Source of the DNA: Flavobacteriaceae bacterium
Lineage (GTDB): Bacteria > Bacteroidota > Bacteroidia > Flavobacteriales > Flavobacteriaceae
DNA: 64,000 bases
Direction of reading: 5' to 3'
Assembly (NCBI GenBank): GCA_947451525.1
Contig: CANFZM010000013.1
Location: forward strand, 5,220 to 69,219
Shown here: one piece after another, positions 1-64,000 of the stretch
How the letters are laid out: each line of letters opens with the position of its first letter
Position numbering within the stretch: position 1 is the stretch's first letter
Program-made: the position numbers and the translations under genes
The notes under the pieces: model-generated
Databases searched by the model: none
What the model was told of the DNA's origin: nothing
What the model saw: only the letters and a program-made list of their open reading frames with translations

Positions 1-267
1 TACGGGTTTAAAACCATCTTCAATAGCAGGAACGGCACGCTCCAAAATAACATAGGAAGCGTAATCCAAAAACCAATCTTTGTACATTCCTGTAACCTTG
101 GTAATGGTATCTTCTGGATTTTCGTCGTTTTCGTAAAAGTGATTCCCGCCTTTAGACACTAGATCTTCAAAGCCTTCTTCACTACTTTCCTCATTGTTAG
201 ATTCGTTTAACTCGTCGTTAGTTTCGTCTTCGTTTGGAACAATGTTGTCTTCTTCTTCGTCTTTCAT
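1..267 (-). CDS. parC: DNA topoisomerase IV subunit A (5' part; runs off window start)
   Basis: ATG at 267 (revcomp) gives MKDEEEDNIV...GMYKDWFLDYASYVILERAVPAIEDGFKPV, the GyrA/ParC N-terminal motif; directly downstream of parE. Confidence 0.85.
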   Translation of the reverse strand, partial: MKDEEEDNIVPNEDETNDELNESNNEESSEEGFEDLVSKGGNHFYENDENPEDTITKVTGMYKDWFLDYASYVILERAVPAIEDGFKPV

Positions 268-309
268 TTATGCTGAATATTTCAGTATCATTTTCAGTTA
301 ACTGTATAT

Positions 310-2166
310 CTAATTTTTCTCAATCACATTCAAATCTACTTTCAGATTATTGATAATAAATATCTGTCTGTCGGGTGTGTTTTTACCCATATAGAATTCT
401 AAAAGAGTCTCTATTGGTGTAGCTTTATCTAACATTACGGGGTCTAATCGAATGCTTTCACCAATAAAATTCTTAAACTCGTCTGGAGAAATCTCTCCCA
501 ATCCTTTAAATCGGGTAATTTCTGGTTTTGGTTTTAGTTTTTCAATGGCATCTCTTCGTTCTTCATCCGAATAACAATAGATGGTTTCCTTTTTATTTCG
601 GACTCTAAACAAAGGCGTTTGTAAAATATACAAATGTCCTTCCTTGATCATTTCTGGAAAAAACTGCAAGAAAAAAGTTATCAAAAGTAATCGAATGTGC
701 ATTCCATCGACATCGGCATCGGTGGCAATTACGATGTTGTTGTAACGCAAATCTTCAATACCTTCTTCAATGTTTAAAGCCGCTTGAAGCAAATTAAACT
801 CTTCGTTTTCGTATACAATTTTCTTGGACATTCCATAGGAGTTCAAGGGCTTACCACGCAAACTAAATACGGCTTGTGTATTCACATCCCGGCTTTTAGT
901 AATGGAACCCGAAGCGGAATCTCCCTCGGTAATAAAAAGCGTGCTTTCTAGACTTCGTGGATTTTTAGCATCGGTTAAATGCACACGACAATCACGTAAT
1001 TTTTTATTGTGTAAATTCGATTTTTTAGCACGGTCTTTGGCTAATTTTCGAATTCCAGAAAGTTCTTTTCGTTCGCGTTCGGCTTGTAAAATTTTGCGTA
1101 AAAGCAAATCGGCAACTTCTGGATTTTTATGTAGAAAATTGTCTAATTTGGTTGTGATGAAATCGTGAATGAACGTTCTTACAGTAGGACCATTCGGACC
1201 AATATCATTGGAACCTAATTTGGTTTTGGTTTGACTTTCAAAAACGGGTTCTTCCACTTTTATGGAAACTGCTGAAACGATGGATTTACGAATATCGGAC
1301 GCTTCAAATCCTTTATTATAATAATCTCGGATGGTTTTAACGATTGCCTCTCGGAATGCGTTTAAATGCGTTCCTCCTTGGGTGGTATTTTGTCCGTTGA
1401 CAAACGAGTGGTATTCTTCGGAATATTGTGATTTACTGTGGGTTAATGCTATTTCTATATCTTCGCCTTCAAGGTGAATGATAGGATATTGCATGTCTTC
1501 CTCAGTGATGGTTTCTTCTAACAAATCTTTTAATCCGAACTCTGAAAGGTATTTTTCGCCATTAAAATAAATCGATAATCCACGATTTAAATAACAGTAA
1601 TTTTTGAGCATTTTGATGATATACTCATTTCGGTATTTGTAATTTTTGAAAATGGCTTCGTCGGCAATAAAGGCAACTTTAGTTCCTTTTCGTTTGGTAG
1701 ATTCTGCAACATCTTCTTCTAAAGTTAGATTTCCTTCCGAGAACTCGGCTGCTTTTTGTTGGTTATCTCGAACCGATTCTACACGAAAATAATTGGACAA
1801 AGCGTTTACTGCTTTGGTACCAACTCCGTTCAAACCAACTGATTTTTTAAAGGCTTTGGAATCGTATTTTCCACCGGTATTCATTTTGGAAACTACATCA
1901 ACCACTTTCCCTAAAGGAATTCCACGACCATAATCGCGAACGGTAACGAGTTTGTCTTTGATGGTAACTTCAATTACTTTTCCGGCACCCATAACAAATT
2001 CGTCGATGCAGTTATCGATAACTTCTTTAAGAAGAATGTAAATTCCATCATCGGGTGACGAACCGTCTCCGAGTTTCCCAATGTACATTCCAGGACGCAT
2101 TCGGATGTGTTCTTTCCAATCGAGTGAACGAATATTGTCTTCGTCGTATTTAGTTTCGTCTGCCAT
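310..2166 (-). CDS. parE: DNA topoisomerase IV subunit B
   Basis: GHKL motifs ([19 protein letters not shown]), TOPRIM EGDSA, DADVDG, RFKGLGE; 618 aa. Confidence 0.92.
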
Positions 2167-2347
2167 TTTAAAATAAATCGAATTTGTGCTAATGTAGTGA
2201 ATTTCGAAGTGTATTTAAAATGATATTTACCAAAGTTATTAAGAATGTTTTTGACAATTTAATGAGCTAGAAGTTGGGAGATGGGAGATGGAAGTTGAGA
2301 GAAAAGAATATAGAAAATGGATTATTGGAAAATTATTTGGATTATGT

Positions 2348-2370
2348 GATTTCTCCTGCGTCGAAATGAC
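2348..2370. repeat. REP-like element (GTCATT...AATC family)
   Basis: GATTTCTCCTGCGTCGAAATGAC. Confidence 0.6.
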
Positions 2371-2402
2371 AAAAATAGTTCCTATAACAACTGATTTTTC
2401 TC

Positions 2403-2543
2403 TTGCCCCAGATTGTAATGGAAAGCATTTTGCAGGAAAACGCTATTTTTTGTTGCCCTAAAAAAGCGACCAACGGAAGCTCTTTTTAGGGCTTACAAAA
2501 AAAGTTTTTTACAAAAAATCTTGGAATGGAAAGCTGGATTAGG
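2403..2543 (+). ncRNA. Flavo-1-like structured repeat element, copy 1
   Basis: GCCCCAGATTGTAATGGAAAGC ... TTGGAATGGAAAGCTGGA ends shared with the other copies; family name recalled, not searched. Confidence 0.55.
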
Positions 2544-2547
2544 CCCA

Positions 2548-2578
2548 TAAAAAAACCGCAAAATTTCTCTTGCGGTTT
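2548..2578 (-). terminator. Intrinsic terminator after ychF
   Basis: AAACCGCAA / TTGCGGTTT stem with an A-tract on the left. Confidence 0.7.
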
Positions 2579-2596
2579 ATCTATTTTGTTTGATGA

Positions 2597-2620
2597 GATT
2601 GCTTCGTTCCTCGCAATGAC
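2597..2620. repeat. REP-like element abutting the ychF stop
   Basis: GATTGCTTCGTTCCTCGCAATGAC, identical to 9424-9447. Confidence 0.75.
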
Positions 2621-3714
2621 TATACGTTGAAACGGAAATGCATCACATCGCCATCTTTAACGATGTATTCTTTTCCTTCTACGCGAAGTTTTCCGGCTTC
2701 TTTTACTTTGGCTTCTGACCCAAAATTAGAGAAATCTTCGTAAGCGATAACCTCAGCACGGATGAATCCTTTTTCGAAATCGGTGTGGATAACTCCAGCC
2801 GCTTTTGGTGCGGTATCTCCAACGTTTATGGTCCAAGCACGAACTTCTTTAACTCCTGCCGTGAAGTAGGTTTGTAGTTTTAAAAGTCGGTAAGCAGCAC
2901 GAATTAATACGGCTGAACCTGGCTCGGTTAACCCCATATCTTCTAAGAACACTTGACGTTCTTCATAACTTTCTAATTCGGTGATATCGGCCTCTGCCCC
3001 TACCGAAAGGATGATTACTTCGGCGTCTTCGTCTTTTACTAATTCGCGAACTTGATTTACATATTTATTACCATTTACAGCCGATTCTTCATCTACGTTA
3101 CAAACATACAATACTGGTTTGGCAGTGATTAATTGGAAATCTTCTAATAAATCTATTTCGTCTTGATTTTGAGGAAGCACGGTTCTAGCAGATTTTGCTT
3201 GAAGTAAATTCTCGCGAATTCTATCTAAAAATGCTTTCTCTACTTGGGCTTCTTTATTACCCGTTTTGGCGGCACGATTTACTTTTTCTAAACGTTTTTC
3301 AACCGTTTCTAAATCTTTTAATTGCAATTCGATATCGATAGTTTCTTTATCACGAATTGGGTTTACATTTCCATCAACGTGAACAATATTATCGTTATCA
3401 AAACACCGCAACACATGAATGATTGCATTACACTCTCTGATGTTTCCAAGAAATTGATTTCCTAAACCTTCGCCTTTACTTGCTCCTTTTACTAAACCTG
3501 CTATATCTACGATATCTACAGTTGCCATTTGAACGCGCTCTGGATTTACCAATTCTTCTAAACGAATCATTCTTGGATCGGGTACGTTAACCACCCCAAT
3601 ATTAGGTTCGATAGTACAAAACGGAAAGTTGGCACTTTGCGCTTTTGCATTAGATAAACAATTAAATAAAGTTGATTTTCCTACGTTTGGTAATCCTACA
3701 ATTCCTGCTTTCAT
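2620..3714 (-). CDS. ychF: Redox-regulated ATPase YchF
   Basis: MKAGIVGLPNVGKST, FPFCTIEPN, DIAGLVKGAS, C-terminal DGDVMHFRFNV; start trimmed to the MKAG methionine. Confidence 0.95.
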   Translation of the reverse strand: MKAGIVGLPNVGKSTLFNCLSNAKAQSANFPFCTIEPNIGVVNVPDPRMIRLEELVNPERVQMATVDIVDIAGLVKGASKGEGLGNQFLGNIRECNAIIHVLRCFDNDNIVHVDGNVNPIRDKETIDIELQLKDLETVEKRLEKVNRAAKTGNKEAQVEKAFLDRIRENLLQAKSARTVLPQNQDEIDLLEDFQLITAKPVLYVCNVDEESAVNGNKYVNQVRELVKDEDAEVIILSVGAEADITELESYEERQVFLEDMGLTEPGSAVLIRAAYRLLKLQTYFTAGVKEVRAWTINVGDTAPKAAGVIHTDFEKGFIRAEVIAYEDFSNFGSEAKVKEAGKLRVEGKEYIVKDGDVMHFRFNV

Positions 3715-3964
3715 TGTGACTGTTATTTTTAAAAGTGTGCAAATATAAGGTATTAATGTCAAGTTACAAAAGCTTTAAAAATTGCAGTCTTCAAAACAGT
3801 CGTCCTATAAATTAAACTAATTTAATTTTTGCTAAATTACTTTTACAAATGATACATTAAGCTTTCTGAATATGGGATTTTTACAATTATTTTCTTATTG
3901 AATGTAAGAAAATCATTAGTAATTTCATTGAACTTTGTTGGATAATAATTAAAAAACTGTACCT

Positions 3965-4504
3965 ATGAAAACTATTCTAATTGGAGCCACAACCTTACTG
4001 ATTTCGCTTAACATGCAGGCACAAAACACTAATGTTAAAGATGAGACAAAAACTACCACTACCACTATAACCGATTCAAAAGGGGATAAAAAATATGTAA
4101 AAAAAGAAAACACTCGTGAAGTGCAAGAAATTGAACTGAAAAAAGAAAATCCAAATTCACCCAACATTGAAACGAAACCATCTCCAGTTGAAGTAGTTAC
4201 TACAACTAAAATAACAAATCCGGATGGAACCACTAGAACTGTAGATATAGACAGAACTTCGTATTATTCATTTAATGGAAAAAAATACAAAGTAGATTTA
4301 GATGCAAAAGGATATAGAATTATTTCAGACGATTCTAAAAAAACAGCATTATTGAGAAAAACTTCTACCAATAGTTTTATTTATAGAAATGGTGAAAAAA
4401 CATCAATTGGCTATTTTGACATCAACGGAAATTTGGTTTTAGAAACTTATGACCCAAAAACCGATAGTGTTTCTTATGAAACTTATATCGTTGCAAAAAA
4501 ATAA
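3965..4504 (+). CDS. Hypothetical secreted protein, Thr/Lys-rich
   Basis: 179-aa ORF with signal-peptide-like N-terminus (MKTILIGATTLLISLNMQAQ), followed by a terminator. Confidence 0.75.
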   Translation: MKTILIGATTLLISLNMQAQNTNVKDETKTTTTTITDSKGDKKYVKKENTREVQEIELKKENPNSPNIETKPSPVEVVTTTKITNPDGTTRTVDIDRTSYYSFNGKKYKVDLDAKGYRIISDDSKKTALLRKTSTNSFIYRNGEKTSIGYFDINGNLVLETYDPKTDSVSYETYIVAKK

Positions 4505-4520
4505 ATATTTGATGTAATTT

Positions 4521-4559
4521 AAAAATCCTGTATCAATTAAATGATACAGGATTTTTTTT
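4521..4559. terminator. Bidirectional intrinsic terminator
   Basis: AAAAATCCTGTATCA / TGATACAGGATTTTT stem between convergent genes. Confidence 0.85.
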
Positions 4560-4560
4560 G

Positions 4561-4911
4561 TTATTCGTTGTGCAAAAATGCTTGTCTATTTAAAAGCGTT
4601 TCTTCGCTTTCTACATGATTATCATCTGGAATACAACAATCTACAGGACATACTGCAGCACATTGTGGTTCTTCATGAAATCCTTTACACTCGGTGCATT
4701 TTCCAGGAACAATATAATAAACATCATCGGAAACTGGTGTTTGTGCAGCATCCGAATCGACTTCGGTACCATCAGGCAAAATAACTTTCCCTTTTAGTTT
4801 AGTACCATCCTTGTAACGCCAATCGTCTGCACCTTCATATATTGCTGTATTAGGACATTCTGGCTCACAAGCACCACAATTAATACATTCATCTGTTATT
4901 ATTATTGCCAT
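4561..4911 (-). CDS. 2x[4Fe-4S] ferredoxin
   Basis: [12 protein letters not shown] and [18 protein letters not shown] motifs. Confidence 0.92.
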
Positions 4912-5026
4912 TTTTAAATTTTAGATATTAAAATTTAGATATTAGATTTAAAAAATCTATTTTCCTAAATGATTTGTTTAATTTTGTGCAAAATTACAAT
5001 CAAAACCATTCATAAACAAGTTACAA

Positions 5027-6085
5027 ATGTTACAAATCGAAAAAAAAAACTGCTTTATAGCATTAGGGAAGTTTTTAAGCCAATTTTCATTAGATAATTC
5101 TGCGAAAAACCCTGCAGTTGTAAACAATGATTTGTTTTATGAGGAATTTTTAAACTTGATTGATTTATCGCAATCCCACAATGGATGGTTTACACCAGAT
5201 CAAGTTTATTTTGCTATACAATCTTGGGCAGAAGCACTTACCGAAGACAATTTAAATCTTTGGTTATCCAAATATGATTTCAGCACCATACAACCCAAAA
5301 CCGTTGCATTAATTTTAGCAGGAAACATTCCGCTAGTAGGTTTTCATGATTTTTTATCGGTAGTAATTTCAGGTCATAAAGTATTGGTAAAAACATCTTC
5401 TAACGATCAGAAACTGTTGCCTTTTTTAGCCAAATATCTTATTTCAATTCATCCTGAACTAGAAAACCACATCACCTTCACTGAAGGGAAAATGGAAAAT
5501 TTTGACGCCGTTATTGCCACAGGAAGCAATAATACAGCACGTTATTTTGAATATTATTTTAAAGACAAACCAAGTATTATTCGAAAAAGCAGAAATTCGG
5601 TTGCAGTTTTAACAGGAAATGAAACCCAAGAAAATTTAGCAAATTTAGGCGAAGATATTTTTAGATATTTTGGCTTGGGATGCCGAAATGTTTCTAAATT
5701 ATTTGTTCCAAAAGGCTATAATTTTGATGCTTTTTTTCAAGCAATTTACGAACAAAAGGACGTTATTTATTATGAAAAATATGCTAACAATTATGACTAC
5801 AACAAGGCAGTTTTCTTGATGAGTAATTTCAAATTATTAGATAATGAGTTCTTAACTATTAAGGAAGATTCTAGTTATGCCTCCCCTATTTCGTCGGTAT
5901 TTTATGAATTCTACGATGATATAAACGAAATTAAAAATCGTTTAGAAGTAGATGCAGAGCAAATTCAATGTATTGTTTCTAATGGAATTACAGATAATAG
6001 TATTCCATTTGGGCAAACCCAAAAACCAAACCTTTGGGACTATGCCGACAATGTAGATACTTTGGAATTTTTGTTGGGAATTTAG
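5027..6085 (+). CDS. Acyl-CoA reductase (LuxC-like)
   Basis: AGNIPLVGFHD, ATGSNNTARYF, YFGLGCRNVSK motifs. Confidence 0.85.
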   Translation: MLQIEKKNCFIALGKFLSQFSLDNSAKNPAVVNNDLFYEEFLNLIDLSQSHNGWFTPDQVYFAIQSWAEALTEDNLNLWLSKYDFSTIQPKTVALILAGNIPLVGFHDFLSVVISGHKVLVKTSSNDQKLLPFLAKYLISIHPELENHITFTEGKMENFDAVIATGSNNTARYFEYYFKDKPSIIRKSRNSVAVLTGNETQENLANLGEDIFRYFGLGCRNVSKLFVPKGYNFDAFFQAIYEQKDVIYYEKYANNYDYNKAVFLMSNFKLLDNEFLTIKEDSSYASPISSVFYEFYDDINEIKNRLEVDAEQIQCIVSNGITDNSIPFGQTQKPNLWDYADNVDTLEFLLGI

Positions 6086-6699
6086 GTAGTTTCAAATTTC
6101 ACGTTATCGTAAATATCGGATAATTTTAATTTTATTTCAAGTGCTTCAATTTCGAAACTATCTTGAATCGATTTATATTCCGTCATCAACCAACTTTGGT
6201 CTTGATTTCTGTAATATTTAATAACATTCAATTGTTCACTATCTATTAAAATATATTCTTTTAAGGTTTCAATTTGTCTATACAATTCAAATTTTTGACC
6301 TAAATCATAACTTCGAGTTGTTTTAGATAAAATTTCAAAAATAACAATAGGATTTATTGCAGTATCCTTTTCGTTATCTAAAGTTTCTGCCTCGTTACAA
6401 TATACACTAATATCTGGATAAGTATATAAGGTGTTTTCAGGGATGTTAACTCTCATATCACTTCCGTAAGGGCGGCAAGGTTTTCCTTTCAATTTATGTT
6501 TTAATTCATAAATACAATTAGCAGAAATTTCGTTATGCGATTTGGATGCACCACTCATGGCAACTATTTCACCTTTTGTATCTTCATATCTATGTAAAGG
6601 AAAAACTTCACCTTTATAATATTCATGTTTATTTAACGCCAATCGCTCGGCATCAAGATACTCTTGTTCAGTGATATAATGTATTTGTGGAATTCCCAT
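6082..6699 (-). CDS. Uma2 family (PD-(D/E)xK-like) endonuclease
   Basis: KHEYYKGEV, MSGASKSHNEI, YPDISVYC, EILSKTTRSYDLGQKFELYRQI; the ORF-track TTG start lies inside a TAnnTTTG box, so ATG at 6699 was chosen. Confidence 0.85.
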   Translation of the reverse strand: MGIPQIHYITEQEYLDAERLALNKHEYYKGEVFPLHRYEDTKGEIVAMSGASKSHNEISANCIYELKHKLKGKPCRPYGSDMRVNIPENTLYTYPDISVYCNEAETLDNEKDTAINPIVIFEILSKTTRSYDLGQKFELYRQIETLKEYILIDSEQLNVIKYYRNQDQSWLMTEYKSIQDSFEIEALEIKLKLSDIYDNVKFETT

Positions 6700-6717
6700 T
6701 GCAAACCTTTTGAAATA

Positions 6718-6725
6718 CAAATATA
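6718..6725 (-). promoter_or_regulatory. -7 promoter box for Uma2
   Basis: Revcomp TATATTTG. Confidence 0.55.
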
Positions 6726-6891
6726 CTATTTATTTTAATTCTAAAAATTAAATCTCAATTGAAATCTAGACAAAATAGGTTATCAACTATTACGTTTTCG
6801 TTAATAACATAGCCTTTTTATTGCCATATTCAAAAGTCGATTTCCAACACTATTTCCGAAATTTGCACCTTTAAAATTTGGAAACTACACC

Positions 6892-7962
6892 ATGAAAAAA
6901 CACAACTACAGCGCAGGTCCTTGTATCTTACCACAAGAAGTATTCGAAAAATCGGCACAAGCCATTTTAAATTTTAATAATTCCGATTTATCTTTATTGG
7001 AAATTTCACACCGTAGCAAAGATTTTGTTGCTGTAATGGACCAAGCAAGAGCCTTAGTTTTAGAACTTTTAGGACTTGAAGGTAAAGGATACCAAGCCTT
7101 ATTTTTGGCAGGTGGAGCAAGTTTGGAGTTTCTAATGGTTCCTTATAACTTAATGAAAACCGACGGAAAAGCTGCTTATTTGGATACTGGAACTTGGGCA
7201 AACAATGCCATAAAAGAAGCCAAACATTTTGGAGAAACCCTTGTAGTTGCATCCTCTAAAGAGGAAAATTACAACCACATTCCAAAAGGATATTCTATTC
7301 CTACGGATGCTTCATATTTTCACTGTACAAGTAATAACACCATTTTTGGAACCCAAATGAAATCGTTTCCAGAAACGGATCTTCCAATGGTTTGCGATAT
7401 GAGTTCGGATATTTTTTCTAGAACTTTAGATTTTTCTAAATTCGATTTAATTTATGCTGGAGCCCAAAAAAATATGGGTCCTGCAGGAACTACTTTGGTG
7501 GTTGTTAAAGAAGAAATCTTAGGAAAATCAGGTCGTTACATTCCGAGTATGTTGGATTATGAAAAACATATTAAGGCTGAAAGCATGTACAACACGCCAC
7601 CGGTTTTCCCTGTTTATGCATCGCTATTAACGCTAGAATGGTTGAAAAACCTTGGCGGAATTGCTGCAATAGAAAAAATTAATAAGGCTAAAGCTGCTTT
7701 ACTTTATGCAGAAATAGACAGAAATCCTTTATTTAAAGGTGCTGCCGCTGTGGAAGACAGAAGTATCATGAATGCAACTTTCTTATTAAACGACGAAAGC
7801 CACGCTCCTATCTTTGACAAAATGTGGAAAGATGCTGGAATTTCTGGTTTGCCAGGACACCGTTCTGTTGGTGGATACCGCGCTTCTATGTACAATGCTT
7901 TACCATTGGAAAGCGTGCAAGTATTGGTAGATGTGATGCAGGCTTTGGAGAAAAGTGTTTAA
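6892..7962 (+). CDS. serC: Phosphoserine aminotransferase
   Basis: NYSAGPCILP, GAQKNMGPAG (PLP lysine), GHRSVGGYRASMYNA. Confidence 0.95.
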   Translation: MKKHNYSAGPCILPQEVFEKSAQAILNFNNSDLSLLEISHRSKDFVAVMDQARALVLELLGLEGKGYQALFLAGGASLEFLMVPYNLMKTDGKAAYLDTGTWANNAIKEAKHFGETLVVASSKEENYNHIPKGYSIPTDASYFHCTSNNTIFGTQMKSFPETDLPMVCDMSSDIFSRTLDFSKFDLIYAGAQKNMGPAGTTLVVVKEEILGKSGRYIPSMLDYEKHIKAESMYNTPPVFPVYASLLTLEWLKNLGGIAAIEKINKAKAALLYAEIDRNPLFKGAAAVEDRSIMNATFLLNDESHAPIFDKMWKDAGISGLPGHRSVGGYRASMYNALPLESVQVLVDVMQALEKSV

Positions 7963-7972
7963 TTTTTTTTAG

Positions 7973-7980
7973 TATATTTG
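7973..7980 (+). promoter_or_regulatory. -7 promoter box for the kinase-GNAT pair
   Basis: TATATTTG 13 nt before the ATG. Confidence 0.55.
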
Positions 7981-7993
7981 AAGTCTAAAAATA

Positions 7994-8605
7994 ATGAATG
8001 ATGAAATACAACATATCATTTCAAGAAAGAGCCAAATTGGGAAAGGAATTGTTGTCAAAACAATTACCGATTTCCTTGCAGGATGCCAAGAAGCAAGTGG
8101 AATGGCTAAAACAGATAAGCACTTCAAAGAAAAAGAAACAAAGAATTTAATTAACTTTATAGAAACTGAGAAACTTTGGTATTCCTCCATTAACATTAAT
8201 GATTATATTGCGGAAGGTGCTGAACAAAAAGTTTATATTAAAAATGAAAATAGTGTTTTAAAACTAAATGATTCTATTTATTATCTTTCTTGGATAGATT
8301 ATTTTCAAAATTTACTACTTCACAATTATTTTTTCCCTGACACTTGCTATGATTTATTAGGTTTTTATTTACATGAAGGCATATTATATGCTGTTGTACA
8401 ACAACCTTTTGTAAAAGCTACTGAAAAAACAGATTTAGATTTAGTTAAACTTTTTTTAACCAATAATGGATTTCAAAACACAAGAAATAATGATTATTTT
8501 AATCCAGAATTAAGATTGATTTTAGAAGATTTGCATGATGAAAATGTGCTTACTCAAAATGGAATATTGTATTTTATAGACACCGTTTTTTATATTACAG
8601 ATTAA
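7994..8605 (+). CDS. Putative protein kinase-like protein (polyvalent-protein kinase family-like)
   Basis: AEGAEQKVY (Gly-loop-like), LKLN, EDLHDENVL (catalytic-loop-like), FIDTVF (DFG-like). Confidence 0.6.
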   Translation: MNDEIQHIISRKSQIGKGIVVKTITDFLAGCQEASGMAKTDKHFKEKETKNLINFIETEKLWYSSININDYIAEGAEQKVYIKNENSVLKLNDSIYYLSWIDYFQNLLLHNYFFPDTCYDLLGFYLHEGILYAVVQQPFVKATEKTDLDLVKLFLTNNGFQNTRNNDYFNPELRLILEDLHDENVLTQNGILYFIDTVFYITD

Positions 8606-8607
8606 TA

Positions 8608-9207
8608 ATGACTTTCAACTTTAAAGATAACTATATTTTAGAAAACGAAGTCGTTAGGCTGGAACCATTAACGATGTCTCATTTTGATTCACTAGTTGAA
8701 TTTTCAATTAACGAACCTGAGATTTGGAGTTTTAATGCAAATGGTCCTGATAGTCGTGAGAATTTGAATAAGTATATCGAAAAAGCGCTGTCTCAAAAAG
8801 AAAAACTGGTAGAATACCCGTTTATCGTTTTTGATAAAATTAAAAATAAAGTTGCAGGAAGTACCCGTTTTTATAATATAAGTCTGGAAACTAAAAATTT
8901 AGAAATAGGATTTACTTGGTACGGAAAAGAATTTCAAGGAACTTTGCTTAACAAAAATTGCAAGTATTTACTTTTGGAATTTGCATTTGAAAAAATGAAT
9001 TTAGAAAGAGTTGGTTTTAGAGCCAATAATTTAAACAAAAGAAGTATCAATGCTATGAAAAGTATCGGTTGTGTTGAAGAAGGTGTGCTAAGAAATTTTA
9101 GTACCGATGCCAAAGGAGAAAGAATAGATGCTATTGTTTTAAGCATTATAAAAAGTGAATGGTTTACTGGTACGAAAGAAAGACTTAAAGAAAAAATAAG
9201 TACTTAA
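8608..9207 (+). CDS. GNAT N-acetyltransferase, RimJ/RimL-like
   Basis: LEIGFTWYGK, LLLEFAFE, NKRSINAMKSIGCVEEGVLR. Confidence 0.88.
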   Translation: MTFNFKDNYILENEVVRLEPLTMSHFDSLVEFSINEPEIWSFNANGPDSRENLNKYIEKALSQKEKLVEYPFIVFDKIKNKVAGSTRFYNISLETKNLEIGFTWYGKEFQGTLLNKNCKYLLLEFAFEKMNLERVGFRANNLNKRSINAMKSIGCVEEGVLRNFSTDAKGERIDAIVLSIIKSEWFTGTKERLKEKIST

Positions 9208-9241
9208 AATTGCTAAAATGCCCAAGCCATTACTGTAAGCT

Positions 9242-9382
9242 TAGCCCTGATAGTAGTGAAAAGCCTTTGGAAGTTGAAAACCAATTTTTGTTTTTATAAA
9301 AAAGCGACCAACGGAAGCTCTTTTTATAAAATTACAAAAATGGTTTGAAACGAAAAAGCTTGAAACGAATAGCAGGAATAGC
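9242..9382 (+). ncRNA. Flavo-1-like structured repeat element, copy 2
   Basis: AGCCCTGATAGTAGTGAAAAGCC ... TTGAAACGAATAGCAGGAATAGC; 30-nt core identical to copy 1. Confidence 0.55.
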
Positions 9383-9423
9383 TTTTAAAAATAAATTTAA
9401 AATAAATAATTAATTGAGGATGC

Positions 9424-9447
9424 GATTGCTTCGTTCCTCGCAATGAC
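9424..9447. repeat. REP-like element 6 nt upstream of serA
   Basis: GATTGCTTCGTTCCTCGCAATGAC. Confidence 0.75.
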
Positions 9448-9453
9448 AATAAA

Positions 9454-10407
9454 ATGAAAGTATTAGCGAACGACGGAATTTCTAAAAGCGGAATTAAAGC
9501 CTTAGAAAAAGGAGGTTTTGAAGTAATTACCACTAAAGTTGCACAAGAACAAGTTGCCAATTTCATCAACAATAATGATGTATCGGTTCTTTTAGTAAGA
9601 AGTGCAACTAAAGTGCGTCAAGATATTATTGATGCTTGCCCAGGACTAAAAGTTATTGGTCGTGGTGGTGTTGGTATGGACAATATTGATGTTGAATATG
9701 CTCGTGCTAACGGAAAGCAGGTTATTAATACACCAGCTTCTTCATCGGAAAGTGTAGCCGAATTAGTATTTGCTCATTTATTTACAGGAGTTCGTTTCTT
9801 ACACGATTCTAACAGAACCATGCCTCTTGAAGGCGATACCAATTTTGATGGTTTGAAAAAAGCCTACGCTAACGGAATTGAATTGCGTGGAAAAACTCTG
9901 GGAATTATTGGTTTTGGACGTATTGGCCAAGCAGTTGCTAAAATGGCTCTCGGACTAGGAATGAAAGTTATTGCTGCAGATAAATTTGTAAGTAAAGCCG
10001 AAATTAAAGTTGATTTTTACACCGGACAATTCATTAATGTAGATATTATCACGGAACCATTGGAAGATTTATTCAAACATTCGGATTTTATTACTTTACA
10101 CGTTCCCGCACAAGAGGGATATGTTATTGATAAAGAAGAATTGGCGCAAATGAAAGACAATGTGGGTATTGTAAACTGTGCTCGTGGTGGGGTTGTTAAT
10201 GAAGTTGCACTTATAGAAGCATTGGATAACAACAAGGTTTTATTTGCTGGATTAGATGTTTTTGAAAATGAACCAACTCCAGAAATTCAAATATTGATGC
10301 ACTCAAGAATTTCATTAACTCCGCATATTGGTGCTGCAACATTAGAAGCCCAAGATAGAATTGGAACCGAACTTGCAGAACAAATTATTGGAATATTGAA
10401 AAAATAA
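9454..10407 (+). CDS. serA: D-3-phosphoglycerate dehydrogenase / D-2-hydroxyacid dehydrogenase
   Basis: GRGGVGMDNID, GIIGFGRIG, NCARGG, LDVFENEP, TPHIGA; near serC. Confidence 0.8.
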   Translation: MKVLANDGISKSGIKALEKGGFEVITTKVAQEQVANFINNNDVSVLLVRSATKVRQDIIDACPGLKVIGRGGVGMDNIDVEYARANGKQVINTPASSSESVAELVFAHLFTGVRFLHDSNRTMPLEGDTNFDGLKKAYANGIELRGKTLGIIGFGRIGQAVAKMALGLGMKVIAADKFVSKAEIKVDFYTGQFINVDIITEPLEDLFKHSDFITLHVPAQEGYVIDKEELAQMKDNVGIVNCARGGVVNEVALIEALDNNKVLFAGLDVFENEPTPEIQILMHSRISLTPHIGAATLEAQDRIGTELAEQIIGILKK

Positions 10408-10450
10408 TTATATTATCTCCTATTATTGAGACTCTTACCTACTAATCTCT

Positions 10451-10480
10451 AAAAATCACGCTAATTGGCGTGATTTTTTT
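10451..10480 (+). terminator. Intrinsic terminator after serA
   Basis: AAAAATCACGC / GCGTGATTTTTTT. Confidence 0.8.
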
Positions 10481-10635
10481 TGTTTATTTATTAAAAAAAA
10501 GTGGGATTTATGTAAATCTAAAAGTTCATTATATAACATATAATCACTAAGTTTTCATCAAATTTGGTAAAGAAATTATTCCTAAAAAGGCTCACTTATA
10601 GGAATTCAATATTTCAAATTTAAAAAAATAAAATC

Positions 10636-11037
10636 ATGGAAGCAATTAAAAAAAGACTTGGCATTTGGATGGATCATTCTAATGCTCACTTAATCGAATT
10701 TTCTGACGAAGTTAAAGATACCAAAACCATTAATTCTGATTTTTCGAATGAAGATAAAGTAGAAACCTTGAAACGGAGCGAAAGTGAAATGCACAATAAA
10801 GAAAATCAGAAACTTACTACTTATTATAAAAATTTAGCAGTAGTAATTGAAAATTTTGATGAAGTGCTATTATTTGGCCCAACGGATGCAAAAGTGGAAT
10901 TATTCAATTTTTTAAAAGAACATCATAAATACGATAAAATTAAAATTGAAGTAAAAAATACAGATAAAATGAGTGATGTGGAGCAACATCATTTCGTTCG
11001 AGAATATTTCAATCGATTTGAATTCAAAAATATATAA
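10636..11037 (+). CDS. Hypothetical protein resembling the eRF1-domain-2 / baeRF-like family
   Basis: LGIWMDHSNAHLI at the N-terminus and VLLFGPTDAKVELFNFL; the family call is pattern recognition only. Confidence 0.45.
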   Translation: MEAIKKRLGIWMDHSNAHLIEFSDEVKDTKTINSDFSNEDKVETLKRSESEMHNKENQKLTTYYKNLAVVIENFDEVLLFGPTDAKVELFNFLKEHHKYDKIKIEVKNTDKMSDVEQHHFVREYFNRFEFKNI

Positions 11038-11038
11038 A

Positions 11039-12241
11039 ATGAAAAAATGGATACTGATTTCAACTTCTATAGTACTAATTGCATCCATCTCCTACTATTA
11101 TTTTCGAGAAAACAAATCCGAACTAATTACTTTAGAAACGAGCAAAGCATACTATGGTTATATAGCCAATAGTATCACAGCAACCGGAACCATTCAGCCA
11201 TTAGATACGGTTTCGGTTGGTGCTCAAGTTTCGGGGGTGGTTAAAAAAATATATGCCGATTATAATTCCATTGTAAAAAAAGGGCAGTTATTAGCACAAA
11301 TTGACCCCTCTATTATTTTGGCCCAAAAAGAAGTCGCCAATTCAAATCTTACCAACGCCAGAAGTAACTTAACGTTTCAGGAAAGTAATTTTTATCGTCA
11401 AAAAACACTCTACAGTAAAGATATTATTAGCAAATCGGAATATGAAATTGCTCTAAACCAATACAATGTTGCAAAATCAACTGTAAATAATACTTTAGCA
11501 CAACTTCGAATTACCAATAAGAATCTTTCCTATACCGATATTTATTCTCCTATTGATGGTATGGTTCTTAACCGAAATGTAAGCGAAGGTCAAACTATTG
11601 CTTCAAGTTTCAACGCTCCTACCCTTTTTGTAATTGCAAAAGATTTAACCAAAATGCAAGTACGAGCCGCAGTGGATGAAGCCGATATTGGTGAAGTAAA
11701 ATCAGGACAAAATGTAAGTTTTACAGTTGATGCGTTTCCGACCGAGGTTTTTAAAGGCACTGTAAAAGATGTTTTACTTCATGCAAAAGTTACTGCCAAT
11801 GTGGTTACTTACACTACTTTGATAAATGTGGATAATACCAATTTGAAATTGAAACCAGGTATGACCGCTAGCATCAATATTTATACTAAGGAAGATGCTA
11901 AAGCGCTATTAATCCCTTCAAAATCTTTGAGTTTTAAGCCCGATAGTCTTGCCGAAAAACAATTTGTAATTGTTAAAGTTAAAAAAGCAATTCCATCTGA
12001 AAATCCAGAAATTAAAACAGCACATATTTGGAGGAAATCTGGAGATACTCTTTTTGAAAAAATCATTACCATTGATATGAACGATGATGTTAATGTGAAA
12101 ATAACAGAAGGCTTATCTGAAGGGGAAGAAGTTATTATCGATGCTCAAAAATCTGCAGAGAATACTACAACTAATGCCACACAAAAAAGCCCTTTCATGC
12201 CACAAATGGGACGAAGAAACACTTCAAAACCCTCAAAATAA
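11039..12241 (+). CDS. Efflux membrane-fusion protein (MacA-like)
   Basis: TATGTIQP, VGAQVSG, SPIDGMV, VDEADIG, LKPGMTA; start trimmed to MKKWILIS. Confidence 0.88.
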   Translation: MKKWILISTSIVLIASISYYYFRENKSELITLETSKAYYGYIANSITATGTIQPLDTVSVGAQVSGVVKKIYADYNSIVKKGQLLAQIDPSIILAQKEVANSNLTNARSNLTFQESNFYRQKTLYSKDIISKSEYEIALNQYNVAKSTVNNTLAQLRITNKNLSYTDIYSPIDGMVLNRNVSEGQTIASSFNAPTLFVIAKDLTKMQVRAAVDEADIGEVKSGQNVSFTVDAFPTEVFKGTVKDVLLHAKVTANVVTYTTLINVDNTNLKLKPGMTASINIYTKEDAKALLIPSKSLSFKPDSLAEKQFVIVKVKKAIPSENPEIKTAHIWRKSGDTLFEKIITIDMNDDVNVKITEGLSEGEEVIIDAQKSAENTTTNATQKSPFMPQMGRRNTSKPSK

Positions 12242-12987
12242 TGGATGTTATTGTTGATATAAAAAATCTTAAACGAGAATTTATAATTGGAGACCAAATT
12301 GTTAAAGCACTAAATGATGTAAGTTTCACCATTAACTCGGGAGAATTTATAACCATTATGGGCAGTAGTGGTTCTGGAAAAACTACGTTGCTAAATATTC
12401 TCGGATGCCTTGAAAAACCTACTCATGGCACCTATTTATTAGACGGGACCAACGTTAGTAACCTTTCTAAAAATGAATTAGCCAATTTGCGAAATACCAA
12501 ATTAGGATTTGTATTTCAATCGTACAATCTTTTAGCAAGAACTTCCGCTATTGAAAATGTGGAATTACCTTTATTATACAACAGTAAATTTTCCGCCAAG
12601 GAACGAAAAGAAAAAGCCATTCAAGCATTAGAAGCAGTAAAACTATCTGATAGAATGTATCATTTACCAAGCCAATTATCTGGAGGGCAACAACAAAGAG
12701 TTGCAATTGCGAGAGCATTAGTCAACGATCCAATAATGATTTTAGCAGATGAAGCCACAGGAAATTTAGACTCAAGAACTTCTTACGAAATCATGATGCT
12801 TATTCAAGATTTAAATGCTCAAGGCAAAACAATTGTTTTTGTTACTCATGAACCCGATATTGCAGCCTTTAGCAAACGAACCATAACACTAAAAGATGGT
12901 TGTATTCTGAAAGATGTTGTTAACCAAAATGTAAAAAGCGCCAAAGCCGTTTTAGAAAGTTTACCACCTCTAAATGAAGTAAAATGA
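12241..12987 (+). CDS. ABC transporter ATP-binding protein (MacB-like NBD)
   Basis: GSSGSGKTT, LSGGQQQRVAIARAL, ADEATGNLD, VTHE. Confidence 0.92.
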   Translation: MDVIVDIKNLKREFIIGDQIVKALNDVSFTINSGEFITIMGSSGSGKTTLLNILGCLEKPTHGTYLLDGTNVSNLSKNELANLRNTKLGFVFQSYNLLARTSAIENVELPLLYNSKFSAKERKEKAIQALEAVKLSDRMYHLPSQLSGGQQQRVAIARALVNDPIMILADEATGNLDSRTSYEIMMLIQDLNAQGKTIVFVTHEPDIAAFSKRTITLKDGCILKDVVNQNVKSAKAVLESLPPLNEVK

Positions 12988-14204
12988 AAATAACCAATCT
13001 TTTACGCATCGCGTGGAGAGCCATTAGTAGGAATAAATTACGAACATTTCTTACTATGCTGGGAATAATTATTGGGGTCGCTGCGGTAATTACTATGATT
13101 GCAATTGGAGAGGGATCCAAAAAAAGTATTCAAAGTCAAATTACTGCTATGGGTAGTAATATGATTATCATTCGACCCGTTAGTAATGTGCAAGGTGGCG
13201 TCAGAATGGACAATGCATCGGTGCAATCGTTAGATGAAAAAGATGTTCTTGCTTTAAAAAAACAACCCGAATTCATTAATGCTGTTTCACCCTATTTATC
13301 CTCGAAAGGGCAAGTTATTAACGGAACTTATAATTGGTCTACTTCCATTCAAGGAGTAACTCCCGATTTTTTTATCATCCGAAATTGGACTTTACAAGAC
13401 GGATTGCCGTTTACCAATAAAGATGTAAAATCGGGAGCCAAAGTTTGTTTGGTTGGACAAACCATCATTGCTAATTTATTTCCAGACGATAAAAATGTAA
13501 TAGGCAAATTTATTCGATTCAAAAAAATACCATTCAAAATCATCGGAATTTTAAATAAAAAAGGAGAAAACACTTTTGGGCAAGACCAAGATGATGTAAT
13601 TCTTACTCCGATAACAACCGTTCAGAAAAGAATTTTAGCGGTTACTTATTATCAAAATATCTATGTGTCAGCAATAAACGAAGCGGCAACTGAAGATGCT
13701 GCTAGTGAAGTGCAAGCAGTTTTGCGAATTAGCCATAAATTACCTAAAGGAACCGAAGACGATTTCACGGTGCGAACACAAGCCGAATTAATTAGCACTT
13801 TTAGTTCAACCAGCAGTATTCTAACCATTTTACTTACCGTTATTGCTGGAATTTCCTTGGTTGTTGGAGGTATCGGAATCATGAATATCATGTATGTATC
13901 GGTAACCGAGCGTACCAAAGAAATTGGTTTACGAATGGCGATTGGTGCACGCGGAGTGGATATATTAATTCAATTTTTAATTGAAGCCATTTTAATAAGT
14001 ATTAGTGGTGGGATAATTGGTGTAATCTTTGGAATAACTGCTACTAAATTGGTTACTTATTTTATACATTGGCCAACTTTAATTACCTCATCTTCGGTAA
14101 CAATTTCTTTTTTAGTTTGCTTTGTTACGGGTGTTTTCTTTGGCTATTATCCTGCATCCAAAGCATCCAATTTAGATCCTATTGAAGCCTTACGTTATGA
14201 ATAA
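12984..14204 (+). CDS. ABC transporter permease (MacB/FtsX-like)
   Basis: LTMLGIIIGVAAV, GGIGIMNIMYVSVTERTKEIGLRMAIGA, PIEALRYE. Confidence 0.92.
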   Translation: MKITNLLRIAWRAISRNKLRTFLTMLGIIIGVAAVITMIAIGEGSKKSIQSQITAMGSNMIIIRPVSNVQGGVRMDNASVQSLDEKDVLALKKQPEFINAVSPYLSSKGQVINGTYNWSTSIQGVTPDFFIIRNWTLQDGLPFTNKDVKSGAKVCLVGQTIIANLFPDDKNVIGKFIRFKKIPFKIIGILNKKGENTFGQDQDDVILTPITTVQKRILAVTYYQNIYVSAINEAATEDAASEVQAVLRISHKLPKGTEDDFTVRTQAELISTFSSTSSILTILLTVIAGISLVVGGIGIMNIMYVSVTERTKEIGLRMAIGARGVDILIQFLIEAILISISGGIIGVIFGITATKLVTYFIHWPTLITSSSVTISFLVCFVTGVFFGYYPASKASNLDPIEALRYE

Positions 14205-14307
14205 AGCAAGTAATTTATGTAAATCTTATCCCTAGAAATGTAACAATTTATAGAGTAAACCCAACCACCTTTACTCTATTAAATTAACACTCAAAAAACA
14301 AAATAAA

Positions 14308-14595
14308 ATGAAAAAAATCTATCTATTACTAAGTATGATAAGCATCTTATCATTATTTACCTCTTGTTCTGCAGGCTATGTCACAGACGAACCAACCTAT
14401 GTTGAAACCACTCGACCAATGAGCCCAAATTCTAGTTACATTTGGATTGAAGGAGATTGGAGATGGAACAATCAAACTCGGAATTACTATCATGAAAATG
14501 GAAGATGGGAAGCACCCAGTCGAGGAAGAAACTACAAACAAGGTCACTGGAATCAATCACCCCGCGGACACAAATGGGTTAGAGGGCACAGATAA
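14308..14595 (+). CDS. Small lipoprotein with YXWGXW-like repeats
   Basis: Lipobox LFTSC; repeated YIWIEGDW / ENGRW / KQGHW / KWVRGH. Confidence 0.75.
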   Translation: MKKIYLLLSMISILSLFTSCSAGYVTDEPTYVETTRPMSPNSSYIWIEGDWRWNNQTRNYYHENGRWEAPSRGRNYKQGHWNQSPRGHKWVRGHR

Positions 14596-14748
14596 CTATT
14601 AAAATATTAACCATAACTTTTAGTGGTGGTTAATTCTTTAAAGTTACAAGATTTCTATTTAAATTAATTTTTAAATTACTTACAAACGACAATACTTTAG
14701 ATTTGTTCCCCAATGATAAATTGAGTAAATTTGTAGAACTTTTGAATC

Positions 14749-15078
14749 ATGGGAAATTTTAAACAACGCTGGAACCTTACTACTAATTGGCAAATTTTTG
14801 TCCTTATTTTAGTATTTGCTATTACAGGTTCATCAGCAGCAATGCTCTCTAAACCCATTTTGCATTGGCTAGGAATTTCCAAAGAAACGCACCACATTGC
14901 TTTATATTTACTGCTTTATATTTTAATTATTTTTCCAATTTACCAAATACTGTTAGTAGCAATCGGGTTTCTTTTTGGACAATTCAAATTCTTTTGGGCA
15001 TTTGAAAAGAAAATACTCCAATCCATGAAATTAGGGTTTATTATTAATTTCTTCGAAAACAAAAAAGGAACCAAATAG
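14749..15078 (+). CDS. Membrane protein (DUF6787-like)
   Basis: VFAITGSS, PIYQILL, FLFGQFKFFWAFEKK. Confidence 0.7.
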   Translation: MGNFKQRWNLTTNWQIFVLILVFAITGSSAAMLSKPILHWLGISKETHHIALYLLLYILIIFPIYQILLVAIGFLFGQFKFFWAFEKKILQSMKLGFIINFFENKKGTK

Positions 15079-15089
15079 GCTCCTTTTTT
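15061..15089. terminator. Bidirectional terminator between the DUF6787-like gene and folE
   Basis: AAAAAAGGA...TCCTTTTTT. Confidence 0.65.
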
Positions 15090-15109
15090 GTTTTACTAAA
15101 TCCAATAGA

Positions 15110-15781
15110 TTACTTATCGTTTTTTATCAAATTAAAAAAGTCGTTTCTATTTTCTTTTTCATCAAATATACCGCCATATTGAATGGTAGAAGTATAACTC
15201 GATTCGTCTTTAATACCACGACTGGAAACACAAAGATGGGTAGCTTCCATAACAACAATTACATTATCGGTTTCTAATACAGTTTTCAATTCATTGAAAA
15301 TTTGCATTATCAATCGCTCTTGCACTTGAGGACGTCGCGAATAATAATCTACAATTCTATTCAATTTAGATAATCCAATTACTTTTCCGCTAGAAACATA
15401 ACCAATATGTGCTTTACCAACTATAGGTAAAAAATGATGTTCACAAGTAGAATTGAAACTTATATTGGCTTCCACCAACATTTTGTCGTAGTTATAACTG
15501 TTATCAAAAACAGATATTTTAGGCTTGTTAGCAGGATTTAATCCTGAAAATATTTCTTGAATAAACATTTTTGCTACTCTATGTGGAGTACCTTGTAGGC
15601 TATCATCCGTCATATCCAAGCCCATTTCCTCCATAATTATATGGAAATGCTTTTCTATGGTAGTCATTTTATCAGCATCCGATTTATCAAATGCATCGGC
15701 TCTTAAAGGAGTTTCGGCAGAAGTCATTTGATGGTTATCGCCAATCAATTCGTAAATCTCTTTTTCAATTAATGTGTTCAT
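15110..15781 (-). CDS. folE: GTP cyclohydrolase I
   Basis: TPHRVAKM, STCEHHFLP, GLSKLNRIV, PQVQERL, HLCVSSRG. Confidence 0.95.
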   Translation of the reverse strand: MNTLIEKEIYELIGDNHQMTSAETPLRADAFDKSDADKMTTIEKHFHIIMEEMGLDMTDDSLQGTPHRVAKMFIQEIFSGLNPANKPKISVFDNSYNYDKMLVEANISFNSTCEHHFLPIVGKAHIGYVSSGKVIGLSKLNRIVDYYSRRPQVQERLIMQIFNELKTVLETDNVIVVMEATHLCVSSRGIKDESSYTSTIQYGGIFDEKENRNDFFNLIKNDK

Positions 15782-15938
15782 GGCTATTTTTTTATATTTA
15801 TATTTTTGTTTAACAAATTTACATAAATATTAAACAAATAAATTTTTGAATTGGATTTATAAATTTATTGTACTATAAATATTTTCTATATGCTCGATAA
15901 ATAGCAAAATACTTTGTTACTTTGTGAAAAATTGAAGC

Positions 15939-16601
15939 ATGATTAAAGCAAAAAATATTCATAAATATTACGACAGTTTACACGTTCTAAAAGGAGTCGA
16001 TTTACACATTGAAAAAGGTGAAATCGTTTCTATAGTAGGTGCTTCGGGAGCAGGTAAAACAACGCTTTTGCAAATTTTAGGAACGTTAGATCGACCAACT
16101 ATTGAAAAGGAAACTTCTTTAAGTATTAATGGAGAGGAGATTTTGAATATGAATGACAAAACGTTGTCTAAATTTAGAAACCAACATTTAGGATTCATTT
16201 TTCAATTTCACCAATTATTACCCGAATTTACTGCTTTAGAAAACGTATGTATTCCTGCCTATATTGCCGGAAAAGAAAAAGCAGCAACCGAAATAGAAGC
16301 CAAACGATTATTAGATTATTTAGGTCTTTCACACAGAATTGACCACAAACCCAATGCGCTTTCTGGCGGAGAACAACAACGCGTAGCAGTTGCTAGAGCA
16401 TTAATTAACAAACCTTCGGTTATTTTTGCAGATGAACCTTCAGGGAATTTAGATACCGCTTCGGCAGAAAATTTACACCAATTATTTTTTAAACTCCGAG
16501 AAGAATTCGGACAAACCTTTGTAATTGTTACCCATAACGAGGAACTTGCCAATATGGCCGATAGAAAATTGGTTATGGTGGATGGATTGATAAGCAACTA
16601 A
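15939..16601 (+). CDS. ABC ATP-binding protein, LolD-like
   Basis: [46 protein letters not shown]. Confidence 0.85.
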
Positions 16602-16703
16602 AGTTGGAAGTTGGGAGATGGGAGATGGAAGATGGAAGATGGAAGATGGAAGATGGGAGTTGGAAGATGGGAGATGGGAGTTGGAAGATGGAAGATGGAA
16701 GAT
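16602..16703. repeat. Heptamer tandem array AG(A/T)TGG(A/G) x14
   Basis: 14 full units from 16602 to 16699 plus a partial unit; same unit at 2272-2299 and 43459-43486. Confidence 0.92.
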
Positions 16704-16724
16704 TAAAAAAATGAACTTTATAAA

Positions 16725-18425
16725 ATGCTGCTAATAATTTTATCTTGGATTTACATTCTTATTACTACCATTCATTTAGGATATGGCTTGGATAAATGCC
16801 TTAGTTTAAACAACAAAAATTTTGTAATAACTTCCGTTTTAGGATTATTTTCTGCAACAATTCTAGGAAGTATATGGGCAGTTTTTGGAAGAATAAATAT
16901 TGAATTTCATGTATTTTTATTAGCGCTAAATTTTTTTATTTTTTTTCGATACAAATCCAATATCTTAGAAATTTATAAAACATTTATTAATGAATTTAAG
17001 GGTTTAACCTATAGTTTGCAACTTTATTTAGTAGGCATCATTGTACTAATTATTGCCCAATGCGCAGCCAAACCGTATGTTATTGATAACGAAAGTTACT
17101 ACATCCAAACCATTAAATGGATTAACGAATACGGCTTTGTAAAAGGATTGGCAAACCTTCACATTTTCTTTGGGCAAACCAGCGGATGGCATATTGCACA
17201 AAGTGTTTTTAATTTTTCATTTTTGTATCCCAACTTCAACGATTTAAGTGGTTTTTGCCTAATGCTGGGAACTATTTTTACAATTTTTAAACTGAATTCT
17301 TACTTTGAAAATGGTATAAAAATCTATCTTATTATTGGTTTATTACCCATTGCCAATGTATTGTTATTCCAGTTCATTAGTGCACCTTCACCAGATTTAC
17401 CGGTTTATGTTTTCTCGTTTATGATGTTCTTTTATTTTGTTGCCTATTTCAATAAACCCACTTTACATATATTCAATCTATTGGTAATTTTAGCATTATT
17501 TGTGGTTTTTATAAAACCAACGGCCATTGCAATACTCTTAATTCCGTTACTGTTTTTTATTACAAATTTCAAATTGCTAAAATCGAAAATTGCAACTAGT
17601 TTCATATTGAGCGTTTTGGTTTTAGCACTTTTTCTGATAAAAAATACAATAATTACAGGTTATCCGCTCTACCCTACCCAATTATTCAGCAACTTCAATT
17701 TTGATTTTAAAGTTCCTAAAGTGTTGATTTCATTTTATTTTGATGAAACTAAATTATATGGTTTTTATAGTACCCAAGCGGAATTTCAATCTATGAACCA
17801 ATTTCAAATTTTCATTAAATGGCTAACTTTTAACAACATAAACTCTTTTTTTAATATATTAAATGTGCTCTTAGTTTTTTTTAGTTTCTATTTTGTTTAT
17901 AAATATTACAACCAAAAAAAATATTGGTTACTTTATTTTATAATGGTTTATCAATTTGGTTTATTGCTATTTACCTCACCTCAATTCCGATTTTTCATCC
18001 ATTTTTTACTCTTTTTTAGTTTCCTGATTTTAGTTTGTTTTCTAAATTCCAAAAGACCTATAATTATTTTACTTTATGGAAGTTCACTTATAGTCACATT
18101 CTTAGTGTTAATCCCGATAAATTACTCTGCATTAACTACCAATAAATTACTAGCCGAAAATAGCCATTTTAGTATTTCCGAAATTGTATTTCCACATCCA
18201 AATTCGAAATTAAAAACCCATTTTTACAAACATAAAATTGGAAATCTAGTATATAATTCTCCGGATAAAAATTCCTATTTTTGGACAAATGGTAGTGGAA
18301 AATTACCTTGCGTTAACCTACAACAGATTAATTATTTCATAGTAAATTACCACTACATCCCACAAATGAGAACAAAGGATTTAAAGGATGGTTTTTATTC
18401 TAAAAAAGTTTCTACCAATGAATAA
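16725..18425 (+). CDS. Polytopic membrane protein (LIC_10190-like)
   Basis: 566 aa with many TM stretches; DNESYYIQTIKW, GLANLH, GYPLYP. Confidence 0.65.
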   Translation: MLLIILSWIYILITTIHLGYGLDKCLSLNNKNFVITSVLGLFSATILGSIWAVFGRINIEFHVFLLALNFFIFFRYKSNILEIYKTFINEFKGLTYSLQLYLVGIIVLIIAQCAAKPYVIDNESYYIQTIKWINEYGFVKGLANLHIFFGQTSGWHIAQSVFNFSFLYPNFNDLSGFCLMLGTIFTIFKLNSYFENGIKIYLIIGLLPIANVLLFQFISAPSPDLPVYVFSFMMFFYFVAYFNKPTLHIFNLLVILALFVVFIKPTAIAILLIPLLFFITNFKLLKSKIATSFILSVLVLALFLIKNTIITGYPLYPTQLFSNFNFDFKVPKVLISFYFDETKLYGFYSTQAEFQSMNQFQIFIKWLTFNNINSFFNILNVLLVFFSFYFVYKYYNQKKYWLLYFIMVYQFGLLLFTSPQFRFFIHFLLFFSFLILVCFLNSKRPIIILLYGSSLIVTFLVLIPINYSALTTNKLLAENSHFSISEIVFPHPNSKLKTHFYKHKIGNLVYNSPDKNSYFWTNGSGKLPCVNLQQINYFIVNYHYIPQMRTKDLKDGFYSKKVSTNE

Positions 18426-19182
18426 ATCCGAACTCAAATCGTTTCTTGACGAAAAAGTCTTGCAATACAATACGCTTGATTTTATCGAAAGTGATCCCGT
18501 TCAAATTCCGCATTTGTTTTCTCAAAAAGAAGATATTGAAATTGCAGGTTTTTTATCGGCTACTATTGCTTGGGGAAACCGAAAAATGATTATCAAGAAC
18601 TCCCATAAAATGATGGATTTAATAGGAAATTCTCCTTATGATTTTGTGATGAACCACCAAGAGCACCATCTAGAAAAACTTGAAAATTTTGTACATAGGA
18701 CCTTTAATGGGCAGGATTTTATAAGTTTTATCAAAAGTTTGCAAAACATCTACACCAACCATGGCGGACTGGAAGCCATTTTCACCAAACACCAAGAACC
18801 CGATTCTATTCAAAATGCCATAACCGAATTTAAGAAAGTGTTTTTTGAAATAAACCACCAAAATCGAACCGAAAAACACGTCTCCGACCCAAGTAAAAAT
18901 TCTTCCAGTAAACGAATAAACATGTGGCTTCGATGGAATTGCCGCCAAGATACTAAAGGGGTAGATTTAGGAATTTGGAAAAACATTTCACCCTCCAAAC
19001 TGAGTTGCCCTTTAGACGTGCATTCAGGAAATGTAGCCCGAAAACTAGGCTTACTTTCTAGAAGTCAAAACGATGCCAAGGCAGTAGCCGAACTAGACAC
19101 CAACTTACGTTTGTTAGACCCCAATGATCCAGTAAAATACGATTTTGCTTTATTCGGTTTAGGTGTTTTTGAAAAGTTTTAA
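18418..19182 (+). CDS. TIGR02757 family protein
   Basis: FIESDPVQIPH, IAWGNRK, KRINMWLRW, PLDVHSG, DPVKYDFALFG. Confidence 0.85.
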   Translation: MNKSELKSFLDEKVLQYNTLDFIESDPVQIPHLFSQKEDIEIAGFLSATIAWGNRKMIIKNSHKMMDLIGNSPYDFVMNHQEHHLEKLENFVHRTFNGQDFISFIKSLQNIYTNHGGLEAIFTKHQEPDSIQNAITEFKKVFFEINHQNRTEKHVSDPSKNSSSKRINMWLRWNCRQDTKGVDLGIWKNISPSKLSCPLDVHSGNVARKLGLLSRSQNDAKAVAELDTNLRLLDPNDPVKYDFALFGLGVFEKF

Positions 19183-19262
19183 AATTCATAATTCGTAATT
19201 TTAAATTCATAATTTCCAATTTTTATTCTATTTTTGTAAAAACCAAAATACTACACACAAAT

Positions 19263-19871
19263 ATGCTAATTATAGGAATCGCTGGCGGAACAGGATCAGG
19301 TAAAACTACTGTTGTTCACCAAATTATGAACGAATTACCAGAAACCGAAGTTGGGATTATCTCCCAAGATTCTTATTACAAACAAAATGTAGGTATGAGT
19401 TATGAAGAACGAAGCAACATCAACTTCGACCATCCACGTGCTATCGATTTTGAACTTTTAGTACAACAACTTAAAGATTTAAAAGCGGGTAAAACCATCG
19501 ACCAACCCGTATATTCCTTTGTTACTCACAATAGAACCGAAGATACGATTAGCACCCATCCAAGAAAAGTAATGATTGTAGAAGGAATTTTAATCCTAAC
19601 CAATCCCGAACTTCGCGACATGTTTGACATCAAAGTTTACGTCCATGCCGATTCCGATGAACGTTTAATTCGCCGACTAAAAAGAGACATTGCCGAACGT
19701 GGCCGCGATATGGAAGAGGTGCTTAACCGCTACCAAACCACGCTAAAACCAATGCACCAACAATTCATCGAACCAACCAAAGCTTTTGCCGACATCATCA
19801 TTCCCAACGACAAATACAACACCGTGGCAATCGACGTAGTTCGCGCAGTAATCAACCAACGTCTAACTTAA
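19263..19871 (+). CDS. udk: Uridine kinase
   Basis: GIAGGTGSGKTT, QDSYYK, NFDHPRAID, RRLKRD. Confidence 0.93.
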   Translation: MLIIGIAGGTGSGKTTVVHQIMNELPETEVGIISQDSYYKQNVGMSYEERSNINFDHPRAIDFELLVQQLKDLKAGKTIDQPVYSFVTHNRTEDTISTHPRKVMIVEGILILTNPELRDMFDIKVYVHADSDERLIRRLKRDIAERGRDMEEVLNRYQTTLKPMHQQFIEPTKAFADIIIPNDKYNTVAIDVVRAVINQRLT

Positions 19872-19888
19872 TTTTGTAACTTTATCAA

Positions 19889-20242
19889 ATGAAAAATTGG
19901 TACCAAAATCTTGTTCAAAAGTATCCCTACCTAAAATTTTTAGGAAGCCGATACACCTTGGTACTCCTGTTTTTCATCGTTTGGATGCTCTTCCTAGACA
20001 ACCAATCCTATCTAGATCAAAGAATTCTGAACAAACAAATTGATGAATTAGAAGACAACAAAACTTACTATAAAGAAGAAATTGCAAAAGACGAACAAAG
20101 CATAAAAAACTTAAAAAATCCTGGGCAAACCGAACGATACGCTCGAGAAAAGTACTACATGAAACGCGACAGCGAAGATATTTACATCATTGATATTGAA
20201 GATGATAAAATAAAAGATAGTTTAGAAGAAGCGAAACAGTAG
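19889..20242 (+). CDS. Septum formation initiator FtsB/DivIC family
   Basis: TM segment, coiled coil, ERYAREKYYMKR. Confidence 0.8.
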   Translation: MKNWYQNLVQKYPYLKFLGSRYTLVLLFFIVWMLFLDNQSYLDQRILNKQIDELEDNKTYYKEEIAKDEQSIKNLKNPGQTERYAREKYYMKRDSEDIYIIDIEDDKIKDSLEEAKQ

Positions 20243-20254
20243 GCATTCCTACAA

Positions 20255-20360
20255 TGGCAATTCCCGCTTTACGTTGCAATCTGTCATTGCGAGGAACTAA
20301 GAATCTAATAACATTATTTCTTTATCGCAATGCCAGGATTTTCACTTCAATCGGGGCTAG
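20255..20360 (-). ncRNA. Flavo-1-like structured repeat element, copy 3
   Basis: Revcomp TAGCCCCGATTGAAGTGAAAATCC ... GATTGCAACGTAAAGCGGGAATTGCC. Confidence 0.6.
20283..20305. repeat. REP-like element nested in Flavo-1-like copy 3
   Basis: GTCATTGCGAGGAACTAAGAATC, a reverse-complement variant of 2597-2620. Confidence 0.7.
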
Positions 20361-20579
20361 AAAGGTTATGTCTTTTGTGAAATATAATCTCCAAAAGACC
20401 TTTCACAGTAAATAAGAAATTACCACAAAATAAAAATCTTCTATAGAGAATTCTTAGTTTCCAGCACCACAAATTGAGTTATATTTAAGATATATACCTA
20501 ATTTGCAAAAAATCCTATTTATTTCCCCAAAAAACATTTTTTTTACCCTAAATTTGAAGTACTAAAAAGCACTACAATT

Positions 20580-21968
20580 GTGAGCACAAATAACCCACTT
20601 TTTTCAGAATTTGAAAACGTTAGTTCCCAAAAATGGAAACAACAAATTCAGTACGAACTTAAAGGAGCCGATTACAATGACACCCTAGTTTGGGAAAGCC
20701 CAGAAGGCATCAAAGTAAAACCCTTTTACCACAACGATGAATTGGAAACTAAATTCCAATCCATCACTCCCAAAAATGCCTTTGCCATTGTACAAAACAT
20801 TTTCGTTCACGATGTTAAACTATCCAACCTAAGAGCCTTAGATACTCTAAACCGAGGTGCAGAAAGCATCCGATTTACCATCGAAAACGAATCAATTTCT
20901 ATAGAAGATTTAATGCAAAATCTACCAACAGAAAAAGCAACTTATTCTTTTAATTTGCCATTTCTCTCTGTCGATTATGCAACTAAAATTGAAGATTATG
21001 CTGCAAAAAATAAGGTAAATTGCACTATTCTTTTAGACCCAATTGGGCAACTAACCAAAGACGGCAATTGGTTTGAATCCTTAGATAAAGATTTTGAAAA
21101 ACTAAATACTATAGTAAACTATTCCCCTCCTCTGGAGGGGTGCCCGAAGGGCGGGGTGGTCTCTATAAACGCCAGCACATACCAAAATGCAGGTGCAACA
21201 ATGGTGCAACAATTGGCCTATACTCTTGCTCATGTAAATGAATATTTTAACCGATTAACTTCTATACCACAACCCATTACCATAGAAGTATCTGTTGGAA
21301 CCAACTACTTTTTTGAAATTGCAAAACTTCGTGCTTTGCGTACTTTGTTTGCAATATTGGCTAAAGAATACGACCACAATTTCGATTGTATTATTGTAGC
21401 AACTCCAACCAAACGCAACAAAACCATTTACGATTATAATGTAAATATGTTACGCACAACCACAGAGTGTATGAGTGCAATTCTTGGTGGAGCCAATGCT
21501 GTTGCTAACTTGCCTTATGATGCTTTGTACCATAAGGACAATGAATTTGGCGACCGAATTGCCCGAAATCAACTATTGGTTTTAAAACACGAGAGTTTCT
21601 TTGACAAAGTAAACAATCCTGCGGATGGTGCTTATTATATAGAATCCCTAACCGAACAATTAGCAGAAAAAGCCCTTACTTTATTCAAAGAAATTGAAGC
21701 GAATGGCGGATTCATAACCCAATTAATTGAAGGAAATATCCAAAGAAAAATTAGCGAAAGCGCACAAAAAGAACAAGATTTAATGGATAGCGGCAAAGAA
21801 GTTTTATTAGGAACCAACAAATACCCTAACAAAAACGACCGTATGAAAAATGATTTGGAGTTATATCCTTTCTTAAAACAAAATCCGCGTAAAACGTTAA
21901 TCACTCCTATCATTGAAAAACGATTGGCAGAGAAAATTGAACAAGAACGTTTATCTCAAGAACAATAA
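20580..21968 (+). CDS. Methylmalonyl-CoA mutase small subunit
   Basis: WESPEGIKVKPFY, YQNAGA, YFFEIAKLRALR, NMLRTTTE, DPADGAY-like NPADGAYYIE; upstream of the large subunit. Confidence 0.88.
   Translation: MSTNNPLFSEFENVSSQKWKQQIQYELKGADYNDTLVWESPEGIKVKPFYHNDELETKFQSITPKNAFAIVQNIFVHDVKLSNLRALDTLNRGAESIRFTIENESISIEDLMQNLPTEKATYSFNLPFLSVDYATKIEDYAAKNKVNCTILLDPIGQLTKDGNWFESLDKDFEKLNTIVNYSPPLEGCPKGGVVSINASTYQNAGATMVQQLAYTLAHVNEYFNRLTSIPQPITIEVSVGTNYFFEIAKLRALRTLFAILAKEYDHNFDCIIVATPTKRNKTIYDYNVNMLRTTTECMSAILGGANAVANLPYDALYHKDNEFGDRIARNQLLVLKHESFFDKVNNPADGAYYIESLTEQLAEKALTLFKEIEANGGFITQLIEGNIQRKISESAQKEQDLMDSGKEVLLGTNKYPNKNDRMKNDLELYPFLKQNPRKTLITPIIEKRLAEKIEQERLSQEQ
21123..21160. repeat. GC-rich double-hairpin repeat inside a CDS
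   Basis: CCCCTCC-TCT-GGAGGGG plus GCCC-GAA-GGGC plus GGGGTGG; related to 48614-48643. Confidence 0.75.
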
Positions 21969-21970
21969 CC

Positions 21971-23656
21971 ATGAGAAAAATTACTTTACTTATTCTATTC
22001 TTAATTATTTATAAATCAAACGCACAGGCTCCAGGCTGGTCATGGGCAAAATCAATCAATGGTGCTAATACAAATTATATAAATAAAACAGTAATTGATT
22101 CTCAAAATAACACTTATATATTAGGTAGTTTTTATTATAATATTGATTTTCAAAACATCTCTTTAACTACCAATTCAAATTCTAACTTCTTAGCAAAATT
22201 TGATCCTTTAGGGAATATTGTGTGGGCAAAAAAAATTGAAAATGGTGGGGTAAATAATTTTACAATTTCTTTTTTAAAAATAGATAATAACGATAATATT
22301 TTATTAGGTGGGTATGCGAGTCTAAGTAACTTTTCAGGTAGTATAATTTATAATAATGAAATGGACATTTATTTTGAACCAACTCCAAATTTTGGTTTTT
22401 ATAGGTATTTTTCAATGAAAATTGATTCATCTTCTGGATCTGTTGATTGGTACGATACTGATTTTGGAAAATCCTCTTTATATAGTGGAGATTTAGATAG
22501 TTCAAATAATAATTACTTTTTTGGGGATTATAATACATCCATCTCAATCGAAGGAACAGTATTAGAGTCAACAACTCCATCAGGAACGGACTTTTACATT
22601 CTTAAAAAGAATAGCAATAATCTTATTTGGGCTAAACCATTTAATTTTAACTGTACTCTACTTGATCCCATAATAAAAGTTATTAATAACCAAAATTTAG
22701 TATTAGTAGCAAAAACATATTCTGAAGATTTCTCATTTCAAAATAATTCTTTCCAGATGGGAAATCCAAATATTCCTAAATTAATCATCTTAAAACTTGA
22801 TTTGAATGGTAATTTTATATCATTCAATTATTATATTGATTGCCCTCTTGTTACAAATGCTAGTTCACAAGGTAATTTCCATGTTGACGAAAATGGGGAT
22901 ATATATTTATATGGAACCTTTGTAGATAGCAACTTACAAATAGGTTCAACCACTTTAAATAAAATAGGAACAGAAGATATTTATGTTTCAAAATTTAATT
23001 CAAATGCAAATTTATTTTGGGCAAAAAGCATTGGAGTTGCAAATTTTGGATTTATTTTTGATTGTTTCACAACTCATAATGGAAATATACTAATTGGTAC
23101 TGATTTTAATCCAAGTGGTAATTTTACAATTAACAACTCCAATTACATTTGCAATGGTGATTTTACTTCATTATTCATTAATTTAGATACTGATTTTAAT
23201 TTTATTTGGACCAAAAGTACTACTGGAATAGGTAATCAATATGGGAATTATCCTAATACACTTACTTACAACAATCAAGATGAAATTATAATTACAGGTG
23301 CATATAATTGTCAAAATATTAGTTTTGATAATTTCAACTTACTTGACACAAATAATACAAATTCAAGTTTTAAATCATTTATTGCTAAATTAAATGGGGC
23401 CATTTTAACAACTAATGTTTTTAATAGAAATATAGTTTCATTGTACCCTAATCCAGTTAAAGAAAAGTTCAGTATTAGTGGAATTGAAAATTTAAATGGC
23501 AATAGTTATACTATAACTGATACTTCCGGAAGAATAATTAATAAAGGTACCATTTCAGATAATTCTAATAATTCATTTGAAGTTACTAACTTAAAAACTG
23601 GAATTTATTTTTTTACTACTAATAGTGGTATCTGTAAAAAATTCATAAAAGAGTAA
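21971..23656 (+). CDS. T9SS type A sorting domain protein with beta-propeller-like repeats
   Basis: Signal peptide, repeated WAK motifs, C-terminal LYPNP...LKTGIY...KKFIKE. Confidence 0.8.
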   Translation: MRKITLLILFLIIYKSNAQAPGWSWAKSINGANTNYINKTVIDSQNNTYILGSFYYNIDFQNISLTTNSNSNFLAKFDPLGNIVWAKKIENGGVNNFTISFLKIDNNDNILLGGYASLSNFSGSIIYNNEMDIYFEPTPNFGFYRYFSMKIDSSSGSVDWYDTDFGKSSLYSGDLDSSNNNYFFGDYNTSISIEGTVLESTTPSGTDFYILKKNSNNLIWAKPFNFNCTLLDPIIKVINNQNLVLVAKTYSEDFSFQNNSFQMGNPNIPKLIILKLDLNGNFISFNYYIDCPLVTNASSQGNFHVDENGDIYLYGTFVDSNLQIGSTTLNKIGTEDIYVSKFNSNANLFWAKSIGVANFGFIFDCFTTHNGNILIGTDFNPSGNFTINNSNYICNGDFTSLFINLDTDFNFIWTKSTTGIGNQYGNYPNTLTYNNQDEIIITGAYNCQNISFDNFNLLDTNNTNSSFKSFIAKLNGAILTTNVFNRNIVSLYPNPVKEKFSISGIENLNGNSYTITDTSGRIINKGTISDNSNNSFEVTNLKTGIYFFTTNSGICKKFIKE

Positions 23657-23671
23657 AAATCCTTACAATTC

Positions 23672-25795
23672 ATGAGAAAAGACATACAACATATAAAGTT
23701 AGAAGTACAAATTACGAAGAACGAAGTATCCAATACAGATACTTTCCGAACTGCTGAAAACATTGAACTAAAACCCATCTATTCCAAAGAAGATACTAAA
23801 GGTTTAAAACATTTAGGTTTTGGAGCAGGGTTTTCACCTTATTTAAGAGGTCCTTATGCAACCATGTACGTTCGTCGCCCATGGACGATTCGCCAATATG
23901 CAGGATTTTCAACCGCCCAAGAAAGCAATGCCTTCTATAGAAGAAACCTTGCTGCTGGACAAAAAGGACTTTCCGTTGCATTTGATTTAGCCACCCATAG
24001 AGGTTATGATTCCGATCACGAACGCGTTTTTGGTGATGTCGGAAAAGCAGGGGTTGCCATAGACTCGGTAGAAGATATGAAAATATTATTCGACCAAATT
24101 CCATTAGATGAAATGTCGGTTTCCATGACCATGAACGGTGCCGTTTTACCTATTATGGCATTCTATATTGTGGCTGCCGAAGAACAAGGCGTTGCTCCTG
24201 AATTACTTTCGGGAACCATACAAAACGATATTTTGAAGGAATTCATGGTGCGAAACACCTATATCTACCCTCCTACTCCTTCCATGAAAATCATTGCCGA
24301 TATATTTGAATATTCTAGCAAGAACATGCCGAAATTCAACTCTATTTCTATTTCAGGTTACCATATGCAAGAAGCCGGAGCTACTGCCGATATTGAATTG
24401 GCTTACACTCTTGCGGACGGTTTAGAATACATTCGGACTGGTTTAGCAACCGGAATGAAAATTGACGAATTTGCTCCACGCCTATCTTTTTTCTGGGCAA
24501 TTGGAATGAACCATTTTATGGAAATTGCCAAGATGCGTGCCGGAAGAATGTTGTGGGCTAAATTGTTAAAACAATTTAATCCGAAAGACGAAAAATCATT
24601 GGCTTTGCGAACCCATTGCCAAACTTCGGGTTGGAGTTTAACCGAGCAAGATCCCTTTAATAATGTGGCACGAACTGCTATTGAAGCATCGGCAGCAGCA
24701 TTTGGAGGAACACAATCGTTGCACACCAACGCATTAGACGAAGCCATTGCATTACCAACTGATTTCTCGGCACGAATTGCTAGAAATACCCAAATATTTT
24801 TACAAGAAGAAACCAAAATTTGCAAAACCGTCGACCCTTGGGCAGGTAGTTATTATGTAGAAACGTTAACCAAAGAAATTGCAGACAAAGCCTGGGCATT
24901 AATTGAAGAAGTAGAAGAATTGGGTGGCATGACTAAAGCCATCGAATCGGGAATTCCTAAATTGCGTATTGAAGAAGCCGCTGCAAGAAAACAAGCACGT
25001 ATAGATAGTAGCCAAGATATTATTGTTGGAATCAATAAATACCGTTTAGAAAAAGAAGATCCACTTCAGATTTTAGATGTAGATAACGACATGGTGCGCA
25101 AGCAACAAATAGAACGTTTACACCAAATAAAAGCCACTCGAGATACTGCTAAAGTAAAAGAGTGTTTAGCAAAATTAACCGATGCTGCTAAAAACTCTAA
25201 CGGAAATTTATTATCTTTAGCCGTAGAAGCAGCACGAAATAGAGCCACATTAGGCGAAATTAGTGATGCGCTCGAAGAAGTTTTTGGAAGATATAAAGCA
25301 CAAATTAGATCCTTTAGCGGCGTGTATAGTAAAGAGATAAAAGACGATAAAAGTTTTGAAAAAGCAAAACAATTAGCCGATGCCTTCGCTAAAAAAGAAG
25401 GACGTCGCCCACGTATTATGATTGCCAAAATGGGACAAGACGGTCACGACCGTGGTGCCAAAGTGGTAGCCACAGGTTATGCAGATGTAGGTTTTGATGT
25501 GGACATTGGTCCTTTGTTTCAAACCCCTGCCGAAGCAGCTAAACAAGCTGTTGAAAACGATGTGCATATTTTAGGAGTTTCCTCATTGGCTGCCGGACAT
25601 AAAACTCTAGTGCCTCAAGTTATTGAAGAACTAAAAAAATACGGACGCGAAGATATTATGGTTATTGTAGGTGGTGTTATCCCAGCTCAAGATTACCAAT
25701 TCCTTTTTGATGCGGGTGCCGTTGCCGTTTTTGGTCCTGGAACCAAAATTAGTGAAGCCGCAATTAGTATTTTGGAAGTTTTGTTGGAGGATTAA
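23672..25795 (+). CDS. scpA: Methylmalonyl-CoA mutase large subunit
   Basis: [34 protein letters not shown]12-binding [10 protein letters not shown]. Confidence 0.95.
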
Positions 25796-25805
25796 AAACA
25801 TTCTT

Positions 25806-25830
25806 GTAATTCTGACGCAGGAAGAATCGC
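25806..25830. repeat. REP-like element downstream of scpA
   Basis: GTAATTCTGACGCAGGAAGAATCGC, reverse-complement variant of 2348-2370. Confidence 0.55.
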
Positions 25831-26027
25831 ATTATAGTATTATAATAACACCGACTGGAAAGTTGGTGTTATTTTTATTATGATTAATTGAAAATTTTGA
25901 AATTTAATAAAATTAGAAGTTGTGAAGTAAATTTAACACTTTGAAACAGTAAGATTCTAATTTAATTAAGGGTTTATTATCTTCATAATTATCTGTAAAA
26001 AAAGAAAAAAAATCTACTCAAACATTT

Positions 26028-26396
26028 CTATTTTTCGTCACAATACCCTTTATTATCCGATGTCATATTTTGTTTTCCCCATTGGTACATACTGTCGATA
26101 ATAGGTAATAAAGTACTTCCGTAAGGCGTAATTTTGTATTCAACTCTTGGCGGAATTTCAGCATAAATAATTCGTTCTAGAATACCATCTGCCTCTAATT
26201 CTCGCAACTGATTGGTTAATGTTTGTTTGCTAATTTCTGTTATGTTTTTTAGCAAAATACTATATCTATTTCTATCCGTTCGTATCATGTGAATAATGCT
26301 TGGTTTCCATTTTCCTCCAATTATATTCATACAATATACCACAGGACAATTGCCCGGATTGAAATCTTTTGTCTTCCTAACTACTGTATTTTCCAT
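26028..26396 (-). CDS. HxlR-family winged-helix regulator
   Basis: CPVVYCMNIIGGKWK, LTNQLRELEADG, PPRVEYKIT. Confidence 0.9.
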   Translation of the reverse strand: MENTVVRKTKDFNPGNCPVVYCMNIIGGKWKPSIIHMIRTDRNRYSILLKNITEISKQTLTNQLRELEADGILERIIYAEIPPRVEYKITPYGSTLLPIIDSMYQWGKQNMTSDNKGYCDEK

Positions 26397-26496
26397 TAGT
26401 CTATTATTTTAGTCTATACCAATAAATATTGCCTATACTAATTACTTAGACAAAAGTAATAATTTTGCTAATTATAAATTTAAAATTCTCTCAAAA

Positions 26497-26766
26497 ATGA
26501 AAAGAATTGTAGTAATTACAACTAAAATAACTGCCAATCACCAAGACGTAGATTTTGAAGCATTGAAGAAAAAAGAAATGCCTTTTATTCAGAAATGGAA
26601 GGAAGAAGGAGTATTAGAAAATTTCTTCATAAAGTCTGACACAAATGGTGCAGTTCTTATTTTTAAGAATTTAGAAATGGAACAAGTAATAAAAAACATG
26701 GAAAATTTACCCTTCTTTCCGTATTTAGAAAAAGTGGAGTATTTAGAAATTAATAAAATATTTTAA
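26497..26766 (+). CDS. Small dimeric alpha/beta-barrel protein (muconolactone isomerase/YCII-like)
   Basis: 89 aa, GAVLIF...LPFFPYL pattern; divergent from HxlR. Confidence 0.55.
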   Translation: MKRIVVITTKITANHQDVDFEALKKKEMPFIQKWKEEGVLENFFIKSDTNGAVLIFKNLEMEQVIKNMENLPFFPYLEKVEYLEINKIF

Positions 26767-26921
26767 TCTAAAAAGGATGTTCAAGAGGGTTTATATCCTC
26801 TTTTTTTTGTTGCTAAAATTTCAGAAATTTAGTATTACAAAATTGGCTTCAACCAAATATTGGTATTCATTTGAATTATAAAAATATAATAATACTATGC
26901 GTGCCTACCATTTATTTTTAG

Positions 26922-26929
26922 TATATTTG
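26922..26929 (+). promoter_or_regulatory. -7 promoter box for the SDR gene
   Basis: TATATTTG 20 nt before the ATG. Confidence 0.55.
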
Positions 26930-26949
26930 AAAAACAAATTATACTTAAT

Positions 26950-27831
26950 ATGGATTTTTCAGCTAAAATGCTTCGCGATGATGCCCTAAAAGGGAAAGTA
27001 ATTGTAGTAACTGGTGGTGGAAGTGGATTGGGTAAAGCCATGACAAAATATTTCTTAGAATTGGGTGCTAATGTTGCTATAACCTCTCGAGATATTGAAA
27101 AACTAAAAGCAACTGCAACCGAATTGGAAACTGCAACTAGTGGAAAATGTTTGCCATTGCAATGCGATGTTCGGCATTACGACCAAGTAGAAGCGATGCT
27201 TGCAGAAGTTCTTAAAGTTTTTGGAAAAGTAGATGTTTTATTAAATAACGCTGCCGGAAATTTTATTTCTCCCACTGAACGCCTATCGGCAAATGCATTT
27301 GATACTATTATTGACATCGTTTTAAAAGGATCTAAAAACTGTACTTTGGCTTTTGGAAAACATTGGATTGCCCAAAAACAAACCAATTGTAACGTTTTAA
27401 ATATTGTTACAACATATGCTTGGACTGGCTCTGGATATGTAGTTCCGAGTGCAACTGCCAAGGCTGGAGTACTTGCCATGACTAGAAGTTTGGCTGTAGA
27501 ATGGGCAAAATACGGCATCCGAATGAATGCTATTGCACCAGGTCCATTTCCAACCAAAGGTGCATGGGATAGATTACTTCCAGGGGATTTAGCAGAAAAA
27601 TTTGACATGGCTAAAAAGGTACCTTTAAGAAGAGTTGGCGATCACCAAGAGTTAGCAAATCTTGCTGCATATTTAGTTTCTGATTTTTCTTCCTATATTA
27701 ACGGAGAAGTAGTAACTATTGATGGTGGCGAATGGTTGCAAGGTGCAGGACAATTCAATATCTTAGAAAAAATACCCCAAGAAATGTGGGATATGCTGGA
27801 GGTTATGATAAAAAACAAAGGAAATAAATAA
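26950..27831 (+). CDS. SDR oxidoreductase, 2,4-dienoyl-CoA reductase-like
   Basis: TGGGSGLG, NNAAGNFISP, SATAKAGV, NAIAPGP. Confidence 0.88.
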   Translation: MDFSAKMLRDDALKGKVIVVTGGGSGLGKAMTKYFLELGANVAITSRDIEKLKATATELETATSGKCLPLQCDVRHYDQVEAMLAEVLKVFGKVDVLLNNAAGNFISPTERLSANAFDTIIDIVLKGSKNCTLAFGKHWIAQKQTNCNVLNIVTTYAWTGSGYVVPSATAKAGVLAMTRSLAVEWAKYGIRMNAIAPGPFPTKGAWDRLLPGDLAEKFDMAKKVPLRRVGDHQELANLAAYLVSDFSSYINGEVVTIDGGEWLQGAGQFNILEKIPQEMWDMLEVMIKNKGNK

Positions 27832-27835
27832 AAAA

Positions 27836-27906
27836 ATTTCGGGGTTAAAGTTTCGGGTTTAAAGTTTCAAACTCAAAACTTTAAACCTGAAACTTTAAAC
27901 TTTAGA
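27836..27906. repeat. Inverted heptamer arrays (hairpin) upstream of parA
   Basis: GGGTTAAAGTTTCGGGTTTAAAGTTT facing AAACTTTAAACCTGAAACTTTAAAC. Confidence 0.7.
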
Positions 27907-27980
27907 CTATTGTTAACAAATAACACTTTTATAAACCATAATAAATTGTATTTTTACCATTCAAAATTTGAATAGAATAA

Positions 27981-28748
27981 ATGGGTAAAATCATTGCAAT
28001 AGCCAACCAAAAAGGTGGTGTAGGAAAAACGACTACTTCGGTTAATTTAGCCGCATCACTCGGTGTTTTAGAGAAAAAAGTCTTATTAATTGATGCCGAT
28101 CCGCAAGCCAATGCGAGTTCGGGATTGGGTATAGATGTAGAGAGTGTAGAGATTGGAACTTACCAAATTCTAGAGCACAGCAACATTCCAGAAGATGCAA
28201 TTATTAAATCGTCTTCACCTAATGTAGATGTTATTCCAGCACATATTGACCTTGTTGCTATCGAAATTGAATTGGTAGATAAGGAAAATAGAGAATACAT
28301 GCTTAAGCAAGCATTAGAAAAAATCAAAGACCAATACGATTATATCTTAATTGATTGTGCTCCTTCTTTAGGATTGCTTACACTAAACGCCTTAACCGCT
28401 GCTGATAGTGTGATTATCCCCATTCAATGCGAATATTTTGCCTTAGAAGGATTGGGTAAATTATTGAATACTATTAAAAGTGTTCAAAAAATTCACAACC
28501 CCGACTTAGATATTGAAGGGCTTCTTTTAACCATGTACGATTCGCGTTTACGCCTTTCGAACCAAGTGGTAGAAGAGGTTCAAAAACATTTTAACGATAT
28601 GGTTTTCAAAACTATCATCCAACGAAATGTAAAATTAAGTGAAGCTCCAAGTTTTGGAGAAAGTATAATTGCATTTGATGCTACAAGTAAAGGAGCCACC
28701 AACTACTTAAGCCTTGCAGAAGAGGTTATCCAAAAAAACAGCAAATAA
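27981..28748 (+). CDS. parA: Chromosome partitioning ATPase
   Basis: NQKGGVGKTT, DADPQANA, DCAPSLG, EAPSFG. Confidence 0.93.
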   Translation: MGKIIAIANQKGGVGKTTTSVNLAASLGVLEKKVLLIDADPQANASSGLGIDVESVEIGTYQILEHSNIPEDAIIKSSSPNVDVIPAHIDLVAIEIELVDKENREYMLKQALEKIKDQYDYILIDCAPSLGLLTLNALTAADSVIIPIQCEYFALEGLGKLLNTIKSVQKIHNPDLDIEGLLLTMYDSRLRLSNQVVEEVQKHFNDMVFKTIIQRNVKLSEAPSFGESIIAFDATSKGATNYLSLAEEVIQKNSK

Positions 28749-28751
28749 TTT

Positions 28752-29645
28752 ATGGCAAAAGCAATAAAAAAACAAGCTTTAGGTCGCGGTTTATCAGCAC
28801 TTTTAAAAGATCCAGATAATGATATTAAATCCGTAGACGATAAAAACGCAGATAAAGTTGTAGGAAATATCCTTGAAGTGGATATCGATACTATTGAAAT
28901 AAATCCTTTTCAGCCAAGAACCAATTTTAATGAAGAGTCTTTAAAAGAATTGGCATCTTCTATTAAAGAACTTGGTGTAATTCAGCCAATTACCGTTAGA
29001 AAATTAGAATTCAATAAATACCAATTGATATCTGGAGAACGTCGTTTGCGCGCTTCAAAATTAGTTGGATTTACTACAATTCCGGCTTATATTCGTATTG
29101 CTAATGATAACGAATCGTTAGTAATGGCGTTGGTAGAAAACATCCAACGACACGATTTAGATCCTATTGAAATAGCGCTTTCGTACCAACGTTTAATTGA
29201 AGAAATTCAACTTACGCAAGAGCAAATGAGCGAACGCGTAGGAAAAAAACGTTCTACGATTACCAATTATTTACGTCTTTTAAAATTGGATCCGATAATT
29301 CAAACGGGGATTCGAGATGGCTTCATCAGTATGGGTCATGGACGTGCCATGATTACTATTGAAGATCAAGATATTCAGACCGATATTTATCAAAAAATTG
29401 TTAGTCAAAATCTTTCGGTTCGCGATACTGAGGCTTTGGTTAAAAAACACCAAGATGGTCTAAAACCTGCTCCTGCAAAAGCAAGCACATCATTTACTAT
29501 TGACGAAACCCAAACTAAAGCCTTTACCAATTTCTTTGGTGCTAAAGTAGAAGTTAAAGTTGCTGGAAATGGCAAAGGAAAAATTGCAATTCCATTCCAT
29601 TCCGAAGAAGATTTTAACAGAATAATAAAACTAATCAACGGTTAG
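28752..29645 (+). CDS. parB: ParB/Spo0J partition protein
   Basis: LGRGLSALL, NPFQPR, ISGERRLRA, ENIQR. Confidence 0.93.
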   Translation: MAKAIKKQALGRGLSALLKDPDNDIKSVDDKNADKVVGNILEVDIDTIEINPFQPRTNFNEESLKELASSIKELGVIQPITVRKLEFNKYQLISGERRLRASKLVGFTTIPAYIRIANDNESLVMALVENIQRHDLDPIEIALSYQRLIEEIQLTQEQMSERVGKKRSTITNYLRLLKLDPIIQTGIRDGFISMGHGRAMITIEDQDIQTDIYQKIVSQNLSVRDTEALVKKHQDGLKPAPAKASTSFTIDETQTKAFTNFFGAKVEVKVAGNGKGKIAIPFHSEEDFNRIIKLING

Positions 29646-30205
29646 TGGTTCGGTTCTTATACATACTACTTTTCACCATCCTTTTAGGCAATACTAACCT
29701 ATTGGCGCAAACCGAATTAGGGGAAGATTTACGTGTTACGGATACTGTAAAAAAAACCAAAATTAACATGCTTGCTCCAGCAAAGGCTGCTTTTTATTCG
29801 GCTGTATTTCCTGGTCTTGGGCAAGTTTACAATAAAAAATATTGGAAATTACCTTTAGTTTATGGAGCCTTAGGGACAACCATTTATTTCTATATGAGTA
29901 ACAATAAAAAGTACCATTCTTATAGAGATGCTTACAAGCGAAGATTAGAAGGTTTTAATGATGATGACTATACTTATCTAGACAATGCCCGGCTGATTTC
30001 GGCTCAAAAATTCTACCAGAAAAACAGAGATTTATCGGCTTTACTTACAGGATTATTTTATGTTTTAAATATTGTAGATGCCAATGTAGATGCGCATTTA
30101 ATGCAATTTAATGTAAACGATAATCTTACAGTTAAACCCGATTTATATAGAAACGAATTTACTACAAAACAAGATTTAGGAATTTGTGTAACTTGGAAAT
30201 TATAA
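29645..30205 (+). CDS. DUF5683-like membrane protein
   Basis: SAVFPGLGQVYNKKYWKLPLVY, NIVDANVDAHL. Confidence 0.75.
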   Translation: MVRFLYILLFTILLGNTNLLAQTELGEDLRVTDTVKKTKINMLAPAKAAFYSAVFPGLGQVYNKKYWKLPLVYGALGTTIYFYMSNNKKYHSYRDAYKRRLEGFNDDDYTYLDNARLISAQKFYQKNRDLSALLTGLFYVLNIVDANVDAHLMQFNVNDNLTVKPDLYRNEFTTKQDLGICVTWKL

Positions 30206-30254
30206 AGTTTTCTTAAAATTGTAACAAACCAAACTACACACCAACTAACCTTTA

Positions 30255-30959
30255 ATGAAAATAGCACTATTAGGATACGGGAAAATGGGAAAAGTAATTG
30301 AGAAAATTGCTTTAGAACGTGGGCATGAAATTGTACTCCGAAAATCTAGTAGCACTACCTATTTAGGATTAGAAAATGCCGATGTTGCTATCGATTTTAG
30401 CATTCCTACTTCTGCTGTTGCTAATATTTCGGAGTGCTTAAACTATGGAGTTCCAGTAGTTTCTGGGACAACTGGGTGGCTAGAAGAATATCCAAAAATG
30501 GTAGCGCTTTGTGAAAACAAAAATGGTTCTTTTATTTATGGTTCTAATTTTAGTTTGGGCGTGAATTTATTTTTTGAATTGAATAATTATTTGGCAAAAA
30601 TGATGTCGAAATTCAAAAATTACTCTGCTTCTATGGAAGAAATTCACCATACCCAAAAACTGGATGCACCAAGCGGAACGGCAATTACATTAGCAAAAGG
30701 AATCATTGCAAATACCGATTATAAAAATTGGACTTTGGATAAAAAAGCCAATGAAAATGAAATTCATATTGATGCACAACGAATTGAAAATGTACCAGGA
30801 ACCCATAGTATTTTTTATACTTCGGAAGTGGATACTATAGAAATAAAACATACAGCACACAGTCGTGACGGATTTGCCTTAGGTTCTATCATTGCAGCCG
30901 AATGGTTGGTTGGCAAAAAAGGAGTTTACACGATGAAAGACGTATTAGAATTAAATTAA
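30255..30959 (+). CDS. dapB: 4-hydroxy-tetrahydrodipicolinate reductase
   Basis: LGYGKMG, SGTTGW, NFSLGVN, EIHHTQKLDAPSGTA. Confidence 0.95.
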   Translation: MKIALLGYGKMGKVIEKIALERGHEIVLRKSSSTTYLGLENADVAIDFSIPTSAVANISECLNYGVPVVSGTTGWLEEYPKMVALCENKNGSFIYGSNFSLGVNLFFELNNYLAKMMSKFKNYSASMEEIHHTQKLDAPSGTAITLAKGIIANTDYKNWTLDKKANENEIHIDAQRIENVPGTHSIFYTSEVDTIEIKHTAHSRDGFALGSIIAAEWLVGKKGVYTMKDVLELN

Positions 30960-31031
30960 CATAAAAACAATATTTAAAGTTTATGAAAAACAACCTTAAA
31001 CTTTAAACCTTAAACTTTTAAACTAAAAACT

Positions 31032-32585
31032 ATGAACATTTATCAATGGTTTATCTTTTTTCTTGGAGTTCAACTAATTCATTATTTAGGAACTTGGAAA
31101 TTATACGAAAAAGCAGGTAGAAAATCCTGGGAGGCAGGAATTCCAATTTACAACTCTATTGTGTTGATGAAAATCATCAATCGCCCTACGTGGTGGACCT
31201 TCTTGTTGTTCATTCCTATCATTAATTTAATTATGTTTCCGGTAATTTGGGTAGAAACTTTACGCAGTTTTGGAAGAAGATCTACGCTAGATACTTTCTT
31301 AGGAATAGTAACTTGTGGACTTTACATTTACTACGTTAATTACACCCAAGAAGTAATTTATTCAACTGAAAGAGATACCACCGCTATTAGCAAAACTGGT
31401 GATACTGTAAGTTCGCTTTTGTTTGCAATAATTGTTGCCACTTTCGTACACACTTATTTCATTCAACCGTTTACAATTCCTACAGCATCGTTAGAAAAAT
31501 CGTTGTTAATTGGTGATTTCCTTTTTGTTAGCAAAATGAATTATGGTGCTAGAGTGCCAATGACAACAGTTGCTGCACCAATGGTTCACGATACCTTGCC
31601 GTTAATTCATACCAAGTCGTATCTTAAATGGCCACAATTGCCTTATTTTAGATTTCCGGGTATCGAAAAAATAAAAAATAACGATATTGTAGTTTTCAAC
31701 TGGCCAGTAGATACTGTAGAGAAATTCTTCGATACCTCTGGTAGAAAAGCAGATAAGCCTATAGATAAAAAATCTAATTATGTGAAACGATGTGTTGGTG
31801 TTGCTGGAGATTCACTAGCAATTAAAGACGGAATTGTTTTTGTAAATGGCAAAGAACTCATTCTTCCAGAAAGAGCCAAACCTCAGTTTTCTTACAAAAT
31901 GGCGATTGATCCTGCGGCTTCTATTGACTTTGAATCGTTGTTTAAAGAATTGGATATTACTGATAGATATGGAATCAATAATACTAAAGACACTATCTAT
32001 TTTAGTGCGTTGCCTGCAACTAGTGTAGAGCGTTTTAAAAATGTTCCCGGAATTAAATCGGTAACTAGAATCATTCATAAAGAAATAGACAAAACTATTT
32101 TCCCACATACTGAAAACTGGAATGTAGATAATTTTGGGCCAATTTATATTCCGCAAGCAGGAAAAACAGTGGCATTAAATTTAGAAACCTTGCCATTTTA
32201 TAGCCGAATTATTACCGAATACGAGAAAAATAAATTAGAGATAAAAGGTTCGGACATTTATATTAATGGTGCTAAAACCAAATCCTATACATTCCAACAA
32301 AACTATTATTGGATGATGGGAGACAACCGTCACAACTCGGAAGATAGTCGTTTTTGGGGTTATGTTCCAGAAGATCACATTGTAGGAAAACCAATTTTTA
32401 TTTGGATGAGTTGGGATTCTAATGGCGTTGGAATCATGAATAAAATCCGATGGAATAGATTGTTTACTACTGTTAGTGGTGAAGGGCAACCTCAATCTTT
32501 CTTTAAATATTTCTTAGGATTATTAGCCTTATATTTTGTGGGAGAATATTTCTGGAAAAAACGCAAAGCAGATAAAAAAGTTTAA
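31032..32585 (+). CDS. lepB: Signal peptidase I
   Basis: IPTASLEKSL (catalytic Ser), YVKRCVG (catalytic Lys), GDNRHNSEDSRFWG. Confidence 0.92.
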   Translation: MNIYQWFIFFLGVQLIHYLGTWKLYEKAGRKSWEAGIPIYNSIVLMKIINRPTWWTFLLFIPIINLIMFPVIWVETLRSFGRRSTLDTFLGIVTCGLYIYYVNYTQEVIYSTERDTTAISKTGDTVSSLLFAIIVATFVHTYFIQPFTIPTASLEKSLLIGDFLFVSKMNYGARVPMTTVAAPMVHDTLPLIHTKSYLKWPQLPYFRFPGIEKIKNNDIVVFNWPVDTVEKFFDTSGRKADKPIDKKSNYVKRCVGVAGDSLAIKDGIVFVNGKELILPERAKPQFSYKMAIDPAASIDFESLFKELDITDRYGINNTKDTIYFSALPATSVERFKNVPGIKSVTRIIHKEIDKTIFPHTENWNVDNFGPIYIPQAGKTVALNLETLPFYSRIITEYEKNKLEIKGSDIYINGAKTKSYTFQQNYYWMMGDNRHNSEDSRFWGYVPEDHIVGKPIFIWMSWDSNGVGIMNKIRWNRLFTTVSGEGQPQSFFKYFLGLLALYFVGEYFWKKRKADKKV

Positions 32586-32662
32586 ATAGTTGCGGGTTTC
32601 AAGTTACAGGTTTTATAAAAATTCCAATAATTTGCAACCCGAAACTAATACTAGCAAAATAA

Positions 32663-33274
32663 ATGAATATTATAATTCACCCAAGTTATTTTCCTTCTAT
32701 AAGTCACTATGTTGCTTTAGCAAATGCCGACACGGTGACTTTGGAAATGGAAGATAACTTCCAAAAACAAACTAACCGCAACAGAATGTATATTTATAGT
32801 CCGAATGGCATTCAGTTACTGAATATTCCTATAAAACATTCTGATAATGCCCATCAAAAGATTCAGGATGTAAAATTGGAAACTGCATTTGATTGGCAAA
32901 AACAACATTTCAAATCGCTAGAAGCAGCCTATAGAACTTCACCTTTTTTTGAATATTTTGAGGATGATTTACGTCCAATTTTTACCAAAAAACATACTTT
33001 TTTAATGGATTTGAATTTGCAAACAATGGAACTTGTTTCTAAATGTTTGGGGATGAATTTTACTCCCGAAAAAACTACAGAATATTTTCACGAAATAAAG
33101 GACAAAACTGATTATCGAAATTTAATAAACGGAAAAAAAGACACTACACAACTAGAGTCTTACACTCAGGTATTTGATGATAAACATGGATTTATAAACA
33201 ATCTTAGTATTTTGGACTTATTGTTTAATGAAGGACGTTATGCTAAGGATTATTTGAAGAATCAAAAGTTGTGA
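32663..33274 (+). CDS. WbqC family protein
   Basis: PSYFPSI, FQKQTNRNR, NLSILDLLFNEG. Confidence 0.85.
   Translation: MNIIIHPSYFPSISHYVALANADTVTLEMEDNFQKQTNRNRMYIYSPNGIQLLNIPIKHSDNAHQKIQDVKLETAFDWQKQHFKSLEAAYRTSPFFEYFEDDLRPIFTKKHTFLMDLNLQTMELVSKCLGMNFTPEKTTEYFHEIKDKTDYRNLINGKKDTTQLESYTQVFDDKHGFINNLSILDLLFNEGRYAKDYLKNQKL
33242..33266 (+). repeat. Left direct repeat of the Fic islet (within the wbqC 3' end)
   Basis: GCTAAGGATTATTTGAAGAATCAAA versus GCAAAGGATTATTTGAAGAATCAAA at 34146-34170 (24/25). Confidence 0.85.
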
Positions 33275-33349
33275 TTCTAGAATTTATTTTCTAAATCCCT
33301 TATTTTTAATACCTTTATAAAGAAAAATGAATTTATACAATAATTTTAG

Positions 33350-33357
33350 TACCTTTG
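33350..33357 (+). promoter_or_regulatory. Bacteroidota -7 promoter box for the putative Fic antitoxin
   Basis: TACCTTTG (TAnnTTTG) 7 nt before the ATG. Confidence 0.6.
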
Positions 33358-33364
33358 TTGTGTT

Positions 33365-33559
33365 ATGAAATTCTACGAAAAATATCCGCAGTTACAAGAA
33401 AAAGACTTTTTATCTAAAGTACTTATAAATACTGTATTTTCTACAATGTCGCTTGAAGATCAACAAGTTTCAAAAGTTACGGTTACGAAAATTGTCGCAT
33501 CTATTTTAAAAGAAAAAGAATTAAAAGGAAGTCAATTCTTCACCAATCAGTTGGGTTAA
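33365..33559 (+). CDS. Small putative Fic antitoxin (alpha-inh-like motif)
   Basis: 64 aa with TMSLED resembling (S/T)xxxE(G/N); own TAnnTTTG box at 33350-33357; overlaps the fic 3' end by 39 nt. Confidence 0.55.
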   Translation: MKFYEKYPQLQEKDFLSKVLINTVFSTMSLEDQQVSKVTVTKIVASILKEKELKGSQFFTNQLG

Positions 33560-34105
33560 TAGTTGGTAGTTGCCACTATCGGCTTGTTTCATAGCATCAA
33601 TATAAAATTTTCTGCTTTCTCCTTCACGGAAATATAACTCTAAAGGTTGGTATCCAAATTTCATAGCAACAAGATTCATTAATAATCTTCCAGTTCTTCC
33701 ATTTCCATTATTGAACGGATGAATTCTAATAAATTCATAATGTGCATAAACCAAACACTCAATGTGTTCTTCCCGTTTTTTAGCAATTGAAATTTTAAAG
33801 TTTAAATTATCAATAAACTGATACATTGCTTGTAAAATCAATACAGGTTTGGGTGGAATTAGTTGCCCAACCGTTACTTCGATGATCCTCCATTTTCCTG
33901 CCCAATCATAAAGTTGTCCGAAAGCAATTTTGTGAATTTCAAGTAATAGATTGGTAGAAATTGAAATCTCTGAATCTAATTCAAATAGAAAAAACTCTGC
34001 ATTTGCAATCCCTTTTGCTTCTAACTCGTTGATTTCATTTTTATCCGTTAAACCAAGAAGATTATCGTCTGGAAAAGGAGTCCAGTTTGTATTAGTATCC
34101 TCCAT
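33521..34105 (-). CDS. Fic family protein
   Basis: HPFNNGNGRTGR Fic motif; IHKIAFGQLYDWAGKWR. Confidence 0.92.
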   Translation of the reverse strand: MEDTNTNWTPFPDDNLLGLTDKNEINELEAKGIANAEFFLFELDSEISISTNLLLEIHKIAFGQLYDWAGKWRIIEVTVGQLIPPKPVLILQAMYQFIDNLNFKISIAKKREEHIECLVYAHYEFIRIHPFNNGNGRTGRLLMNLVAMKFGYQPLELYFREGESRKFYIDAMKQADSGNYQLLTQLIGEELTSF

Positions 34106-34145
34106 ATTTAAAAAATATTTTTTACTATAATAAAGATTAAGTTTT

Positions 34146-34170
34146 GCAAAGGATTATTTGAAGAATCAAA
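34146..34170 (+). repeat. Right direct repeat of the Fic islet
   Basis: Reads AKDYLKNQTI* in the wbqC frame (TAA at 34176-34178). Confidence 0.85.
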
Positions 34171-34184
34171 CTATTTAAAATATA

Positions 34185-35102
34185 CTATTTTAGTTGGAAC
34201 TCAATTCCTTTTTCATCAACATAGAAAGTTTTATCTCCTCTTTTTACCTGTAATAATCCTTCTTGATATCCTGAGTAATCAATTTGGTCATAACCAATTT
34301 TATTGATAAATTGTTGTTTGGCATAATCGTATAAATATCGTAATTTATCTGTCTTACCAGTAAATAAACCTATGTGTTGTATACCAGAACCTCCACCATC
34401 AATATAATTATCACTGCAAACTAGAGTACTGTTTTTATCATTTACCACACATATTAGTTGGTCTTTTCTAACTGTAAAACAATAGGTATAATTTTCATCA
34501 AAATAACGAACCCCTTCAATAAAATTGTATTCTAAATTTAGGAAAACCTTACCTGTTGTGGTAATAACTCCATATTTTTTATTGAGATTAACCGAATAAA
34601 GATCGTAAGACTTATCTAAATTAGAAAAAATCTTTCTTATGCCATCGTATTGTGGCAATACTAAAATGGCACCTGTACGTTGGTTTCGTATGCCTTTCTT
34701 TCCTGTAATTGAATCATTTATAATACCAAACTCTTCTTTCTTAATCCTAGCCTGTTCTTGTTCCTCGTCAAACACCGAGGTTTCTTCTTGTGGAACATCC
34801 ATTCTGTCATAATAATTAAAGTCTTTAGGTACGTTTATTTTTAGTCCTTTTTTATTAATAAAAAATTTCTCCTCTCCCAGTTTTACGTAGGCTAAGGTAT
34901 CGGTACTATTGGTTTTTGGGATTTGGTAGGCTGTAAATGGATAAACAATTGCATCATAAGTAGGCTTAATTACAAATTGCATTTTTCGGTTGGTAAAGCC
35001 CCATTTATTATTTTTAATAACCGGAATTAAATTTGGCAGATTTTGTGCAGATAATAAGTAACCCATTAGTAGGCACAAAAATAAAAAATAGTATTTTTTC
35101 AT
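34185..35102 (-). CDS. Secreted WG-repeat protein
   Basis: Signal peptide; NKWGF, KKGI, KKYGV repeats; start trimmed to MKKYY. Confidence 0.7.
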   Translation of the reverse strand: MKKYYFLFLCLLMGYLLSAQNLPNLIPVIKNNKWGFTNRKMQFVIKPTYDAIVYPFTAYQIPKTNSTDTLAYVKLGEEKFFINKKGLKINVPKDFNYYDRMDVPQEETSVFDEEQEQARIKKEEFGIINDSITGKKGIRNQRTGAILVLPQYDGIRKIFSNLDKSYDLYSVNLNKKYGVITTTGKVFLNLEYNFIEGVRYFDENYTYCFTVRKDQLICVVNDKNSTLVCSDNYIDGGGSGIQHIGLFTGKTDKLRYLYDYAKQQFINKIGYDQIDYSGYQEGLLQVKRGDKTFYVDEKGIEFQLK

Positions 35103-35163
35103 TAGGAGGAATTTTGTCAAAATAATTGTTTTTGGATTGGACAATTTTTAGAATAAACAACTT

Positions 35164-36210
35164 CTATTCCATCATCAACCTAGTCAAAATAGGGAAATGA
35201 TCGGAATTTTTAAACAACGGAAAGTTTTCAAAACTTTTTACCTTCATTCGTTTATCTACAAAAATATAATCTATTCGTGCTGGATAATATTTAAAATTAT
35301 AGGTTTCCCCAAAGCCATTTCCAGCCTCTTCAAAGCAATCGCTTAAGTTTCCTTTAATACTTCGGTATACGTACGAGAAGGCGCTGTTATTCATGTCACC
35401 ACAGATAATCATTGGGTAGTGACATTCCTTTTTATGATTCCGTAAAATTTCGGCTTGCAGTTGCTGTTTTTTAAATGCTTGGCTAATTCGTCGCACCATC
35501 ATTTGCGATTTTTGCTGGCTAATAGAATCTACATTATCCTGTATTTCATTAACATCCGGAGAAATTTTTATCGACTGCAAGTGCATATTATATACCCGAA
35601 TAGTATCTTTTCCTTTTCGGATATCGGCATACACAATTAAATTATCCGATTCTGGGAACTCAATATTCCCTTGATCTACAATAGGATATTTAGAAAATAT
35701 TGCTTGACCGGTTTTAATATTTTTGCCTTGCATAAAAATAAATCGGTGTTTGTAAACACGTAAATCAACTTTGGCCGTTTTGGAATATTCTTGAATACAC
35801 AGAATATCTGGATTTTGGTCGTTGATAAACTGTCTTATAGTATCACCAATATGCTCTTGCGGAAGCCAATTGAAAAGATTGAACAACCGAACGTTGTAAC
35901 TCATCACAATAAAATCTTTATCTTCTTCTGGCTGGGGATTGGAAGAAAATTTATAAAACTTATTTATGAATGTAATTCCGATAATTAATACGATTCCGGA
36001 AAGGATCATTTGTCGTTTTAATTGGAACATCCAATAAATAAAAAACAACCCATTCACTATTAAAAACATAGGTAGAATAAGGGTTAGAACCGACAAAAAG
36101 GGAAAAAATGTTGGCGCTAAAAATGGTAAAACATAGGCAAGGAACGTCAATACAGTGAGTACTATATTAAAGGAGAACATTACTTTATTAAACCAAGATA
36201 GTTTTTTCAT
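35164..36210 (-). CDS. Endonuclease/exonuclease/phosphatase family membrane protein
   Basis: MSYNV, CIQE, CGDMN, RIDYIF, SDHFP. Confidence 0.88.
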   Translation of the reverse strand: MKKLSWFNKVMFSFNIVLTVLTFLAYVLPFLAPTFFPFLSVLTLILPMFLIVNGLFFIYWMFQLKRQMILSGIVLIIGITFINKFYKFSSNPQPEEDKDFIVMSYNVRLFNLFNWLPQEHIGDTIRQFINDQNPDILCIQEYSKTAKVDLRVYKHRFIFMQGKNIKTGQAIFSKYPIVDQGNIEFPESDNLIVYADIRKGKDTIRVYNMHLQSIKISPDVNEIQDNVDSISQQKSQMMVRRISQAFKKQQLQAEILRNHKKECHYPMIICGDMNNSAFSYVYRSIKGNLSDCFEEAGNGFGETYNFKYYPARIDYIFVDKRMKVKSFENFPLFKNSDHFPILTRLMME

Positions 36211-36408
36211 ATTTTTTTAAAGACGTCAAGTTCTATTTGCCGCGAAGACTCTAAGGCGCAAAGTTTTTTTGACACGAATTTCACAAATTTGCACAAATTA
36301 AAATCTTTTAAATTTCACTAATATAAAACTTCGTTTTAATTACTTCACAGACTGAAGGCGCAAAGTCTATTTTCTTTATTCTATTTTCTTTATTCTATTT
36401 CCTCAAAT

Positions 36409-37272
36409 CTACTTCCCCGCTTTAAAAAGAAATTCTTTTTCTTCGGCAGTTAATGCATCGTAACCCGATTGACTAATTTTATCTAGAATTTCATCAATTT
36501 GTTGTTGCGATTTATCTTTTACTACAATCTTACTAGTGCTCTTAGTAAAAGGCTTTTTCGGATTAACGTGTACTTTTTTGAATGGTGTTTTCTTGCTAGG
36601 TTGAAACAAATTAACAAAAAAATCAATTACGGTGGACACAATGTTGCTTAAATCGGTTCCGTTTTGAAGTAATTTTATATAAATCACACCAAAAACAGCA
36701 CCCGCCAAATGAGAAATATGACCTCCTATATTATCGGATAAAAACTGCATTGCATCCAACAAAAGTATTACTGCCGTTAAATGCCATAACTTCACATTTC
36801 CAACCAATAACAATCGAATTTCCATCAAGGGTTGGTAGGTAGTTGTAGCGACCAAAATTGCCATTACTGCTGCCGAAGCACCTACTAAAGTAGAATTTAA
36901 ATTTAAAAAATAATATCCCACCACAAATGCCAATCCTGCGAAAACAGCACTCAACAAGTACAATCCTAAAAATTGTTTCTGGGTAAAAAAGGTTAAAAAT
37001 AATCGACTTGAAAAATTTAAAACCATCATATTAAAAAACAAATGCCAAAATCCGCTATGAAGAAAAGCATAAGTTAATAAGGTATAAGGAAAATAAAGTA
37101 CGTCATTAGGATTGGAGGATAAGCAAATCCAATTAGGAAATTGAAATACACCTTCTCTATACTGGTAGAAAAAAATCAACGAAATCAAGAATGCCGCTAC
37201 ATTCCAATAGATAACTCTATTGGCAATGCCACCTATTTTATACTGTAATTTTATATCGTCTATAATATTCAT
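36409..37272 (-). CDS. Rhomboid family intramembrane serine protease
   Basis: HLFFNM, VGASAA, GGHISHLAGA. Confidence 0.88.
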   Translation of the reverse strand: MNIIDDIKLQYKIGGIANRVIYWNVAAFLISLIFFYQYREGVFQFPNWICLSSNPNDVLYFPYTLLTYAFLHSGFWHLFFNMMVLNFSSRLFLTFFTQKQFLGLYLLSAVFAGLAFVVGYYFLNLNSTLVGASAAVMAILVATTTYQPLMEIRLLLVGNVKLWHLTAVILLLDAMQFLSDNIGGHISHLAGAVFGVIYIKLLQNGTDLSNIVSTVIDFFVNLFQPSKKTPFKKVHVNPKKPFTKSTSKIVVKDKSQQQIDEILDKISQSGYDALTAEEKEFLFKAGK

Positions 37273-37285
37273 ATCTTCTTAACGA

Positions 37286-38110
37286 TTAATTCCAACGTTT
37301 ATGATCAAATTGCTTTTTCTTCCAATACCACATCATAATAAAACCAGTTATGGCTCCACCAATATGGGCAAAGTGAGCAATACCGGTACTTCCTGCGCCA
37401 AAGATAGATTGTCCTCTAAATCCTAAAAATAAATCCACTGCTAGTAATCCTGGAACAAAATATTTGGCTTTTATTGGAATCGGAATAAACATAATTCCCA
37501 ATTCGGCAGTAGGAAACATAAAAGCAAATGCAACTAACAATCCATAGATAGCACCCGAAGCACCAACCACTGTTGATTGATTGATCATTGCAGCATTAAA
37601 TAAATCTCCAAAATTTGATTCATTAAGTTGGTTGAACATTCCTTCATGTTGTAATATTGGTTTTATTCCGTCTAAAAACAAATCGCTCCTATATCTATCT
37701 CCATCTAAGAAACTTACATTTAATATTTGATGCAAAGTTTCCTTTGATAAATTCAAATTGGCAATATCATTTAATAAATAATGAATTTGAACATAATTTA
37801 CAAAAGTATGTAATAAGGCTGCTCCCAATCCGCAGGAAATATAGAAAAATATAAACTTGGTTCCTCCCCAAAAATGCTCTAAAGCACTTCCAAAAGAATA
37901 TAAAGCAAACATGTTAAATAAGATATGCGTAAAATTTGGCATAGGAGCATGCATAAACATGTGGGTTAATGGCTGCCAAAGTTTAAACTTATCACTCTCT
38001 GGATAATACAAAGAAAATAAATTGTAAGAAATTGGTACTATTTGCGAACCAACAAAAAAGATAATATTCAAAATCAATAGTTGTTTTACAACTGGAGTTA
38101 TTTTCATCAT
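37286..38110 (-). CDS. Rhomboid family intramembrane serine protease
   Basis: HILFNMF, VGASGA, AHFAHIGG. Confidence 0.88.
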   Translation of the reverse strand: MMKITPVVKQLLILNIIFFVGSQIVPISYNLFSLYYPESDKFKLWQPLTHMFMHAPMPNFTHILFNMFALYSFGSALEHFWGGTKFIFFYISCGLGAALLHTFVNYVQIHYLLNDIANLNLSKETLHQILNVSFLDGDRYRSDLFLDGIKPILQHEGMFNQLNESNFGDLFNAAMINQSTVVGASGAIYGLLVAFAFMFPTAELGIMFIPIPIKAKYFVPGLLAVDLFLGFRGQSIFGAGSTGIAHFAHIGGAITGFIMMWYWKKKQFDHKRWN

Positions 38111-39960
38111 AAGGCAAATCTTTTATCAATATCTTCCACACGCATGGTGATGAAAGTGGGTTTTTGAAAAGGGGAAACGTTAGGATCTTTGCATGCAAAT
38201 AGATTATTTACCAGATTTTCTTGTTCTTTTTCGGTTAAATAAGTTCCCGTTTTTACCGCCAAACTCTTAGCCATCGATTTGGCAATAGTGTCGTTTTGAC
38301 TAAAACTACTATCGGGAATTCCGTCTTGCAAATCGCTAATTAATTGTTCTAAAACGGAGGCAACTTCACTTTCGGAAGTATTTGCCGGTATCCCTGAAAT
38401 TTGAAGATATTCTTCATTCAAAGTTTCAAAAACAAATCCGGTATTTTCTAATGCTGGTTGTAATTCGGTAATTATTTTCATCTCATTTGCAGAAAAATGA
38501 AATTGCAACGGAAACAATAATTGTTGGCTAGATGCTTGGTGCACCGTCATGTTAGTTAAAAACTGCTCGTACAAAACTCGTTGGTGCGCACGATGCTGGT
38601 TAATAATTACCATTCCTGATTTTATTGGACTTACAATATATTTTTTCTGAATTTGGTACGTATGCTTTGCAACTTGCTCCTCTTCTTTTTCATCAAAAAA
38701 TGATGCAGTTACTTCTTCATTTTCGAAAGTAAAATTCTCCACTTCCAAGGTATCTTGTTTCAATCCAACATACAAACTCTCCCAACTTTGCGTAGTTTCT
38801 GCTTTTTTATAAGAAGAAGTGCCACCCGAAAAAGGACTCGATTGCTTTTCATCCGAAAAAGGATTGTAGGTTCTATCCACTTGAACCGTTGGATATTCTG
38901 CATTTTTATTTTGGTAATCGTAAGGCGTATCCAAATTTGGATCTCTATCAAAATCTAATGCTGGAGCAACATTGAACTGCCCTAAACTGTGCTTTATAGC
39001 CGATCGCAAAATGGCATACAAGGCTTGTTCGTCATCAAACTTAATCTCCGTTTTAGTTGGATGAATATTAATATCTATGGTATTGGGCGGCACATTTAAA
39101 TAGATAAAATAACTAGGTTGTGCGCCATTAGGCAACAATCCATCGTAGGCATTCATCACCGCATGGTGCAAATAGCCACTTTTTATGTATCTATCATTGA
39201 CAAAAAAGAACTGCTCCGATTTATTTTTCTTAGCAAATTCTGGTTTACCTACAAATCCTTGAATGGTTACAATTTCGGTTTCTTCTTGAACTGGAACTAA
39301 TTTTTCATTGGTTTTTCCCGAAAAAATATTTACAATTCGTTGTCGGAAATTGGAATTTGGCAAATTAAACATTTCACTTCCGTTATGGTACATCGTGAAA
39401 TAAATATTGGGATGCGCCAAAGCCACCCTTTGGAATTCATCCACAACATGACGAAATTCTACCGTTTCGGATTTAAGGAAATTACGTCGTGCCGGAATAT
39501 TATAAAAAAGATTCTTCACCGCAAAGGAAGTCCCTTTGGGTAAAACTGCAGGTTCTTGCGAGACAAATTTACTGCCTTCAATAATAATATGGTTTCCTAA
39601 TTCTTCTTGATCTTGCTTAGTTTTCATCTCCACATGGGCAATCGCAGCAATAGAAGCCAATGCTTCTCCACGAAACCCTTTGGTATGCAAAGAAAATAAA
39701 TCTTCGGCTTGACGAATTTTAGAAGTTGCATGGCGTTCAAAACACAAACGCGCATCGGTAACACTCATCCCTAGTCCGTTATCAATAACCTGAACCAATG
39801 CTTTTCCCGCATCTTTAATAATCAATTTAATATCGGTTGCTTTCGCATCGACTGCATTTTCTAGTAATTCTTTAACTACAGATGCAGGCCTTTGTACTAC
39901 TTCACCAGCAGCAATCTGGTTAGCAACGTGATCGGGAAGTAATTGAATTATGCTTGACAT
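38107..39960 (-). CDS. mutL: DNA mismatch repair endonuclease MutL
   Basis: NQIAAGEVVQRPASVVKEL, RHATSKI, GFRGEALASI. Confidence 0.95.
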   Translation of the reverse strand: MSSIIQLLPDHVANQIAAGEVVQRPASVVKELLENAVDAKATDIKLIIKDAGKALVQVIDNGLGMSVTDARLCFERHATSKIRQAEDLFSLHTKGFRGEALASIAAIAHVEMKTKQDQEELGNHIIIEGSKFVSQEPAVLPKGTSFAVKNLFYNIPARRNFLKSETVEFRHVVDEFQRVALAHPNIYFTMYHNGSEMFNLPNSNFRQRIVNIFSGKTNEKLVPVQEETEIVTIQGFVGKPEFAKKNKSEQFFFVNDRYIKSGYLHHAVMNAYDGLLPNGAQPSYFIYLNVPPNTIDINIHPTKTEIKFDDEQALYAILRSAIKHSLGQFNVAPALDFDRDPNLDTPYDYQNKNAEYPTVQVDRTYNPFSDEKQSSPFSGGTSSYKKAETTQSWESLYVGLKQDTLEVENFTFENEEVTASFFDEKEEEQVAKHTYQIQKKYIVSPIKSGMVIINQHRAHQRVLYEQFLTNMTVHQASSQQLLFPLQFHFSANEMKIITELQPALENTGFVFETLNEEYLQISGIPANTSESEVASVLEQLISDLQDGIPDSSFSQNDTIAKSMAKSLAVKTGTYLTEKEQENLVNNLFACKDPNVSPFQKPTFITMRVEDIDKRFAL

Positions 39961-40061
39961 TTTTTAGGTTCTGGGTTCTAGGTTTTGGGTCTTAGGAAAA
40001 CAAAGTTAGCAAATTTAAGTAAAATCTATTGGTAAATATAGTTAAGAAGGTACTAAAAAAG

Positions 40062-40089
40062 AAAAACCTATTCGATTAGGAATAGGTTT
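40062..40089 (-). terminator. Intrinsic terminator after ribH
   Basis: AAACCTATTC / GAATAGGTTT stem. Confidence 0.7.
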
Positions 40090-40111
40090 AATATTTTGAA
40101 GTTTTAAAACG

Positions 40112-40609
40112 TTACTCTTTTTCGGAAATCCGTCTCAATTCGGCCATTTTAATAGCGGCAATAGCGGCTTCGGTTCCTTTATTTCCGTGAATTCCTCCAC
40201 TTCTATCAATGGATTGTTGTTCGTTATTATCGGTTAACAAACAAAATATCACAGGCACATCAGTTTGTACATTCAAATCTTTTATACCTTGGGTTACCCC
40301 TTCGCATACAAATTCAAAATGCATCGTTTCGCCCTTAATTACACAGCCTATAGTGATAACAACATCTACATTTTGAGTAACAATCATGCGTTGCGCACCA
40401 TAAACCAATTCAAAACTTCCGGGAACGTTCCAACGAATGATGTTTTCTTGCATTGCACCACAATCTAAAAGTGCAGCAAGAGTTCCGTTGTAAAGCCCTT
40501 CTGTTATGTGGTCGTTCCATTCTGAAACAACAATCCCAAACCGAAAATCTTTCGCATTTGGGATTGTGTTTTTATCGTAATTAGATAAATTCTTATTCGC
40601 TGTAGCCAT
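40112..40609 (-). CDS. ribH: 6,7-dimethyl-8-ribityllumazine synthase
   Basis: VPGSFEL, GCVIKGETMHFEFV, HGNKGTEAA. Confidence 0.95.
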   Translation of the reverse strand: MATANKNLSNYDKNTIPNAKDFRFGIVVSEWNDHITEGLYNGTLAALLDCGAMQENIIRWNVPGSFELVYGAQRMIVTQNVDVVITIGCVIKGETMHFEFVCEGVTQGIKDLNVQTDVPVIFCLLTDNNEQQSIDRSGGIHGNKGTEAAIAAIKMAELRRISEKE

Positions 40610-40612
40610 TTT

Positions 40613-40690
40613 TATAGTGTTCAGTGCTCAGTTTACAGTATTCAGTACAGCATTAAACTGCCAACTGAACATTGAATACTTAATACTAAT
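40613..40690. repeat. Inverted heptamer arrays between the TPR gene and ribH
   Basis: TTCAGTG/CTCAGTT/TACAGTA/TTCAGTA facing ACTGCCA/ACTGAAC/ATTGAAT/ACTTAAT. Confidence 0.7.
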
Positions 40691-41484
40691 TACTGTGCCA
40701 TTCCAATTAAAGCATCAATATTTTGTGCTTCTGGAGTTGCTTCGTATTTATCTTTAATTTCAGTGAAATATTTTAAAGCGTCTGCTTTATTTCCTAATTC
40801 CATTGCAGTTTGACCTGCTTTGAATAAATATCTAGGAGTTGTAAATTCATTGGTATTCATATGTGCTGCTTTTTCGTAGAATTCTAATGCTTTTTTAGCA
40901 TCATTTTTCTGAGACCAAGCATCACCAATAGCACCAGTAGCAATAGCACCTAAGAAATAATCTTTAGAACTAAATTTCTCTAAGTATTGAATTGCAACAT
41001 CGTATTTTTTCAAATTCAAATTAGCAATACCTGCATAATAATTAGCAACATTACCAGAATCAGTTCCGGCATATTGATCCGCAATACCTACTGCTCCTTG
41101 TTTTCCTTCTGATCCTTTCAATACTAAAGTATATAATGAATCTTGTGACTTAGGATTGGTAGCATCTGCAGCCAATTGGAAATTTTGTTGCGCTACAAAT
41201 AAATCAGAAGTTGCTTCTTCTTCTTTAGGCTCAGCAACAAATTTTTGATAAGACAAATAACCAACAGTTACTACAACTATAGCAGTCAATGCACCTAATA
41301 TATATTTTTGGTTTGCAGCAACCCAGTCTTCAATTTTAGAAGCACCACCATCTAAAGTATCAAAAGCCTTAGCAGTAACGCTATCTTTTGCATCTACATT
41401 TGGAGTATCTTCAATAAAATTGTTATCTAATTTCTCTTCTTTTTCTTTTGGTGCTTTGTAACCTCTCTTATTATAAGTTGCCAT
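40690..41484 (-). CDS. Membrane-anchored tetratricopeptide-repeat protein
   Basis: Single TM segment then TPR-like helices (YYAGIANLNL, YLFKAGQTA). Confidence 0.8.
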   Translation of the reverse strand: MATYNKRGYKAPKEKEEKLDNNFIEDTPNVDAKDSVTAKAFDTLDGGASKIEDWVAANQKYILGALTAIVVVTVGYLSYQKFVAEPKEEEATSDLFVAQQNFQLAADATNPKSQDSLYTLVLKGSEGKQGAVGIADQYAGTDSGNVANYYAGIANLNLKKYDVAIQYLEKFSSKDYFLGAIATGAIGDAWSQKNDAKKALEFYEKAAHMNTNEFTTPRYLFKAGQTAMELGNKADALKYFTEIKDKYEATPEAQNIDALIGMAQ

Positions 41485-41628
41485 TTAATTTTGATTTAGT
41501 GTGTGCAAAAATAAAATTTTTATTGATAATTAAAAGCGATTTTTGTCGATATTTTTCAATAATTTGCACCCTCTTAAAAAAAGCAGAAAATTAATTTTGC
41601 TTTTCGTAGTATTTGTAAGCCATCACAC

Positions 41629-42708
41629 ATGTTTTTAAAAAAAATTTCTTTATTCAATTATAAAAATTTTTCGGAAGCAACCTTCGAATTTGACTCCAAA
41701 ATCAATTGTTTTGTTGGAAAAAACGGTGTTGGAAAGACAAATGTGCTCGATGCAATCTATCATTTAGCCAACGGAAAAAGTTATTTTAATCCGCTTGCAG
41801 TTCAAAATATAAAACACCAAGAGGAGTTTTTTGTCATTGATGGCGAATTTGAAAAAGCAGAACGATTAGAACAAATTGTAAGCAGTTTTAAAAAAGGCCA
41901 AAAGAAAATCCTAAAACGAAACAGCAAACCTTATGAGAAATTTTCGGATCATATAGGATTTATTCCTTTGGTAATTATTTCCCCTGCCGATAATGATTTG
42001 ATTATTGAAGGAAGCGAAACCCGAAGAAAGTTTATGGATAACGTGATTTCGCAATTGGATTCCTCCTATTTACAAGGACTGATTCAGTACCAAAAAATCC
42101 TTAGCCAACGTAATGCTTTACTGAAGTATTTTGCATTAAATCATGTCTTTGATAATGACACTTTATCTATTTACAACGAACAATTGAATGGTTTAGGACA
42201 AACTATTTTCGAAAAAAGAAAACAATTTATTGAAGAATTTTTACCCATTTTCAACAAGCACCACCAAACCATTACGGATTCTAGCGAAACAGTGCAGTTG
42301 GTTTATGAGAGCCATTTACTAGAACACGATACCTTAACTTTATTAGAACAAAATTTGGCTAAAGACCGTGCTTTACAGTATACTTCGGTTGGAATTCACA
42401 AGGATGATTTGGCATTTCAAATCGACAATTATCCCATAAAGAAATTTGGATCGCAAGGGCAACAAAAGTCTTTTTTAATTGCTTTAAAATTGGCGCAATT
42501 TGAATTTGTAAAAAAACAATCGGGCGAAAAACCAATTCTGCTTTTGGATGATATCTTTGACAAATTGGATGAAACCCGAGTAAGTAAAATTGTGAAAATG
42601 GTAAATCAGGAAGAATTCGGGCAATTATTTATTTCCGATACCCATCCGGAACGTACTGAAAACATTGTAAAAACTACCCACCAGAGTTATAAAATATTTA
42701 ACTTGTAA
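41629..42708 (+). CDS. recF: DNA replication/repair protein RecF
   Basis: [27 protein letters not shown]. Confidence 0.93.
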
Positions 42709-42761
42709 CTTTTGCTACATTGTTCTATTTTTACTTAATTAATTTTGACAAAAAAATACTT

Positions 42762-43457
42762 ATGAAAACAAAAATCGTTTCCTTAGTCGCAATGCTATTC
42801 CTATTAATAGGATGTCAAAAAGAAAATTCCAAAGAAATTCAAACCGTGGATTCTAAAGTTTTTGAAGATAAACTAAAAGTAACTGAGAACCCACAATTAA
42901 TAGACGTTAGGACTCCTGAGGAATTCAGTGTAGAACATTTAAAAAATGCAGCAAACATAAATTGGAATGGCAATTCCTTTGTTACGGATGCTGGAAAATA
43001 CGACAAGTCCAAACCGGTTTTTGTGTATTGCAAAGCAGGAGGAAGAAGCAGTGAAGCAGCAGCAAAATTAAAAGAATTAGGCTTCAAAGAAATCTACAAT
43101 TTGGATGGCGGAATCATGAAATGGACTGGCGAAAAAACTAGTGCTTCCAATACAGAGCGAATTGGAATAACCGCTGCCGATTATGACAAACTAATCCATT
43201 CCGATAAAAAAGTAGTCGTTAATTTCTATGCCGAATGGTGTGGCCCTTGCAAAAAAATGGCTCCTTACCTACTCCAAATGCAAGAAGAATTTAAAGGAAA
43301 AATAAAAATAGAACGATTGGATGCCGATGCCAATAAATCGATGATAGACGAAATGAAAATCAACGGATTGCCTGTAATTTTAATCTATGAAAATGGAAAA
43401 GAAGTTTGGCGACACCTTGGATATCTATCGGAAGAAGATTTGAGAAAAAAGTTGTAG
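42762..43457 (+). CDS. Lipoprotein with rhodanese + thioredoxin domains
   Basis: Lipobox LIGC; IDVRTPEEF, YCKAGGRS; WCGPC; start trimmed to MKTK. Confidence 0.85.
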   Translation: MKTKIVSLVAMLFLLIGCQKENSKEIQTVDSKVFEDKLKVTENPQLIDVRTPEEFSVEHLKNAANINWNGNSFVTDAGKYDKSKPVFVYCKAGGRSSEAAAKLKELGFKEIYNLDGGIMKWTGEKTSASNTERIGITAADYDKLIHSDKKVVVNFYAEWCGPCKKMAPYLLQMQEEFKGKIKIERLDADANKSMIDEMKINGLPVILIYENGKEVWRHLGYLSEEDLRKKL

Positions 43458-43579
43458 AAGATGGGAGATGGGAGATGGGAGTTCGAAGTATGAAATACAA
43501 AGCATGAAATATTTAAAAAACGAATTGAAGTTAATTTTCTAAACTCATAAACTTCTAAACTCATAAACTTATTAAAAAA

Positions 43580-44254
43580 ATGATAACAAAAGAAGCATTG
43601 CAATTTCTATCCGATTTAATTGCAAATAACAATACCGAGTGGATGCACGCCAATAAAAAGCGGTACGAAAGTTATAAAAAAGACTACCATAGTTTTATTA
43701 CTTCTATTTTGGCAGAAATGAAACCTTTGGACAAATCGTTAGAGGCATTGGAAGTGAAAAATTGCACTTTTAGAATCAATCGGGACATTCGTTTTTCCAA
43801 AGATAAGTCACCATACAAAACCAATATGGGCGTTTGGATGTCGCAAGACAAAAATCGTAAAAATGCTCCTGGATATTACATTCATTTTGAAGCCGAAAAC
43901 TGCTTCATCGCAGGTGGTGTTTGGTGTCCGGAAGCGGGAGAATTAAAACAAATCCGTAAAGAAATTGAATTTTTTCATGATGATTTGGAGAAAATTGTTT
44001 CCAACAAAAACTTCCAAAAAGAATTCAATCAATTGGATCGTGGCGAAAATAATGTTTTGAAGAAAGCACCAAAAGACTTTGATCCCAATCATCCAGCAAT
44101 TGAGTTTTTAAAACTAAAAAGTTTTACCGCTTCCCATAAAATTTCAGAAACTATTTTCTCGGAACCCGATTTTAGCAAAAAAATTGCTCAAAAGTTAATT
44201 ACATTAAAACCGCTAAACGACTTTTTAAGTAGAGCGTTAGAAACGGAAGAATAA
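43580..44254 (+). CDS. DUF2461 family protein
   Basis: NNNTEW, FRINRDIRFSKDKSPYKT. Confidence 0.85.
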   Translation: MITKEALQFLSDLIANNNTEWMHANKKRYESYKKDYHSFITSILAEMKPLDKSLEALEVKNCTFRINRDIRFSKDKSPYKTNMGVWMSQDKNRKNAPGYYIHFEAENCFIAGGVWCPEAGELKQIRKEIEFFHDDLEKIVSNKNFQKEFNQLDRGENNVLKKAPKDFDPNHPAIEFLKLKSFTASHKISETIFSEPDFSKKIAQKLITLKPLNDFLSRALETEE

Positions 44255-44392
44255 TTATTAAGTACAAAGTAAGAAATACGATATACGAGGTTTTAAAAAA
44301 TGAAGCAAATGGATTAAAACAATAAAAATCATTTTAAAATTGCAGACTTTGCGAAAAACTTTGCGAACTTTGCGGTTAAACCCCAATGGAAA

Positions 44393-45406
44393 ATGCAAAT
44401 TCAAGATAACTTTTCTTTAAAAAAATACAACACTTTTGGCATTGAAGCCAAGGCCAAACAATTTGTAAGCGTTCATTCTGAGGAGGAATTGCAATCGGTT
44501 TTAGAAAATCATAAAACGGATAAAAAATTCATTTTGGGTGGCGGAAGCAATATGCTGTTGACTCAAGATATTGATGCTTTGGTTATTCATGTCGATTTAA
44601 AAGGTAAGAAAATCCTTAAAGAAGACGACGATTCGGTTTGGGTGGAAAGTCAGGCTGGAGAAGCATGGCACGAATTAGTGCTTTGGACCATTGATCAAAA
44701 TTTTGGTGGATTAGAAAACATGTCGCTTATTCCTGGAAACGTTGGAACCACGCCAGTTCAAAATATTGGCGCTTATGGTACCGAGATTAAAGACACCTTT
44801 ATTTCTTGCGAAGCCATGAATATCGCCACTCAAGAAATAAGAACTTTTCTTAAAGAGGAATGTAATTTTGGTTATCGTGAAAGCATTTTCAAACACGAAG
44901 TGAAAGACCAATATGTAATTACTTCGGTGGTTTATAAACTTACCAAACGCAACCATAAAATCAACACCTCTTATGGTGATATCACAGCCCAATTAGCAAA
45001 AAACAATATCCAAATTCCAAATCTCAAAGACGTTTCTAATGCCGTAATTGCCATTCGCCGGAGCAAGTTACCAGACCCGAAAGAGTTAGGAAACAGCGGA
45101 AGTTTCTTTAAAAACCCAATTATTTCCAAAGAAGCATTTGAAAAAGTGCACGCCTTACATCCCGAAATGCCACATTATGTAATTTCCAAAACCGAAGTTA
45201 AAGTTCCTGCAGGTTGGCTTATCGAACAAGCCGGTTTTAAAGGAAAACGTTTTGGCGATGCCGGAATCCATAAAAACCAAGCACTTGTATTAGTAAATTA
45301 TGGAAACGCGACCGGGCAAGAAATTTTAAATGTTTCTAAAGACATTCAAATTACAGTTTTAAATAAATTCGGAATTGCTATTGAAGCAGAGGTTAATGTG
45401 ATTTAG
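44393..45406 (+). CDS. murB: UDP-N-acetylmuramate dehydrogenase
   Basis: GGGSNML, IPGNVG, QNIGAYG, GNSGSFFKNP, HKNQALVLVN. Confidence 0.95.
   Translation: MQIQDNFSLKKYNTFGIEAKAKQFVSVHSEEELQSVLENHKTDKKFILGGGSNMLLTQDIDALVIHVDLKGKKILKEDDDSVWVESQAGEAWHELVLWTIDQNFGGLENMSLIPGNVGTTPVQNIGAYGTEIKDTFISCEAMNIATQEIRTFLKEECNFGYRESIFKHEVKDQYVITSVVYKLTKRNHKINTSYGDITAQLAKNNIQIPNLKDVSNAVIAIRRSKLPDPKELGNSGSFFKNPIISKEAFEKVHALHPEMPHYVISKTEVKVPAGWLIEQAGFKGKRFGDAGIHKNQALVLVNYGNATGQEILNVSKDIQITVLNKFGIAIEAEVNVI
45388..45405 (+). repeat. Left direct repeat of the AAA-ATPase islet (murB 3' end)
   Basis: AGAGGTTAATGTGATTTA versus AGAGGTTTATGTGATTTA at 46810-46827 (17/18). Confidence 0.7.
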
Positions 45407-45551
45407 AAATCGATTTTATACCTATTTTATACAACTAATGTACATTATTTTCTTGCCATTTATATAAATTACACTTCTATTTATAGAACGATTTAAATAG
45501 GTTTAAATTATCAAAACTTGCATTTTTTGTTATTTTTGATAATTTATTTCA

Positions 45552-45559
45552 TATCTTTG
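45552..45559 (+). promoter_or_regulatory. -7 promoter box for the AAA ATPase
   Basis: TATCTTTG 4 nt before the ATG. Confidence 0.6.
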
Positions 45560-45563
45560 ATTT

Positions 45564-46793
45564 ATGAACCACTACACAAATCGTAAAGAATACATTGAAA
45601 AACTAATTGCTTACAAAGACAAAGATCTCATAAAAGTAGTTAGTGGATTACGTAGGTCCGGTAAAAGTACTCTACTAGAACTTTATCGTGAACTATTACT
45701 AAAACAAGGTGTTGGTAAACGGCAAATTCAGTTTTATAACTTTGAGTTGCCTGAAAATTATTTAAATAAATCGTGGGACGAAATTTACTTTGAAATAAAA
45801 AAGAAACTGCAATCCGACAAGACTAACTATATTTTTTTAGACGAAGTACAAAATATTCCACTTTTTGAAAAATTAGTAGATGGCCTTTTTGCTACAGAAA
45901 ACACAGATGTTTACATAACAGGCTCTAATGCATTTTTATTGAGTAGCGAATTGGCTACTTTATTGAGCGGTCGCTACATCGAAATTTCTATTTTACCTTT
46001 TTCATTTAAAGAATACTTAACTGCACGTAGTATTGACACGAGCAACAAATACCTTAATTACGAAGCCTTATTTTTTGATTTTGTAAACGAAACATCATTG
46101 CCTAAAGGTGTAGAATTGCGTGAAGAAGGTTTCGATAAAATTTATGAATATTTGGAGGCTATTTACACAACAATAATCGAAAAAGATATTACACAACGCC
46201 ACCAAATAAATGATAAAAGGGCATTTGGAAACATTGTAAAATTTATAGCATCAAATATTGGCAATTCGCTTTCGCCAAGCAATATATCAACTACCTTAAA
46301 GCAAGATAATCAAAGCATCCATCACGCCACTGTAGAAAAGTATTTAGAATATTTAGTGGAAAGTTTTGTGTTTTATAAAGTAAATCGATTTGATTTAAAA
46401 GGTAAAAAACAACTCGCAACACAAGAAAAATACTATCTAGTTGATGCCGGTTTGTTGAATATTTTAGCAGGTAAAGAACGAAATACCGACAGAGGACACC
46501 TTTTGGAAAATGTTGTTTACCTCGAACTGCTTCGAAGAGGCAACAAGATTTGGACAGGCACAACACGTAACACCGAAGTAGATTTTGTATGCAAATCCCC
46601 AACAGGAGAAATCGAATACTATCAAGTAGCATGGCAAATGGTAAATGAAAATACAATTGAACGGGAATTTGGCGCATTAGAAAAAATCAACGACAACTAC
46701 CCCAAATTTTTACTAACGACTGACTCTTTTACCCAAAACAGAAGCGGAATAAAACACTTAAACGTTTTTAGTTGGTTGCTCGAAACAAATTAA
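45564..46793 (+). CDS. AAA+ ATP-binding protein (AAA_14 + DUF4143-like)
   Basis: GLRRSGKST, FLDEVQ, TGSN, KYYLVD, LLENVVYLEL, EVDFV, YYQV. Confidence 0.85.
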   Translation: MNHYTNRKEYIEKLIAYKDKDLIKVVSGLRRSGKSTLLELYRELLLKQGVGKRQIQFYNFELPENYLNKSWDEIYFEIKKKLQSDKTNYIFLDEVQNIPLFEKLVDGLFATENTDVYITGSNAFLLSSELATLLSGRYIEISILPFSFKEYLTARSIDTSNKYLNYEALFFDFVNETSLPKGVELREEGFDKIYEYLEAIYTTIIEKDITQRHQINDKRAFGNIVKFIASNIGNSLSPSNISTTLKQDNQSIHHATVEKYLEYLVESFVFYKVNRFDLKGKKQLATQEKYYLVDAGLLNILAGKERNTDRGHLLENVVYLELLRRGNKIWTGTTRNTEVDFVCKSPTGEIEYYQVAWQMVNENTIEREFGALEKINDNYPKFLLTTDSFTQNRSGIKHLNVFSWLLETN

Positions 46794-46809
46794 TAGCAAG
46801 AACAATAAG

Positions 46810-46827
46810 AGAGGTTTATGTGATTTA
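46810..46827 (+). repeat. Right direct repeat of the AAA-ATPase islet
   Basis: Reads EVYVI* versus the murB end EVNVI*. Confidence 0.7.
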
Positions 46828-46880
46828 ATCTTGAAAATTAAATTTCACAACCATAATTCGTATTTCAAAATTGAATTCCG

Positions 46881-46888
46881 TACTTTTG
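46881..46888 (+). promoter_or_regulatory. -7 promoter box for the glycosyltransferase-sigma operon
   Basis: TACTTTTG. Confidence 0.55.
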
Positions 46889-46919
46889 CACACGTTAAAA
46901 AAAAGACAATAAAGCCATT

Positions 46920-48026
46920 ATGCTACTAATTTTACTTTGTTTATTTATTGCCGTTGTAGTTGTTCAATTTCTATATTATATAGTGTTTTTTGGTAAATTT
47001 TCATTTGCTAAACCGCAAATTTCTACTCCAAAAAGAGTTCCTATTTCTATAATTGTATGCGCAAAAAACGAAGAAGAAAATGTAAAAAACTTCATTCCTT
47101 TATTGGCAGAACAAAATTATCCTGATTACGAAATTGTCTTAATTGACGATGCTTCTAGCGATGAAACACTAGAGATTTTTGAAGCATTTGAAAAACAATA
47201 CTCCAATGTTAAATTGGTAAAAGTGCAAAATAACGAAGCGTTTTGGGGAAATAAAAAATTCGCTTTAACTCTCGGAATCAAAGCGGCTAAAAACGAATAT
47301 TTATTATTTACCGATGCCGATTGTTATCCTAAAACAACCGAGTGGATTAAAGAAATGAGCGCCCAATTCACCAAAGAAAAAACCATTGTTTTAGGGTATG
47401 GTGCTTACGAAAAAATCAAAAATTCGTTCCTAAATAAAATCATCCGTTTTGAAACTTTACTAACTGCAACCCAATATTTTTCTTGGGCAAAATTAGGAAA
47501 ACCCTATATGGGTGTTGGCCGCAACATGGCTTATAAACGAGAAGAATTCTTTAAAACTAATGGATTTATTGAGCACATGAAAATCCGTTCGGGAGACGAC
47601 GATTTGTTTATTAACGAAGCAGCAACTGCCAAGAATACAACCATTTGCTACACCACCGATAGTTTTACGTTTTCCAAACCAAAAACCACTTTCAAAGAAT
47701 GGTTTACCCAAAAAAGAAGACATGTTGCCACTGCCAAACATTATAAATCGTTTGATCGTAGCCAATTAGCCGTTTTCTACGCAACCCAATTATTGTTTTT
47801 CATACTGCCAATAATTCTATTAGCCTTTCAATTTCAATGGATTATCGTTTTAAGCATAATTGTTTTTCGTTATATTTTTGCTTGGATTTCCTTAGGATTT
47901 GCAGCCGGAAAACTAAATGAAAAAGACGTAATGTATTGGTTTCCAATAATTGAAATAATTTTAGTAGTTTCGCAATTAAACTTCTTCATCACCAACACGT
48001 TTTCAAAACCAGTGCAGTGGAAATAA
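46920..48026 (+). CDS. Family 2 glycosyltransferase
   Basis: CAKNEE, IDDASSD, FTDADC, GDDDL, QKRRH. Confidence 0.88.
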   Translation: MLLILLCLFIAVVVVQFLYYIVFFGKFSFAKPQISTPKRVPISIIVCAKNEEENVKNFIPLLAEQNYPDYEIVLIDDASSDETLEIFEAFEKQYSNVKLVKVQNNEAFWGNKKFALTLGIKAAKNEYLLFTDADCYPKTTEWIKEMSAQFTKEKTIVLGYGAYEKIKNSFLNKIIRFETLLTATQYFSWAKLGKPYMGVGRNMAYKREEFFKTNGFIEHMKIRSGDDDLFINEAATAKNTTICYTTDSFTFSKPKTTFKEWFTQKRRHVATAKHYKSFDRSQLAVFYATQLLFFILPIILLAFQFQWIIVLSIIVFRYIFAWISLGFAAGKLNEKDVMYWFPIIEIILVVSQLNFFITNTFSKPVQWK

Positions 48027-48568
48027 TTTCCTACATAGAAAAGGCTAAAAATGGCGACCAAGTGGCATTCACTTATTTGCTCGACCATTATTGGAACGAA
48101 GTCTATGGATTCATGTTAAAACGCACCGAAAACGAAACCGATTCCGAAGATATTACCATCGAAACCTTCTCCAAAGCATTTGACAAATTAACCACTTACA
48201 ACCCTGAATTTCAATTCAATACTTGGTTAATTGCCATCGCCAAAAACGTGCATATCGACTTACTCCGCAAAAAAAAATCGAGCCTTTTTGTAGAAATTAC
48301 CGACGAAGAAGACCAACAAGCCCACAACATTGCTGATAGTTCCCCATCTGCCGAAGACGAACTCATAACCGAGCAAAACCTCGCGCAACTCCTTCATTTC
48401 ATCAAAGAATTGAAACCGCATTACCAAGAAGTCATCCAACTGCGCTACTTCCAAGAAATGAGTTACCAAGAAATTGCCGAGCAACTCCAAGAGCCCTTGA
48501 GTAACGTAAAAATCAAACTCCTTCGCGCCAAAAAACTACTGGCCGAAATCATCCAAACCAAACGATAA
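48017..48568 (+). CDS. ECF-type RNA polymerase sigma factor
   Basis: FNTWLIAIAKN, MSYQEIAEQL, VKIKLLRAK. Confidence 0.9.
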   Translation: MEIISYIEKAKNGDQVAFTYLLDHYWNEVYGFMLKRTENETDSEDITIETFSKAFDKLTTYNPEFQFNTWLIAIAKNVHIDLLRKKKSSLFVEITDEEDQQAHNIADSSPSAEDELITEQNLAQLLHFIKELKPHYQEVIQLRYFQEMSYQEIAEQLQEPLSNVKIKLLRAKKLLAEIIQTKR

Positions 48569-48613
48569 ACACATTTTTTTACAATTATAAAAATAAAATA
48601 ATCCTATATTTCT

Positions 48614-48643
48614 CCCTCTCCTTTGGAGAGGGTTGGGGTGAGG
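48614..48643. repeat. GC-rich hairpin repeat
   Basis: CCCTCTCC-TTT-GGAGAGGG-TTGGGGTGAGG within a 20-bp perfect inverted repeat (48581-48600 / 48659-48678). Confidence 0.7.
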
Positions 48644-48731
48644 ATAGATTAAAAAAACTATTTTATTTTTATAATTGTTTTTAATATTCTCCTCCAAATT
48701 ATTAAAAACGAATCGATAGGCATTTTAGTAA

Positions 48732-48783
48732 ACCCTATTCCTGCTGTCCGCGCTACAAGGTAGCCTGCTCCCATCAGGGTTAA
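48732..48783 (-). ncRNA. Flavo-1-like element, compact copy 4
   Basis: Revcomp TAACCCTGATGGGAGCAGGCTACCTTGTAGCGCGGACAGCAGGAATAGG. Confidence 0.45.
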
Positions 48784-48974
48784 TCGGTGATGGTATTGAA
48801 TAGATGCAAAATTCAAAAGAAATATTCAATAAAAAAGAATCATAAAACACAATATCTTAACATTTTATTATATTTATTACTACAATCACACAATATCACC
48901 TAAAATATTGCGTTATTAAAATAAAAACACTTCGCGTATGTAACACCGATACTTAACCTTAAAAACAATAAATT

Positions 48975-49775
48975 ATGTCCAACGTTAGTATCTTTGAAAA
49001 AAAGTGGTTAGATCTTGTATTTCAAGACAAGAACCAAAAGTATGGTGCGTACCAATTACGCTTGAATAGTGAAAGAACAACCTTCTTTGCATTCCTATTC
49101 GGAATCAGTTTTTTAGTAGGCGGAACTTTTTTATTGAGTTCTTTTAGCACTGCTCCCGAAGTAATTCCTCCTGTTATTCCTTTAGATCCAACTATTCACG
49201 TTGTAGAAATCCATCCTCCAACAGAAGAAATTATACCAAAAGTAGAAACTCCTAAACCAGAAACTGCTGCGGTTAAAACTCCTGACGACAATCAGAACTA
49301 CCAAGTTGCTTCTAAAGAACAGGCAGTAATTCCAGTTACTAAAACTGCGGAGGCTCCTATTGTTAATGGTCCAACTTCCCCAACAGGAACAGGAACTGAA
49401 GGTATTGCAACCATCCCAGGAACTGGCACAGCGGTTACTCCAACAATCACTAATGCTGGCCCAGTAAAACCATCCGAATTAGACAGACAACCTTCGTTTC
49501 CTGGTGGAATGAAAAATTTCTACGACTATGTTGGGCGTAATTTTGAAAAACAAGAATTAGAGGAAGAAGGAGAAACCATCCGCGTTTTAGTTTCTTTTGT
49601 TATTGAAAAAAATGGCAACATGACCGACATTGAAGTAACACAAAGCAATAGTCAAGCGGTTAGTAAAGAAGCCGTACGAGTTTTAAAATCTTTAAAAACC
49701 AAATGGGAACCTGGCTATAAAGACAACCAAGCCGTAAGAACCCGATATACTTTACCAGTTGTTGTGCAACTGTAA
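48975..49775 (+). CDS. Energy transducer TonB
   Basis: NQKYGAYQLR, Pro/Thr-rich linker, PSFPGG, FVIEKNG, WEPG. Confidence 0.85.
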   Translation: MSNVSIFEKKWLDLVFQDKNQKYGAYQLRLNSERTTFFAFLFGISFLVGGTFLLSSFSTAPEVIPPVIPLDPTIHVVEIHPPTEEIIPKVETPKPETAAVKTPDDNQNYQVASKEQAVIPVTKTAEAPIVNGPTSPTGTGTEGIATIPGTGTAVTPTITNAGPVKPSELDRQPSFPGGMKNFYDYVGRNFEKQELEEEGETIRVLVSFVIEKNGNMTDIEVTQSNSQAVSKEAVRVLKSLKTKWEPGYKDNQAVRTRYTLPVVVQL

Positions 49776-49799
49776 TTGTTAGTTATATATTTTTTTTTT

Positions 49800-49836
49800 A
49801 AATCCCTGTTGAGTGAAATATACAACAGGGATTTTT
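49800..49836 (+). terminator. Intrinsic terminator after tonB
   Basis: AATCCCTGTTG / CAACAGGGATTTTT. Confidence 0.8.
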
Positions 49837-49906
49837 CTTGAAATAATATTCCAAATTAACCTTTATTTTTCCATTTTCTTTTCTCTTTTTCTAATTCCAA
49901 TATACT

Positions 49907-49914
49907 TATCTTTG
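49907..49914 (+). promoter_or_regulatory. -7 promoter box for lipA-gap
   Basis: TATCTTTG 19 nt before the ATG. Confidence 0.55.
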
Positions 49915-49933
49915 CTACTGAAAAAATTAAGGC

Positions 49934-50803
49934 ATGGAATCAATTACGGAAAATACATTACCCATCGGAAAACCAAAATGGTTAAAGGTAAAATTACCAA
50001 TTGGACAAAAATATACCGAACTACGAGGTTTGGTTGACAAATACAAACTGAACACCATTTGCACCTCGGGCAGTTGCCCAAACATGGGCGAATGTTGGGG
50101 AGAAGGAACCGCAACCTTCATGATCCTTGGAAATATATGCACTCGTTCTTGCGGATTTTGCGGTGTAAAAACGGGCCGTCCAGAAACGGTAGATTGGGAC
50201 GAACCTGAAAAAGTAGCGCGTTCTATTAAAATCATGAACATCAAACACGCAGTAATTACTAGCGTGGATAGAGATGATTTAAAAGACATGGGCTCTATTA
50301 TTTGGCTGGAAACCGTTCAAGCCATTCGCAGAATGAATCCTGAAACCACTCTTGAAACTTTAATTCCCGATTTTCAAGGGAATACAAGAAATATCGACCG
50401 AATTGTTGAAGCCAATCCAGAGGTAGTTTCCCATAATATGGAAACCGTCCGTAGATTGACTCGTGAGGTTAGAATTCAAGCCAAATACGATAAAAGTCTG
50501 GAGGTTTTAAGATATCTGAAAGAGCAAGGAATCAAAAGAACCAAATCGGGAATCATGTTGGGACTTGGTGAAACCGAAGCAGAAGTTTTGGAAACTATGC
50601 AAGACATTCGCAATCAAAATGTGGATATTATTACCATTGGGCAATACTTACAACCTAGTAAAAAACACCTTCCGGTAAAAGAATACATTACCCCAGAACA
50701 ATTTGAAAAATACGAAAAAATAGGCAAAGAAATGGGCTTCCGTCATGTTGAAAGTGGTGCTTTAGTGCGCTCTTCTTACCATGCTGCCAAACATATTCTT
50801 TAA
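49934..50803 (+). CDS. lipA: Lipoyl synthase
   Basis: [27 protein letters not shown]. Confidence 0.96.
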
Positions 50804-50816
50804 ATTAAATATAAAA

Positions 50817-51806
50817 TTGAAAACAAGAATTGCCATTAACGGTTTTGGAAGAATTGGAAGAAATCTCTTTCGGTTATTGCTCAACCATCCCACTATTGAA
50901 GTAGTCGCTATTAACGATATTGCCGATAATCGAACGATGGCACATTTGATAAAATACGACAGCATTCATGGGGTTTTACCTTGCGTTGTTTCGTATGAAG
51001 AAAATGCAATTATTGTAGATGGAAAATCGTATTTGTTTTTTCACGAGAAAGAAATTTCCAATCTTAATTGGGATTCTATCGATATGGTAATTGAATCTAC
51101 CGGGAAATACAAAACCTTCGACGAAATTAATGCCCACATTCTAGCAGGTGCAAAAAAAGTAATTCTATCGGCACCATCGGAAGTTCCCGAAATAAAAACC
51201 GTGGTGCTTGGTGTAAACGAACACATTTTAGACGGATCGGAAACGATAGTTTCTAATGCGAGTTGCACTACTAATAATGCGGCTCCAATGATGCAAGTCA
51301 TTAAAGAATTGTGCGGTATAGAACAAGCCTATATTACCACCGTGCATTCGTACACCACCGACCAAAGTCTTCACGACCAACCACATAAAGATTTGCGTCG
51401 CGCTAGAGGTGCAAGCCAATCGATAGTACCAACCACTACTGGAGCAGCCAAAGCATTAACTAAAATATTCCCAGATTTGGAAGGAAAAATTGGAGGATGC
51501 GGCATTCGAGTGCCTGTTCCTGATGGTTCCTTAACCGATATTACTTTTAATGTAACTCGGGAAGTCACTATAGATGAGATCAACTTAGCGTTTAAAAAAG
51601 CCGCAGAAACCAACTTAAAAGGAATTCTAGATTACACAGAAGATCCTATTGTTTCGGTGGATATTATCGGAAACAAAAACTCTTGTGTTTTTGATTCCCA
51701 ACTAACTTCAGTAATTGATAAAATGGGTAAAGTGGTTGGTTGGTACGATAATGAAGTAGGATATTCTTCAAGAATTATCGACTTAATTCAATTTATGAAT
51801 AAGTAG
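50817..51806 (+). CDS. gap: Type I glyceraldehyde-3-phosphate dehydrogenase
   Basis: INGFGRIGR, SNASCTTN, WYDNE; probable TTG start at 50817. Confidence 0.92.
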   Translation: MKTRIAINGFGRIGRNLFRLLLNHPTIEVVAINDIADNRTMAHLIKYDSIHGVLPCVVSYEENAIIVDGKSYLFFHEKEISNLNWDSIDMVIESTGKYKTFDEINAHILAGAKKVILSAPSEVPEIKTVVLGVNEHILDGSETIVSNASCTTNNAAPMMQVIKELCGIEQAYITTVHSYTTDQSLHDQPHKDLRRARGASQSIVPTTTGAAKALTKIFPDLEGKIGGCGIRVPVPDGSLTDITFNVTREVTIDEINLAFKKAAETNLKGILDYTEDPIVSVDIIGNKNSCVFDSQLTSVIDKMGKVVGWYDNEVGYSSRIIDLIQFMNK

Positions 51807-51938
51807 TTGACACGAATTTCACTAAATTACATGGGCTAGCAATTACTTGGTGGCAAGTTGCACCGAAATGACGCATATGAAAAATCAATTGCTTTCAGTC
51901 TTTTAAAAAAATAGAATTGTAAAAATAGAAACACATAC

Positions 51939-52316
51939 TTGAAAATGAATTTATTGAAACGAATTTTACTGTATATAATCTTAATTCTCGGATATTACTT
52001 TTCAACTTTTATTTATTTTAAAATAGGTTCTCAACTACCTTTTAAAGAAATTTTTTGGAATGCATTTTTAATCTTTAGCATTATGGATATTTTGGTAGCT
52101 TTTTTTTTTATAAAAATAAATCCAATTACAAATATTTTAGTCGGAATTTTAATTGCGTATTTAAGTTTATTATTAGCCTTTAAATTCTCTGATTTTTATT
52201 ATCCTCCATCTGACCCGTATGGAATTAATACCGCAATAATTGGTAATATATTATTCTCTATCATCAATTGGGAAATTGCATATCAAATAAAGAAAAAGGC
52301 TATCAACCGTTTCTAA
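51939..52316 (+). CDS. Small membrane protein (cassette cargo)
   Basis: 125 aa, about 4 hydrophobic segments, very AT-rich. Confidence 0.65.
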   Translation: MKMNLLKRILLYIILILGYYFSTFIYFKIGSQLPFKEIFWNAFLIFSIMDILVAFFFIKINPITNILVGILIAYLSLLLAFKFSDFYYPPSDPYGINTAIIGNILFSIINWEIAYQIKKKAINRF

Positions 52317-52370
52317 AAACAAAAAAAACATTTCATAATTACTTAATATTCCAAAGTGGAAACGTGTAAA

Positions 52371-52481
52371 ATGGAAAACGAGTACAGAAGCATAATGAAA
52401 AAGTTGGAAATTTTCGGTGTTCTAACAGAAATCCGACATCCAAAACTTGAAAATATTGAAGAAACACGTGATTTACGATGA
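52371..52481 (+). pseudogene. Short ORF or 3' gene remnant ending just before the attC-like site
   Basis: MENEYRSIMKKLEIFGVLTEIRHPKLENIEETRDLR*; stop 8 nt before the inverse core TGCCACCAAC. Confidence 0.35.
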
Positions 52482-52489
52482 CAACAACC

Positions 52490-52620
52490 TGCCACCAACA
52501 TACGCTACAAGCAATTTGGGTTTTAGGCTTAATTGGAAGTTGGTTTTGTATTTGGAAAAAGATTTGGCAAATCCGAATAATGGGCTTAATTTAGTCCCAA
52601 ACTGCGTGTAGCTCGGGAAC
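52490..52620 (+). mobile_element. attC-like recombination site (integron-cassette-like)
   Basis: TGCCACCAAC then an imperfect inverted repeat GCTACAAGCAATTTGGG (52504-52520) / CCCAAACTGCGTGTAGC (52596-52612), 15/17 pairing; matching TTGGTGGCA at 51847-51855. Confidence 0.55.
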
Positions 52621-52634
52621 TTTCATTGTTTTAG

Positions 52635-52703
52635 TCCTGCAAGGTTTAAAAAACCTTGTAGGTATTTAATTTACACCTACAAGGTTTTTGAAACCTTGCA
52701 GGA
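52635..52703. repeat. Inverted pair of 29-nt palindromes (BIME-like)
   Basis: TCCTGCAAGGTTTAAAAAACCTTGTAGGT and ACCTACAAGGTTTTTGAAACCTTGCAGGA, 28/29 as reverse complements. Confidence 0.8.
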
Positions 52704-52749
52704 TAAACAGATAAATTCAAAATATAATTTGTAAAATTTTGTAAAAAAA

Positions 52750-53562
52750 CTAATACTGAATAATCAATTCTTTAATTAATTTTCGAACGGAAGGCTCTGC
52801 TTTTTCAGCCGCTTTCAAGACTTCGGCATGGTTTACTTCTTCAATATTTTCTTCATCACCCATATCGGTAATAACGGACAATCCGAAAACTTCCATTTCC
52901 ATGTGTCGTGCCACAATAACTTCTGGAACAGTAGACATCCCTACGCAATCGGCACCAATATTTTTCACCATTCGGTATTCTGCCAAGGTTTCAAAAGTTG
53001 GTCCTTGCAAGCCCATATATACTCCGTCTTGCACTTCAATGTTTAAGGAAGCCGCAACTTCTTTTGCTTTAAGCAACATGGCTCGACTATAAGGTTCGCT
53101 CATGTTTACAAAACGAGGACCAAAACGTTCGTCATTTTTTCCGCGTAACGGATGCTCGGGCATCATATTAATATGGTCTTTAATAAGCACTATAGAACCT
53201 ACTTCGTAGTTTGGATTTACCCCACCCGAAGCATTTGAAACTACTAATTTAGTTACTCCCAAAAACTTCATCACTCGCACAGGGAAAGTAACTTGTTTCA
53301 TGTCATAACCTTCATAAAAATGAAAACGGCCTTGCATGGCAACAACTCTTTTGGACCCGATAGTTCCAAAAACCAAAGCACCTTTATGACCCTGAACTGT
53401 AGATACTGGAAAATTTGGAATTTCCGAATAAGGCAAGGTACATTCTACTTCGATATCGTCCGTAAAACTGCCTAATCCCGAACCTAAAATTACACCATAT
53501 TCCGGTGTAAAACCTATTTTTTCTTTAATATAACTAACGGTTTCTTGAACTTGCTCCCACAT
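52750..53562 (-). CDS. punA: Purine-nucleoside phosphorylase
   Basis: LGSGLG, VQGHKG, QGRFHFYEG, GPTFETLAE, VGMSTVPE. Confidence 0.92.
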   Translation of the reverse strand: MWEQVQETVSYIKEKIGFTPEYGVILGSGLGSFTDDIEVECTLPYSEIPNFPVSTVQGHKGALVFGTIGSKRVVAMQGRFHFYEGYDMKQVTFPVRVMKFLGVTKLVVSNASGGVNPNYEVGSIVLIKDHINMMPEHPLRGKNDERFGPRFVNMSEPYSRAMLLKAKEVAASLNIEVQDGVYMGLQGPTFETLAEYRMVKNIGADCVGMSTVPEVIVARHMEMEVFGLSVITDMGDEENIEEVNHAEVLKAAEKAEPSVRKLIKELIIQY

Positions 53563-53686
53563 AATTTTTTTCTTTATTTCTTATTCAAATATAATGTAAT
53601 TAAAAAACATAAAATAATTTTGTTGGAGAAAAAAAATAATCTTCAAAATAATATTTTTGTTATATTTGTTTTTTAAATGAAAAAAA

Positions 53687-55276
53687 ATGAAAAAAATAGT
53701 CGCATTTATTTTATTAAGTTCTTTTGCTTTTTCACAAACACCACATATTGATTGGATTAAATATTTTGGAGGAACTAATCCAAACAATGTCATACCTGGC
53801 TATCTAGGATCTTATGATGCGCAATCTATTCAAAAAACATCCGATGGTGGTTATGTTATTGCAGGAGTAACATCGGTTGCAAGTGCCGAATCAGTTGATT
53901 ATCATGGTTCTTTAGATGGATTCGTGGTTAAATTAAACTCTAATTATGAAACGGAGTGGTCAAGATGTTATGGAACCGCCGGAACGGAGAAGATTTGGGA
54001 AATAAAACAAACTTTAGATGGCGGATATGTGTTTACTGGAACCCAATATTCTGCTGCAACTCATGGAGATTATTGGATAGGAAGATTATCCAGCACAGGG
54101 GATTTATTATGGCAAAAAACCTACGGAGGAAGTCTTGATGATGTTGCCGAAAGTATTGAAGTATTGAATACTGGAGAATTTTTAGTTGCAGGCACAACAA
54201 GCTCCTCAGATAATTATATTGCTGCTACTTTCCCATTTAACAATCATGGTAATAGTGATTATTGGGTAATAAAACTTGACTCTAATGGGAATTTTATTTT
54301 TGGAAGACCCCTAGGAGGCGCAAGTGTCGATATTTGTCATACTATGGTGTCCAACCCAGACGGAAGCTATGTAGTTGCAGGAGAGACCACTTCTCATGAT
54401 GGTCAAGTTAATTGTCCAAATTTATATTCTCCCTGCGAATCGAGTATTTGGATCGCCAAAGTAGCAAACAATAATTTTATTTATAACACTTGGGCTAGTT
54501 GTTTTAGTCCAATTATGCCGAGTGCTAATTTTTATAATATTCCATATCGAATAATCAAAACTAATGATGCCGGTTATTTAATTGTTGGACAACGACAAGA
54601 TCATTTTGACAGTCATATCGGAGCGGATTTTTGGGCTATAAAAATTGACTCAGATGGAAACGAAATGTGGCAAAATTGTTATGGCGGAACGAAAGACGAT
54701 GTTGCTTCTTCGGTAAGACAAACTAGTGATGGAGGCTATATAATTGTAGGATACACCTATTCATCAAATGACCAAGTTATTATAAACTACTCTACGAATA
54801 ATCTTATGCCAAATGCATGGATGATTAAAATTAACGCCAATGGGGCTTTACAATGGCAAAAATCCGTAAGCGGAAGATATAATAACTTTTTTTATGACGT
54901 TGTAGAAGCAAATCCTAACGAGTATATTGCTGTTGGAACTGGACCTTGGATGGGGAATGAAGGGGATTATACCGAATGCAATGGAAGACAATTTATGGCA
55001 GTAAAAATTTCAACAACTGCATTAAATGTAAATGAAAACGATTTATCTGACTTTAGTTTAGAACTATTTCCTAATCCAACAAGTTCTTTAATACATTATA
55101 AAACCAATGCAATTATAAAAAGTGTTTCTTATACTGATATTAGTGGCCGTTGTGTTCTTGAATCCCATTCGGATACTATTACAGAGACGGACATTTCATC
55201 CCTTTCAAGTGGAATTTACTTAGTAAAAATATCAAATGGAGTTACAAGTACCTCAAGAAAAATAATAAAAGAATAA
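53687..55276 (+). CDS. T9SS type A sorting domain protein with beta-propeller repeats
   Basis: Signal peptide; repeated (T/S)DGGY blades; C-terminal LFPNP...LSSGIYLV...RKIIKE. Confidence 0.85.
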   Translation: MKKIVAFILLSSFAFSQTPHIDWIKYFGGTNPNNVIPGYLGSYDAQSIQKTSDGGYVIAGVTSVASAESVDYHGSLDGFVVKLNSNYETEWSRCYGTAGTEKIWEIKQTLDGGYVFTGTQYSAATHGDYWIGRLSSTGDLLWQKTYGGSLDDVAESIEVLNTGEFLVAGTTSSSDNYIAATFPFNNHGNSDYWVIKLDSNGNFIFGRPLGGASVDICHTMVSNPDGSYVVAGETTSHDGQVNCPNLYSPCESSIWIAKVANNNFIYNTWASCFSPIMPSANFYNIPYRIIKTNDAGYLIVGQRQDHFDSHIGADFWAIKIDSDGNEMWQNCYGGTKDDVASSVRQTSDGGYIIVGYTYSSNDQVIINYSTNNLMPNAWMIKINANGALQWQKSVSGRYNNFFYDVVEANPNEYIAVGTGPWMGNEGDYTECNGRQFMAVKISTTALNVNENDLSDFSLELFPNPTSSLIHYKTNAIIKSVSYTDISGRCVLESHSDTITETDISSLSSGIYLVKISNGVTSTSRKIIKE

Positions 55277-55301
55277 TTGAAAATTTCTTTTTATGGCTAT
55301 T

Positions 55302-56318
55302 TCAAGACTTTAAATTCTGTTCTAGATAATTTGAAATTTTATTATCTAATTCTTCCCTTTTACCAAGGAAACTACTTTTTATTGGCAAATAATATATTGG
55401 TGTTTTCCAATGGTGGTGCATCAAACGAACGAAATCTTTTTCGGTCGTAATAATCACCTTATTATTTGCTTTGGCTTCTATTTGATTCAAATCTTTTTCC
55501 GTAAAAAAATGATGGTCTGGATACACCAAACAATCGTCTTTTGAAACTTCTAAATAATTAAAAAATGGCTCTGGTTTTGCTATTCCAGCAATTACCAATT
55601 TGTTTAACAACTTAATTTCGCTAACTTTTTTACTTTCGTTTGGATTATAAACCAAGTCGTCATAATCAATATAACTAAAATAAATTGGAACCACCAACCC
55701 TATTTTATTTTTAATATTTTGCTGTGCAATCTCCGATAAATCTTTCGGACATTTGGTGACAATTATCACATCGGCACGCTTTGCTCCTCTTCTGCTTTCG
55801 CGCAGATTGCCTGTTGGAAGCAGGTAATCATCGCAAAACAAATCATCGTAAGACGAAAGTAAAATATAAAAACCTGCTTTCACTCGACGGTGTTGGAAGG
55901 CATCATCTAGCAAAATAACTTCGGGTTTATCCTTTAAAGATAGTAATTTTTCTATTCCGTTTTTTCTATCTGCATCTACAGCAACTTTAATTTGAGGAAA
56001 CTTTTGATGGATTTGAAAAGGTTCATCGCCAAGAATTTCGGCAGTAGAATTGGCATCTGCTAAAATAAAACCTTCTGATTTTCGCTTATAACCTCTGCTT
56101 AAAGTCGCAATTTTATAATTTGGAGCAAGCAAACGAATTAAATATTCTATTTGTGGCGTTTTTCCGGTTCCGCCAACACTTAAATTCCCAACTGCAATAA
56201 CAGGGACTTCAAAAGAATACGAACGTAAAATCCCTTTATCAAAAAGGAAATTTCGGATAGATGTAATAAACCCATACAAAATGGAAAATGGAAAAAGTAT
56301 TTTTCGAAGGAAATTCAT
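55302..56318 (-). CDS. lpxK: Tetraacyldisaccharide 4'-kinase
   Basis: VGNLSVGGTGKTP, LSRGYKR, GDEP, LDDAFQHR, TTEKD. Confidence 0.95.
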   Translation of the reverse strand: MNFLRKILFPFSILYGFITSIRNFLFDKGILRSYSFEVPVIAVGNLSVGGTGKTPQIEYLIRLLAPNYKIATLSRGYKRKSEGFILADANSTAEILGDEPFQIHQKFPQIKVAVDADRKNGIEKLLSLKDKPEVILLDDAFQHRRVKAGFYILLSSYDDLFCDDYLLPTGNLRESRRGAKRADVIIVTKCPKDLSEIAQQNIKNKIGLVVPIYFSYIDYDDLVYNPNESKKVSEIKLLNKLVIAGIAKPEPFFNYLEVSKDDCLVYPDHHFFTEKDLNQIEAKANNKVIITTEKDFVRLMHHHWKTPIYYLPIKSSFLGKREELDNKISNYLEQNLKS

Positions 56319-56321
56319 ACG

Positions 56322-56603
56322 CTATTTATCAGAATAATGACCCATTGCCGAAATAACTTCTACTAAGACTAAAGTGTCATTTACAGAGTATATTATTCTG
56401 TCTTTTTGATTTATTTTTCTGAACCAAAAGCCAAATAAACTATATTTTAATTGCTCCGGATTTCCAACTCCTGTAAAAGGATGGTTTTCTAAATCTTCAA
56501 ATATTTTTGAAATTTTGTTCAAATTGGATTTATTACCTGATTTTTTATGTTTTTGAAGATGCTCTTTGGCCAAATCGGTTAACTCAATTATATACTTTGC
56601 CAT
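56322..56603 (-). CDS. Txe/YoeB family toxin
   Basis: HPFTGVGNPEQLKY, RKINQKDRIIYSV, SAMGHY. Confidence 0.9.
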   Translation of the reverse strand: MAKYIIELTDLAKEHLQKHKKSGNKSNLNKISKIFEDLENHPFTGVGNPEQLKYSLFGFWFRKINQKDRIIYSVNDTLVLVEVISAMGHYSDK

Positions 56604-56827
56604 AGGTTTTTGGAGTTTACAGTAGTTCTGTTTTTACTCTTAGCCGATTCTAAAACCATAGTAACGAATTCCGGATTATAAGGAATTTCTTTCTTTCCAG
56701 ATTTTTTATCCGAAACATTTTCAATAATTTCAATTCCTTCAACCCCTTTAAAAAAAGTTTCTGACATAGCCATAAATGCTTTTCCGGCTTTAGTGCGTTT
56801 GTTAATTTTTATAGTAAATGTGGTCAT
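56588..56827 (-). CDS. Cognate antitoxin (DUF2683-like)
   Basis: 79 aa upstream of and overlapping the toxin by 16 nt; PYNPEFV motif. Confidence 0.75.
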   Translation of the reverse strand: MTTFTIKINKRTKAGKAFMAMSETFFKGVEGIEIIENVSDKKSGKKEIPYNPEFVTMVLESAKSKNRTTVNSKNLWQSI

Positions 56828-56847
56828 AATATTGAAATTTTGAATTA

Positions 56848-56855
56848 CAAAGATA
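56848..56855 (-). promoter_or_regulatory. -7 promoter box for the TA-lpxK transcript
   Basis: Revcomp TATCTTTG 20 nt before the antitoxin ATG. Confidence 0.6.
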
Positions 56856-56940
56856 CAAAAAACGGGGTATTTTATTTTCTAAAAATAATACGACTACTAA
56901 TATAACATTTTTTTATCTTTGGAATGGAAAAAAATTAGAA

Positions 56941-57504
56941 ATGAAATTGACTTTTAAACTTTTTATTGCCTTTGTATTTTGCTTTCAATTTGGATTTACT
57001 CAAGAAAGCCAAGATGCTGCTATACTTAAAATTTTATTGAGCAAATACTATCAAAATGAAAAAGTTATTGTAAAAAACAGAATGCAATATCTGAATTTCT
57101 ATTGTCAGAAAGCACCAAACAACGAAGAAACTTTTGAAGTAATTCATAAAAATGAGTTGTTGAAAAAGAATTCGGCGGAAATAAAAAAACAAGTAAATAC
57201 AGTTGTTACCGAAGATTGGATGAAAGAAATGAGTATCATTTTCAATAATCAAAATCAATACCTTAAAAGTAAAGTGAATAATTGTTTATCTTTAGAAGAG
57301 TATCAAAAAATATCCTTAAAAGCCGACGAAAACAACCAACGGTTAATGATTGTTAGCAAACCGATGTATTTTGGAGTGAAATATTGCTTGGTAAAAGTGG
57401 CTTTTTATAGAAATATTGAACACAATAATGGTTGTTTTTTATTATTGGAAAATATAAATAATACTTGGGTTATAAAGGAATTATTAAACGAATGGGCAAC
57501 TTGA
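56941..57504 (+). CDS. Hypothetical secreted protein
   Basis: Signal-peptide-like N-terminus; own TATCTTTG box at 56914-56921. Confidence 0.7.
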   Translation: MKLTFKLFIAFVFCFQFGFTQESQDAAILKILLSKYYQNEKVIVKNRMQYLNFYCQKAPNNEETFEVIHKNELLKKNSAEIKKQVNTVVTEDWMKEMSIIFNNQNQYLKSKVNNCLSLEEYQKISLKADENNQRLMIVSKPMYFGVKYCLVKVAFYRNIEHNNGCFLLLENINNTWVIKELLNEWAT

Positions 57505-57551
57505 TTTGGTTTCAAGTTTAAGGTTTTGGGAAATATATAATATCGCATTTA

Positions 57552-58646
57552 ATGAAAATAAAAGAAATCATTACAGTCCTTGAAGAAATGGCACCTTTGG
57601 CGTATGCCGAGGATTTTGACAATGTAGGATTATTAGTAGGAAATCAAGATGACGAGGCCACTGGAGTATTAGTATGTCATGATGCTTTGGAAAGCGTAAT
57701 TGACGAAGCCATTGCTAAAAAGTGCAATCTTGTGGTGTGCTTCCACCCTATTTTATTTTCTGGAATTAAGAAAATTACTGGCAAAAATTATGTGGAACGT
57801 TCAGTGTTAAAAGCCATCAAAAATGACATAGCAATTTACGCAGTCCATACGGCTTTAGACAACCATAAAAATGGTGTGAACAAGATTTTTTGTGATGCTT
57901 TAGGGTTAACAAATACTAAAATATTGGTTCCTAAACCTAATTTTATTCAGAAGTTGGTTACCTATACCATTCCCGAAAATGTAGAGCAAGTTCGCAATGC
58001 ATTATTTGATGCAGGTGCAGGAAAAATTGGAAATTATGACGATTGCAGTTTTACCTCGCAAGGAATTGGAACGTATATGGGTAATGAAAACAGCAATCCC
58101 GAAATTGGGGAACGATTTGAATTTGTGGAAGCACAAGAAATAAAAATTGAAGTAACCTTTGAAAAACATTTGCAAAATAAAATTCTGAAAGCCTTATTTA
58201 AAAATCATGTTTACGAAGAAGTTGCTTATGAAATTTACGATTTGCAAAATACCCATCAAAATATAGGCCTAGGTATGGTTGGTGAATTGGAAAAACCACT
58301 ATCTGAAATTGAATTTTTACAATTAGTAAAAACCAAAATGCAATGTGGCGGAATTAGACATTCTACTTTGTTAGGAAAATCGATAAAAAAGGTTGCAGTT
58401 CTTGGAGGTTCTGGAAGTTTTGCCATAAAAAACGCAATTCAGGCTGGAGCCGATGTTTTTTTAACTGCCGATTTGAAATACCACAACTTTTATGAGGCTG
58501 AAAATCAGATAGTTTTAGCCGATATTGGACATTTTGAAAGTGAAAGGTATACAAAAAATTATATTGTTGACTATCTTAAAGAAAAAATTACTAATTTTGC
58601 ATTCGTTTTATCGGAAGAAAATACTAATCCAGTTAAGTACTTATAG
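57552..58646 (+). CDS. Nif3-like dinuclear metal centre protein
   Basis: DNVGLLVG, FHP, HTALD, HVYEEVAY, TADLKYH, GHFESE. Confidence 0.92.
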   Translation: MKIKEIITVLEEMAPLAYAEDFDNVGLLVGNQDDEATGVLVCHDALESVIDEAIAKKCNLVVCFHPILFSGIKKITGKNYVERSVLKAIKNDIAIYAVHTALDNHKNGVNKIFCDALGLTNTKILVPKPNFIQKLVTYTIPENVEQVRNALFDAGAGKIGNYDDCSFTSQGIGTYMGNENSNPEIGERFEFVEAQEIKIEVTFEKHLQNKILKALFKNHVYEEVAYEIYDLQNTHQNIGLGMVGELEKPLSEIEFLQLVKTKMQCGGIRHSTLLGKSIKKVAVLGGSGSFAIKNAIQAGADVFLTADLKYHNFYEAENQIVLADIGHFESERYTKNYIVDYLKEKITNFAFVLSEENTNPVKYL

Positions 58647-58649
58647 AAA

Positions 58650-59429
58650 ATGGCTACTACAAAAGAATTGAGCGTTGAAGAAAAATTAAGAGCGCTTTAC
58701 GATTTACAAATTATCGACACTAGAATTGACGAAATTAGAAACGTAAGAGGGGAATTGCCTTTAGAAGTGGAAGATCTTGAAGATGAAGTAGCGGGTTTGA
58801 CTACTCGTTTAGAGAAATTACAATCTGACTTGGTTTCTATTGAAGATAGCATCAAATCTAAAAAAACGGCAATTGATAACCATCATTTGGCAATAAAAAA
58901 ATATGCCGAACAACAAAAAGATGTTCGTAACAATAGAGAATTCAATGCTTTAACAAAAGAGGTTGAGTTTCAAGAATTAGAAATTCAATTGGCTGAAAAG
59001 CAAATTAAAGAACTTAAAGCTTCTACAGAACACAAAAAAGAAGTAGTTGCAAATTCTAAAGATAAATTAGAACAAAAAACTACCCACTTAAAACATAAAA
59101 AAGCAGAATTAAGCGATATTATGTCGGAAACTGAAAAGGAAGAAACTTTTTTAACTCAAAAATCTACAGAATTTGAAGGTTTAATAGAAGAAAGACTGCT
59201 TGCTGCTTATACTAGAATTCGTTCTAGCGTAAGAAACGGATTAGCAGTTGTTTCCATTGAAAGAGGTGCTTCTGCAGGTTCTTTCTTTACTATTCCTCCA
59301 CAAATTCAAGTTGAAATTGCTGCTAGAAAAAAGATCATCACCGATGAACATTCTGGAAGAATTTTAGTAGATGCTGCCTTGGCAGATGAAGAAAAAGAAA
59401 AAATGGATAAAATATTCGCAAAAATGTAA
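58650..59429 (+). CDS. Coiled-coil protein with degenerate C4 zinc-ribbon domain
   Basis: Long coiled coil, NNREFNAL, C-terminal SAGSFFTIPPQ...DEHSGRIL; follows Nif3. Confidence 0.8.
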   Translation: MATTKELSVEEKLRALYDLQIIDTRIDEIRNVRGELPLEVEDLEDEVAGLTTRLEKLQSDLVSIEDSIKSKKTAIDNHHLAIKKYAEQQKDVRNNREFNALTKEVEFQELEIQLAEKQIKELKASTEHKKEVVANSKDKLEQKTTHLKHKKAELSDIMSETEKEETFLTQKSTEFEGLIEERLLAAYTRIRSSVRNGLAVVSIERGASAGSFFTIPPQIQVEIAARKKIITDEHSGRILVDAALADEEKEKMDKIFAKM

Positions 59430-59435
59430 TATCTT

Positions 59436-59462
59436 AAATCCCGATTCAATCGGGATTTTTTT
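59436..59462 (+). terminator. Intrinsic terminator after the Nif3 operon
   Basis: AAATCCCGATT / AATCGGGATTTTTTT. Confidence 0.8.
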
Positions 59463-60302
59463 ATGGAAAAAACTATTCAAAAAATTGTTGCAAAAAGCAT
59501 TGGGAGTTATATCAACTTATTAAGTTATGTAGCACCTAAGCAATCTTTGGCATTGGCTTATAAATTTTTTAGTGAACCTAGAAAAGGGAAAATTAAGCAA
59601 GATAGAATTCCGAAAACGTTACAAAAAGCAATCCATCAAAAACACAATTTAAACGATCAAGAATTTCAAACTTACCATTGGGAAGGAAATGAAGAGATTA
59701 TTTTGTTGGTTCATGGTTGGGAAAGTAATGCTTCCAGATGGAAAAAACTGCTTCCTTATTTGAAGAAAACAGGAAAAACTATTATAGCAATAGATGCTCC
59801 TGCACACGGATTTAATACGGATAAAGAATTTAATGTTCTTATTTATTCGGAATTTATTAATGAAGTGGTACAAAAATACCAACCCAAAATTGCAATTGGT
59901 CATTCTATAGGCGGCAATGCTTTGGCTTATTATCAAAACCATTATCCGCACCAATTAGAAAAAATGATTTTGCTTGGTGCTCCAAGTGATTTTAAAGTTA
60001 TCATGGAAAATTATTTTAGATTGCTAAGTTTAAATAAAAAGGTGCAAGAGCAATTTAAAAACTATGTTCAAAGTAGATTTAATATCGTTATTGAAGATTT
60101 TTCTGCTTCTAAATTCTTAGAAGAAACTACTATTTCAGGAATTATCGCTCACGATCAAGAGGATATAGTTGTGTTACTGAATGAAGGTAATAAAATTGCT
60201 ACTGCCTGGAAAACTGCTCAATTTATAGAAACCAAAGGACTTGGGCACAGCATGCACGATGCTGACTTGTACCAAACTATAGTCGATTTTATAGATTCTT
60301 AA
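59463..60302 (+). CDS. Alpha/beta hydrolase
   Basis: VHGWES, DAPAHG, GHSIGG, GLGH. Confidence 0.88.
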   Translation: MEKTIQKIVAKSIGSYINLLSYVAPKQSLALAYKFFSEPRKGKIKQDRIPKTLQKAIHQKHNLNDQEFQTYHWEGNEEIILLVHGWESNASRWKKLLPYLKKTGKTIIAIDAPAHGFNTDKEFNVLIYSEFINEVVQKYQPKIAIGHSIGGNALAYYQNHYPHQLEKMILLGAPSDFKVIMENYFRLLSLNKKVQEQFKNYVQSRFNIVIEDFSASKFLEETTISGIIAHDQEDIVVLLNEGNKIATAWKTAQFIETKGLGHSMHDADLYQTIVDFIDS

Positions 60303-60382
60303 ATCTGAAAAAAACACTAATTAATTGCAAATATTTTTAGAATTTAAAATTATCTCCTTTTCAAATTGATTACTTTTGTCAA

Positions 60383-61171
60383 ATGGAAGAAAATCTTACA
60401 CGAATCAATAAATTTTTATCGGAAACTGGCTTTTGCTCCCGCAGGGAAGCCGATAAATTAATAGAACAAGGGAAAGTTACCATTAATGGAGTCGTTCCAG
60501 AAATGGGTACTAAAATCACTCCCGATGATGAAGTTCGTGTAGATGGCAAATTGGTAAGAGAAAACCGACAAAAACGAATTTATCTTGCTTTTAATAAGCC
60601 TGCCGGAATTGAATGTACTACCAACTTGGATGTAAGAGATAATATTGTAGATTACATCAATTATTCAGAACGAATTTTTCCCATTGGTAGATTGGACAAA
60701 GCCAGTGAGGGATTGATTTTCATGACCAACGATGGTGATATTGTAAATAAAATCCTACGTGCTAGAAACAACCACGAAAAGGAATATATAGTAACTGTAA
60801 ACCGACCAATTACGGATCGATTTATAGATAGAATGGCGAATGGAATTCCAATTTTGGAAACTATTACCCGAAAATGCAAAGTAGAACAAATTAGTAAATA
60901 TGTCTTTCGAATTGTGCTAACACAAGGATTGAACCGACAAATCAGAAGAATGTGTGAGCATCTCGATTATGAAGTTACTGCTTTAAAAAGAACTCGAATT
61001 ATCAATATTACTTTGGATGTTCCGTTAGGAAGGTACCGCCATTTAACGGAGGAGGAAGTTACCGAACTTAACCAATTAATAGAGCCTTCAAGCAAAACAG
61101 AAGAAGCAAGTTTCCCGAAAGTAACCCCTAAAATTTCGATTCAACCTCGAAGAGATTTTAGAAATAGATAA
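60383..61171 (+). CDS. rluF: 23S rRNA pseudouridine synthase F
   Basis: S4 domain CSRREAD, IGRLDKASEGL, QGLNRQIRRMC. Confidence 0.88.
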   Translation: MEENLTRINKFLSETGFCSRREADKLIEQGKVTINGVVPEMGTKITPDDEVRVDGKLVRENRQKRIYLAFNKPAGIECTTNLDVRDNIVDYINYSERIFPIGRLDKASEGLIFMTNDGDIVNKILRARNNHEKEYIVTVNRPITDRFIDRMANGIPILETITRKCKVEQISKYVFRIVLTQGLNRQIRRMCEHLDYEVTALKRTRIINITLDVPLGRYRHLTEEEVTELNQLIEPSSKTEEASFPKVTPKISIQPRRDFRNR

Positions 61172-61179
61172 AAAAAATT

Positions 61180-61695
61180 ATGGCAGCGGAAAATGACATT
61201 AAAACAGAAATTGAAAGATACCTTAAATATAATTATTCCAAAAAGGATGTAATGACGTATTTAAAAAGAGATGGTTTTAGTGATGCTGAAATTGCTGAAA
61301 ATAGTACAATTTTCAACAAAGTAGATTCTAATTATTTTAATAATGCACTGCATTTTCTACCTGCATTACTGTTTTTAATACTCACTATTTTGGCTGCTTT
61401 GGGTCGCTTTTATTCGGCAGAAGATACCTTCCAAAAAATAGCAAATATACTTTTAGTTGTAATTTTGGTTTATACAACTATTGGTTTTAGCAAAAACAAA
61501 CCTAAGTTTATTATCGCGACTGCAGCACTAATCGTGGTTTCTGCACTTTATTACAGTTACCTTTTCTTTGTAGTTCCGCAAAAAGATGAATTTGGATTTT
61601 CGTTGAGTATTTTCTCTAAAGTTGGGATAATTATTTTACATCTTTTAACTTTTAGAGGATGCTATAAAATGTATAAGGAAATCGCATCCAAATAA
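61180..61695 (+). CDS. Hypothetical membrane protein
   Basis: 171 aa; soluble N-terminus and about 4 TM segments. Confidence 0.65.
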   Translation: MAAENDIKTEIERYLKYNYSKKDVMTYLKRDGFSDAEIAENSTIFNKVDSNYFNNALHFLPALLFLILTILAALGRFYSAEDTFQKIANILLVVILVYTTIGFSKNKPKFIIATAALIVVSALYYSYLFFVVPQKDEFGFSLSIFSKVGIIILHLLTFRGCYKMYKEIASK

Positions 61696-61712
61696 ATTAT
61701 CCGTAAAAATTA

Positions 61713-61762
61713 GCCACAGATTCACAGATTAGAAATGATTTAGAAATCTGTGAATCTGTGGC
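61713..61762. repeat. 18-bp perfect inverted repeat built from CACAGATT units
   Basis: GCCACAGATTCACAGATT / AATCTGTGAATCTGTGGC. Confidence 0.8.
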
Positions 61763-61829
61763 AAAAAAATTAGAAGCTTAATCGAAATGCACTGAAAGTG
61801 CATAGTTTTAAATTTTATTTTGAAAAAAC

Positions 61830-61856
61830 AAACCCAAGACGCAAATCTTGGGTTTT
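61830..61856. terminator. Terminator after the folD-GNAT pair
   Basis: AAACCCAAGA / TCTTGGGTTT. Confidence 0.7.
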
Positions 61857-61861
61857 CTATT

Positions 61862-62353
61862 TTAAATCTTTTTCTCCATAATAAAATCATCCATTACATA
61901 ACTATTTCCTATATCTACCACGAGTGAATCGGCAATTTCGAATTGGTTATGCAAATAAAAATCTTTGGCTTTATTGTATTTATTTACATTCAGAATTAAT
62001 GCTGAATTAGAATTTTTCTTTGCAATTTCTTGGATATGAAGAATCAAATTTTTACCAACTCCTTTGCCTTGGATAGTTGGCAAAATATATAATTTATGAA
62101 TCTTAGTTTTATTAAAATTCTGAAAATTTAGTTCATAGGATGCAAATCCGATAAAATCATTTTCCTCTTTTACTAACAAAAAAACGATGTTATTTTTTAG
62201 TTGATTTTCTAAAGAATCCAAACTGTACATCATTTCCATCATGTATTCCAATTGCTCTTGCGATAGGATTGCGCCATAGGCATCTGGCCAAATTGCTTTG
62301 GCTAAATCTTGAATAATTTCAAGTTGGGAATTAGTTGCAACAGAAAAAGTCAT
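61862..62353 (-). CDS. GNAT N-acetyltransferase
   Basis: KIHKLYILPTIQGKGVG, LNVNKYN, FYLHNQF. Confidence 0.88.
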   Translation of the reverse strand: MTFSVATNSQLEIIQDLAKAIWPDAYGAILSQEQLEYMMEMMYSLDSLENQLKNNIVFLLVKEENDFIGFASYELNFQNFNKTKIHKLYILPTIQGKGVGKNLILHIQEIAKKNSNSALILNVNKYNKAKDFYLHNQFEIADSLVVDIGNSYVMDDFIMEKKI

Positions 62354-62354
62354 T

Positions 62355-63239
62355 TTATTTTTTGGCCTTTTTTTGTTCTCTTGCTAAAAGCGTATTTTTC
62401 AACAACATAGCAATTGTCATTGGCCCTACTCCACCAGGAACTGGGGTAATAAAAGATGCTTTTTTAGATACATTTTCAAAATCAACGTCCCCAACAATTT
62501 TATATCCTTTTTCGGAAGTTTCATCGGCAACACGAGTAATACCAACGTCAATAACCACAACATCATCTTTCACCATTTCGGCTTTAAGATAATTCGGAAC
62601 CCCTAATGCCGTGATGATAATATCTGCTTGCGAAGTTATTTGGTTGATGTTTTTAGTATGACTGTGGGTTAACGTAACGGTAGAATTCCCAGGAAATTGG
62701 TTTCTTCCCATTAAGATACTCATTGGTCTACCTACAATGTGACTTCTTCCAATGATTACGGTATGTTTTCCATCCGTTGGAACATTGTAACGCTCTAACA
62801 ATTCCAAAATTCCAAACGGAGTTGCAGGAATAAAGGTACTCATGTCTAACGCCATTTTACCAAAATTCTCCGGATGGAAACCATCCACGTCTTTGCTCGG
62901 GTCAATTGCGTTAATTATTTGTTGGGTATCAATTTGTTTTGGCAACGGTAATTGCACTATAAAACCATCGATGTCGTCGTTTTGATTCAGTTCTTTGATT
63001 TTATTAAGTAATTCAGTTTCCGAAGTAGTACTTGGCATTTTTACCAAAGTAGATTCGAATCCTACTCGTTCGCAGGCCTTTACTTTACTGCCAACATAGG
63101 TTAAACTTGCGCCATCGCTTCCTACAATTATTGCAGCAAGATGTGGTACTTTTTCGCCGTTGTCTTTCATTTTTTGGACTTCGGCCGCAATTTCATTTTT
63201 AATATCTTCCGATACTTTTTTTCCGTCTAAAATTGTCAT
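62355..63239 (-). CDS. folD: Methylenetetrahydrofolate dehydrogenase/cyclohydrolase
   Basis: VQLPLP, KDVDGFH, GRSHIVGRP, TPVPGGVGPMT. Confidence 0.95.
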   Translation of the reverse strand: MTILDGKKVSEDIKNEIAAEVQKMKDNGEKVPHLAAIIVGSDGASLTYVGSKVKACERVGFESTLVKMPSTTSETELLNKIKELNQNDDIDGFIVQLPLPKQIDTQQIINAIDPSKDVDGFHPENFGKMALDMSTFIPATPFGILELLERYNVPTDGKHTVIIGRSHIVGRPMSILMGRNQFPGNSTVTLTHSHTKNINQITSQADIIITALGVPNYLKAEMVKDDVVVIDVGITRVADETSEKGYKIVGDVDFENVSKKASFITPVPGGVGPMTIAMLLKNTLLAREQKKAKK

Positions 63240-63283
63240 TGTGTAGTTATTTTGTGTGTTGTGTTGTTGTTTATCTACTCAAT

Positions 63284-63311
63284 AAAAAAGACGTGATAAA
63301 TCACGTCTCTA
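63284..63311 (-). terminator. Terminator or REP-like palindrome after ffh
   Basis: AGACGTGA / TCACGTCT with an A-tract on the left. Confidence 0.65.
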
Positions 63312-63313
63312 TA

Positions 63314-64000
63314 TTACATTTGTGGCATTCCACCTTTCATTCCGCCCATCATGCGCATCATGTTTTTCCCTCCTGGTCCTTGCATCATCTTCATCATTTT
63401 GCTCATCTGTTCGAATTGTTTCATCAATTGATTTACTTCTTCTATTTTTCTACCAGAACCTTTTGCAATTCTAGTTTTGCGTTTCATGTCAATTAAAGAA
63501 GGTCTGCTTCTTTCTATTGGTGTCATTGAATGGATGATTGCTTCAATGTGTTTGAAAGCATCGTCTTCAATTTCAACATCTTTCATTGCTTTACCAGCAC
63601 CCGGAATCATTCCAATCAAATCTTTCATGCTTCCCATTTTTTTGATTTGTTGTATCTGTGACAAGAAATCATCAAAACCGAATTCGTTTTTTGCAATTTT
63701 CTTTTGTAATTTTCTGGCTTCTTCTTCATCGTATTGCTCTTGCGCTCTTTCTACCAAAGATACAACATCTCCCATTCCAAGGATACGATCGGCCATACGA
63801 GAAGGATAGAATACATCAATAGCGTCCATTTTTTCACCAGTTCCAACAAACTTAATTGGTTTGTTTACTACTGATTTAATAGTTATTGCGGCTCCACCAC
63901 GAGTATCTCCATCTAATTTTGTAAGAATAACCCCATCAAAATTCAATCTATCGTTAAAGGCTTTTGCAGTATTAACCGCATCTTGACCTGTCATTGCATC
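63314..64000 (-). CDS. ffh: Signal recognition particle protein (3' part; 5' end outside window)
   Basis: TKLDGDTRGGAA, RILGMGD, M-domain IIHSMTP...RIAKGSG, Met-rich tail. Confidence 0.95.
   Translation of the reverse strand, partial: DAMTGQDAVNTAKAFNDRLNFDGVILTKLDGDTRGGAAITIKSVVNKPIKFVGTGEKMDAIDVFYPSRMADRILGMGDVVSLVERAQEQYDEEEARKLQKKIAKNEFGFDDFLSQIQQIKKMGSMKDLIGMIPGAGKAMKDVEIEDDAFKHIEAIIHSMTPIERSRPSLIDMKRKTRIAKGSGRKIEEVNQLMKQFEQMSKMMKMMQGPGGKNMMRMMGGMKGGMPQM

Follow-up and report, generated by a model that had tools for sequence, protein, structure and literature searches.

How does a small Fic gene pair come to lie between two near-identical copies of the end of its neighbour gene? This question arose in a 64,000-nt stretch of DNA (the window, whose numbering is used for all positions) from contig CANFZM010000013.1 of the Flavobacteriaceae bacterium assembly GCA_947451525.1. 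A preliminary description had read the two copies as the attachment sites of an integrative islet. Here we compared the locus with its counterparts in relatives, with and without fic.

Anatomy of the wbqC locus

The intact wbqC gene (32663-33274, plus strand) encodes a 203-aa protein (PF08889, E 6.5e-34) that ends AKDYLKNQKL*. A repeat search placed the left copy of the direct repeat inside this working tail, at 33237-33266 on the plus strand, where it is followed by AAG TTG TGA (K L *). The right copy is at 34141-34170, with a start-to-start spacing of 904 nt. The near-perfect repeat with a 22-nt perfect core that had been reported is therefore real, as is the identity of its left copy with the wbqC end, and it extends to 30 nt, 28 of which are identical. 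The perfect 22-mer, AAGGATTATTTGAAGAATCAAA, occupies 33245-33266 and 34149-34170. None of 100 dinucleotide shuffles matched the repeat, and these are its only two copies in the whole 2.84-Mb assembly at two or fewer mismatches. The right copy continues in frame through ACT ATT TAA to a stop at 34176-34178 and reads AKDYLKNQTI*; the copy and these three codons make up an orphan wbqC tail (34141-34178, plus strand).

The repeats were said to bracket exactly the Fic pair, and here the description was too narrow. The bracket also holds the last two wbqC codons and the stop, followed by a remnant of about 40 nt (33284-33322, minus strand; reading ...GIKNKGFRK*) of the 3' end of a gene resembling those for beta-barrel proteins or TonB-dependent receptors. 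The conserved two-gene Fic module comes next (33331-34126). It was delimited by DNA homology with its copies elsewhere, and blastn against eight other loci of the genus aligns 33331/33344 to 34090/34123. The module comprises a 64-aa partner ORF (33365-33559, plus strand), which is likely the antitoxin, and fic (194 aa; 33521-34105, minus strand). The two are convergent and overlap by 39 nt at their 3' ends. A filler of about 14 nt (34127-34140) then leads from the module to the orphan tail. The GC content across 33275-34140 is 29%, versus 33% for the window.

To the right of the orphan tail lies a WG-repeat putative lipoprotein gene (34185-35144, minus strand; PF14903), which is accessory here. 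A short spacer (35133-35163), common to site types A, B and C as defined below, separates it from an endonuclease/exonuclease/phosphatase gene, EEP (35164-36210, minus strand; PF03372), the genus-wide convergent neighbour of wbqC.

The site behind wbqC in relatives

The stops of EEP and wbqC are separated by about 4-90 nt in about 20 same-genus genomes and by about 900 nt in one more; in L049 they abut. We sorted the sites behind wbqC by their contents into types A (the window), B, C, E, T and Am. The region, set between two convergent and nearly abutting genes, would constitute a recombination hotspot. It contains nothing in E, a beta-barrel gene in T, an aminotransferase gene (in a different synteny) in Am, a WG-repeat gene in C and a Fic module beside a beta-barrel remnant in B. 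The WG gene is present in A and C types and absent from about 20 genus relatives and from close relatives of types E, B and T. Backbone identity of the window is 92-95% with the E, B and A types, compared with 76-86% for C-type relatives.

An empty site with one repeat copy and a wbqC ending in ...QT[I/L]* had been predicted, and exactly such a site occurs in the fic-less L058-L062, more distant relatives of the C type, where the single copy ends ...AKDYLKRQTL*. A 46-nt stretch of this empty site aligns to both 33245-33290 and 34146-34192 of the window. In L058-L062, the wbqC tail is followed by 6 nt and then by the WG-gene stop, and the same 6-nt gap lies to the right of the orphan tail in the window. 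Because its geometry next to the WG gene is that of the fic-less genomes, the right copy belongs with the WG gene and not with fic. Its colinearity with the wbqC tail and WG gene of L058-L062 also bears out the earlier view that it is a displaced, once-working wbqC terminus. The sampled C-type tail allele differs at about 4 of 26 positions, so the 22-nt perfect identity of the window copies exceeds expectation. The KNQKL* ending is natural as well: it is found in the fic-less relatives L049 and L052-L055, and WbqC proteins from metagenomic relatives (92-97% identical) end KNQKL*, KNQSL* or similar.

The beta-barrel remnant has an intact counterpart in L051, whose WbqC is 97% identical and whose full beta-barrel gene ends 8 nt past the wbqC stop. 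The remnant matches the 3' end of that gene at 30 of 38 nt, a score reached by 1 of 5000 shuffles, and it is found in all A-type and B-type relatives. Eight close-relative contigs (L156-L163) are of the B type and carry the same islet, with Fic 92-97% identical, and the same left junction. They lack the WG gene and a full right copy, and therefore the Fic islet exists independently of the repeat pair. In the module tree, the window falls nearest to one of these contigs, L163 (96% identity). The sister lineage L056/57 (93.5% identity) has the same insertion as the window with a decaying orphan tail that reads AKNYLGNQTF*, which indicates that the insertion is old and fixed.

The B-type junctions retain the last 25 nt or so of the spacer by which the WG gene and EEP are separated in A and C types, and L163 shares an 11-mer, without mismatch, with the wbqC tail of the C type. 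For these two reasons, B could have been derived from A by deletion. A simple deletion is not favoured, as the B-type filler of about 20-30 nt matches nothing in the WG region of the window, although in view of the shared EEP-proximal spacer it may still apply. The filler at the end of the module differs among A-type, L156-type B and L163-type B junctions. Local alignment of the B-type junctions with wbqC tails and the EEP-proximal spacer gave p values of about 0.007-0.01, uncorrected for some 20 tests. Tentatively, the spacer at 35133-35163 may itself be an older, eroded wbqC tail. The window EEP gene is B/E-like up to about 200 nt from the WG gene; within these first 200 nt it is C-like at only 3 of 10 fixed differences, which is suggestive, not decisive, of C-type import.

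Origin of the two wbqC tails

Taken together, these comparisons suggest that the locus is probably a joint made by host recombination, in which a version of the wbqC/EEP hotspot with Fic met one with the WG gene, each with its own allele of the wbqC tail. The window site is composite. Its left part resembles the B type, with the KNQKL* allele of wbqC followed by the beta-barrel remnant and then by the Fic module. Its right part resembles the C type, with the last 38 nt or so of a QTI* wbqC allele, the 6-nt gap, the WG gene and EEP. The direct repeat is therefore best read as a pair of alleles of the conserved wbqC tail, of which one works and the other is orphaned. Five further solitary copies of the module, in G116, L097, L102, L112 and L116, also lie between two copies of a neighbour gene's end. 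Pooled over these five loci and the window, the differences between working and orphan tails number 5/1/18 at codon positions 1/2/3; 16 of them are synonymous and 8 are non-synonymous. This third-position bias fits two alleles and not a fresh, decaying duplication.

One end of the exchange would have been homologous, lying either within wbqC/lepB or within EEP together with its spacer, and the other would be an illegitimate join at about 34127-34141. In terms of direction, either Fic DNA may have entered a WG-bearing genome or WG DNA a Fic-bearing one. The pattern would correspond to homology-facilitated illegitimate recombination, which is said to occur during foreign DNA uptake and was reportedly described by de Vries and Wackernagel in 2002 and by Prudhomme et al. 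in 2002. We use the term as in PMC8116780 and PMC6382021. As in that process, a conserved gene would anchor one end, and no homology would be needed for joining the other; foreign DNA would come to lie beside the anchoring gene, and resident DNA at the joint would be either lost or kept. The difference is that the event here is read from sequence comparison, with no microhomology evident at the illegitimate joint. Selection would favour insertions that regenerate a complete gene end, because with an intergenic gap of 0-14 nt only these spare both neighbours. The missing parent would be of the C type, belong to the 92-95% species cluster and have a wbqC tail reading ...AAGAATCAAACTATTTAA. Since the 22-nt identity of the copies is higher than the sampled C-type allele predicts, a closer, unsampled donor, or gene conversion, would have to be assumed. 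The mechanism would be an ordinary one and the locus a neat example of a recurrent pattern, in which two alleles of a conserved gene end come side by side when alternative hotspot contents recombine.

The reading put forward in the preliminary description, with the copies as attL and attR of a 0.9-kb islet, is not supported by these comparisons. Here the 22-25-nt repeats would flank an integrase-less islet targeting the wbqC 3' end. A tyrosine recombinase acting in trans, such as an integron-integrase-like enzyme of cassette arrays, would mobilise the islet, or it would be left from a larger element. The identical 22-nt core at both ends and the single-core empty site of L058-L062 agree with this, as do copies of the same module within cassette-like arrays of 100-150-nt repeats and the matches of recombinases from G327, G180, G240 and G116 to the integron integrase model TIGR02249 (108-123 plus 87-99 bits, in two pieces, below the cut-off of 265). 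However, an integrated element should have its own DNA at both cores and always be doubly flanked, whereas native DNA (the KL* ending and the beta-barrel remnant) lies within the supposed element and B-type relatives carry the islet without the right site. The repeats that flank the module in other genomes are entirely different in sequence and unrelated to those of the window. There is no cognate integrase in the islet or its flanks, and the window's own genome reaches at most 73 bits against TIGR02249 (72.6 bits), the level of XerC/D; no genome exceeded the cut-off for an integron integrase. Scans for tRNA and Rfam families found neither a tRNA nor an Rfam RNA at the locus. No attC-like repeat or palindrome of the kind that marks an integron cassette is present at 34106-34140 or 33275-33364, and the array repeats from other genomes fold no better than shuffled sequence. 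The B-type relatives largely refute the att model, and we consider it very improbable. Clean att-like repeats around a small islet can thus arise without site-specific machinery, which calls for caution in islet annotation.

Target duplication is a somewhat better candidate, albeit still an improbable one. Incoming DNA would have entered where the tail of wbqC had a staggered break, with fill-in duplicating about 30 nt, as in restriction-modification units that insert with long target duplication (Nobusato et al. 2000, Gene 259:99; Furuta et al. 2010, PMC2853133). The criteria of Furuta et al. are an insert of <20 kb without mobility genes, a repeat of >30 bp, an empty site in a related genome, and R and M genes as cargo. 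The window resembles such insertions formally, as a short "selfish" unit of about 0.87 kb that lacks mobility genes, has an empty site in relatives and is flanked by repeats of 30 or more nt that span the neighbour's stop codon. The repeat is borderline, at 28 of 30 nt identical (38 nt including the diverged end), and the R/M cargo criterion is inapplicable to a Fic pair. Unlike in restriction-modification insertions, the copies here are two natural alleles, foreign chromosomal DNA (the beta-barrel remnant) lies in the bracket, and close relatives of the B type have the cargo without the second copy. The copies do not trace to one target sequence: they end differently (KL*/TGA versus TI*/TAA) and have different native downstream neighbours. 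Duplication leaves unexplained both the different natural end allele at the left, AAG TTG TGA versus ACT ATT TAA, and why that allele's own downstream neighbour comes next, and it does not account for the bias of paired-tail differences towards third codon positions. We also considered recombinase-free movement of a Campbell type, which is unlikely. Homologous recombination by the host between the two tails would excise a circle, which would contain the Fic module and the beta-barrel remnant together with one of the tails. Once transferred, the circle would enter the wbqC tail of another strain by a single crossover and remake the repeat pair. The structure fits exactly, with a 22-nt identical core after which the left copy continues into "incoming" codons and the right copy into "resident" ones. 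Similar tail pairs flank the module at the five other loci, and an older orphan tail may be stacked beside EEP. Against this, 22-38 nt is at the lower limit for a RecA-dependent crossover, B types have no second copy long enough for circle excision, and the insertion is old, being fixed in two lineages with the orphan decaying in one. Finally, a chance resemblance, or duplication of the tail by an error of assembly, can be given next to no weight. AT-rich DNA (33% GC) does inflate short matches, but the shuffles produced none, independent assemblies from other samples (L056 and L057) have the same structure, and the right copy is colinear with the sequence of relatives, by which this explanation is already refuted.

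A broader and rather doubtful extension would apply to the Fic/partner pair and perhaps to toxin-antitoxin cassettes generally. These may be recombinase-free mobile cassettes, each unit consisting of the cargo and a surrogate copy of the last 20-120 nt of a host gene. Host recombination between working and orphan tails would excise the unit, the tail would serve as a homing arm in related genomes, and orphan tails would accumulate at hotspots such as wbqC/EEP as one unit after another arrived. Integron-like tyrosine recombinases would handle the same cassettes in array-bearing Bacteroidota, linking both modes of mobility.

The locus is a well-resolved case, with empty, intermediate and occupied sites all sampled, of a recurrent pattern, in which toxin-antitoxin or defence cassettes lie between working and orphaned gene ends in compact genomes. 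Should this pattern be a true mode of spread, it would account for the colonisation of chromosomes by addiction and defence modules that have neither a transposase nor an integrase. A counterpoint to the joint reading should be mentioned: gene-end duplications recur around one module family, at six loci, which could signify a dedicated mechanism rather than the survivorship of random recombination products.

The Fic/partner module in Bacteroidota

The module occurs at 80 or more Bacteroidota loci, in unrelated sites and in part within cassette arrays. In relatives of G116 (at most 78% identical), the ancestral ABC-transporter/lpdA adjacency was confirmed in part of the genus; the two tails there were not typable. 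The arrays, present in several Bacteroidota genomes (among them G327, F. lotistagni and Chitinophagaceae loci), consist of units of one or two genes with similar separators of 100-150 nt that have ...AAC / GTT... ends. A known parallel is that of integron gene cassettes and CALINs (Neron et al. 2022, PMC9024848). Integrons are reported to be very rare in Bacteroidetes. Like an integron cassette, the module forms one unit of an array in these genomes. Unlike one, the window copy has no array element; the array repeats have no significant folding, and no integron integrase scored above the cut-off. The G327 array repeats were examined as attC sites due to their TGCTAAC...GTTAGCA-like ends; four 150-nt copies folded no better than shuffles (z -0.4 to +0.3), and we do not regard them as proven attC sites. 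This repeat has no match beyond its own contig. The best TIGR02249 candidates (G327 C3 and G116 C58) carry long extensions at the N terminus, are shorter in their middle region and do not lie next to the sampled array.

The Fic protein contains a Fido domain (PF02661, E 9.2e-20; score 71.7 bits, cut-off 24) and matches the FICD and VbhT structures. Its motif, HPFNNGNGRTGR, keeps the His, Phe, GNGR and final Arg of HxFx(D/E)GNGRxxR and has N at the D/E position; the motif is the same in 68 of 80 homologues. Other profile matches are to PADLOC PDC-S04, a candidate defence family (E 4e-43), to TIGR02613 (76.1 bits, E 3e-21, under the cut-off of 124.4) and, weakly, to the VbhT profile (50 bits, cut-off 800). 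The 64-aa ORF is the convergent partner in 77 of 80 loci, so this arrangement is kept. It contains a candidate motif of the Fic-inhibitory type, T-M-S-L-E-D, which appears as TM[SAC]LE[DN] in 71 of 72 partner ORFs. The residue after the motif Glu is N in 34 of the 72 and D in 37, including the window partner. Searches against Pfam, PADLOC and NCBIfam placed the ORF in no family above threshold. A weak match (13 bits, cut-off 122.6) falls in the C-terminal part of the model for "mobile mystery protein A" (TIGR02612).

Based on these features, the module looks like a class-I-type Fic toxin-antitoxin pair. Class I modules such as VbhT/VbhA and FicT/FicA were reportedly described by Engel et al. 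in 2012 and Harms et al. in 2015; the corresponding PDB entries are 3shg and 3zc7. The window module resembles them in having a small Fic protein with an HxFxxGNGRxxR loop and a separate small protein with a candidate inhibitory motif of the [S/T]xxxE[G/N] type. However, its genes are convergent with a 39-nt 3' overlap, as opposed to an antitoxin-first operon. The loop has N where D/E is usual. In the window partner the Glu is followed by D, whereas the canonical N stands there in half of the family. The TIGR02612/TIGR02613 pair, "mobile mystery protein A/B," is similar in combining a Fic-family protein with a small partner in mobile contexts; in contrast, both window scores are below the NCBIfam cut-offs and the partner is 64 aa long versus 150 model positions. 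Judged from sequence, the pair would be a self-contained unit with toxin-antitoxin activity, its Fic toxin being of the AMP-transferase type, and the module may persist as an addiction or defence cassette. With its convergent, overlapping genes, it is a widespread candidate toxin-antitoxin or defence system of Bacteroidota.

A sigma-70-type promoter scan returned 6 matches against 6.9 expected, which is background level and uninformative for Bacteroidetes promoters. The sequence TACCTTTG (33350-33357, plus strand) lies 8 nt upstream of the 64-aa ORF and has the form TAnnTTTG, which we take to be the Bacteroidetes -7 promoter element. An equivalent box is found in every aligned homologous locus.

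The repeat pair and the wbqC/EEP site in relatives

A repeat search of the window identified a direct repeat of 30 nt, identical at 28 of 30 positions, at 33237-33266 and 34141-34170. Its perfect core, AAGGATTATTTGAAGAATCAAA (33245-33266 and 34149-34170), was reproduced in none of 100 dinucleotide shuffles, and just these two repeat copies occur in the whole 2.84-Mb assembly; the repeat itself is as the preliminary description had it. The left copy forms the tail of wbqC (32663-33274, PF08889) and reads AKDYLKNQKL*, while the right copy continues in frame as AKDYLKNQTI* to a stop at 34176-34178, next to the WG-repeat gene WG (34185-35144, PF14903). Between the copies lie a 64-aa partner ORF (33365-33559, plus strand) and fic (33521-34105, minus strand, 194 aa); the pair is convergent, with a 39-nt overlap of the 3' ends (33521-33559). 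Based on homology to copies in other genomes, the limits of this module are approximately 33331-34126.

In about 20 same-genus genomes the usual gene order is lepB, wbqC and, on the opposite strand, an endonuclease/exonuclease/phosphatase gene (EEP), with only about 4-90 nt between the wbqC and EEP stops in most of them. Against this background the window has a surplus of 1.9 kb, comprising the Fic pair and WG. Close relatives were recovered from metagenomes using WbqC, the WG protein and Fic as queries, followed by contig look-ups, which gave six arrangements of the site. In the E type (L049/L050; WbqC at 96%, ending KNQKL*) the wbqC stop adjoins the EEP stop, in the T type (L051; 97%, ending KNQSL*) the end of a beta-barrel/TonB-receptor-like gene lies 8 nt past wbqC, and in the Am type (L052-55; 94%) an aminotransferase gene comes next and synteny differs. 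The more distant C type (L058-L062, 76-86% DNA identity) has wbqC ending in ...AKDYLKRQTL*, 6 nt, WG, a spacer and EEP, without fic. The A type, with wbqC, the Fic pair, an orphan wbqC tail, WG and EEP, includes the window and L056/L057 at 93.5%, and the B type (L156-L163; Fic 92-97% identical) has wbqC, the Fic pair and EEP, without WG. By segment identities, the window and the E, T, B and A types form one 92-95% cluster, with the C type outside it.

The C-type sequence ...GCAAAGGATTACTTAAAGAGACAAACGCTTTAA, followed by 6 nt and the WG stop, is colinear with the right copy of the window, its ACT ATT TAA ending, the 6-nt gap and WG. Using blastn, 46 nt of the C-type empty site match 33245-33290 and also 34146-34192. 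Because the C-type empty site is colinear with it, the right copy is a former working wbqC terminus, of QT[I/L] type. Both the displaced terminus and the QT[I/L] ending predicted for the empty site are thus upheld. In L056/57 the orphan has drifted to AKNYLGNQTF* within DNA that is 93.5% identical to the window; therefore, the A-type structure is old and the orphan non-functional. The left copy runs into AAG TTG TGA (K L *), a natural wbqC ending that is present too in the fic-less E- and Am-type relatives. Just beyond it comes a stretch of about 40 nt (33284-33322) that agrees with the 3' end of the T-type beta-barrel gene at 30 of 38 positions, a score equalled by 1 of 5000 shuffles; its minus strand reads ...GIKNKGFRK* against ...SIQNNDIRK* in L051. 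Given the natural ending and the beta-barrel match, what follows the left copy is chromosomal sequence from a sister lineage and does not belong to an element.

The B-type contigs (n=8, from several samples and two sub-lineages) share an identical left junction in all eight cases, consisting of wbqC KNQKL*, the beta-barrel remnant and the module. Only 40-55 nt separate fic from the EEP stop, and neither WG nor a recognisable full repeat copy was found between fic and EEP in the eight contigs. In the module tree, the closest neighbour of the window is the B-type contig L163 (96% identity). Whichever the direction of the event, there must have been a B-like arrangement that did not depend on the repeat pair. 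The repeats had been proposed as attL and attR of an integrase-less islet of about 0.9 kb, and this part of the interpretation is ruled out by the B types, which carry the module without WG or a full second copy. The repeat pair is instead the joint of B-like and C-like arrangements, not a result of Fic-module insertion chemistry.

A small gene with a 23S_rRNA_IVP (PF05635) match and a weak bAvd match lies between dapB and lepB in L049 (2943-3221) and L051 (480-842). In the window the corresponding interval (30960-31031) measures just 72 nt and lacks the gene, a further presence/absence polymorphism 2 kb upstream of the Fic site.

The Fic module in other genomes

The module is present in only 9 of 400 other genus genomes, each time at another site. 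A scan of species-representative genomes yielded 80 module loci, in Flavobacteriaceae, Chitinophagaceae, Sphingobacteriales, Cytophagales and others, with the partner ORF as convergent neighbour of fic in 77 of the 80; the remaining loci are truncated by a contig end. The four copies in one Ilyomonas genome point to intragenomic spread. In this closed genome (Ilyomonas sp. OZ244776.1) the copies (L118, L121, L122, L126) are at separate places, two of them 8 kb apart.

Direct repeats around the module score above every cross-locus control in approximately 15 of 66 loci with enough flank, and each has its own sequence. These loci form two classes. In arrays (G327/L041, F. lotistagni L076, L127, L132, L137 and L155), at least three copies of a 100-150-nt element stand between units of one or two genes. 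Solitary modules instead lie between two copies of one end of a neighbour gene, which is an ABC transporter (G116, 26-50 nt), a RumA-like methyltransferase (L102, ~120 nt), a protein kinase (L097, 21-49 nt), a membrane protein (L112, 33 nt), a 99-aa gene (L116, 39 nt) or, with its 5' end, a further gene (L124, 105 nt). The intact gene always reads toward the module, from either side. In L115 (Chitinophagaceae), the module lies between a complete gene (2716-3693) and its 137-aa partial second copy (5044-5457), so this flanking duplication is much longer than a tail. From its sequence alone the gene is desaturase-like, and the C-termini of both copies are near-identical.

These arrays look like integron or CALIN cassette arrays, a type reported to be very rare in Bacteroidetes (PMC9024848). 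Folding of the array elements gave no support for attC identity. Arrays extend over 2640-8040 in L041 (G327:C30) and 1320-7060 in L076 (Flavobacterium lotistagni), with elements spaced 485-1840 nt apart that have ...GCTAAC / GTTAGC...-type ends and an apparent Bacteroidetes promoter on the minus strand. Among the other array units are ParE/RelE-like toxin-antitoxin pairs as well as small lipoproteins. Tyrosine recombinases of 380-580 aa occur in four of the module-bearing genus genomes checked (G327:C3:45-1796; G116:C58:557-1696; G180:C255; G240:C19 and C321), three of which hold cassette arrays or array-like flanks. These recombinases match TIGR02249 (integron integrase) in two pieces, at 108-123 and 87-99 bits, well above XerC/D level. 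Their N-termini carry long extensions, their middle region is shortened, and most of them lie at contig ends. Recombinases of this kind were absent from the window's genome and from four other module-bearing genomes checked.

Proposed recombination at the hotspot

For the window and five solitary loci pooled, each working tail was compared with its orphan. Differences fall 5, 1 and 18 times on codon positions 1, 2 and 3, with 16 synonymous and 8 non-synonymous (chi-square, by hand, ~20 against an even 8/8/8 split and ~9 against a mixture with a freely decaying orphan). Such third-position bias and synonymous excess is what two gene ends would show if coding constraint had acted on each of them, and not what one target copied in place would show. 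For the window the case is direct, since the two tails end in different natural alleles and each has a downstream neighbour natural to it. The published analogue, known from restriction-modification units, is insertion with long target duplication, with repeats that often span start or stop codons (PMC2853133). As its copies do not derive from one target, the window is classed as resembling such insertions rather than as one of them.

Host recombination between lineages with different hotspot contents is the best-supported mechanism. As in homology-facilitated illegitimate recombination, homology would account for one end, and the other would be an illegitimate join, at approximately 34127-34141. 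With a gap of just 0-14 nt between wbqC and its convergent neighbour, both genes would stay intact only in products whose gene ends are retained or restored in full, and tail pairs would be enriched. A circle carrying one tail may instead have inserted in Campbell fashion, which would yield the same structure; the cassette would then be a recombinase-free mobile unit. Either Fic-bearing DNA entered a WG-bearing genome, or WG and its attached wbqC tail entered a Fic-bearing genome. A gain of WG would fit EEP being B/E-like to within ~200 nt of WG, and also the clean indel between the window and L163, which takes in the orphan, WG and part of the spacer. A loss of WG would fit the last ~25 nt of the A/C-type WG-EEP spacer, which the B types retain, and an 11-mer in L163 that matches the C-type tail exactly. 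We regard the event as an ordinary scar left by recombination at a hotspot, well documented through the empty, intermediate and occupied forms of the site. The pattern to which it belongs is a recurrent one, and how general it is merits a dedicated survey.

The last ~25-30 nt before the EEP stop (35133-35163) are common to the A, B and C types and missing from the E type. This segment aligns weakly with a wbqC tail (p ~0.01, uncorrected) and may represent an earlier orphan tail; accretion at the hotspot would then have been repeated.

Predicted function and expression of the Fic module

The Fic protein matches FICD and VbhT structures, and 68 of 80 homologues share its motif HPFNNGNGRTGR. Its TIGR02613 ("mobile mystery protein B") match falls short of the cut-off; the PADLOC candidate defence family PDC-S04 is matched with E 4e-43. 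The partner ORF contains TM[SAC]LE[DN] at 71 of 72 loci. Class I Fic antitoxins, as reportedly defined by Engel et al. in 2012, have an inhibitory helix [S/T]xxxE[G/N], of which we take the partner motif to be the position-for-position equivalent. Unlike known FicTA operons, the gene order here is convergent and overlapping. Such a convergent layout with a shared 3' end, found in 77 of 80 loci, is not usual among type II toxin-antitoxin pairs, and it implies that the two transcripts are antisense to each other. We infer a putative toxin-antitoxin or defence cassette, whose addictive character would help it persist once recombined in.

A TAnnTTTG -7 box lies 8 nt upstream of the partner ATG in all aligned loci. 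Upstream of fic (34110-34117, minus strand), the -7 box is TATTTTTG or TATCTTTG in the B types, L056 and cassette copies, and TATTTTTT in the window. This change of a conserved G to T could lower toxin expression. Across the partner ORF and overlap (33394-33590), the window and L056 are almost 100% identical over ~200 nt within DNA of ~93% identity, which suggests strong constraint or recent exchange of the segment.

Follow-up and report, generated by a model that had tools for sequence, protein, structure and literature searches.

A convergent, overlapping fic gene pair in a Flavobacteriaceae bacterium as a probable mobile class I Fic toxin and FicA-type antitoxin module

What is the role of a 64-residue protein whose gene runs tail-to-tail into that of a Fic-type enzyme on the opposite strand? 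The question is raised by a 0.9 kb cassette consisting of just these two oppositely stranded genes, located in a 64,000-nt stretch of DNA from a Flavobacteriaceae bacterium, hereafter the window (Table 1). A sequence-only reading of the window had described a 194-aa Fic protein and a 64-aa plus-strand ORF with 3' ends overlapping by 39 nt, all of which was confirmed in the window sequence, and had interpreted them as a toxin and its antitoxin. Our analysis leads to a similar answer: with a probability of roughly three in four, the two genes make up a mobile, self-contained module of the class I Fic toxin/FicA-antitoxin kind. The convergent pair belongs to a known kind of toxin–antitoxin pair, and a convergent Fic layout has already been published for FicY/AntY.

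Table 1. Features of the two-gene cassette and its borders (window positions)
Feature	Position	Strand	Remarks
fic	33521–34105	minus	194 aa; complete Fic fold, no internal inhibitory motif
Small gene	33365–33559	plus	64 aa; FicA-like inhibitor/antitoxin candidate
Tail-to-tail overlap of fic and small gene	33521–33559		39 nt, codon-aligned
Fic active-site motif HPFNNGNGRTGR, H129-P-F-N-N133-G-N-G-R137-T-G-R140	33686–33721	minus	
Inhibitor motif T27-M-S-L-E31-D32 (TMSLED)	33443–33460	plus	instance of (S/T)xxxE(G/N)
Bacteroidota -7 promoter box TACCTTTG of small gene	33350–33357	plus	ends 7 nt before ATG
-7-like box TATTTTTT of fic	34110–34117	minus	4 nt before ATG
30-nt direct repeat, left copy	33237–33266	plus	last codons of wbqC as now read
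30-nt direct repeat, right copy	34141–34170	plus	still reads ..FAKDYLKNQTI* (translation from sequence)
Inserted two-gene cassette, body	33267–34140		with one repeat copy, equals the 904-bp repeat spacing

The small gene and its protein

By its pattern of sequence change the small ORF is a real protein-coding gene. In the 156-nt part that does not overlap fic, its frame contained no stop codon in any of 77 related loci, whereas every other frame averaged two to four, and the differences by codon position over the same 156 nt amounted to 0.30/0.14/0.51. The median dN/dS of 0.12–0.16 indicates purifying selection. In total, 314 homologues of 61–64 aa were found, and the family comprises 104 clusters at 50% identity. 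Wherever a source names the small protein, it is called 'hypothetical protein'.

The core of the family reads [ST]-M-x-L-E-[D/N/G]-Q, which corresponds to the (S/T)xxxE(G/N) Fic-inhibitor motif; M28, L30, E31 and Q33 are invariant and T27 is nearly so. The residue following the invariant Glu (position 32) was Asp in 40, Asn in 36 and Glu in 1 of the close relatives and Gly in distant members, so that the Asp singled out by the sequence-only reading as an oddity turned out to alternate with the canonical Asn and Gly. The identity of this residue, D32 or N32, tracks Fic position 86 as K/Q or E/D, respectively, a co-variation that gives a weak hint of contact and is confounded by phylogeny. The AF2 model of the small protein (pLDDT 86) shows a two-helix hairpin with helices at residues 13–30 and 37–53, in which the motif occupies the C-terminal end of the former helix and the following loop. 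Residues 54–64, which are encoded within fic on the opposite strand, are predicted to be disordered.

Searches for more distant relatives of the small protein gave neither a Pfam match nor an HTH domain. Its profile produced chance matches alone against PDB sequences (E > 0.5), and Foldseek with the monomer model retrieved nothing from the PDB below E 4.8, VbhA included, a two-helix hairpin being too simple to place. An origin as the split-off N-terminus of a class II Fic protein found no support in the sequence, as hhalign against the SNxIEG class II paralogues gave no alignment. When the profile was run against 1.84 billion representatives, all matches were stand-alone proteins (30–159 aa) and none lay within a long Fic protein.

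The Fic protein and comparable systems

The product of fic matches the Pfam Fic family with E 9e-20, and 641 homologues were found. His129, Asn135, Arg137 and Arg140, which are the catalytic His, the Asn and both Arg of HxFx(D/E)GNGRxxR, are invariant in the family. At motif position 5, where class I FicTA enzymes are recognised by an acidic Mg2+ ligand (D/E), the window's Fic has Asn133, as do all 74 family sequences (74/74). The Asn in the Fic motif and the Asp in the antitoxin, which had been taken as signs of atypical chemistry, are thus both present, though as traits of the family rather than of this copy; the Asn is also common to mobile mystery protein B. The position is poorly conserved among distant EcFicT homologues as well, including VbhT (Stanger et al., PMC5033356). 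Since the E139A variant of Fic-1 loses AMPylation and toxicity while deAMPylation is kept (PMC13327609), catalysis with Asn133 may, by analogy, be weak, metal-independent or different.

The absence of a built-in inhibitory motif, claimed earlier for this copy, holds for the family too. The pattern [ST]xxxE[GN] does not occur in the window's Fic itself, and among 72 family sequences it gave three sporadic matches, none at a conserved column. As far as sequence can tell, this is a Fic family without an intramolecular inhibitory helix, as is required of class I FicTA toxins. The structural model (pLDDT 89.5) has a fold matching that of Fic structures, with FICD (E 3e-10) and VbhT/VbhA (E 2e-8) among the Foldseek matches, together with EcFicT/FicA and Fic-1/AntF. 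Its alignments with VbhT, EcFicT and Fic-1, whose structures were all determined together with their antitoxins, covered almost the whole of these proteins (TM 0.69–0.77). The best PDB match of the catalytic core, both by sequence (E 9e-20) and by fold (E 3e-10, 30% identity), was FICD; in contrast to the window's Fic, FICD/HYPE is a class II, bifunctional AMPylase/deAMPylase whose inhibitory helix (E234) is part of the enzyme's own chain, alongside TPR and membrane parts.

Compared with VbhT/VbhA, EcFicT/EcFicA and Fic-1/AntF, the pair shares a Fic protein of about 185–200 aa with the same overall fold and no internal inhibitory helix, as well as a partner of about 60 aa with (S/T)xxxE(G/N), in which the Glu lies at residue 24–31. 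In AntF, E28 pairs with R146 of Fic-1 and is required for both inhibition and deAMPylation (PMC13327609). The known systems differ in that the antitoxin gene lies upstream in one operon, whereas the window's genes are convergent and overlapping; their Fic proteins have the Mg-binding D/E instead of Asn, and VbhA, EcFicA and AntF have no detectable sequence similarity to the small protein. A closer counterpart in terms of layout is FicY/AntY of Yersinia pseudotuberculosis YPIII, which is convergent and in which AntY, with the motif STAIET, was shown to inhibit FicY in vitro (Lu et al. 2020, PMC7479194). Here too, a class I Fic is followed by a small inhibitor gene that is downstream, convergent and equipped with its own promoter; S-x-x-x-E lies at about residues 22–26 of AntY, and the last motif residue is non-canonical in both cases, being T in AntY and D in the window's small protein. 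FicY appears to belong to another Fic family, as judged by the E. coli Fic-type model NF007672, which gave only 36 bits on the window's Fic. AMPylation of ParE has been demonstrated for FicY. The non-operonic layout that had been put forward for the pair was found to be convergent in all loci, but with FicY/AntY as precedent it is not new; for FicY/AntY, however, no 3' overlap is reported, nor is the layout said to be conserved throughout a family (PMC7479194).

The relationship detected for the small protein was to mobile mystery protein A (TIGR02612), since hhalign placed its residues 24–51 on residues 115–142 of that protein with 89.5% probability (E 2e-6). The small protein is thus homologous to the C-terminal part of mobile mystery protein A, which contains TMSLEDQ or SMALEGQ, with the signature [ST]MxLExQ. 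Its partner, mobile mystery protein B (TIGR02613), has no inhibitory helix and carries the motif HxFxNGNGRHxR, and thereby the same Asn in HxFxNGNGR (HCFPNGNGRHSR, HLFPNGNGRHAR); both pairs are small mobile two-gene cassettes. Unlike the small protein, mobile mystery protein A is about 152 aa long and begins with an XRE-type HTH domain, and its gene precedes that for B in a co-directional operon with an overlap of a few bases, whereas the window's gene is inverted and downstream. Against the respective cut-offs of 124.4 and 122.6, TIGR02613 reached 76.1 bits on the window's Fic (E 3e-21) and TIGR02612 reached 13 bits on the small protein. In the Fic tree, mobile mystery protein B was set well apart from the window's Fic family by a long branch; with this group and the class II Fic cores on very long branches, the tree gave no placement for the origin of the convergent family.

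Among defence systems, the PADLOC candidate PDC-S04 (model PDLC04839) matched the window's Fic with 4.2e-43 and 145 bits, residues 14–191 corresponding to positions 23–202 of the 205 in the model. PDC-S04 differs from the window's pair in being defined as a single gene, the small partner not being in PADLOC, and it showed no defence activity in one reported native-host test (10.1101/2024.12.20.629700). The match nevertheless gives a weak hint of a defence role. SoFic, too, is a Fic toxin that acts by abortive infection, and a small antitoxin gene, AS1, lies downstream of it (PMC12249575); unlike the window's Fic, it is of class II and about 360 aa long, and the motif has not been reported for AS1.

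Layout, promoters and mobility of the cassette

A convergent small ORF, codon-aligned with fic, was present in all 77 related loci that reach past the fic 3' end, which come from Flavobacterium, Chitinophagaceae, Sphingobacteriales, Cytophagales and one Ignavibacteriales MAG. Distant members of the E-G type (about 40% identity) also keep the convergent pair. The proposal that Fic and a separate inhibitor-motif protein form a pair is accordingly well borne out, with co-occurrence, convergence and overlap in 77/77 loci, and the homologue survey suggested alongside it returned D, N or G after the Glu, with E in a single case. In the window, the fic stop is antisense to codon 53 of the small gene and the small-gene stop is antisense to fic Leu183. 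The same register recurs among the relatives: the fic stop pairs with Leu53 (TAA/TAG) or Ser53 (TGA) in 74 of the 77 loci, and every small-ORF stop is antisense to a TTA/CTA Leu codon of fic. The overlap measured 30, 39 or 42 nt in 71 of the 77 loci, within a full range of 6–42 nt.

Each of the two genes has its own TAnnTTTG box, in agreement with the independent promoters postulated earlier. For the small gene, the box that the sequence-only reading had noticed in the window is conserved in 60 of the 77 loci, where it ends 3–9 nt before the ATG (background, 3.5% per 60-nt segment). For fic, the end of a box lies exactly 4 nt ahead of the start codon in 37 of 72 loci; the window's version has T in place of the canonical final G, while the closest relatives have TATTTTTG. 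Because the window's small-gene box ends so close to the start codon, the small-gene mRNA would be leaderless or near-leaderless. Past the small-gene stop, the search for a conserved terminator or RNA structure gave one weak hairpin in the window and a mean z-score of -0.19, and RNAalifold found no consensus RNA structure there or in the overlap.

The pair sits in the 3' end of wbqC, flanked by direct-repeat copies that are 28/30 identical at a spacing of 904 nt. The right copy looks like the displaced former 3' end of wbqC, judging from the frame that it retains. In relatives without the insert, wbqC is followed by an Exo_endo_phos gene, and in the closest relatives the cassette occupies the same wbqC site. 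Some relatives have the pair flanked by attC-like repeats in cassette arrays, two of the loci (L014 and L017) having 4–5 repeats of about 130 nt between ORF-sized units. The cassette ends of these attC-like relatives, GTTGGCGGTAATGC and GCACAACCGCCAAC, are complementary, and the z-scores of the attC-like hairpins were -4.5 and -3.0, with -0.8 at a third site. In the window, the 30-nt direct repeat takes the place of integron-type attC borders. A search of seven genomes for the integron integrase IntI gave no TIGR02249 match above the cut-off. The best matches (about 120 + 95 bits) were missing model positions 180–238 and lay on other contigs than the array, and no attC-like repeat adjoined these best integrase candidates.

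The distribution of the cassette is sporadic. Of 41 genomes searched, namely the window's own and 40 relatives, the window's own was the only one with the small gene; in the 40 relatives neither gene had an orthologue, and the only Fic proteins were paralogues with an identity of about 30%. The plasmid and phage collections contained no copy of the small protein. Cultured carriers of the cassette include Flavobacterium saccharophilum DSM 1811, F. pectinovorum, F. piscis and Larkinella soli, and in L. soli fic has a natural nonsense allele. One genome contained several copies of the pair, and in a clade of Flavobacterium species (L022–L032) the cassette has been vertically kept at one chromosomal site. 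In 4 of the 77 loci fic is interrupted by a single nonsense codon while the small gene is intact, which is only suggestive of toxicity, as the per-base rate is no higher than expected for the shorter small gene.

Proposed mechanism, alternatives and significance

A mechanism consistent with these observations is that the small protein, in which the inhibitor motif is plainly visible, would supply in trans the inhibitory element that the Fic protein does not have. By analogy with AntF, the invariant Glu31 is predicted to enter the nucleotide pocket and to pair with Arg140; ATP would then be bound unproductively and target AMPylation blocked. Alternatively, the complex of Fic and small protein might remove AMP, as in Fic-1/AntF and FICD. 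The small protein would be a counterpart of mobile mystery protein A reduced to its inhibitory C-terminal part, with no HTH repressor domain, an origin that the alignment of the two supports in part. Each gene would be transcribed from the box abutting its start codon, and as there is neither an intergenic spacer nor a conserved terminator, the transcripts would necessarily overlap in their 3' parts. The module probably serves as an addiction, stabilisation or abortive-infection element.

The possible deAMPylation leads to a rival explanation, in which the pair is a reversible regulatory switch: the complex would be the normal working form, acting for example as a deAMPylase or as a tightly gated modifier of a cellular protein, and free Fic would be rare or not growth-inhibiting. 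The inhibitory Glu does drive deAMPylation in Fic-1/AntF, FICD and EfFic (PMC13327609), and FICD is the best match by sequence and fold. Asn133 may disfavour AMPylation, as the loss of AMPylation but not of deAMPylation in Fic-1 E139A would suggest, and the vertical retention in the Flavobacterium clade is what a regulator might show. We nonetheless regard the switch as improbable, given the sporadic, cassette-like distribution with the small gene in 1/41 genomes, the attC-like arrays and several copies in one genome, and the nonsense codons in some fic genes; on account of these features, a selfish or accessory module fits better than a housekeeping regulator. More doubtful still is that the small protein has another role, as adaptor, target mimic or stabiliser, and that its motif resemblance is coincidental. 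This would be in keeping with the failure to match it by sequence or fold to VbhA, other PDB antitoxins or class II N-termini, and with the position of the motif at a helix end and loop in the monomer model. Yet the motif is the only invariant block in the protein, G, N and D forms all occur after the invariant Glu, and the same motif recurs in mobile mystery protein A beside another Fic without an inhibitory helix, while the Fic family at hand has no inhibitory motif of its own.

The overlap invites an explanation at the RNA level, whereby the small-gene transcript would act in cis as an antisense antitoxin on the 3' part of the fic mRNA, in the manner of the type I pair txpA/RatA, with the peptide being secondary. 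The independent promoters of the two genes, the absence from the small protein of the HTH autoregulatory domain of mobile mystery protein A, and a 3' overlap imposed by the geometry in every locus, where there is no spacer and no conserved terminator, would all suit such control. It is again very unlikely, considering that the peptide is under strong purifying selection with its most conserved part, the inhibitor motif, outside the overlap, that the overlap varies in length and owes its sequence to the coding constraints on fic, and that RNAalifold detects no conserved RNA structure. A pure antisense-RNA (type I) antitoxin was rejected, since the small gene codes for a protein on which purifying selection acts. 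Finally, its short length, lack of a Pfam match and uninformative label might lead one to take the small ORF for an annotation artefact, or for a frame left open by chance on the strand opposite the fic 3' flank. This explanation is refuted by the stop counts in its own and the other frames, the dN/dS, the number of clusters and the conserved promoter box, and its probability is close to nil.

A bolder version of the toxin–antitoxin reading takes the layout itself into account. The loss of the HTH domain may be offset by the convergent, spacer-less arrangement, in which the antitoxin mRNA would also serve as a cis-antisense RNA on the 3' part of the toxin mRNA and polymerase collision would adjust the balance between toxin and antitoxin. 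Such a circuit would combine protein and antisense RNA in the hybrid type I/II logic proposed by the sequence-only reading, and would be conserved across Bacteroidota. The Asn would reflect a shift in metal or nucleotide use common to the mobile mystery family. This is speculative, and we consider it rather unlikely.

With the toxin–antitoxin module as the preferred reading, the small proteins, a widespread family without a Pfam domain, gain a candidate function as inhibitors. At the same time, mobile mystery proteins A/B, themselves uncharacterised, are tied to antitoxin-inhibited Fic enzymes by a common inhibitor segment and the Asn variant. The PDC-S04 single-gene candidate matches a Fic family with an overlooked partner gene in all loci examined, which could matter for testing that candidate, as the Fic, if cloned alone, may prove toxic or impossible to clone. 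The conserved, codon-aligned convergent overlap and the abutting promoter boxes make up a compact natural system in which to ask whether convergent transcription can replace repressor-based autoregulation.

The small gene and its overlap with fic

The elements described in the sequence-only reading, namely a Fic gene (fic), a convergent 64-residue open reading frame (ORF) containing TMSLED, overlapping 3' ends and a promoter box for the small gene, were all found in the window. The small ORF gave no Pfam match, and both genes were absent from all 40 relatives' genomes searched. A large protein collection yielded 641 homologues of Fic and 314 of the small protein (61–64 aa; 73–95% identity among the 120 listed), several of them as pairs on common contigs.

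Features of the Fic/small-protein pair in the window, and related elements at loci fetched from other genomes (L-numbers)
Feature	Position	Strand	Remark
fic	33521..34105	minus	194-aa ORF; Pfam PF02661 at 9e-20
Fic motif H129-P-F-N-N-G-N-G-R-T-G-R140	33686-33721	minus	within fic
Fic position 86	about 33848-33850	minus	adjoins conserved PP segment
fic -7 box TATTTTTT	34110-34117	minus	
Small ORF	33365..33559	plus	64 aa
T27-M-S-L-E31-D32	33443-33460	plus	within small ORF
Shared 3' ends, fic/small ORF	33521-33559	both	39 nt
TACCTTTG box	33350-33357	plus	ends 7 nt before small-gene ATG
Left repeat copy	33237-33266		last codons of wbqC, ..YAKDYLKNQKL*
Right repeat copy	34141-34170		reads ..FAKDYLKNQTI*
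WG-repeat protein gene	34185-35144		between fic and Exo_endo_phos gene; only in the window's genome
~130-nt palindromic repeats	L014:1340-1520, 2770-2940, 3750-3920, 5590-5770		array sites
~130-nt palindromic repeats	L017, five sites		array sites
Tyrosine recombinase gene	L106:1026-2006	same as fic	directly upstream of fic; distant E-G type copy

Around Fic relatives in species genomes, 80 loci were fetched (Fic identity 58–86%), drawn among others from Flavobacterium, Chitinophagaceae, Sphingobacteriales, Cytophagales, Mucilaginibacter, Larkinella and an Ignavibacteriales MAG; three of them stopped inside fic, leaving 77 informative loci. The consistent convergence that the sequence-only reading had proposed to look for was found in all 77 (L092 included), the small ORF lying on the strand opposite fic with its start codon, in nearly all cases, exactly 156 nt past the fic end. 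Within the 156-nt part outside the overlap, to which the coding tests were confined, the small-ORF frame held no stops in the 77 loci, against an average of 2–4 in the other five frames, pairwise differences per codon position were 0.30/0.14/0.51, and the median dN/dS was 0.12–0.16. When 1.84 billion representative proteins were searched by profile, 104 clusters of the small protein came up, all small and stand-alone, and the three distant members looked up (~40% identity) were each convergent with and overlapping a fic gene. These results make the small ORF a genuine, conserved gene tied to fic. Some MAGs with the Bacteroidota-type cassette (fic plus the small gene as a mobile unit) were titled Vulcanococcus (a cyanobacterium), Bifidobacteriaceae or Gemmatimonadales (L038, L039, L054 and L082), labels that probably reflect mis-binning or mislabelling and not true hosts. 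A single in-frame stop in fic, next to an intact small gene, was seen in L072 and L091 (~codon 63 in each), L081 (a Larkinella soli isolate, ~157) and L085 (~codon 51).

Counting the window copy, the overlap measured 39 nt in 38 loci, 30 nt in 28 and 42 nt in 5, and the two reading frames were codon-aligned in antisense. In 74/77 loci the fic stop lay antisense to codon 53 of the small gene, this codon being Leu with a TAA or TAG fic stop and Ser with TGA (18/18 cases). The small-gene stop lay in every case antisense to a fic Leu codon (TTA or CTA), and the small ORF thus continues into fic as far as the first such Leu, which accounts for the discrete overlap lengths and for protein lengths of 54–65 aa. 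Residues 54–64, encoded inside fic, had low model confidence, and what looks like conservation there reflects the conserved Fic C-terminal helix; the functional small protein is therefore read as residues 1 to ~53. The overlap would then follow from the lack of an intergenic spacer and would not be a peptide kept by selection. Downstream of the small-gene stop, neither a conserved terminator nor a conserved RNA structure was found.

The TAnnTTTG box attributed to the small gene recurred beyond the window, ending 3–9 nt upstream of its ATG in 60/77 loci, and the same element ended exactly 4 nt upstream of the fic ATG in 37/72. The background was 3.5% per 60-nt window, and each gene is therefore predicted to have its own promoter. 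Both mRNAs are probably leaderless, judging by the described location of the Bacteroidetes -7 element. The closest relatives (92–94% identical) have TATTTTTG as their fic box, so that the window copy differs by a point change at the promoter element's most conserved base, which may weaken the toxin promoter and lower toxin expression from this copy.

The inhibitor motif and kinship with mobile mystery proteins

The most conserved block of the small protein was [ST]-[ST]-M-x-L-E-[D/N]-Q, with M28, L30, E31 and Q33 invariant, a block that is the (S/T)xxxE(G/N) inhibitory signature known from Fic antitoxins. The suggested search for S/TxxxE[GND] among the homologues returned an invariant Glu, followed by D in 40 loci, N in 36 and E in one, and by G in distant members (SMQLEGQ, TMELEGQ, TMMLEGQ). 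The Asp that had been singled out as atypical is thus present, though not peculiar to the window copy. The inhibitory E28 of AntF and E26 of AntY lie at about the same place as E31, all in proteins of ~60 aa.

No conserved (S/T)xxxE(G/N)-type motif was found in the Fic family itself. Foldseek searches with the AlphaFold model of Fic (pLDDT 89.5) matched FICD (E 3e-10) and VbhT solved with VbhA (E 2e-8, the alignment spanning nearly the whole of both chains), with further matches to EcFicT (solved with EcFicA) and Fic-1 (solved with AntF); among PDB sequences, the FICD core matched best (E 9e-20). The Asn noted earlier in place of the usual D/E of the Fic motif (Asn133) proved invariant in 74/74 family sequences. 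Small-protein residue 32 co-varied with Fic position 86, D occurring with K/Q and N with E/D (mutual information 0.65); this charge pattern could mark a contact or mere clade structure, phylogeny being a confounder.

The best NCBIfam matches of both genes, each below cut-off, were the mobile mystery proteins: protein B (TIGR02613) for Fic, at 3e-21, and, weakly, protein A (TIGR02612) for the small protein. Protein A was present in 33/301 Bacteroidota genomes, from which true A/B pairs were fetched. Its ~152 aa comprise an HTH region at the N-terminus and, at the C-terminus, a segment with the sequence ...SHTMSLEDQENS..., ...DSMALEGQAVS... or ...HSMKLELQGVS..., and its gene lies upstream of B with an overlap of a few bases. 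Protein B carries the motif HCFPNGNGRHSR or HLFPNGNGRHAR and shares the Asn at the D/E position with the window's Fic family. L120 and L126 hold protein A genes with no recognisable downstream Fic partner (orphan antitoxin-like genes). In a profile–profile alignment, residues 24–51 of the small protein matched residues 115–142 of protein A (89.5% probability, E 2e-6), and the small protein therefore appears to be the counterpart of the inhibitory C-terminal segment of A, minus the DNA-binding domain. In the Fic tree, the branches leading to the class II cores and to protein B were very long, too long for the tree to show descent.

Insertion and mobility of the cassette

In the window the cassette is a 904-bp segment flanked by a 30-nt direct repeat (28/30 identical), both copies of which start GTT(A/T)TGC. 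The last codons of wbqC now come from the left copy, and the right copy can still be read as such an end; the insertion therefore seems to have supplied or generated a new wbqC 3' end. In most relatives examined, wbqC is followed by a convergent Exo_endo_phos gene. Metagenomic relatives (L109–L113, Fic 92–94% identical) carry the cassette at the same site with fic directly abutting the Exo_endo_phos gene, so the WG-repeat gene is a second insertion that came later at this site.

Arrays of ORF-sized units contain the cassette in Flavobacterium lotistagni and several MAGs, the units being separated by ~130-nt imperfect palindromes that have a conserved centre and AAC...GTT ends (L014 and L017, from F. 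lotistagni and a Flavobacterium MAG). The cassette ends, GTTGGCGGTAATGC... and ...GCACAACCGCCAAC, are mutually complementary, and at two of three palindrome sites the predicted fold is much more stable than that of shuffled sequence. These arrays may be integron cassettes, the palindromes resembling attC sites in Bacteroidota; the search for an integron integrase gave none above cut-off and none linked to an array. One distant copy of the pair adjoins a tyrosine recombinase gene. Four cassette copies lie on a single Ilyomonas MAG chromosome (L056, L059, L060 and L064), of which L059 and L060 are 100% identical over 1020 bp, from exactly the GTTGGCAGAAATG end, and are surrounded by ~380-nt repeats recurring between neighbouring units. 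No copy was found in plasmid and phage collections.

Proposed mechanism and place among known systems

Fic has an intact catalytic core and lacks an inhibitory motif of its own, the small protein is obligately linked to it and has the inhibitor motif as its only invariant block, and the pair has independent promoter boxes and an enforced 3' overlap. By analogy with Fic-1/AntF, where AntF E28 pairs with Fic-1 R146 (PMC13327609), Glu31 would pair with R140, the second Arg of the motif, and prevent ATP from binding productively. Free Fic would, as in characterised systems, modify and harm a cellular target, and the complex may, like Fic-1/AntF, be a de-modifying enzyme. Nonsense codons in fic beside an intact small gene (4/77, at a per-base rate not clearly above the small-gene expectation) give a weak hint of harmful free Fic, and the co-variation of residue 32 with Fic position 86 gives another for the proposed mechanism. 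Asn133 stands in place of the Mg ligand. In Fic-1, E139A led to loss of AMPylation and toxicity (PMC13327609), but Stanger et al. reported the same position to be poorly conserved even in distant EcFicT homologues including VbhT (PMC5033356); Fic may therefore keep the usual chemistry or depart from it. RNA-level control of the pair, as put forward in the sequence-only reading, is possible.

Fic matched the PADLOC candidate PDC-S04 (4e-43), an unvalidated defence candidate that was negative in one native-host test (10.1101/2024.12.20.629700). A role in phage defence is possible for Fic toxins that have a small antitoxin gene downstream, as SoFic illustrates (PMC12249575). The proposal of a FicTA pair with an antisense layout holds in that the pair is convergent and probably belongs to the known class I, in which a Fic enzyme is checked by a separately encoded Glu-bearing helix; the convergence is not new, since FicY/AntY has already been published and biochemically tested (PMC7479194). 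What appears to be undescribed is a large family that is convergent, spacer-less and codon-aligned in every locus examined, the descent of its small protein from, or its relationship to, the mobile mystery protein A inhibitory segment, and the missing partner gene of PDC-S04.

Follow-up and report, generated by a model that had tools for sequence, protein, structure and literature searches.

Restriction-modification units can insert into bacterial genomes together with a long duplication of the target sequence (Nobusato et al. 2000, as cited in Furuta, Abe & Kobayashi 2010, PMC2853133), and the later authors suspected that breakage by the restriction enzyme lay behind these duplications. Elements that rebuild the 3' ends of tRNA and tmRNA genes also duplicate a gene end, leaving the working copy intact and a relic on the far side. 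In homology-facilitated illegitimate recombination and in Campbell-type integration of a circle, a homologous segment is duplicated independently of any integrase; the two copies can be hybrids of donor and recipient, and one junction lies in homologous sequence while the other lies at a microhomology or at the joint of the circle. Those two routes were defined in the laboratory, for transformation or plasmid integration, whereas here we read comparable events from sequence patterns alone.

We analyzed a 64,000-nucleotide stretch of Flavobacteriaceae DNA (the window; its genome is called G000 below) in which the end of murB recurs beyond a gene for an AAA+/DUF4143 ATPase (Table 1). An earlier note on this DNA had described the duplication, and its coordinates, sequences and 16-nt gap hold, the gap following from an ATPase stop codon at 46791-46793. 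The two copies match at 17 of 19 positions with their stops included (17 of 18 as first counted), and the murB C-terminus, EAEVN[VI]I and a stop, is kept in 22 relatives from the genus. Both the ORF and the Pfam scan bear out the further claim that the insert holds the ATPase and its own promoter region alone. From about 45432 onward, the left flank is common to Flavobacterium cassette copies at unrelated loci, with blastn boundaries between 45432 and 45481 (L041, L049, L040, L039 and L043). On the right, the family's post-stop motif is incomplete in the window, where CAATAAG comes next.

Table 1. Features of the murB-GT2 region, in window coordinates
Feature	Position	Strand	Basis
murB (UDP-N-acetylenolpyruvoylglucosamine reductase), intact, C-terminus EAEVNVI and stop	44393-45406	+	Pfam MurB_C 1.5e-28, FAD_binding_4 1.7e-17
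Left repeat copy, final 19 nt of the functional murB with its TAG stop, AGAGGTTAATGTGATTTAG	45388-45406	+	Sequence, repeat search
Left flank carried with the cassette, ~99 nt	45407-45505	+	blastn boundaries, upstream comparison
39-nt palindrome, arms AATTATCAAAACT / ATTTTTGATAATT, probable operator over the promoter	45506-45544	+	Found at 80/80 homologous loci
TATCTTTG, promoter-like element 4 nt before the ATG	45552-45559	+	Read from sequence; conserved in homologues
409-aa AAA_14 + DUF4143 ATPase, PADLOC candidate defence family PDC-S01	45564-46793	+	Pfam, PADLOC
Right flank of the cassette, TAGCAAGAA, beginning of the family's post-stop motif AAGCAAGAATAACCACTGGCCACAAC	46794-46809	+	Locus comparison
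Right repeat copy AGAGGTTTATGTGATTTAA, murB-end relic (EVYVI, TAA stop) with no gene body	46810-46828	+	Repeat search, alignment with empty-site alleles
Native murB-GT2 intergenic region with the GT2 promoter, 91 nt	46829-46919	+	Alignment with empty sites
Family-2 glycosyltransferase (GT2)	46920-48026	+	Pfam Glycos_transf_2 7.6e-25; synteny

GT2 is the conserved neighbour downstream of murB in the genus, where the adjacency of the two genes is itself conserved. In the closest Flavobacterium relatives (L120, L121 and L122, with 86-93% amino acid identity in murB and 89-95% in GT2), the ATPase gene is absent and the flanks align on both sides. These empty alleles have a single murB end followed directly by the intergenic DNA that in G000 comes after the second copy, with 86-129 nt between the two genes; since one murB end abuts that spacer there, 1,422 bp have been inserted here. 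The relic and spacer of G000 align with the murB end and spacer of L120-L122, likewise terminated by TAA, and each of its murB-end copies differs from the empty-site allele at 2 positions, so that the two are equally close to it. The filled sister alleles, L038/L119 and a further one from a metagenome scan (L174), have the same left junction and a murB-end relic, and the 91-nt spacer differs from that of L038/L119 at only a few positions. A separate metagenome scan for an empty-site junction from the same species found none. We conclude that the ATPase is not ancestral at this junction, in keeping with its earlier description as an insert. The 1,422-bp segment entered between the stop codon of murB and the native spacer, in the lineage that this genome shares with one or two sister species, and the insertion stranded an orphan copy of at least the last 19 nt of murB on its far side.

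One could ask whether the ATPase came by an unrelated route and the 17/19 match is an AT-rich coincidence. Raw repeat statistics are unexceptional, as the same 4 kb contains other 17-18-nt repeats at 94% identity, and shuffled controls yield about 2 chance matches per genome (for a shuffled 19-mer, roughly 1.9e-7 matches per searched base). Chance is ruled out not by the repeat score but because the second copy occupies exactly the position of the murB end in the empty-site alleles; for a 40-nt interval fixed independently by the empty site, the chance expectation is approximately 8e-6. Relics also lie at the same place in the sister alleles, and flanking repeats are a signature of the whole family. 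As a negative control, the paiB-like (FMN_bind_2) gene that fills the same gap in other Flavobacterium is without a murB-end copy even at 4 mismatches. A chance repeat is thus hardly credible and, for practical purposes, refuted.

The inserted gene encodes an AAA_14 domain (residues 22-152; 107.1 bits, Pfam cut-off 27) with DUF4143 C-terminal to it (residues 206-356; 89.6 bits, cut-off 28.1), and its match to PADLOC model PDLC04787 is full length (E = 2.2e-144, residues 1-407 against model positions 6-408 of 412). [quoted passage not shown] Searches with the ATPase gave no match in NCBIfam and none at E<=0.01 among PDB sequences, and an AlphaFold2 model from a 30-sequence alignment had a mean pLDDT of 52, with values below 50 across the whole C-terminal domain. 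Walker A (GLRRSGKST) and Walker B (FLDEV) motifs are present and invariant or nearly so in 29 homologues. When we aligned the protein with six DUF4143 paralogues from G000 and 28 close homologues, its PD-(D/E)xK catalytic set proved incomplete: E315 and D340 are kept, and the E-x-K position reads Q354-V-A356 (YYQVAW). By this alignment it lacks the catalytic D followed by (D/E)-x-K that marks an active PD-(D/E)xK nuclease. Because this motif is degenerate, the ATPase probably does not cut DNA itself. The protein resembles PDC-S01 (COG1373-type) in that one gene makes up the unit and joins an ATPase to a PD-(D/E)xK-fold domain. Unlike PDC-S01 generally, its subfamily has a nearly invariant Q-V-A for the catalytic E-x-K (E-[VFYC]-K in the six paralogues) and a conserved 39-bp palindrome at the promoter.

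Across the best 80 of 384 loci, the palindrome has arms of 13-17 nt, often perfect, and its right arm mostly ends 19 nt before the ATG, as it does here. The element TATCTTTG fits what we take to be the Bacteroidota -7 promoter motif, TAnnTTTG, and the layout suggests that the ATPase transcript may be near-leaderless. Most likely, the protein is an ATP-driven DNA-binding defence or conflict factor that would repress its own promoter via the palindrome.

A search with the ATPase found 384 related stretches. The best 80 of these, at 83-97% protein identity, come from Flavobacterium, Chitinophaga, Prolixibacteraceae, Sphingobacterium, Ignavibacteriota and Chlorobiota, and across Bacteroidota, Ignavibacteriota and Chlorobiota they always form the same compact unit, which in the window is conserved as DNA from 45504 to about 46805. 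The G+C content of the gene stays at 34.5 +/- 2% against 30-52% in the flanks and does not track that of the host. The cassette of palindromic putative operator, promoter and PDC-S01-type ATPase is a self-contained one-gene unit that travels horizontally. Its ends are ragged between loci.

Direct repeats at E<=1e-5 flank the cassette at 24 of 68 loci, against a single case in each of two control sets of 300, mismatched pairs and random G000 genes, and 21 of 70 loci outscore all 400 mismatched-pair controls. These repeats are 19-346 nt long, with a different sequence and length at every locus, and they are often the 3' end of the neighbouring gene, stopping exactly at its stop codon. Such an edge is seen in the window, at L055, L095, L084, L040 and L049, and in the G000 islets C3, C4, C34, C21 and Fic. 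The copies are 100% identical at L040, L055, L095 and L072.

Att sites are classically recognized by direct repeats that include the 3' end of a gene and leave that gene whole, and a non-autonomous element whose att site mimics the murB end could have been integrated in trans by a tyrosine or serine recombinase. This would demand a repeat that is constant between loci; its sequence and length change at every one of them, however, no core is shared, and the cassette ends are not fixed. Nor did a scan of eight neighbouring ORFs, the insert included (41629-49775), find any integrase or transposase. Unlike the tRNA and tmRNA elements, the cassette lacks an integrase and a common att core, and its target differs from locus to locus. 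A site-specific integrative element is largely refuted by the locus-specific repeats, and we consider it very unlikely.

A second rival is a cargo-carrying non-autonomous transposon, with the inverted pair GTTGTGGCCAATGG ... CCACTGGCCACAAC as its terminal inverted repeats, a transposase elsewhere, and the murB-end repeat incidental. In about 35 of 80 loci the right motif does follow the stop at a constant position, and about 20 loci have an inverted copy, 100 or 176 nt before the ATG. No short target duplication adjoins these motifs, however, homology between related loci extends beyond them, and the long repeats lie outside them at varying distance; the window is without the left motif and has just 9 nt of the right one. 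With the inverted pair absent from the window and repeats of 19-346 nt in place of a fixed-length short duplication, we rejected a DDE-type transposon or IS and regard this reading, too, as quite improbable.

Insertions of this kind are already on record for restriction-modification units (Furuta 2010, PMC2853133). Like those units, the murB insert is of defence type, has no mobility genes, is absent from related genomes, and lies between direct copies of a sequence that the empty site contains once; its family likewise shows variable, locus-specific repeats that often overlap the 3' end of a neighbouring gene. The points on which Furuta 2010 relied hold at murB for absence of the insert from a relative, a single copy in the empty site, and lack of a mobility gene. 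The duplication itself, at 19 nt (or about 23-35 nt at most, counting the gapped relics of G000, L038 and L174), is shorter than the >30 bp used there, whereas repeats at at least 20 sister loci exceed that length (33-346 nt). Our case further differs in that the cargo is a single AAA+/DUF4143 ATPase rather than a restriction-modification system, that one cassette recurs at many loci across phyla, and that the repeat copies often show allele-like differences at synonymous sites, pointing to recombination between genomes. A literature search, incomplete in its coverage, found no prior link of this ATPase family to flanking duplications.

We also scanned G000 for copies of gene ends, searching for the last 19 nt of each of 2,212 genes at 0.2-5 kb downstream with up to 2 mismatches. 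Twelve genes had a copy of their own end, compared with 2 in a shuffled control, 2 in a reversed one, 1 for an internal 19-mer and 4 in an upstream search. Conflict genes make up most of the cargo of the 12: YafQ and Gp49/HigB-like toxin pairs, ParE, Mrr and the murB-linked ATPase. A Fic islet at 33242-34178 is built in the same way, its alternative ends being ...AKDYLKNQKL and ...AKDYLKNQTI, each before a stop. The earlier note had paired the murB insert with this islet as two of a kind and read them as a general, integrase-independent route for parking conflict or defence genes behind essential genes. Of the two outcomes that the note named as refuting, near-repeats at chance frequency and an ATPase ancestral at the locus, neither was observed. 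Much of this stands: the Fic islet does have alternative ends, near-repeats exceed their chance frequency, and toxin, Mrr and ATPase cargo supports a general route. Independence from an integrase agrees with the missing integrase and transposase, the variable locus-specific repeats and the ragged ends, and for the mechanism itself we infer microhomology or recombination with incoming DNA. Only the essential gene drops out of the rule, because the neighbouring genes are diverse.

The best explanation, and one we hold to be on balance probable, is an integrase-free recombination model in which a self-contained cassette with a probable defence or conflict function was inserted at murB. No transposase or integrase would have been involved. 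The cassette would have come on DNA of another strain or species, where it already lay behind the same gene, and homologous recombination of the host would have integrated it within the conserved gene end, either by a single crossover with a circular molecule of gene end plus cassette or by a homologous anchor combined with one microhomology join. One gene end would then remain on the gene and the other become the stranded relic, and the repeat would end with the stop codon, since the homology of diverged genomes does not extend past the coding sequence.

The sister loci provide the evidence that bears on this model. Differences between repeat copies at L053, L062 and islet C4 of G000 fall on the third codon position in 48 of 59 cases (P = 4e-14 against one third; 4e-9 against the 44% expected with relic decay), and the copies at L084 show a TCA/AGT switch of serine codons. 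Since the long repeats differ mostly at synonymous sites, recombination between diverged alleles is favoured over a staggered cut. One locus points to recombination between species: between G420 and G478 the cassette and right flank are about 98% identical and the flanking gene about 90%, and the relic in G478 bears the allele that is the working copy of G420. Islet C4 has a reciprocal-hybrid gradient against an empty-site outgroup that is marginal (P = 0.03-0.065). Microhomology at the far junction is found at L055 (AATAACCAC) and at L038/L174 (GAATAACTACTG, compared with GAATTACTATTG in murB). At murB the repeat is 19 nt with 2 differences, so the allele test is inapplicable and this site does not decide the mechanism.

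Alternatively, the duplication may have arisen in situ, through two distant single-strand breaks or an MMBIR-like template switch, with a linear cassette fragment copied or ligated in, 19 nt duplicated, and the synonymous differences at older loci added when ordinary core-genome recombination later replaced the allele of the working gene copy. Such an origin has already been proposed for restriction-modification units (PMC2853133) and agrees with several of our observations: the murB-end copies are equally close to the empty-site allele, the repeats at L040, L055, L095 and L072 are identical, and ragged ends are expected of captured fragments. Locus L049 also looks like a duplicate with a decaying relic; its 346-nt repeat has 11 nonsynonymous and 8 synonymous differences and shows no gradient against an 82% identical outgroup, a pattern that fits in-situ duplication plus relic decay. 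However, a second event is needed for third-position-biased differences of 9-20% beside nearly undecayed relics, nothing in this account puts the repeat edge at a stop codon, and the degenerate nuclease motif makes the ATPase an unlikely source of the breaks. We think an in-situ origin rather unlikely, though it deserves more weight than the other alternatives.

Some observations sit uneasily with the recombination model. Nineteen nucleotides is short for a RecA-dependent crossover, and murB in G000 is without a clear imported tract: when G000, L038 and L120 were compared, the gene proved to be a mosaic in which no breakpoint could be interpreted, and the last 234 nt of the gene are closer to empty-site L120 than to filled L038. 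Identical repeats that end at the stop (L055, L095 and L040) demand secondary gene conversion or a primary insertion at exactly that point. The model is also silent on how the cassette first arrives at a new gene, and it leaves unaccounted for the excess of TAG, which is the stop of the intact gene in 6 of 7 stop-codon-edged cases.

A broader and more tentative idea, possible but in our estimate doubtful, is that gene-end repeats turn single conflict genes (ATPase, Fic, YafQ, HigB-like, ParE and Mrr) into an integrase-free mobile form. Their cycle would run on homologous recombination of the host alone. A unit would loop out between its own repeats, travel as a circle or as a fragment bearing one gene end, and re-enter another strain or species through one crossover within the end of the orthologous gene.

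Genes for small defence and toxin proteins lie dispersed among core genes without a visible vehicle, and the murB locus is a clean, empty-site-verified example of a recurrent signature. Dozens of natural replicates are available in the cassette family, some of them very recent, with repeats that are 100% identical, and the allele-like differences between repeats provide a concrete, testable alternative to the staggered-cut idea for restriction-modification units. For the PDC-S01 subfamily, strong conservation, a palindromic putative operator and the loss of the canonical nuclease motif bear on tests of function. If the cycle sketched above is real, the stop-codon edge would be the footprint of where homology between species stops, and the long target duplications on record since 2000 would gain a mechanism. 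It would also give a general rule for the spread of small defence and toxin genes between the core genes of Bacteroidota.

The earlier note had reported that the murB terminus recurs just past a neighbouring ATPase gene, and this recurrence is real, with 17/19 positions shared by the working copy on the gene and the orphan copy, or relic, beyond the ATPase. A 17/19 repeat is on its own unremarkable in 33% G+C DNA, and repeats of equal quality occur elsewhere in the same 4 kb. We therefore rely on the comparison of filled and empty alleles. The gene for a family-2 glycosyltransferase (GT2) follows murB across the whole genus (40 relatives compared), with a gap that is either a spacer of 93-129 nt or a stretch of ~750 nt carrying a paiB-like FMN_bind_2 gene. 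Closer relatives were sought in 401 genomes of the genus, using the spacer and the GT2 start as queries. Three loci were empty (L120, L121 and L122; in L120, murB and GT2 are 93% and 95% identical in amino acids), and one, L119, was filled at murB-GT2 like L038. In the empty alleles ...AGAGGTAAATGTGATTTAA runs directly into TTATTTAAATTTTACACCCCATAATTCGTATTTCAAAATTG..., and in the window TCTTGAAAATTAAATTTCACAACCATAATTCGTATTTCAAAATTG... comes right after the relic AGAGGTTTATGTGATTTAA. Because the relic's position and the spacer following it match the empty alleles, the relic lies exactly at the murB-end position, and the insertion amounts to 1,422 bp. Shuffled 19-mers match the host genome at ~1.9e-7 per base, and the chance of such a match in the 40-nt interval that the empty site defines is ~8e-6. 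With murB-GT2 adjacency genus-wide and L120-L122 empty, synteny speaks against an ATPase ancestral to this locus, the alternative the earlier note had named.

The ORFs neighbouring the ATPase encode DUF2461, MurB, GT2, an ECF sigma factor and a TonB-like protein, and a Pfam scan found no recombinase among them. Since the paiB-like gene occupies the gap in many species (L003-L007, L010 and L017-L020, from other Flavobacterium species), the murB-GT2 junction occurs in three forms (empty, with the paiB-like gene, with the ATPase). No murB-end copy accompanies the paiB-like occupant, allowing up to 4 mismatches. Relative to the filled sister L038, synteny is lost immediately upstream of murB (window ~41500-44300), and DUF2461 and the genes preceding it are not alignable there.

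Features of the murB islet, of other islets in the host genome (contigs C3 to C45) and of a species pair compared
Feature	Location	Strand	Remarks
murB	window 44393-45406	+	end reads ...GAA GCA GAG GTT AAT GTG ATT TAG
murB-end repeat, working copy	window 45388-45406	+	AGAGGTTAATGTGATTTAG, 19 nt
Palindrome, 39 nt	window 45506-45544		cassette left edge; consensus AATTATCAAAACTTGCA-n5-TGCAAGTTTTGATAATT
ATPase stop codon	window 46791-46793	+	closes 409-aa ORF
murB-end repeat, relic	window 46810-46828	+	AGAGGTTTATGTGATTTAA; 16 nt past ATPase stop
ParE toxin islet	C3 108977-109361	+	repeat ~50-90 nt
YafQ-type pair and Gp49/HigB-like + HTH pair, in series	C3 130793-134150 (reverse-strand coordinates) and 1.6 kb downstream		toxin array
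Two T9SS-tailed proteins	C4 29800-34400 (= L148)		repeat ~250 nt
C4 gene for a putative membrane protein, 232 aa	L148 424-1122		relic ends 3880
Small two-gene pair (76 + 104 aa)	C21
DUF1801/OmdA islet	C34		repeat ~100-146 nt
Mrr endonuclease islet	C45		repeat 32 nt
Mariniphaga-like pair compared	L062 (3799-5459) and L173 (G478:C248)

The inserted unit is a cassette consisting of the ATPase gene with its palindrome and promoter. Relatives were found in 384 stretches, and the best 80 of these are 83-97% identical in protein across phyla, compared with merely 57-83% for murB inside the genus; their hosts are Flavobacterium, Chitinophaga, Prolixibacteraceae, Sphingobacterium, Pedobacter, Saprospiraceae, Ignavibacteriota and Chlorobiota, along with one MAG labelled Clostridia. 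DNA similarity (74-93%) sets in abruptly at 45503-45509 and extends to 46775-46808, and the gene keeps a G+C content of 34.5 +/- 2% irrespective of its host flanks (30-52%). The palindrome is present in 80/80 loci (best 80 of 384; same place in L038-L117), its right arm usually ending 19 nt before the ATG, as in the window, with a TAnnTTTG box just 5' of the ATG. Its arms co-vary (ATCAAAAC...GTTTTGAT becoming ATCGAAAC...GTTTCGAT), and we read it as a putative operator overlapping the promoter. A second copy lies just downstream of the ATPase gene in L076 and L066, and an extra one ~100 nt upstream in L088 and L082. Many Bacteroidales-type copies (L048, L069, L106, L111, L080, L065 and others) are surrounded by an inverted motif pair: GTTGTGGCCAATGG precedes the ATG by 100 or 176 nt, and CCACTGGCCACAAC follows the stop at a distance of 8 nt. 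The pair is absent from the window, and no target duplication abuts it in the loci examined.

The ATPase, with Pfam domains AAA_14 and DUF4143, has a full-length match to the PADLOC model PDLC04787 (PDC-S01; 2.2e-144). PDC-S01 is described as a fusion of an ATPase with a PD-(D/E)xK domain and ranks fourth in frequency among 'defence' hits in prokaryotes, most PDCs being still unvalidated (PMC12988326); DUF4143 is included in a survey of the PD-(D/E)xK superfamily (PMC3424549). In alignment, the protein retains both Walker motifs (A and B) intact, as well as the nuclease fold's conserved E and D. The E-x-K of six paralogues in the host genome is replaced in this subfamily by Q-V-A (YYQVAW), which hardly varies among 29 homologues, and canonical nuclease activity would therefore not be expected. 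Sequence search returned no related solved structure. Some Bacteroidales genomes (G419, G420, G422) carry 10-15 DUF4143 ATPase paralogues each, three of them inside 8 kb of one contig in G422.

Flanking repeats are a property of the cassette family. The best ungapped direct repeat between the 400 nt upstream and the 150 nt downstream of each cassette scored at least 15 in 21/70 loci, window included, against a maximum of 14 in 400 mismatched locus pairs. By blastn (E at most 1e-5), 24/68 cassette loci had a flanking repeat, versus 1/300 mismatched locus pairs and 1/300 random genes of the host genome. The repeat sequence is unlike from locus to locus, with identities of 80-100% and lengths of 19-346 nt (L049, 346; L104, 291; L078, 169; L072, 145; L089, 133; L040, 106; L095, 104; L110, 103; L055, 55). 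The distance between repeat and cassette ranges from 9 to 365 nt on the left side and from 0 to 210 nt on the right, and from this variability we infer that the inserted pieces have ragged ends. Where repeats cover a neighbour's 3' end, their inner edge coincides in most cases with the stop codon's outer edge, whether the gene lies upstream in the same orientation (window, L055, L095) or convergent and downstream (L084; L040, 2 nt off; L049). The stop is TAG in 6/7 genes where the repeat ends exactly there (window 45404-45406; C3, C4, C21; L055, L095), TAG being 17% of stops in the host genome (post hoc P ~1.5e-4); the relics at murB and C4 have TAA instead.

Such repeats also accompany other cargo. 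For each of 2,212 ORFs of at least 120 aa in the host genome, we looked 0.2-5 kb downstream for a copy of the final 19 nt with at most 2 mismatches. Real gene ends gave 12 matched genes, one of them a tandem paralogue and three or four doubtful, versus 2 for shuffled, 2 for reversed and 1 for internal 19-mers; real gene ends searched for upstream instead matched 4 genes, and the 19 nt just after the stop, searched for downstream, matched 7. The islets on C45, C3 (ParE), C34 and C21 each hold a single cargo, beyond which the end of the upstream gene recurs (25-146 nt). In the C3 toxin array, each pair is followed by a ~75-80-nt copy of the same 1,118-aa gene's end (122-126 nt by ungapped extension), and all three gene-end copies end at a TAG stop, which resembles a small cassette array with gene-end repeats between. 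The last ~82 codons of the C4 gene recur 2.7 kb downstream, past the two T9SS-tailed genes, and L149-L151 provide the empty site. The Fic islet does share the signature attributed to it, its two alternative gene ends being equally long (...NQKL and ...NQTI before the stop). With the gene-end scan exceeding its controls, the shuffled one included, and the site empty in the closest relatives, the general, integrase-independent route suggested in the earlier note is supported, having come through both tests that the note had named.

The longer, diverged repeats bear on how the copies arise. Synonymous and nonsynonymous codon differences number 18 and 6 in L053, 8 and 2 in L062, and 20 and 1 in C4, with 20/27, 9/11 and 19/21 differences at third positions; the L084 copies show a TCA/AGT serine switch. 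Pooled over the first three loci, 48/59 differences are at third positions (P = 4e-14 versus 1/3; P = 4e-9 versus the 44% expected under neutral relic decay). Judged by their codons, the copies of the long diverged repeats differ as two alleles under protein-level selection would. At sites where the C4 copies differ, the working copy agrees with the empty allele in the 5' part (9/12) and the relic does so in the 3' part (6/8), a hybrid pattern weakly suggestive of a single reciprocal crossover (P = 0.03-0.065). In the Mariniphaga-like pair, identity is ~98% over the cassette and the non-coding flank to its right but ~90% over the flanking gene, and one species' relic equals the other's working allele over ~27 nt. 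In L055 and L038/L174, the far junction lies inside microhomology with the cassette's conserved post-stop motif.

From these comparisons, we infer that the cassette may spread among related genomes via host recombination inside a conserved gene end; the repeat would then end at the stop codon because alignable between-species homology ends there. Against this, L049 has the look of a duplicate whose relic is decaying, with no donor/recipient gradient, and several 100% identical repeats likewise end at the stop codon. Recombination also does not explain the cassette's first arrival at a new gene. The 19-nt murB repeat, with each copy 2 positions off the empty allele, is too short for the allele test, and murB contains no clear imported tract.

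The murB junctions have a history of their own. The left junction is identical, base for base, to that of L038; the right junction differs at 12/23 positions with zero net length change, and the spacer beyond it at only a few. In L038, L119 and L174 (a contig from a metagenome), 12 nt of the cassette's post-stop motif survive (GAATAACTACTG); they overlap murB's GAATTACTATTG and are followed by AAGCC-AATTTGAT[A/T]TAA, the murB end with a 6-nt gap; the window instead has ...GAACAATAAG + AGAGGTTTATGTGATTTAA. Since these right junctions differ, the relic has been remodelled in one lineage. The simplest reading is that a short tract was converted by the working murB end, and the 17/19 similarity may be partly secondary.

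The cassette's flanking repeats match the 'insertion with long target duplication' of restriction-modification units of all types and of solitary mcrA, in which duplications of 45-423 bp overlap gene ends too and the mechanism is not known (PMC2853133). The phenomenon is thus of a kind already described for restriction-modification units. Added here are the empty-site proof at murB, the controlled family-wide and genome-wide frequencies and the degenerate nuclease motif, together with two properties of the repeats: an edge at the stop codon and allele-like divergence between copies.
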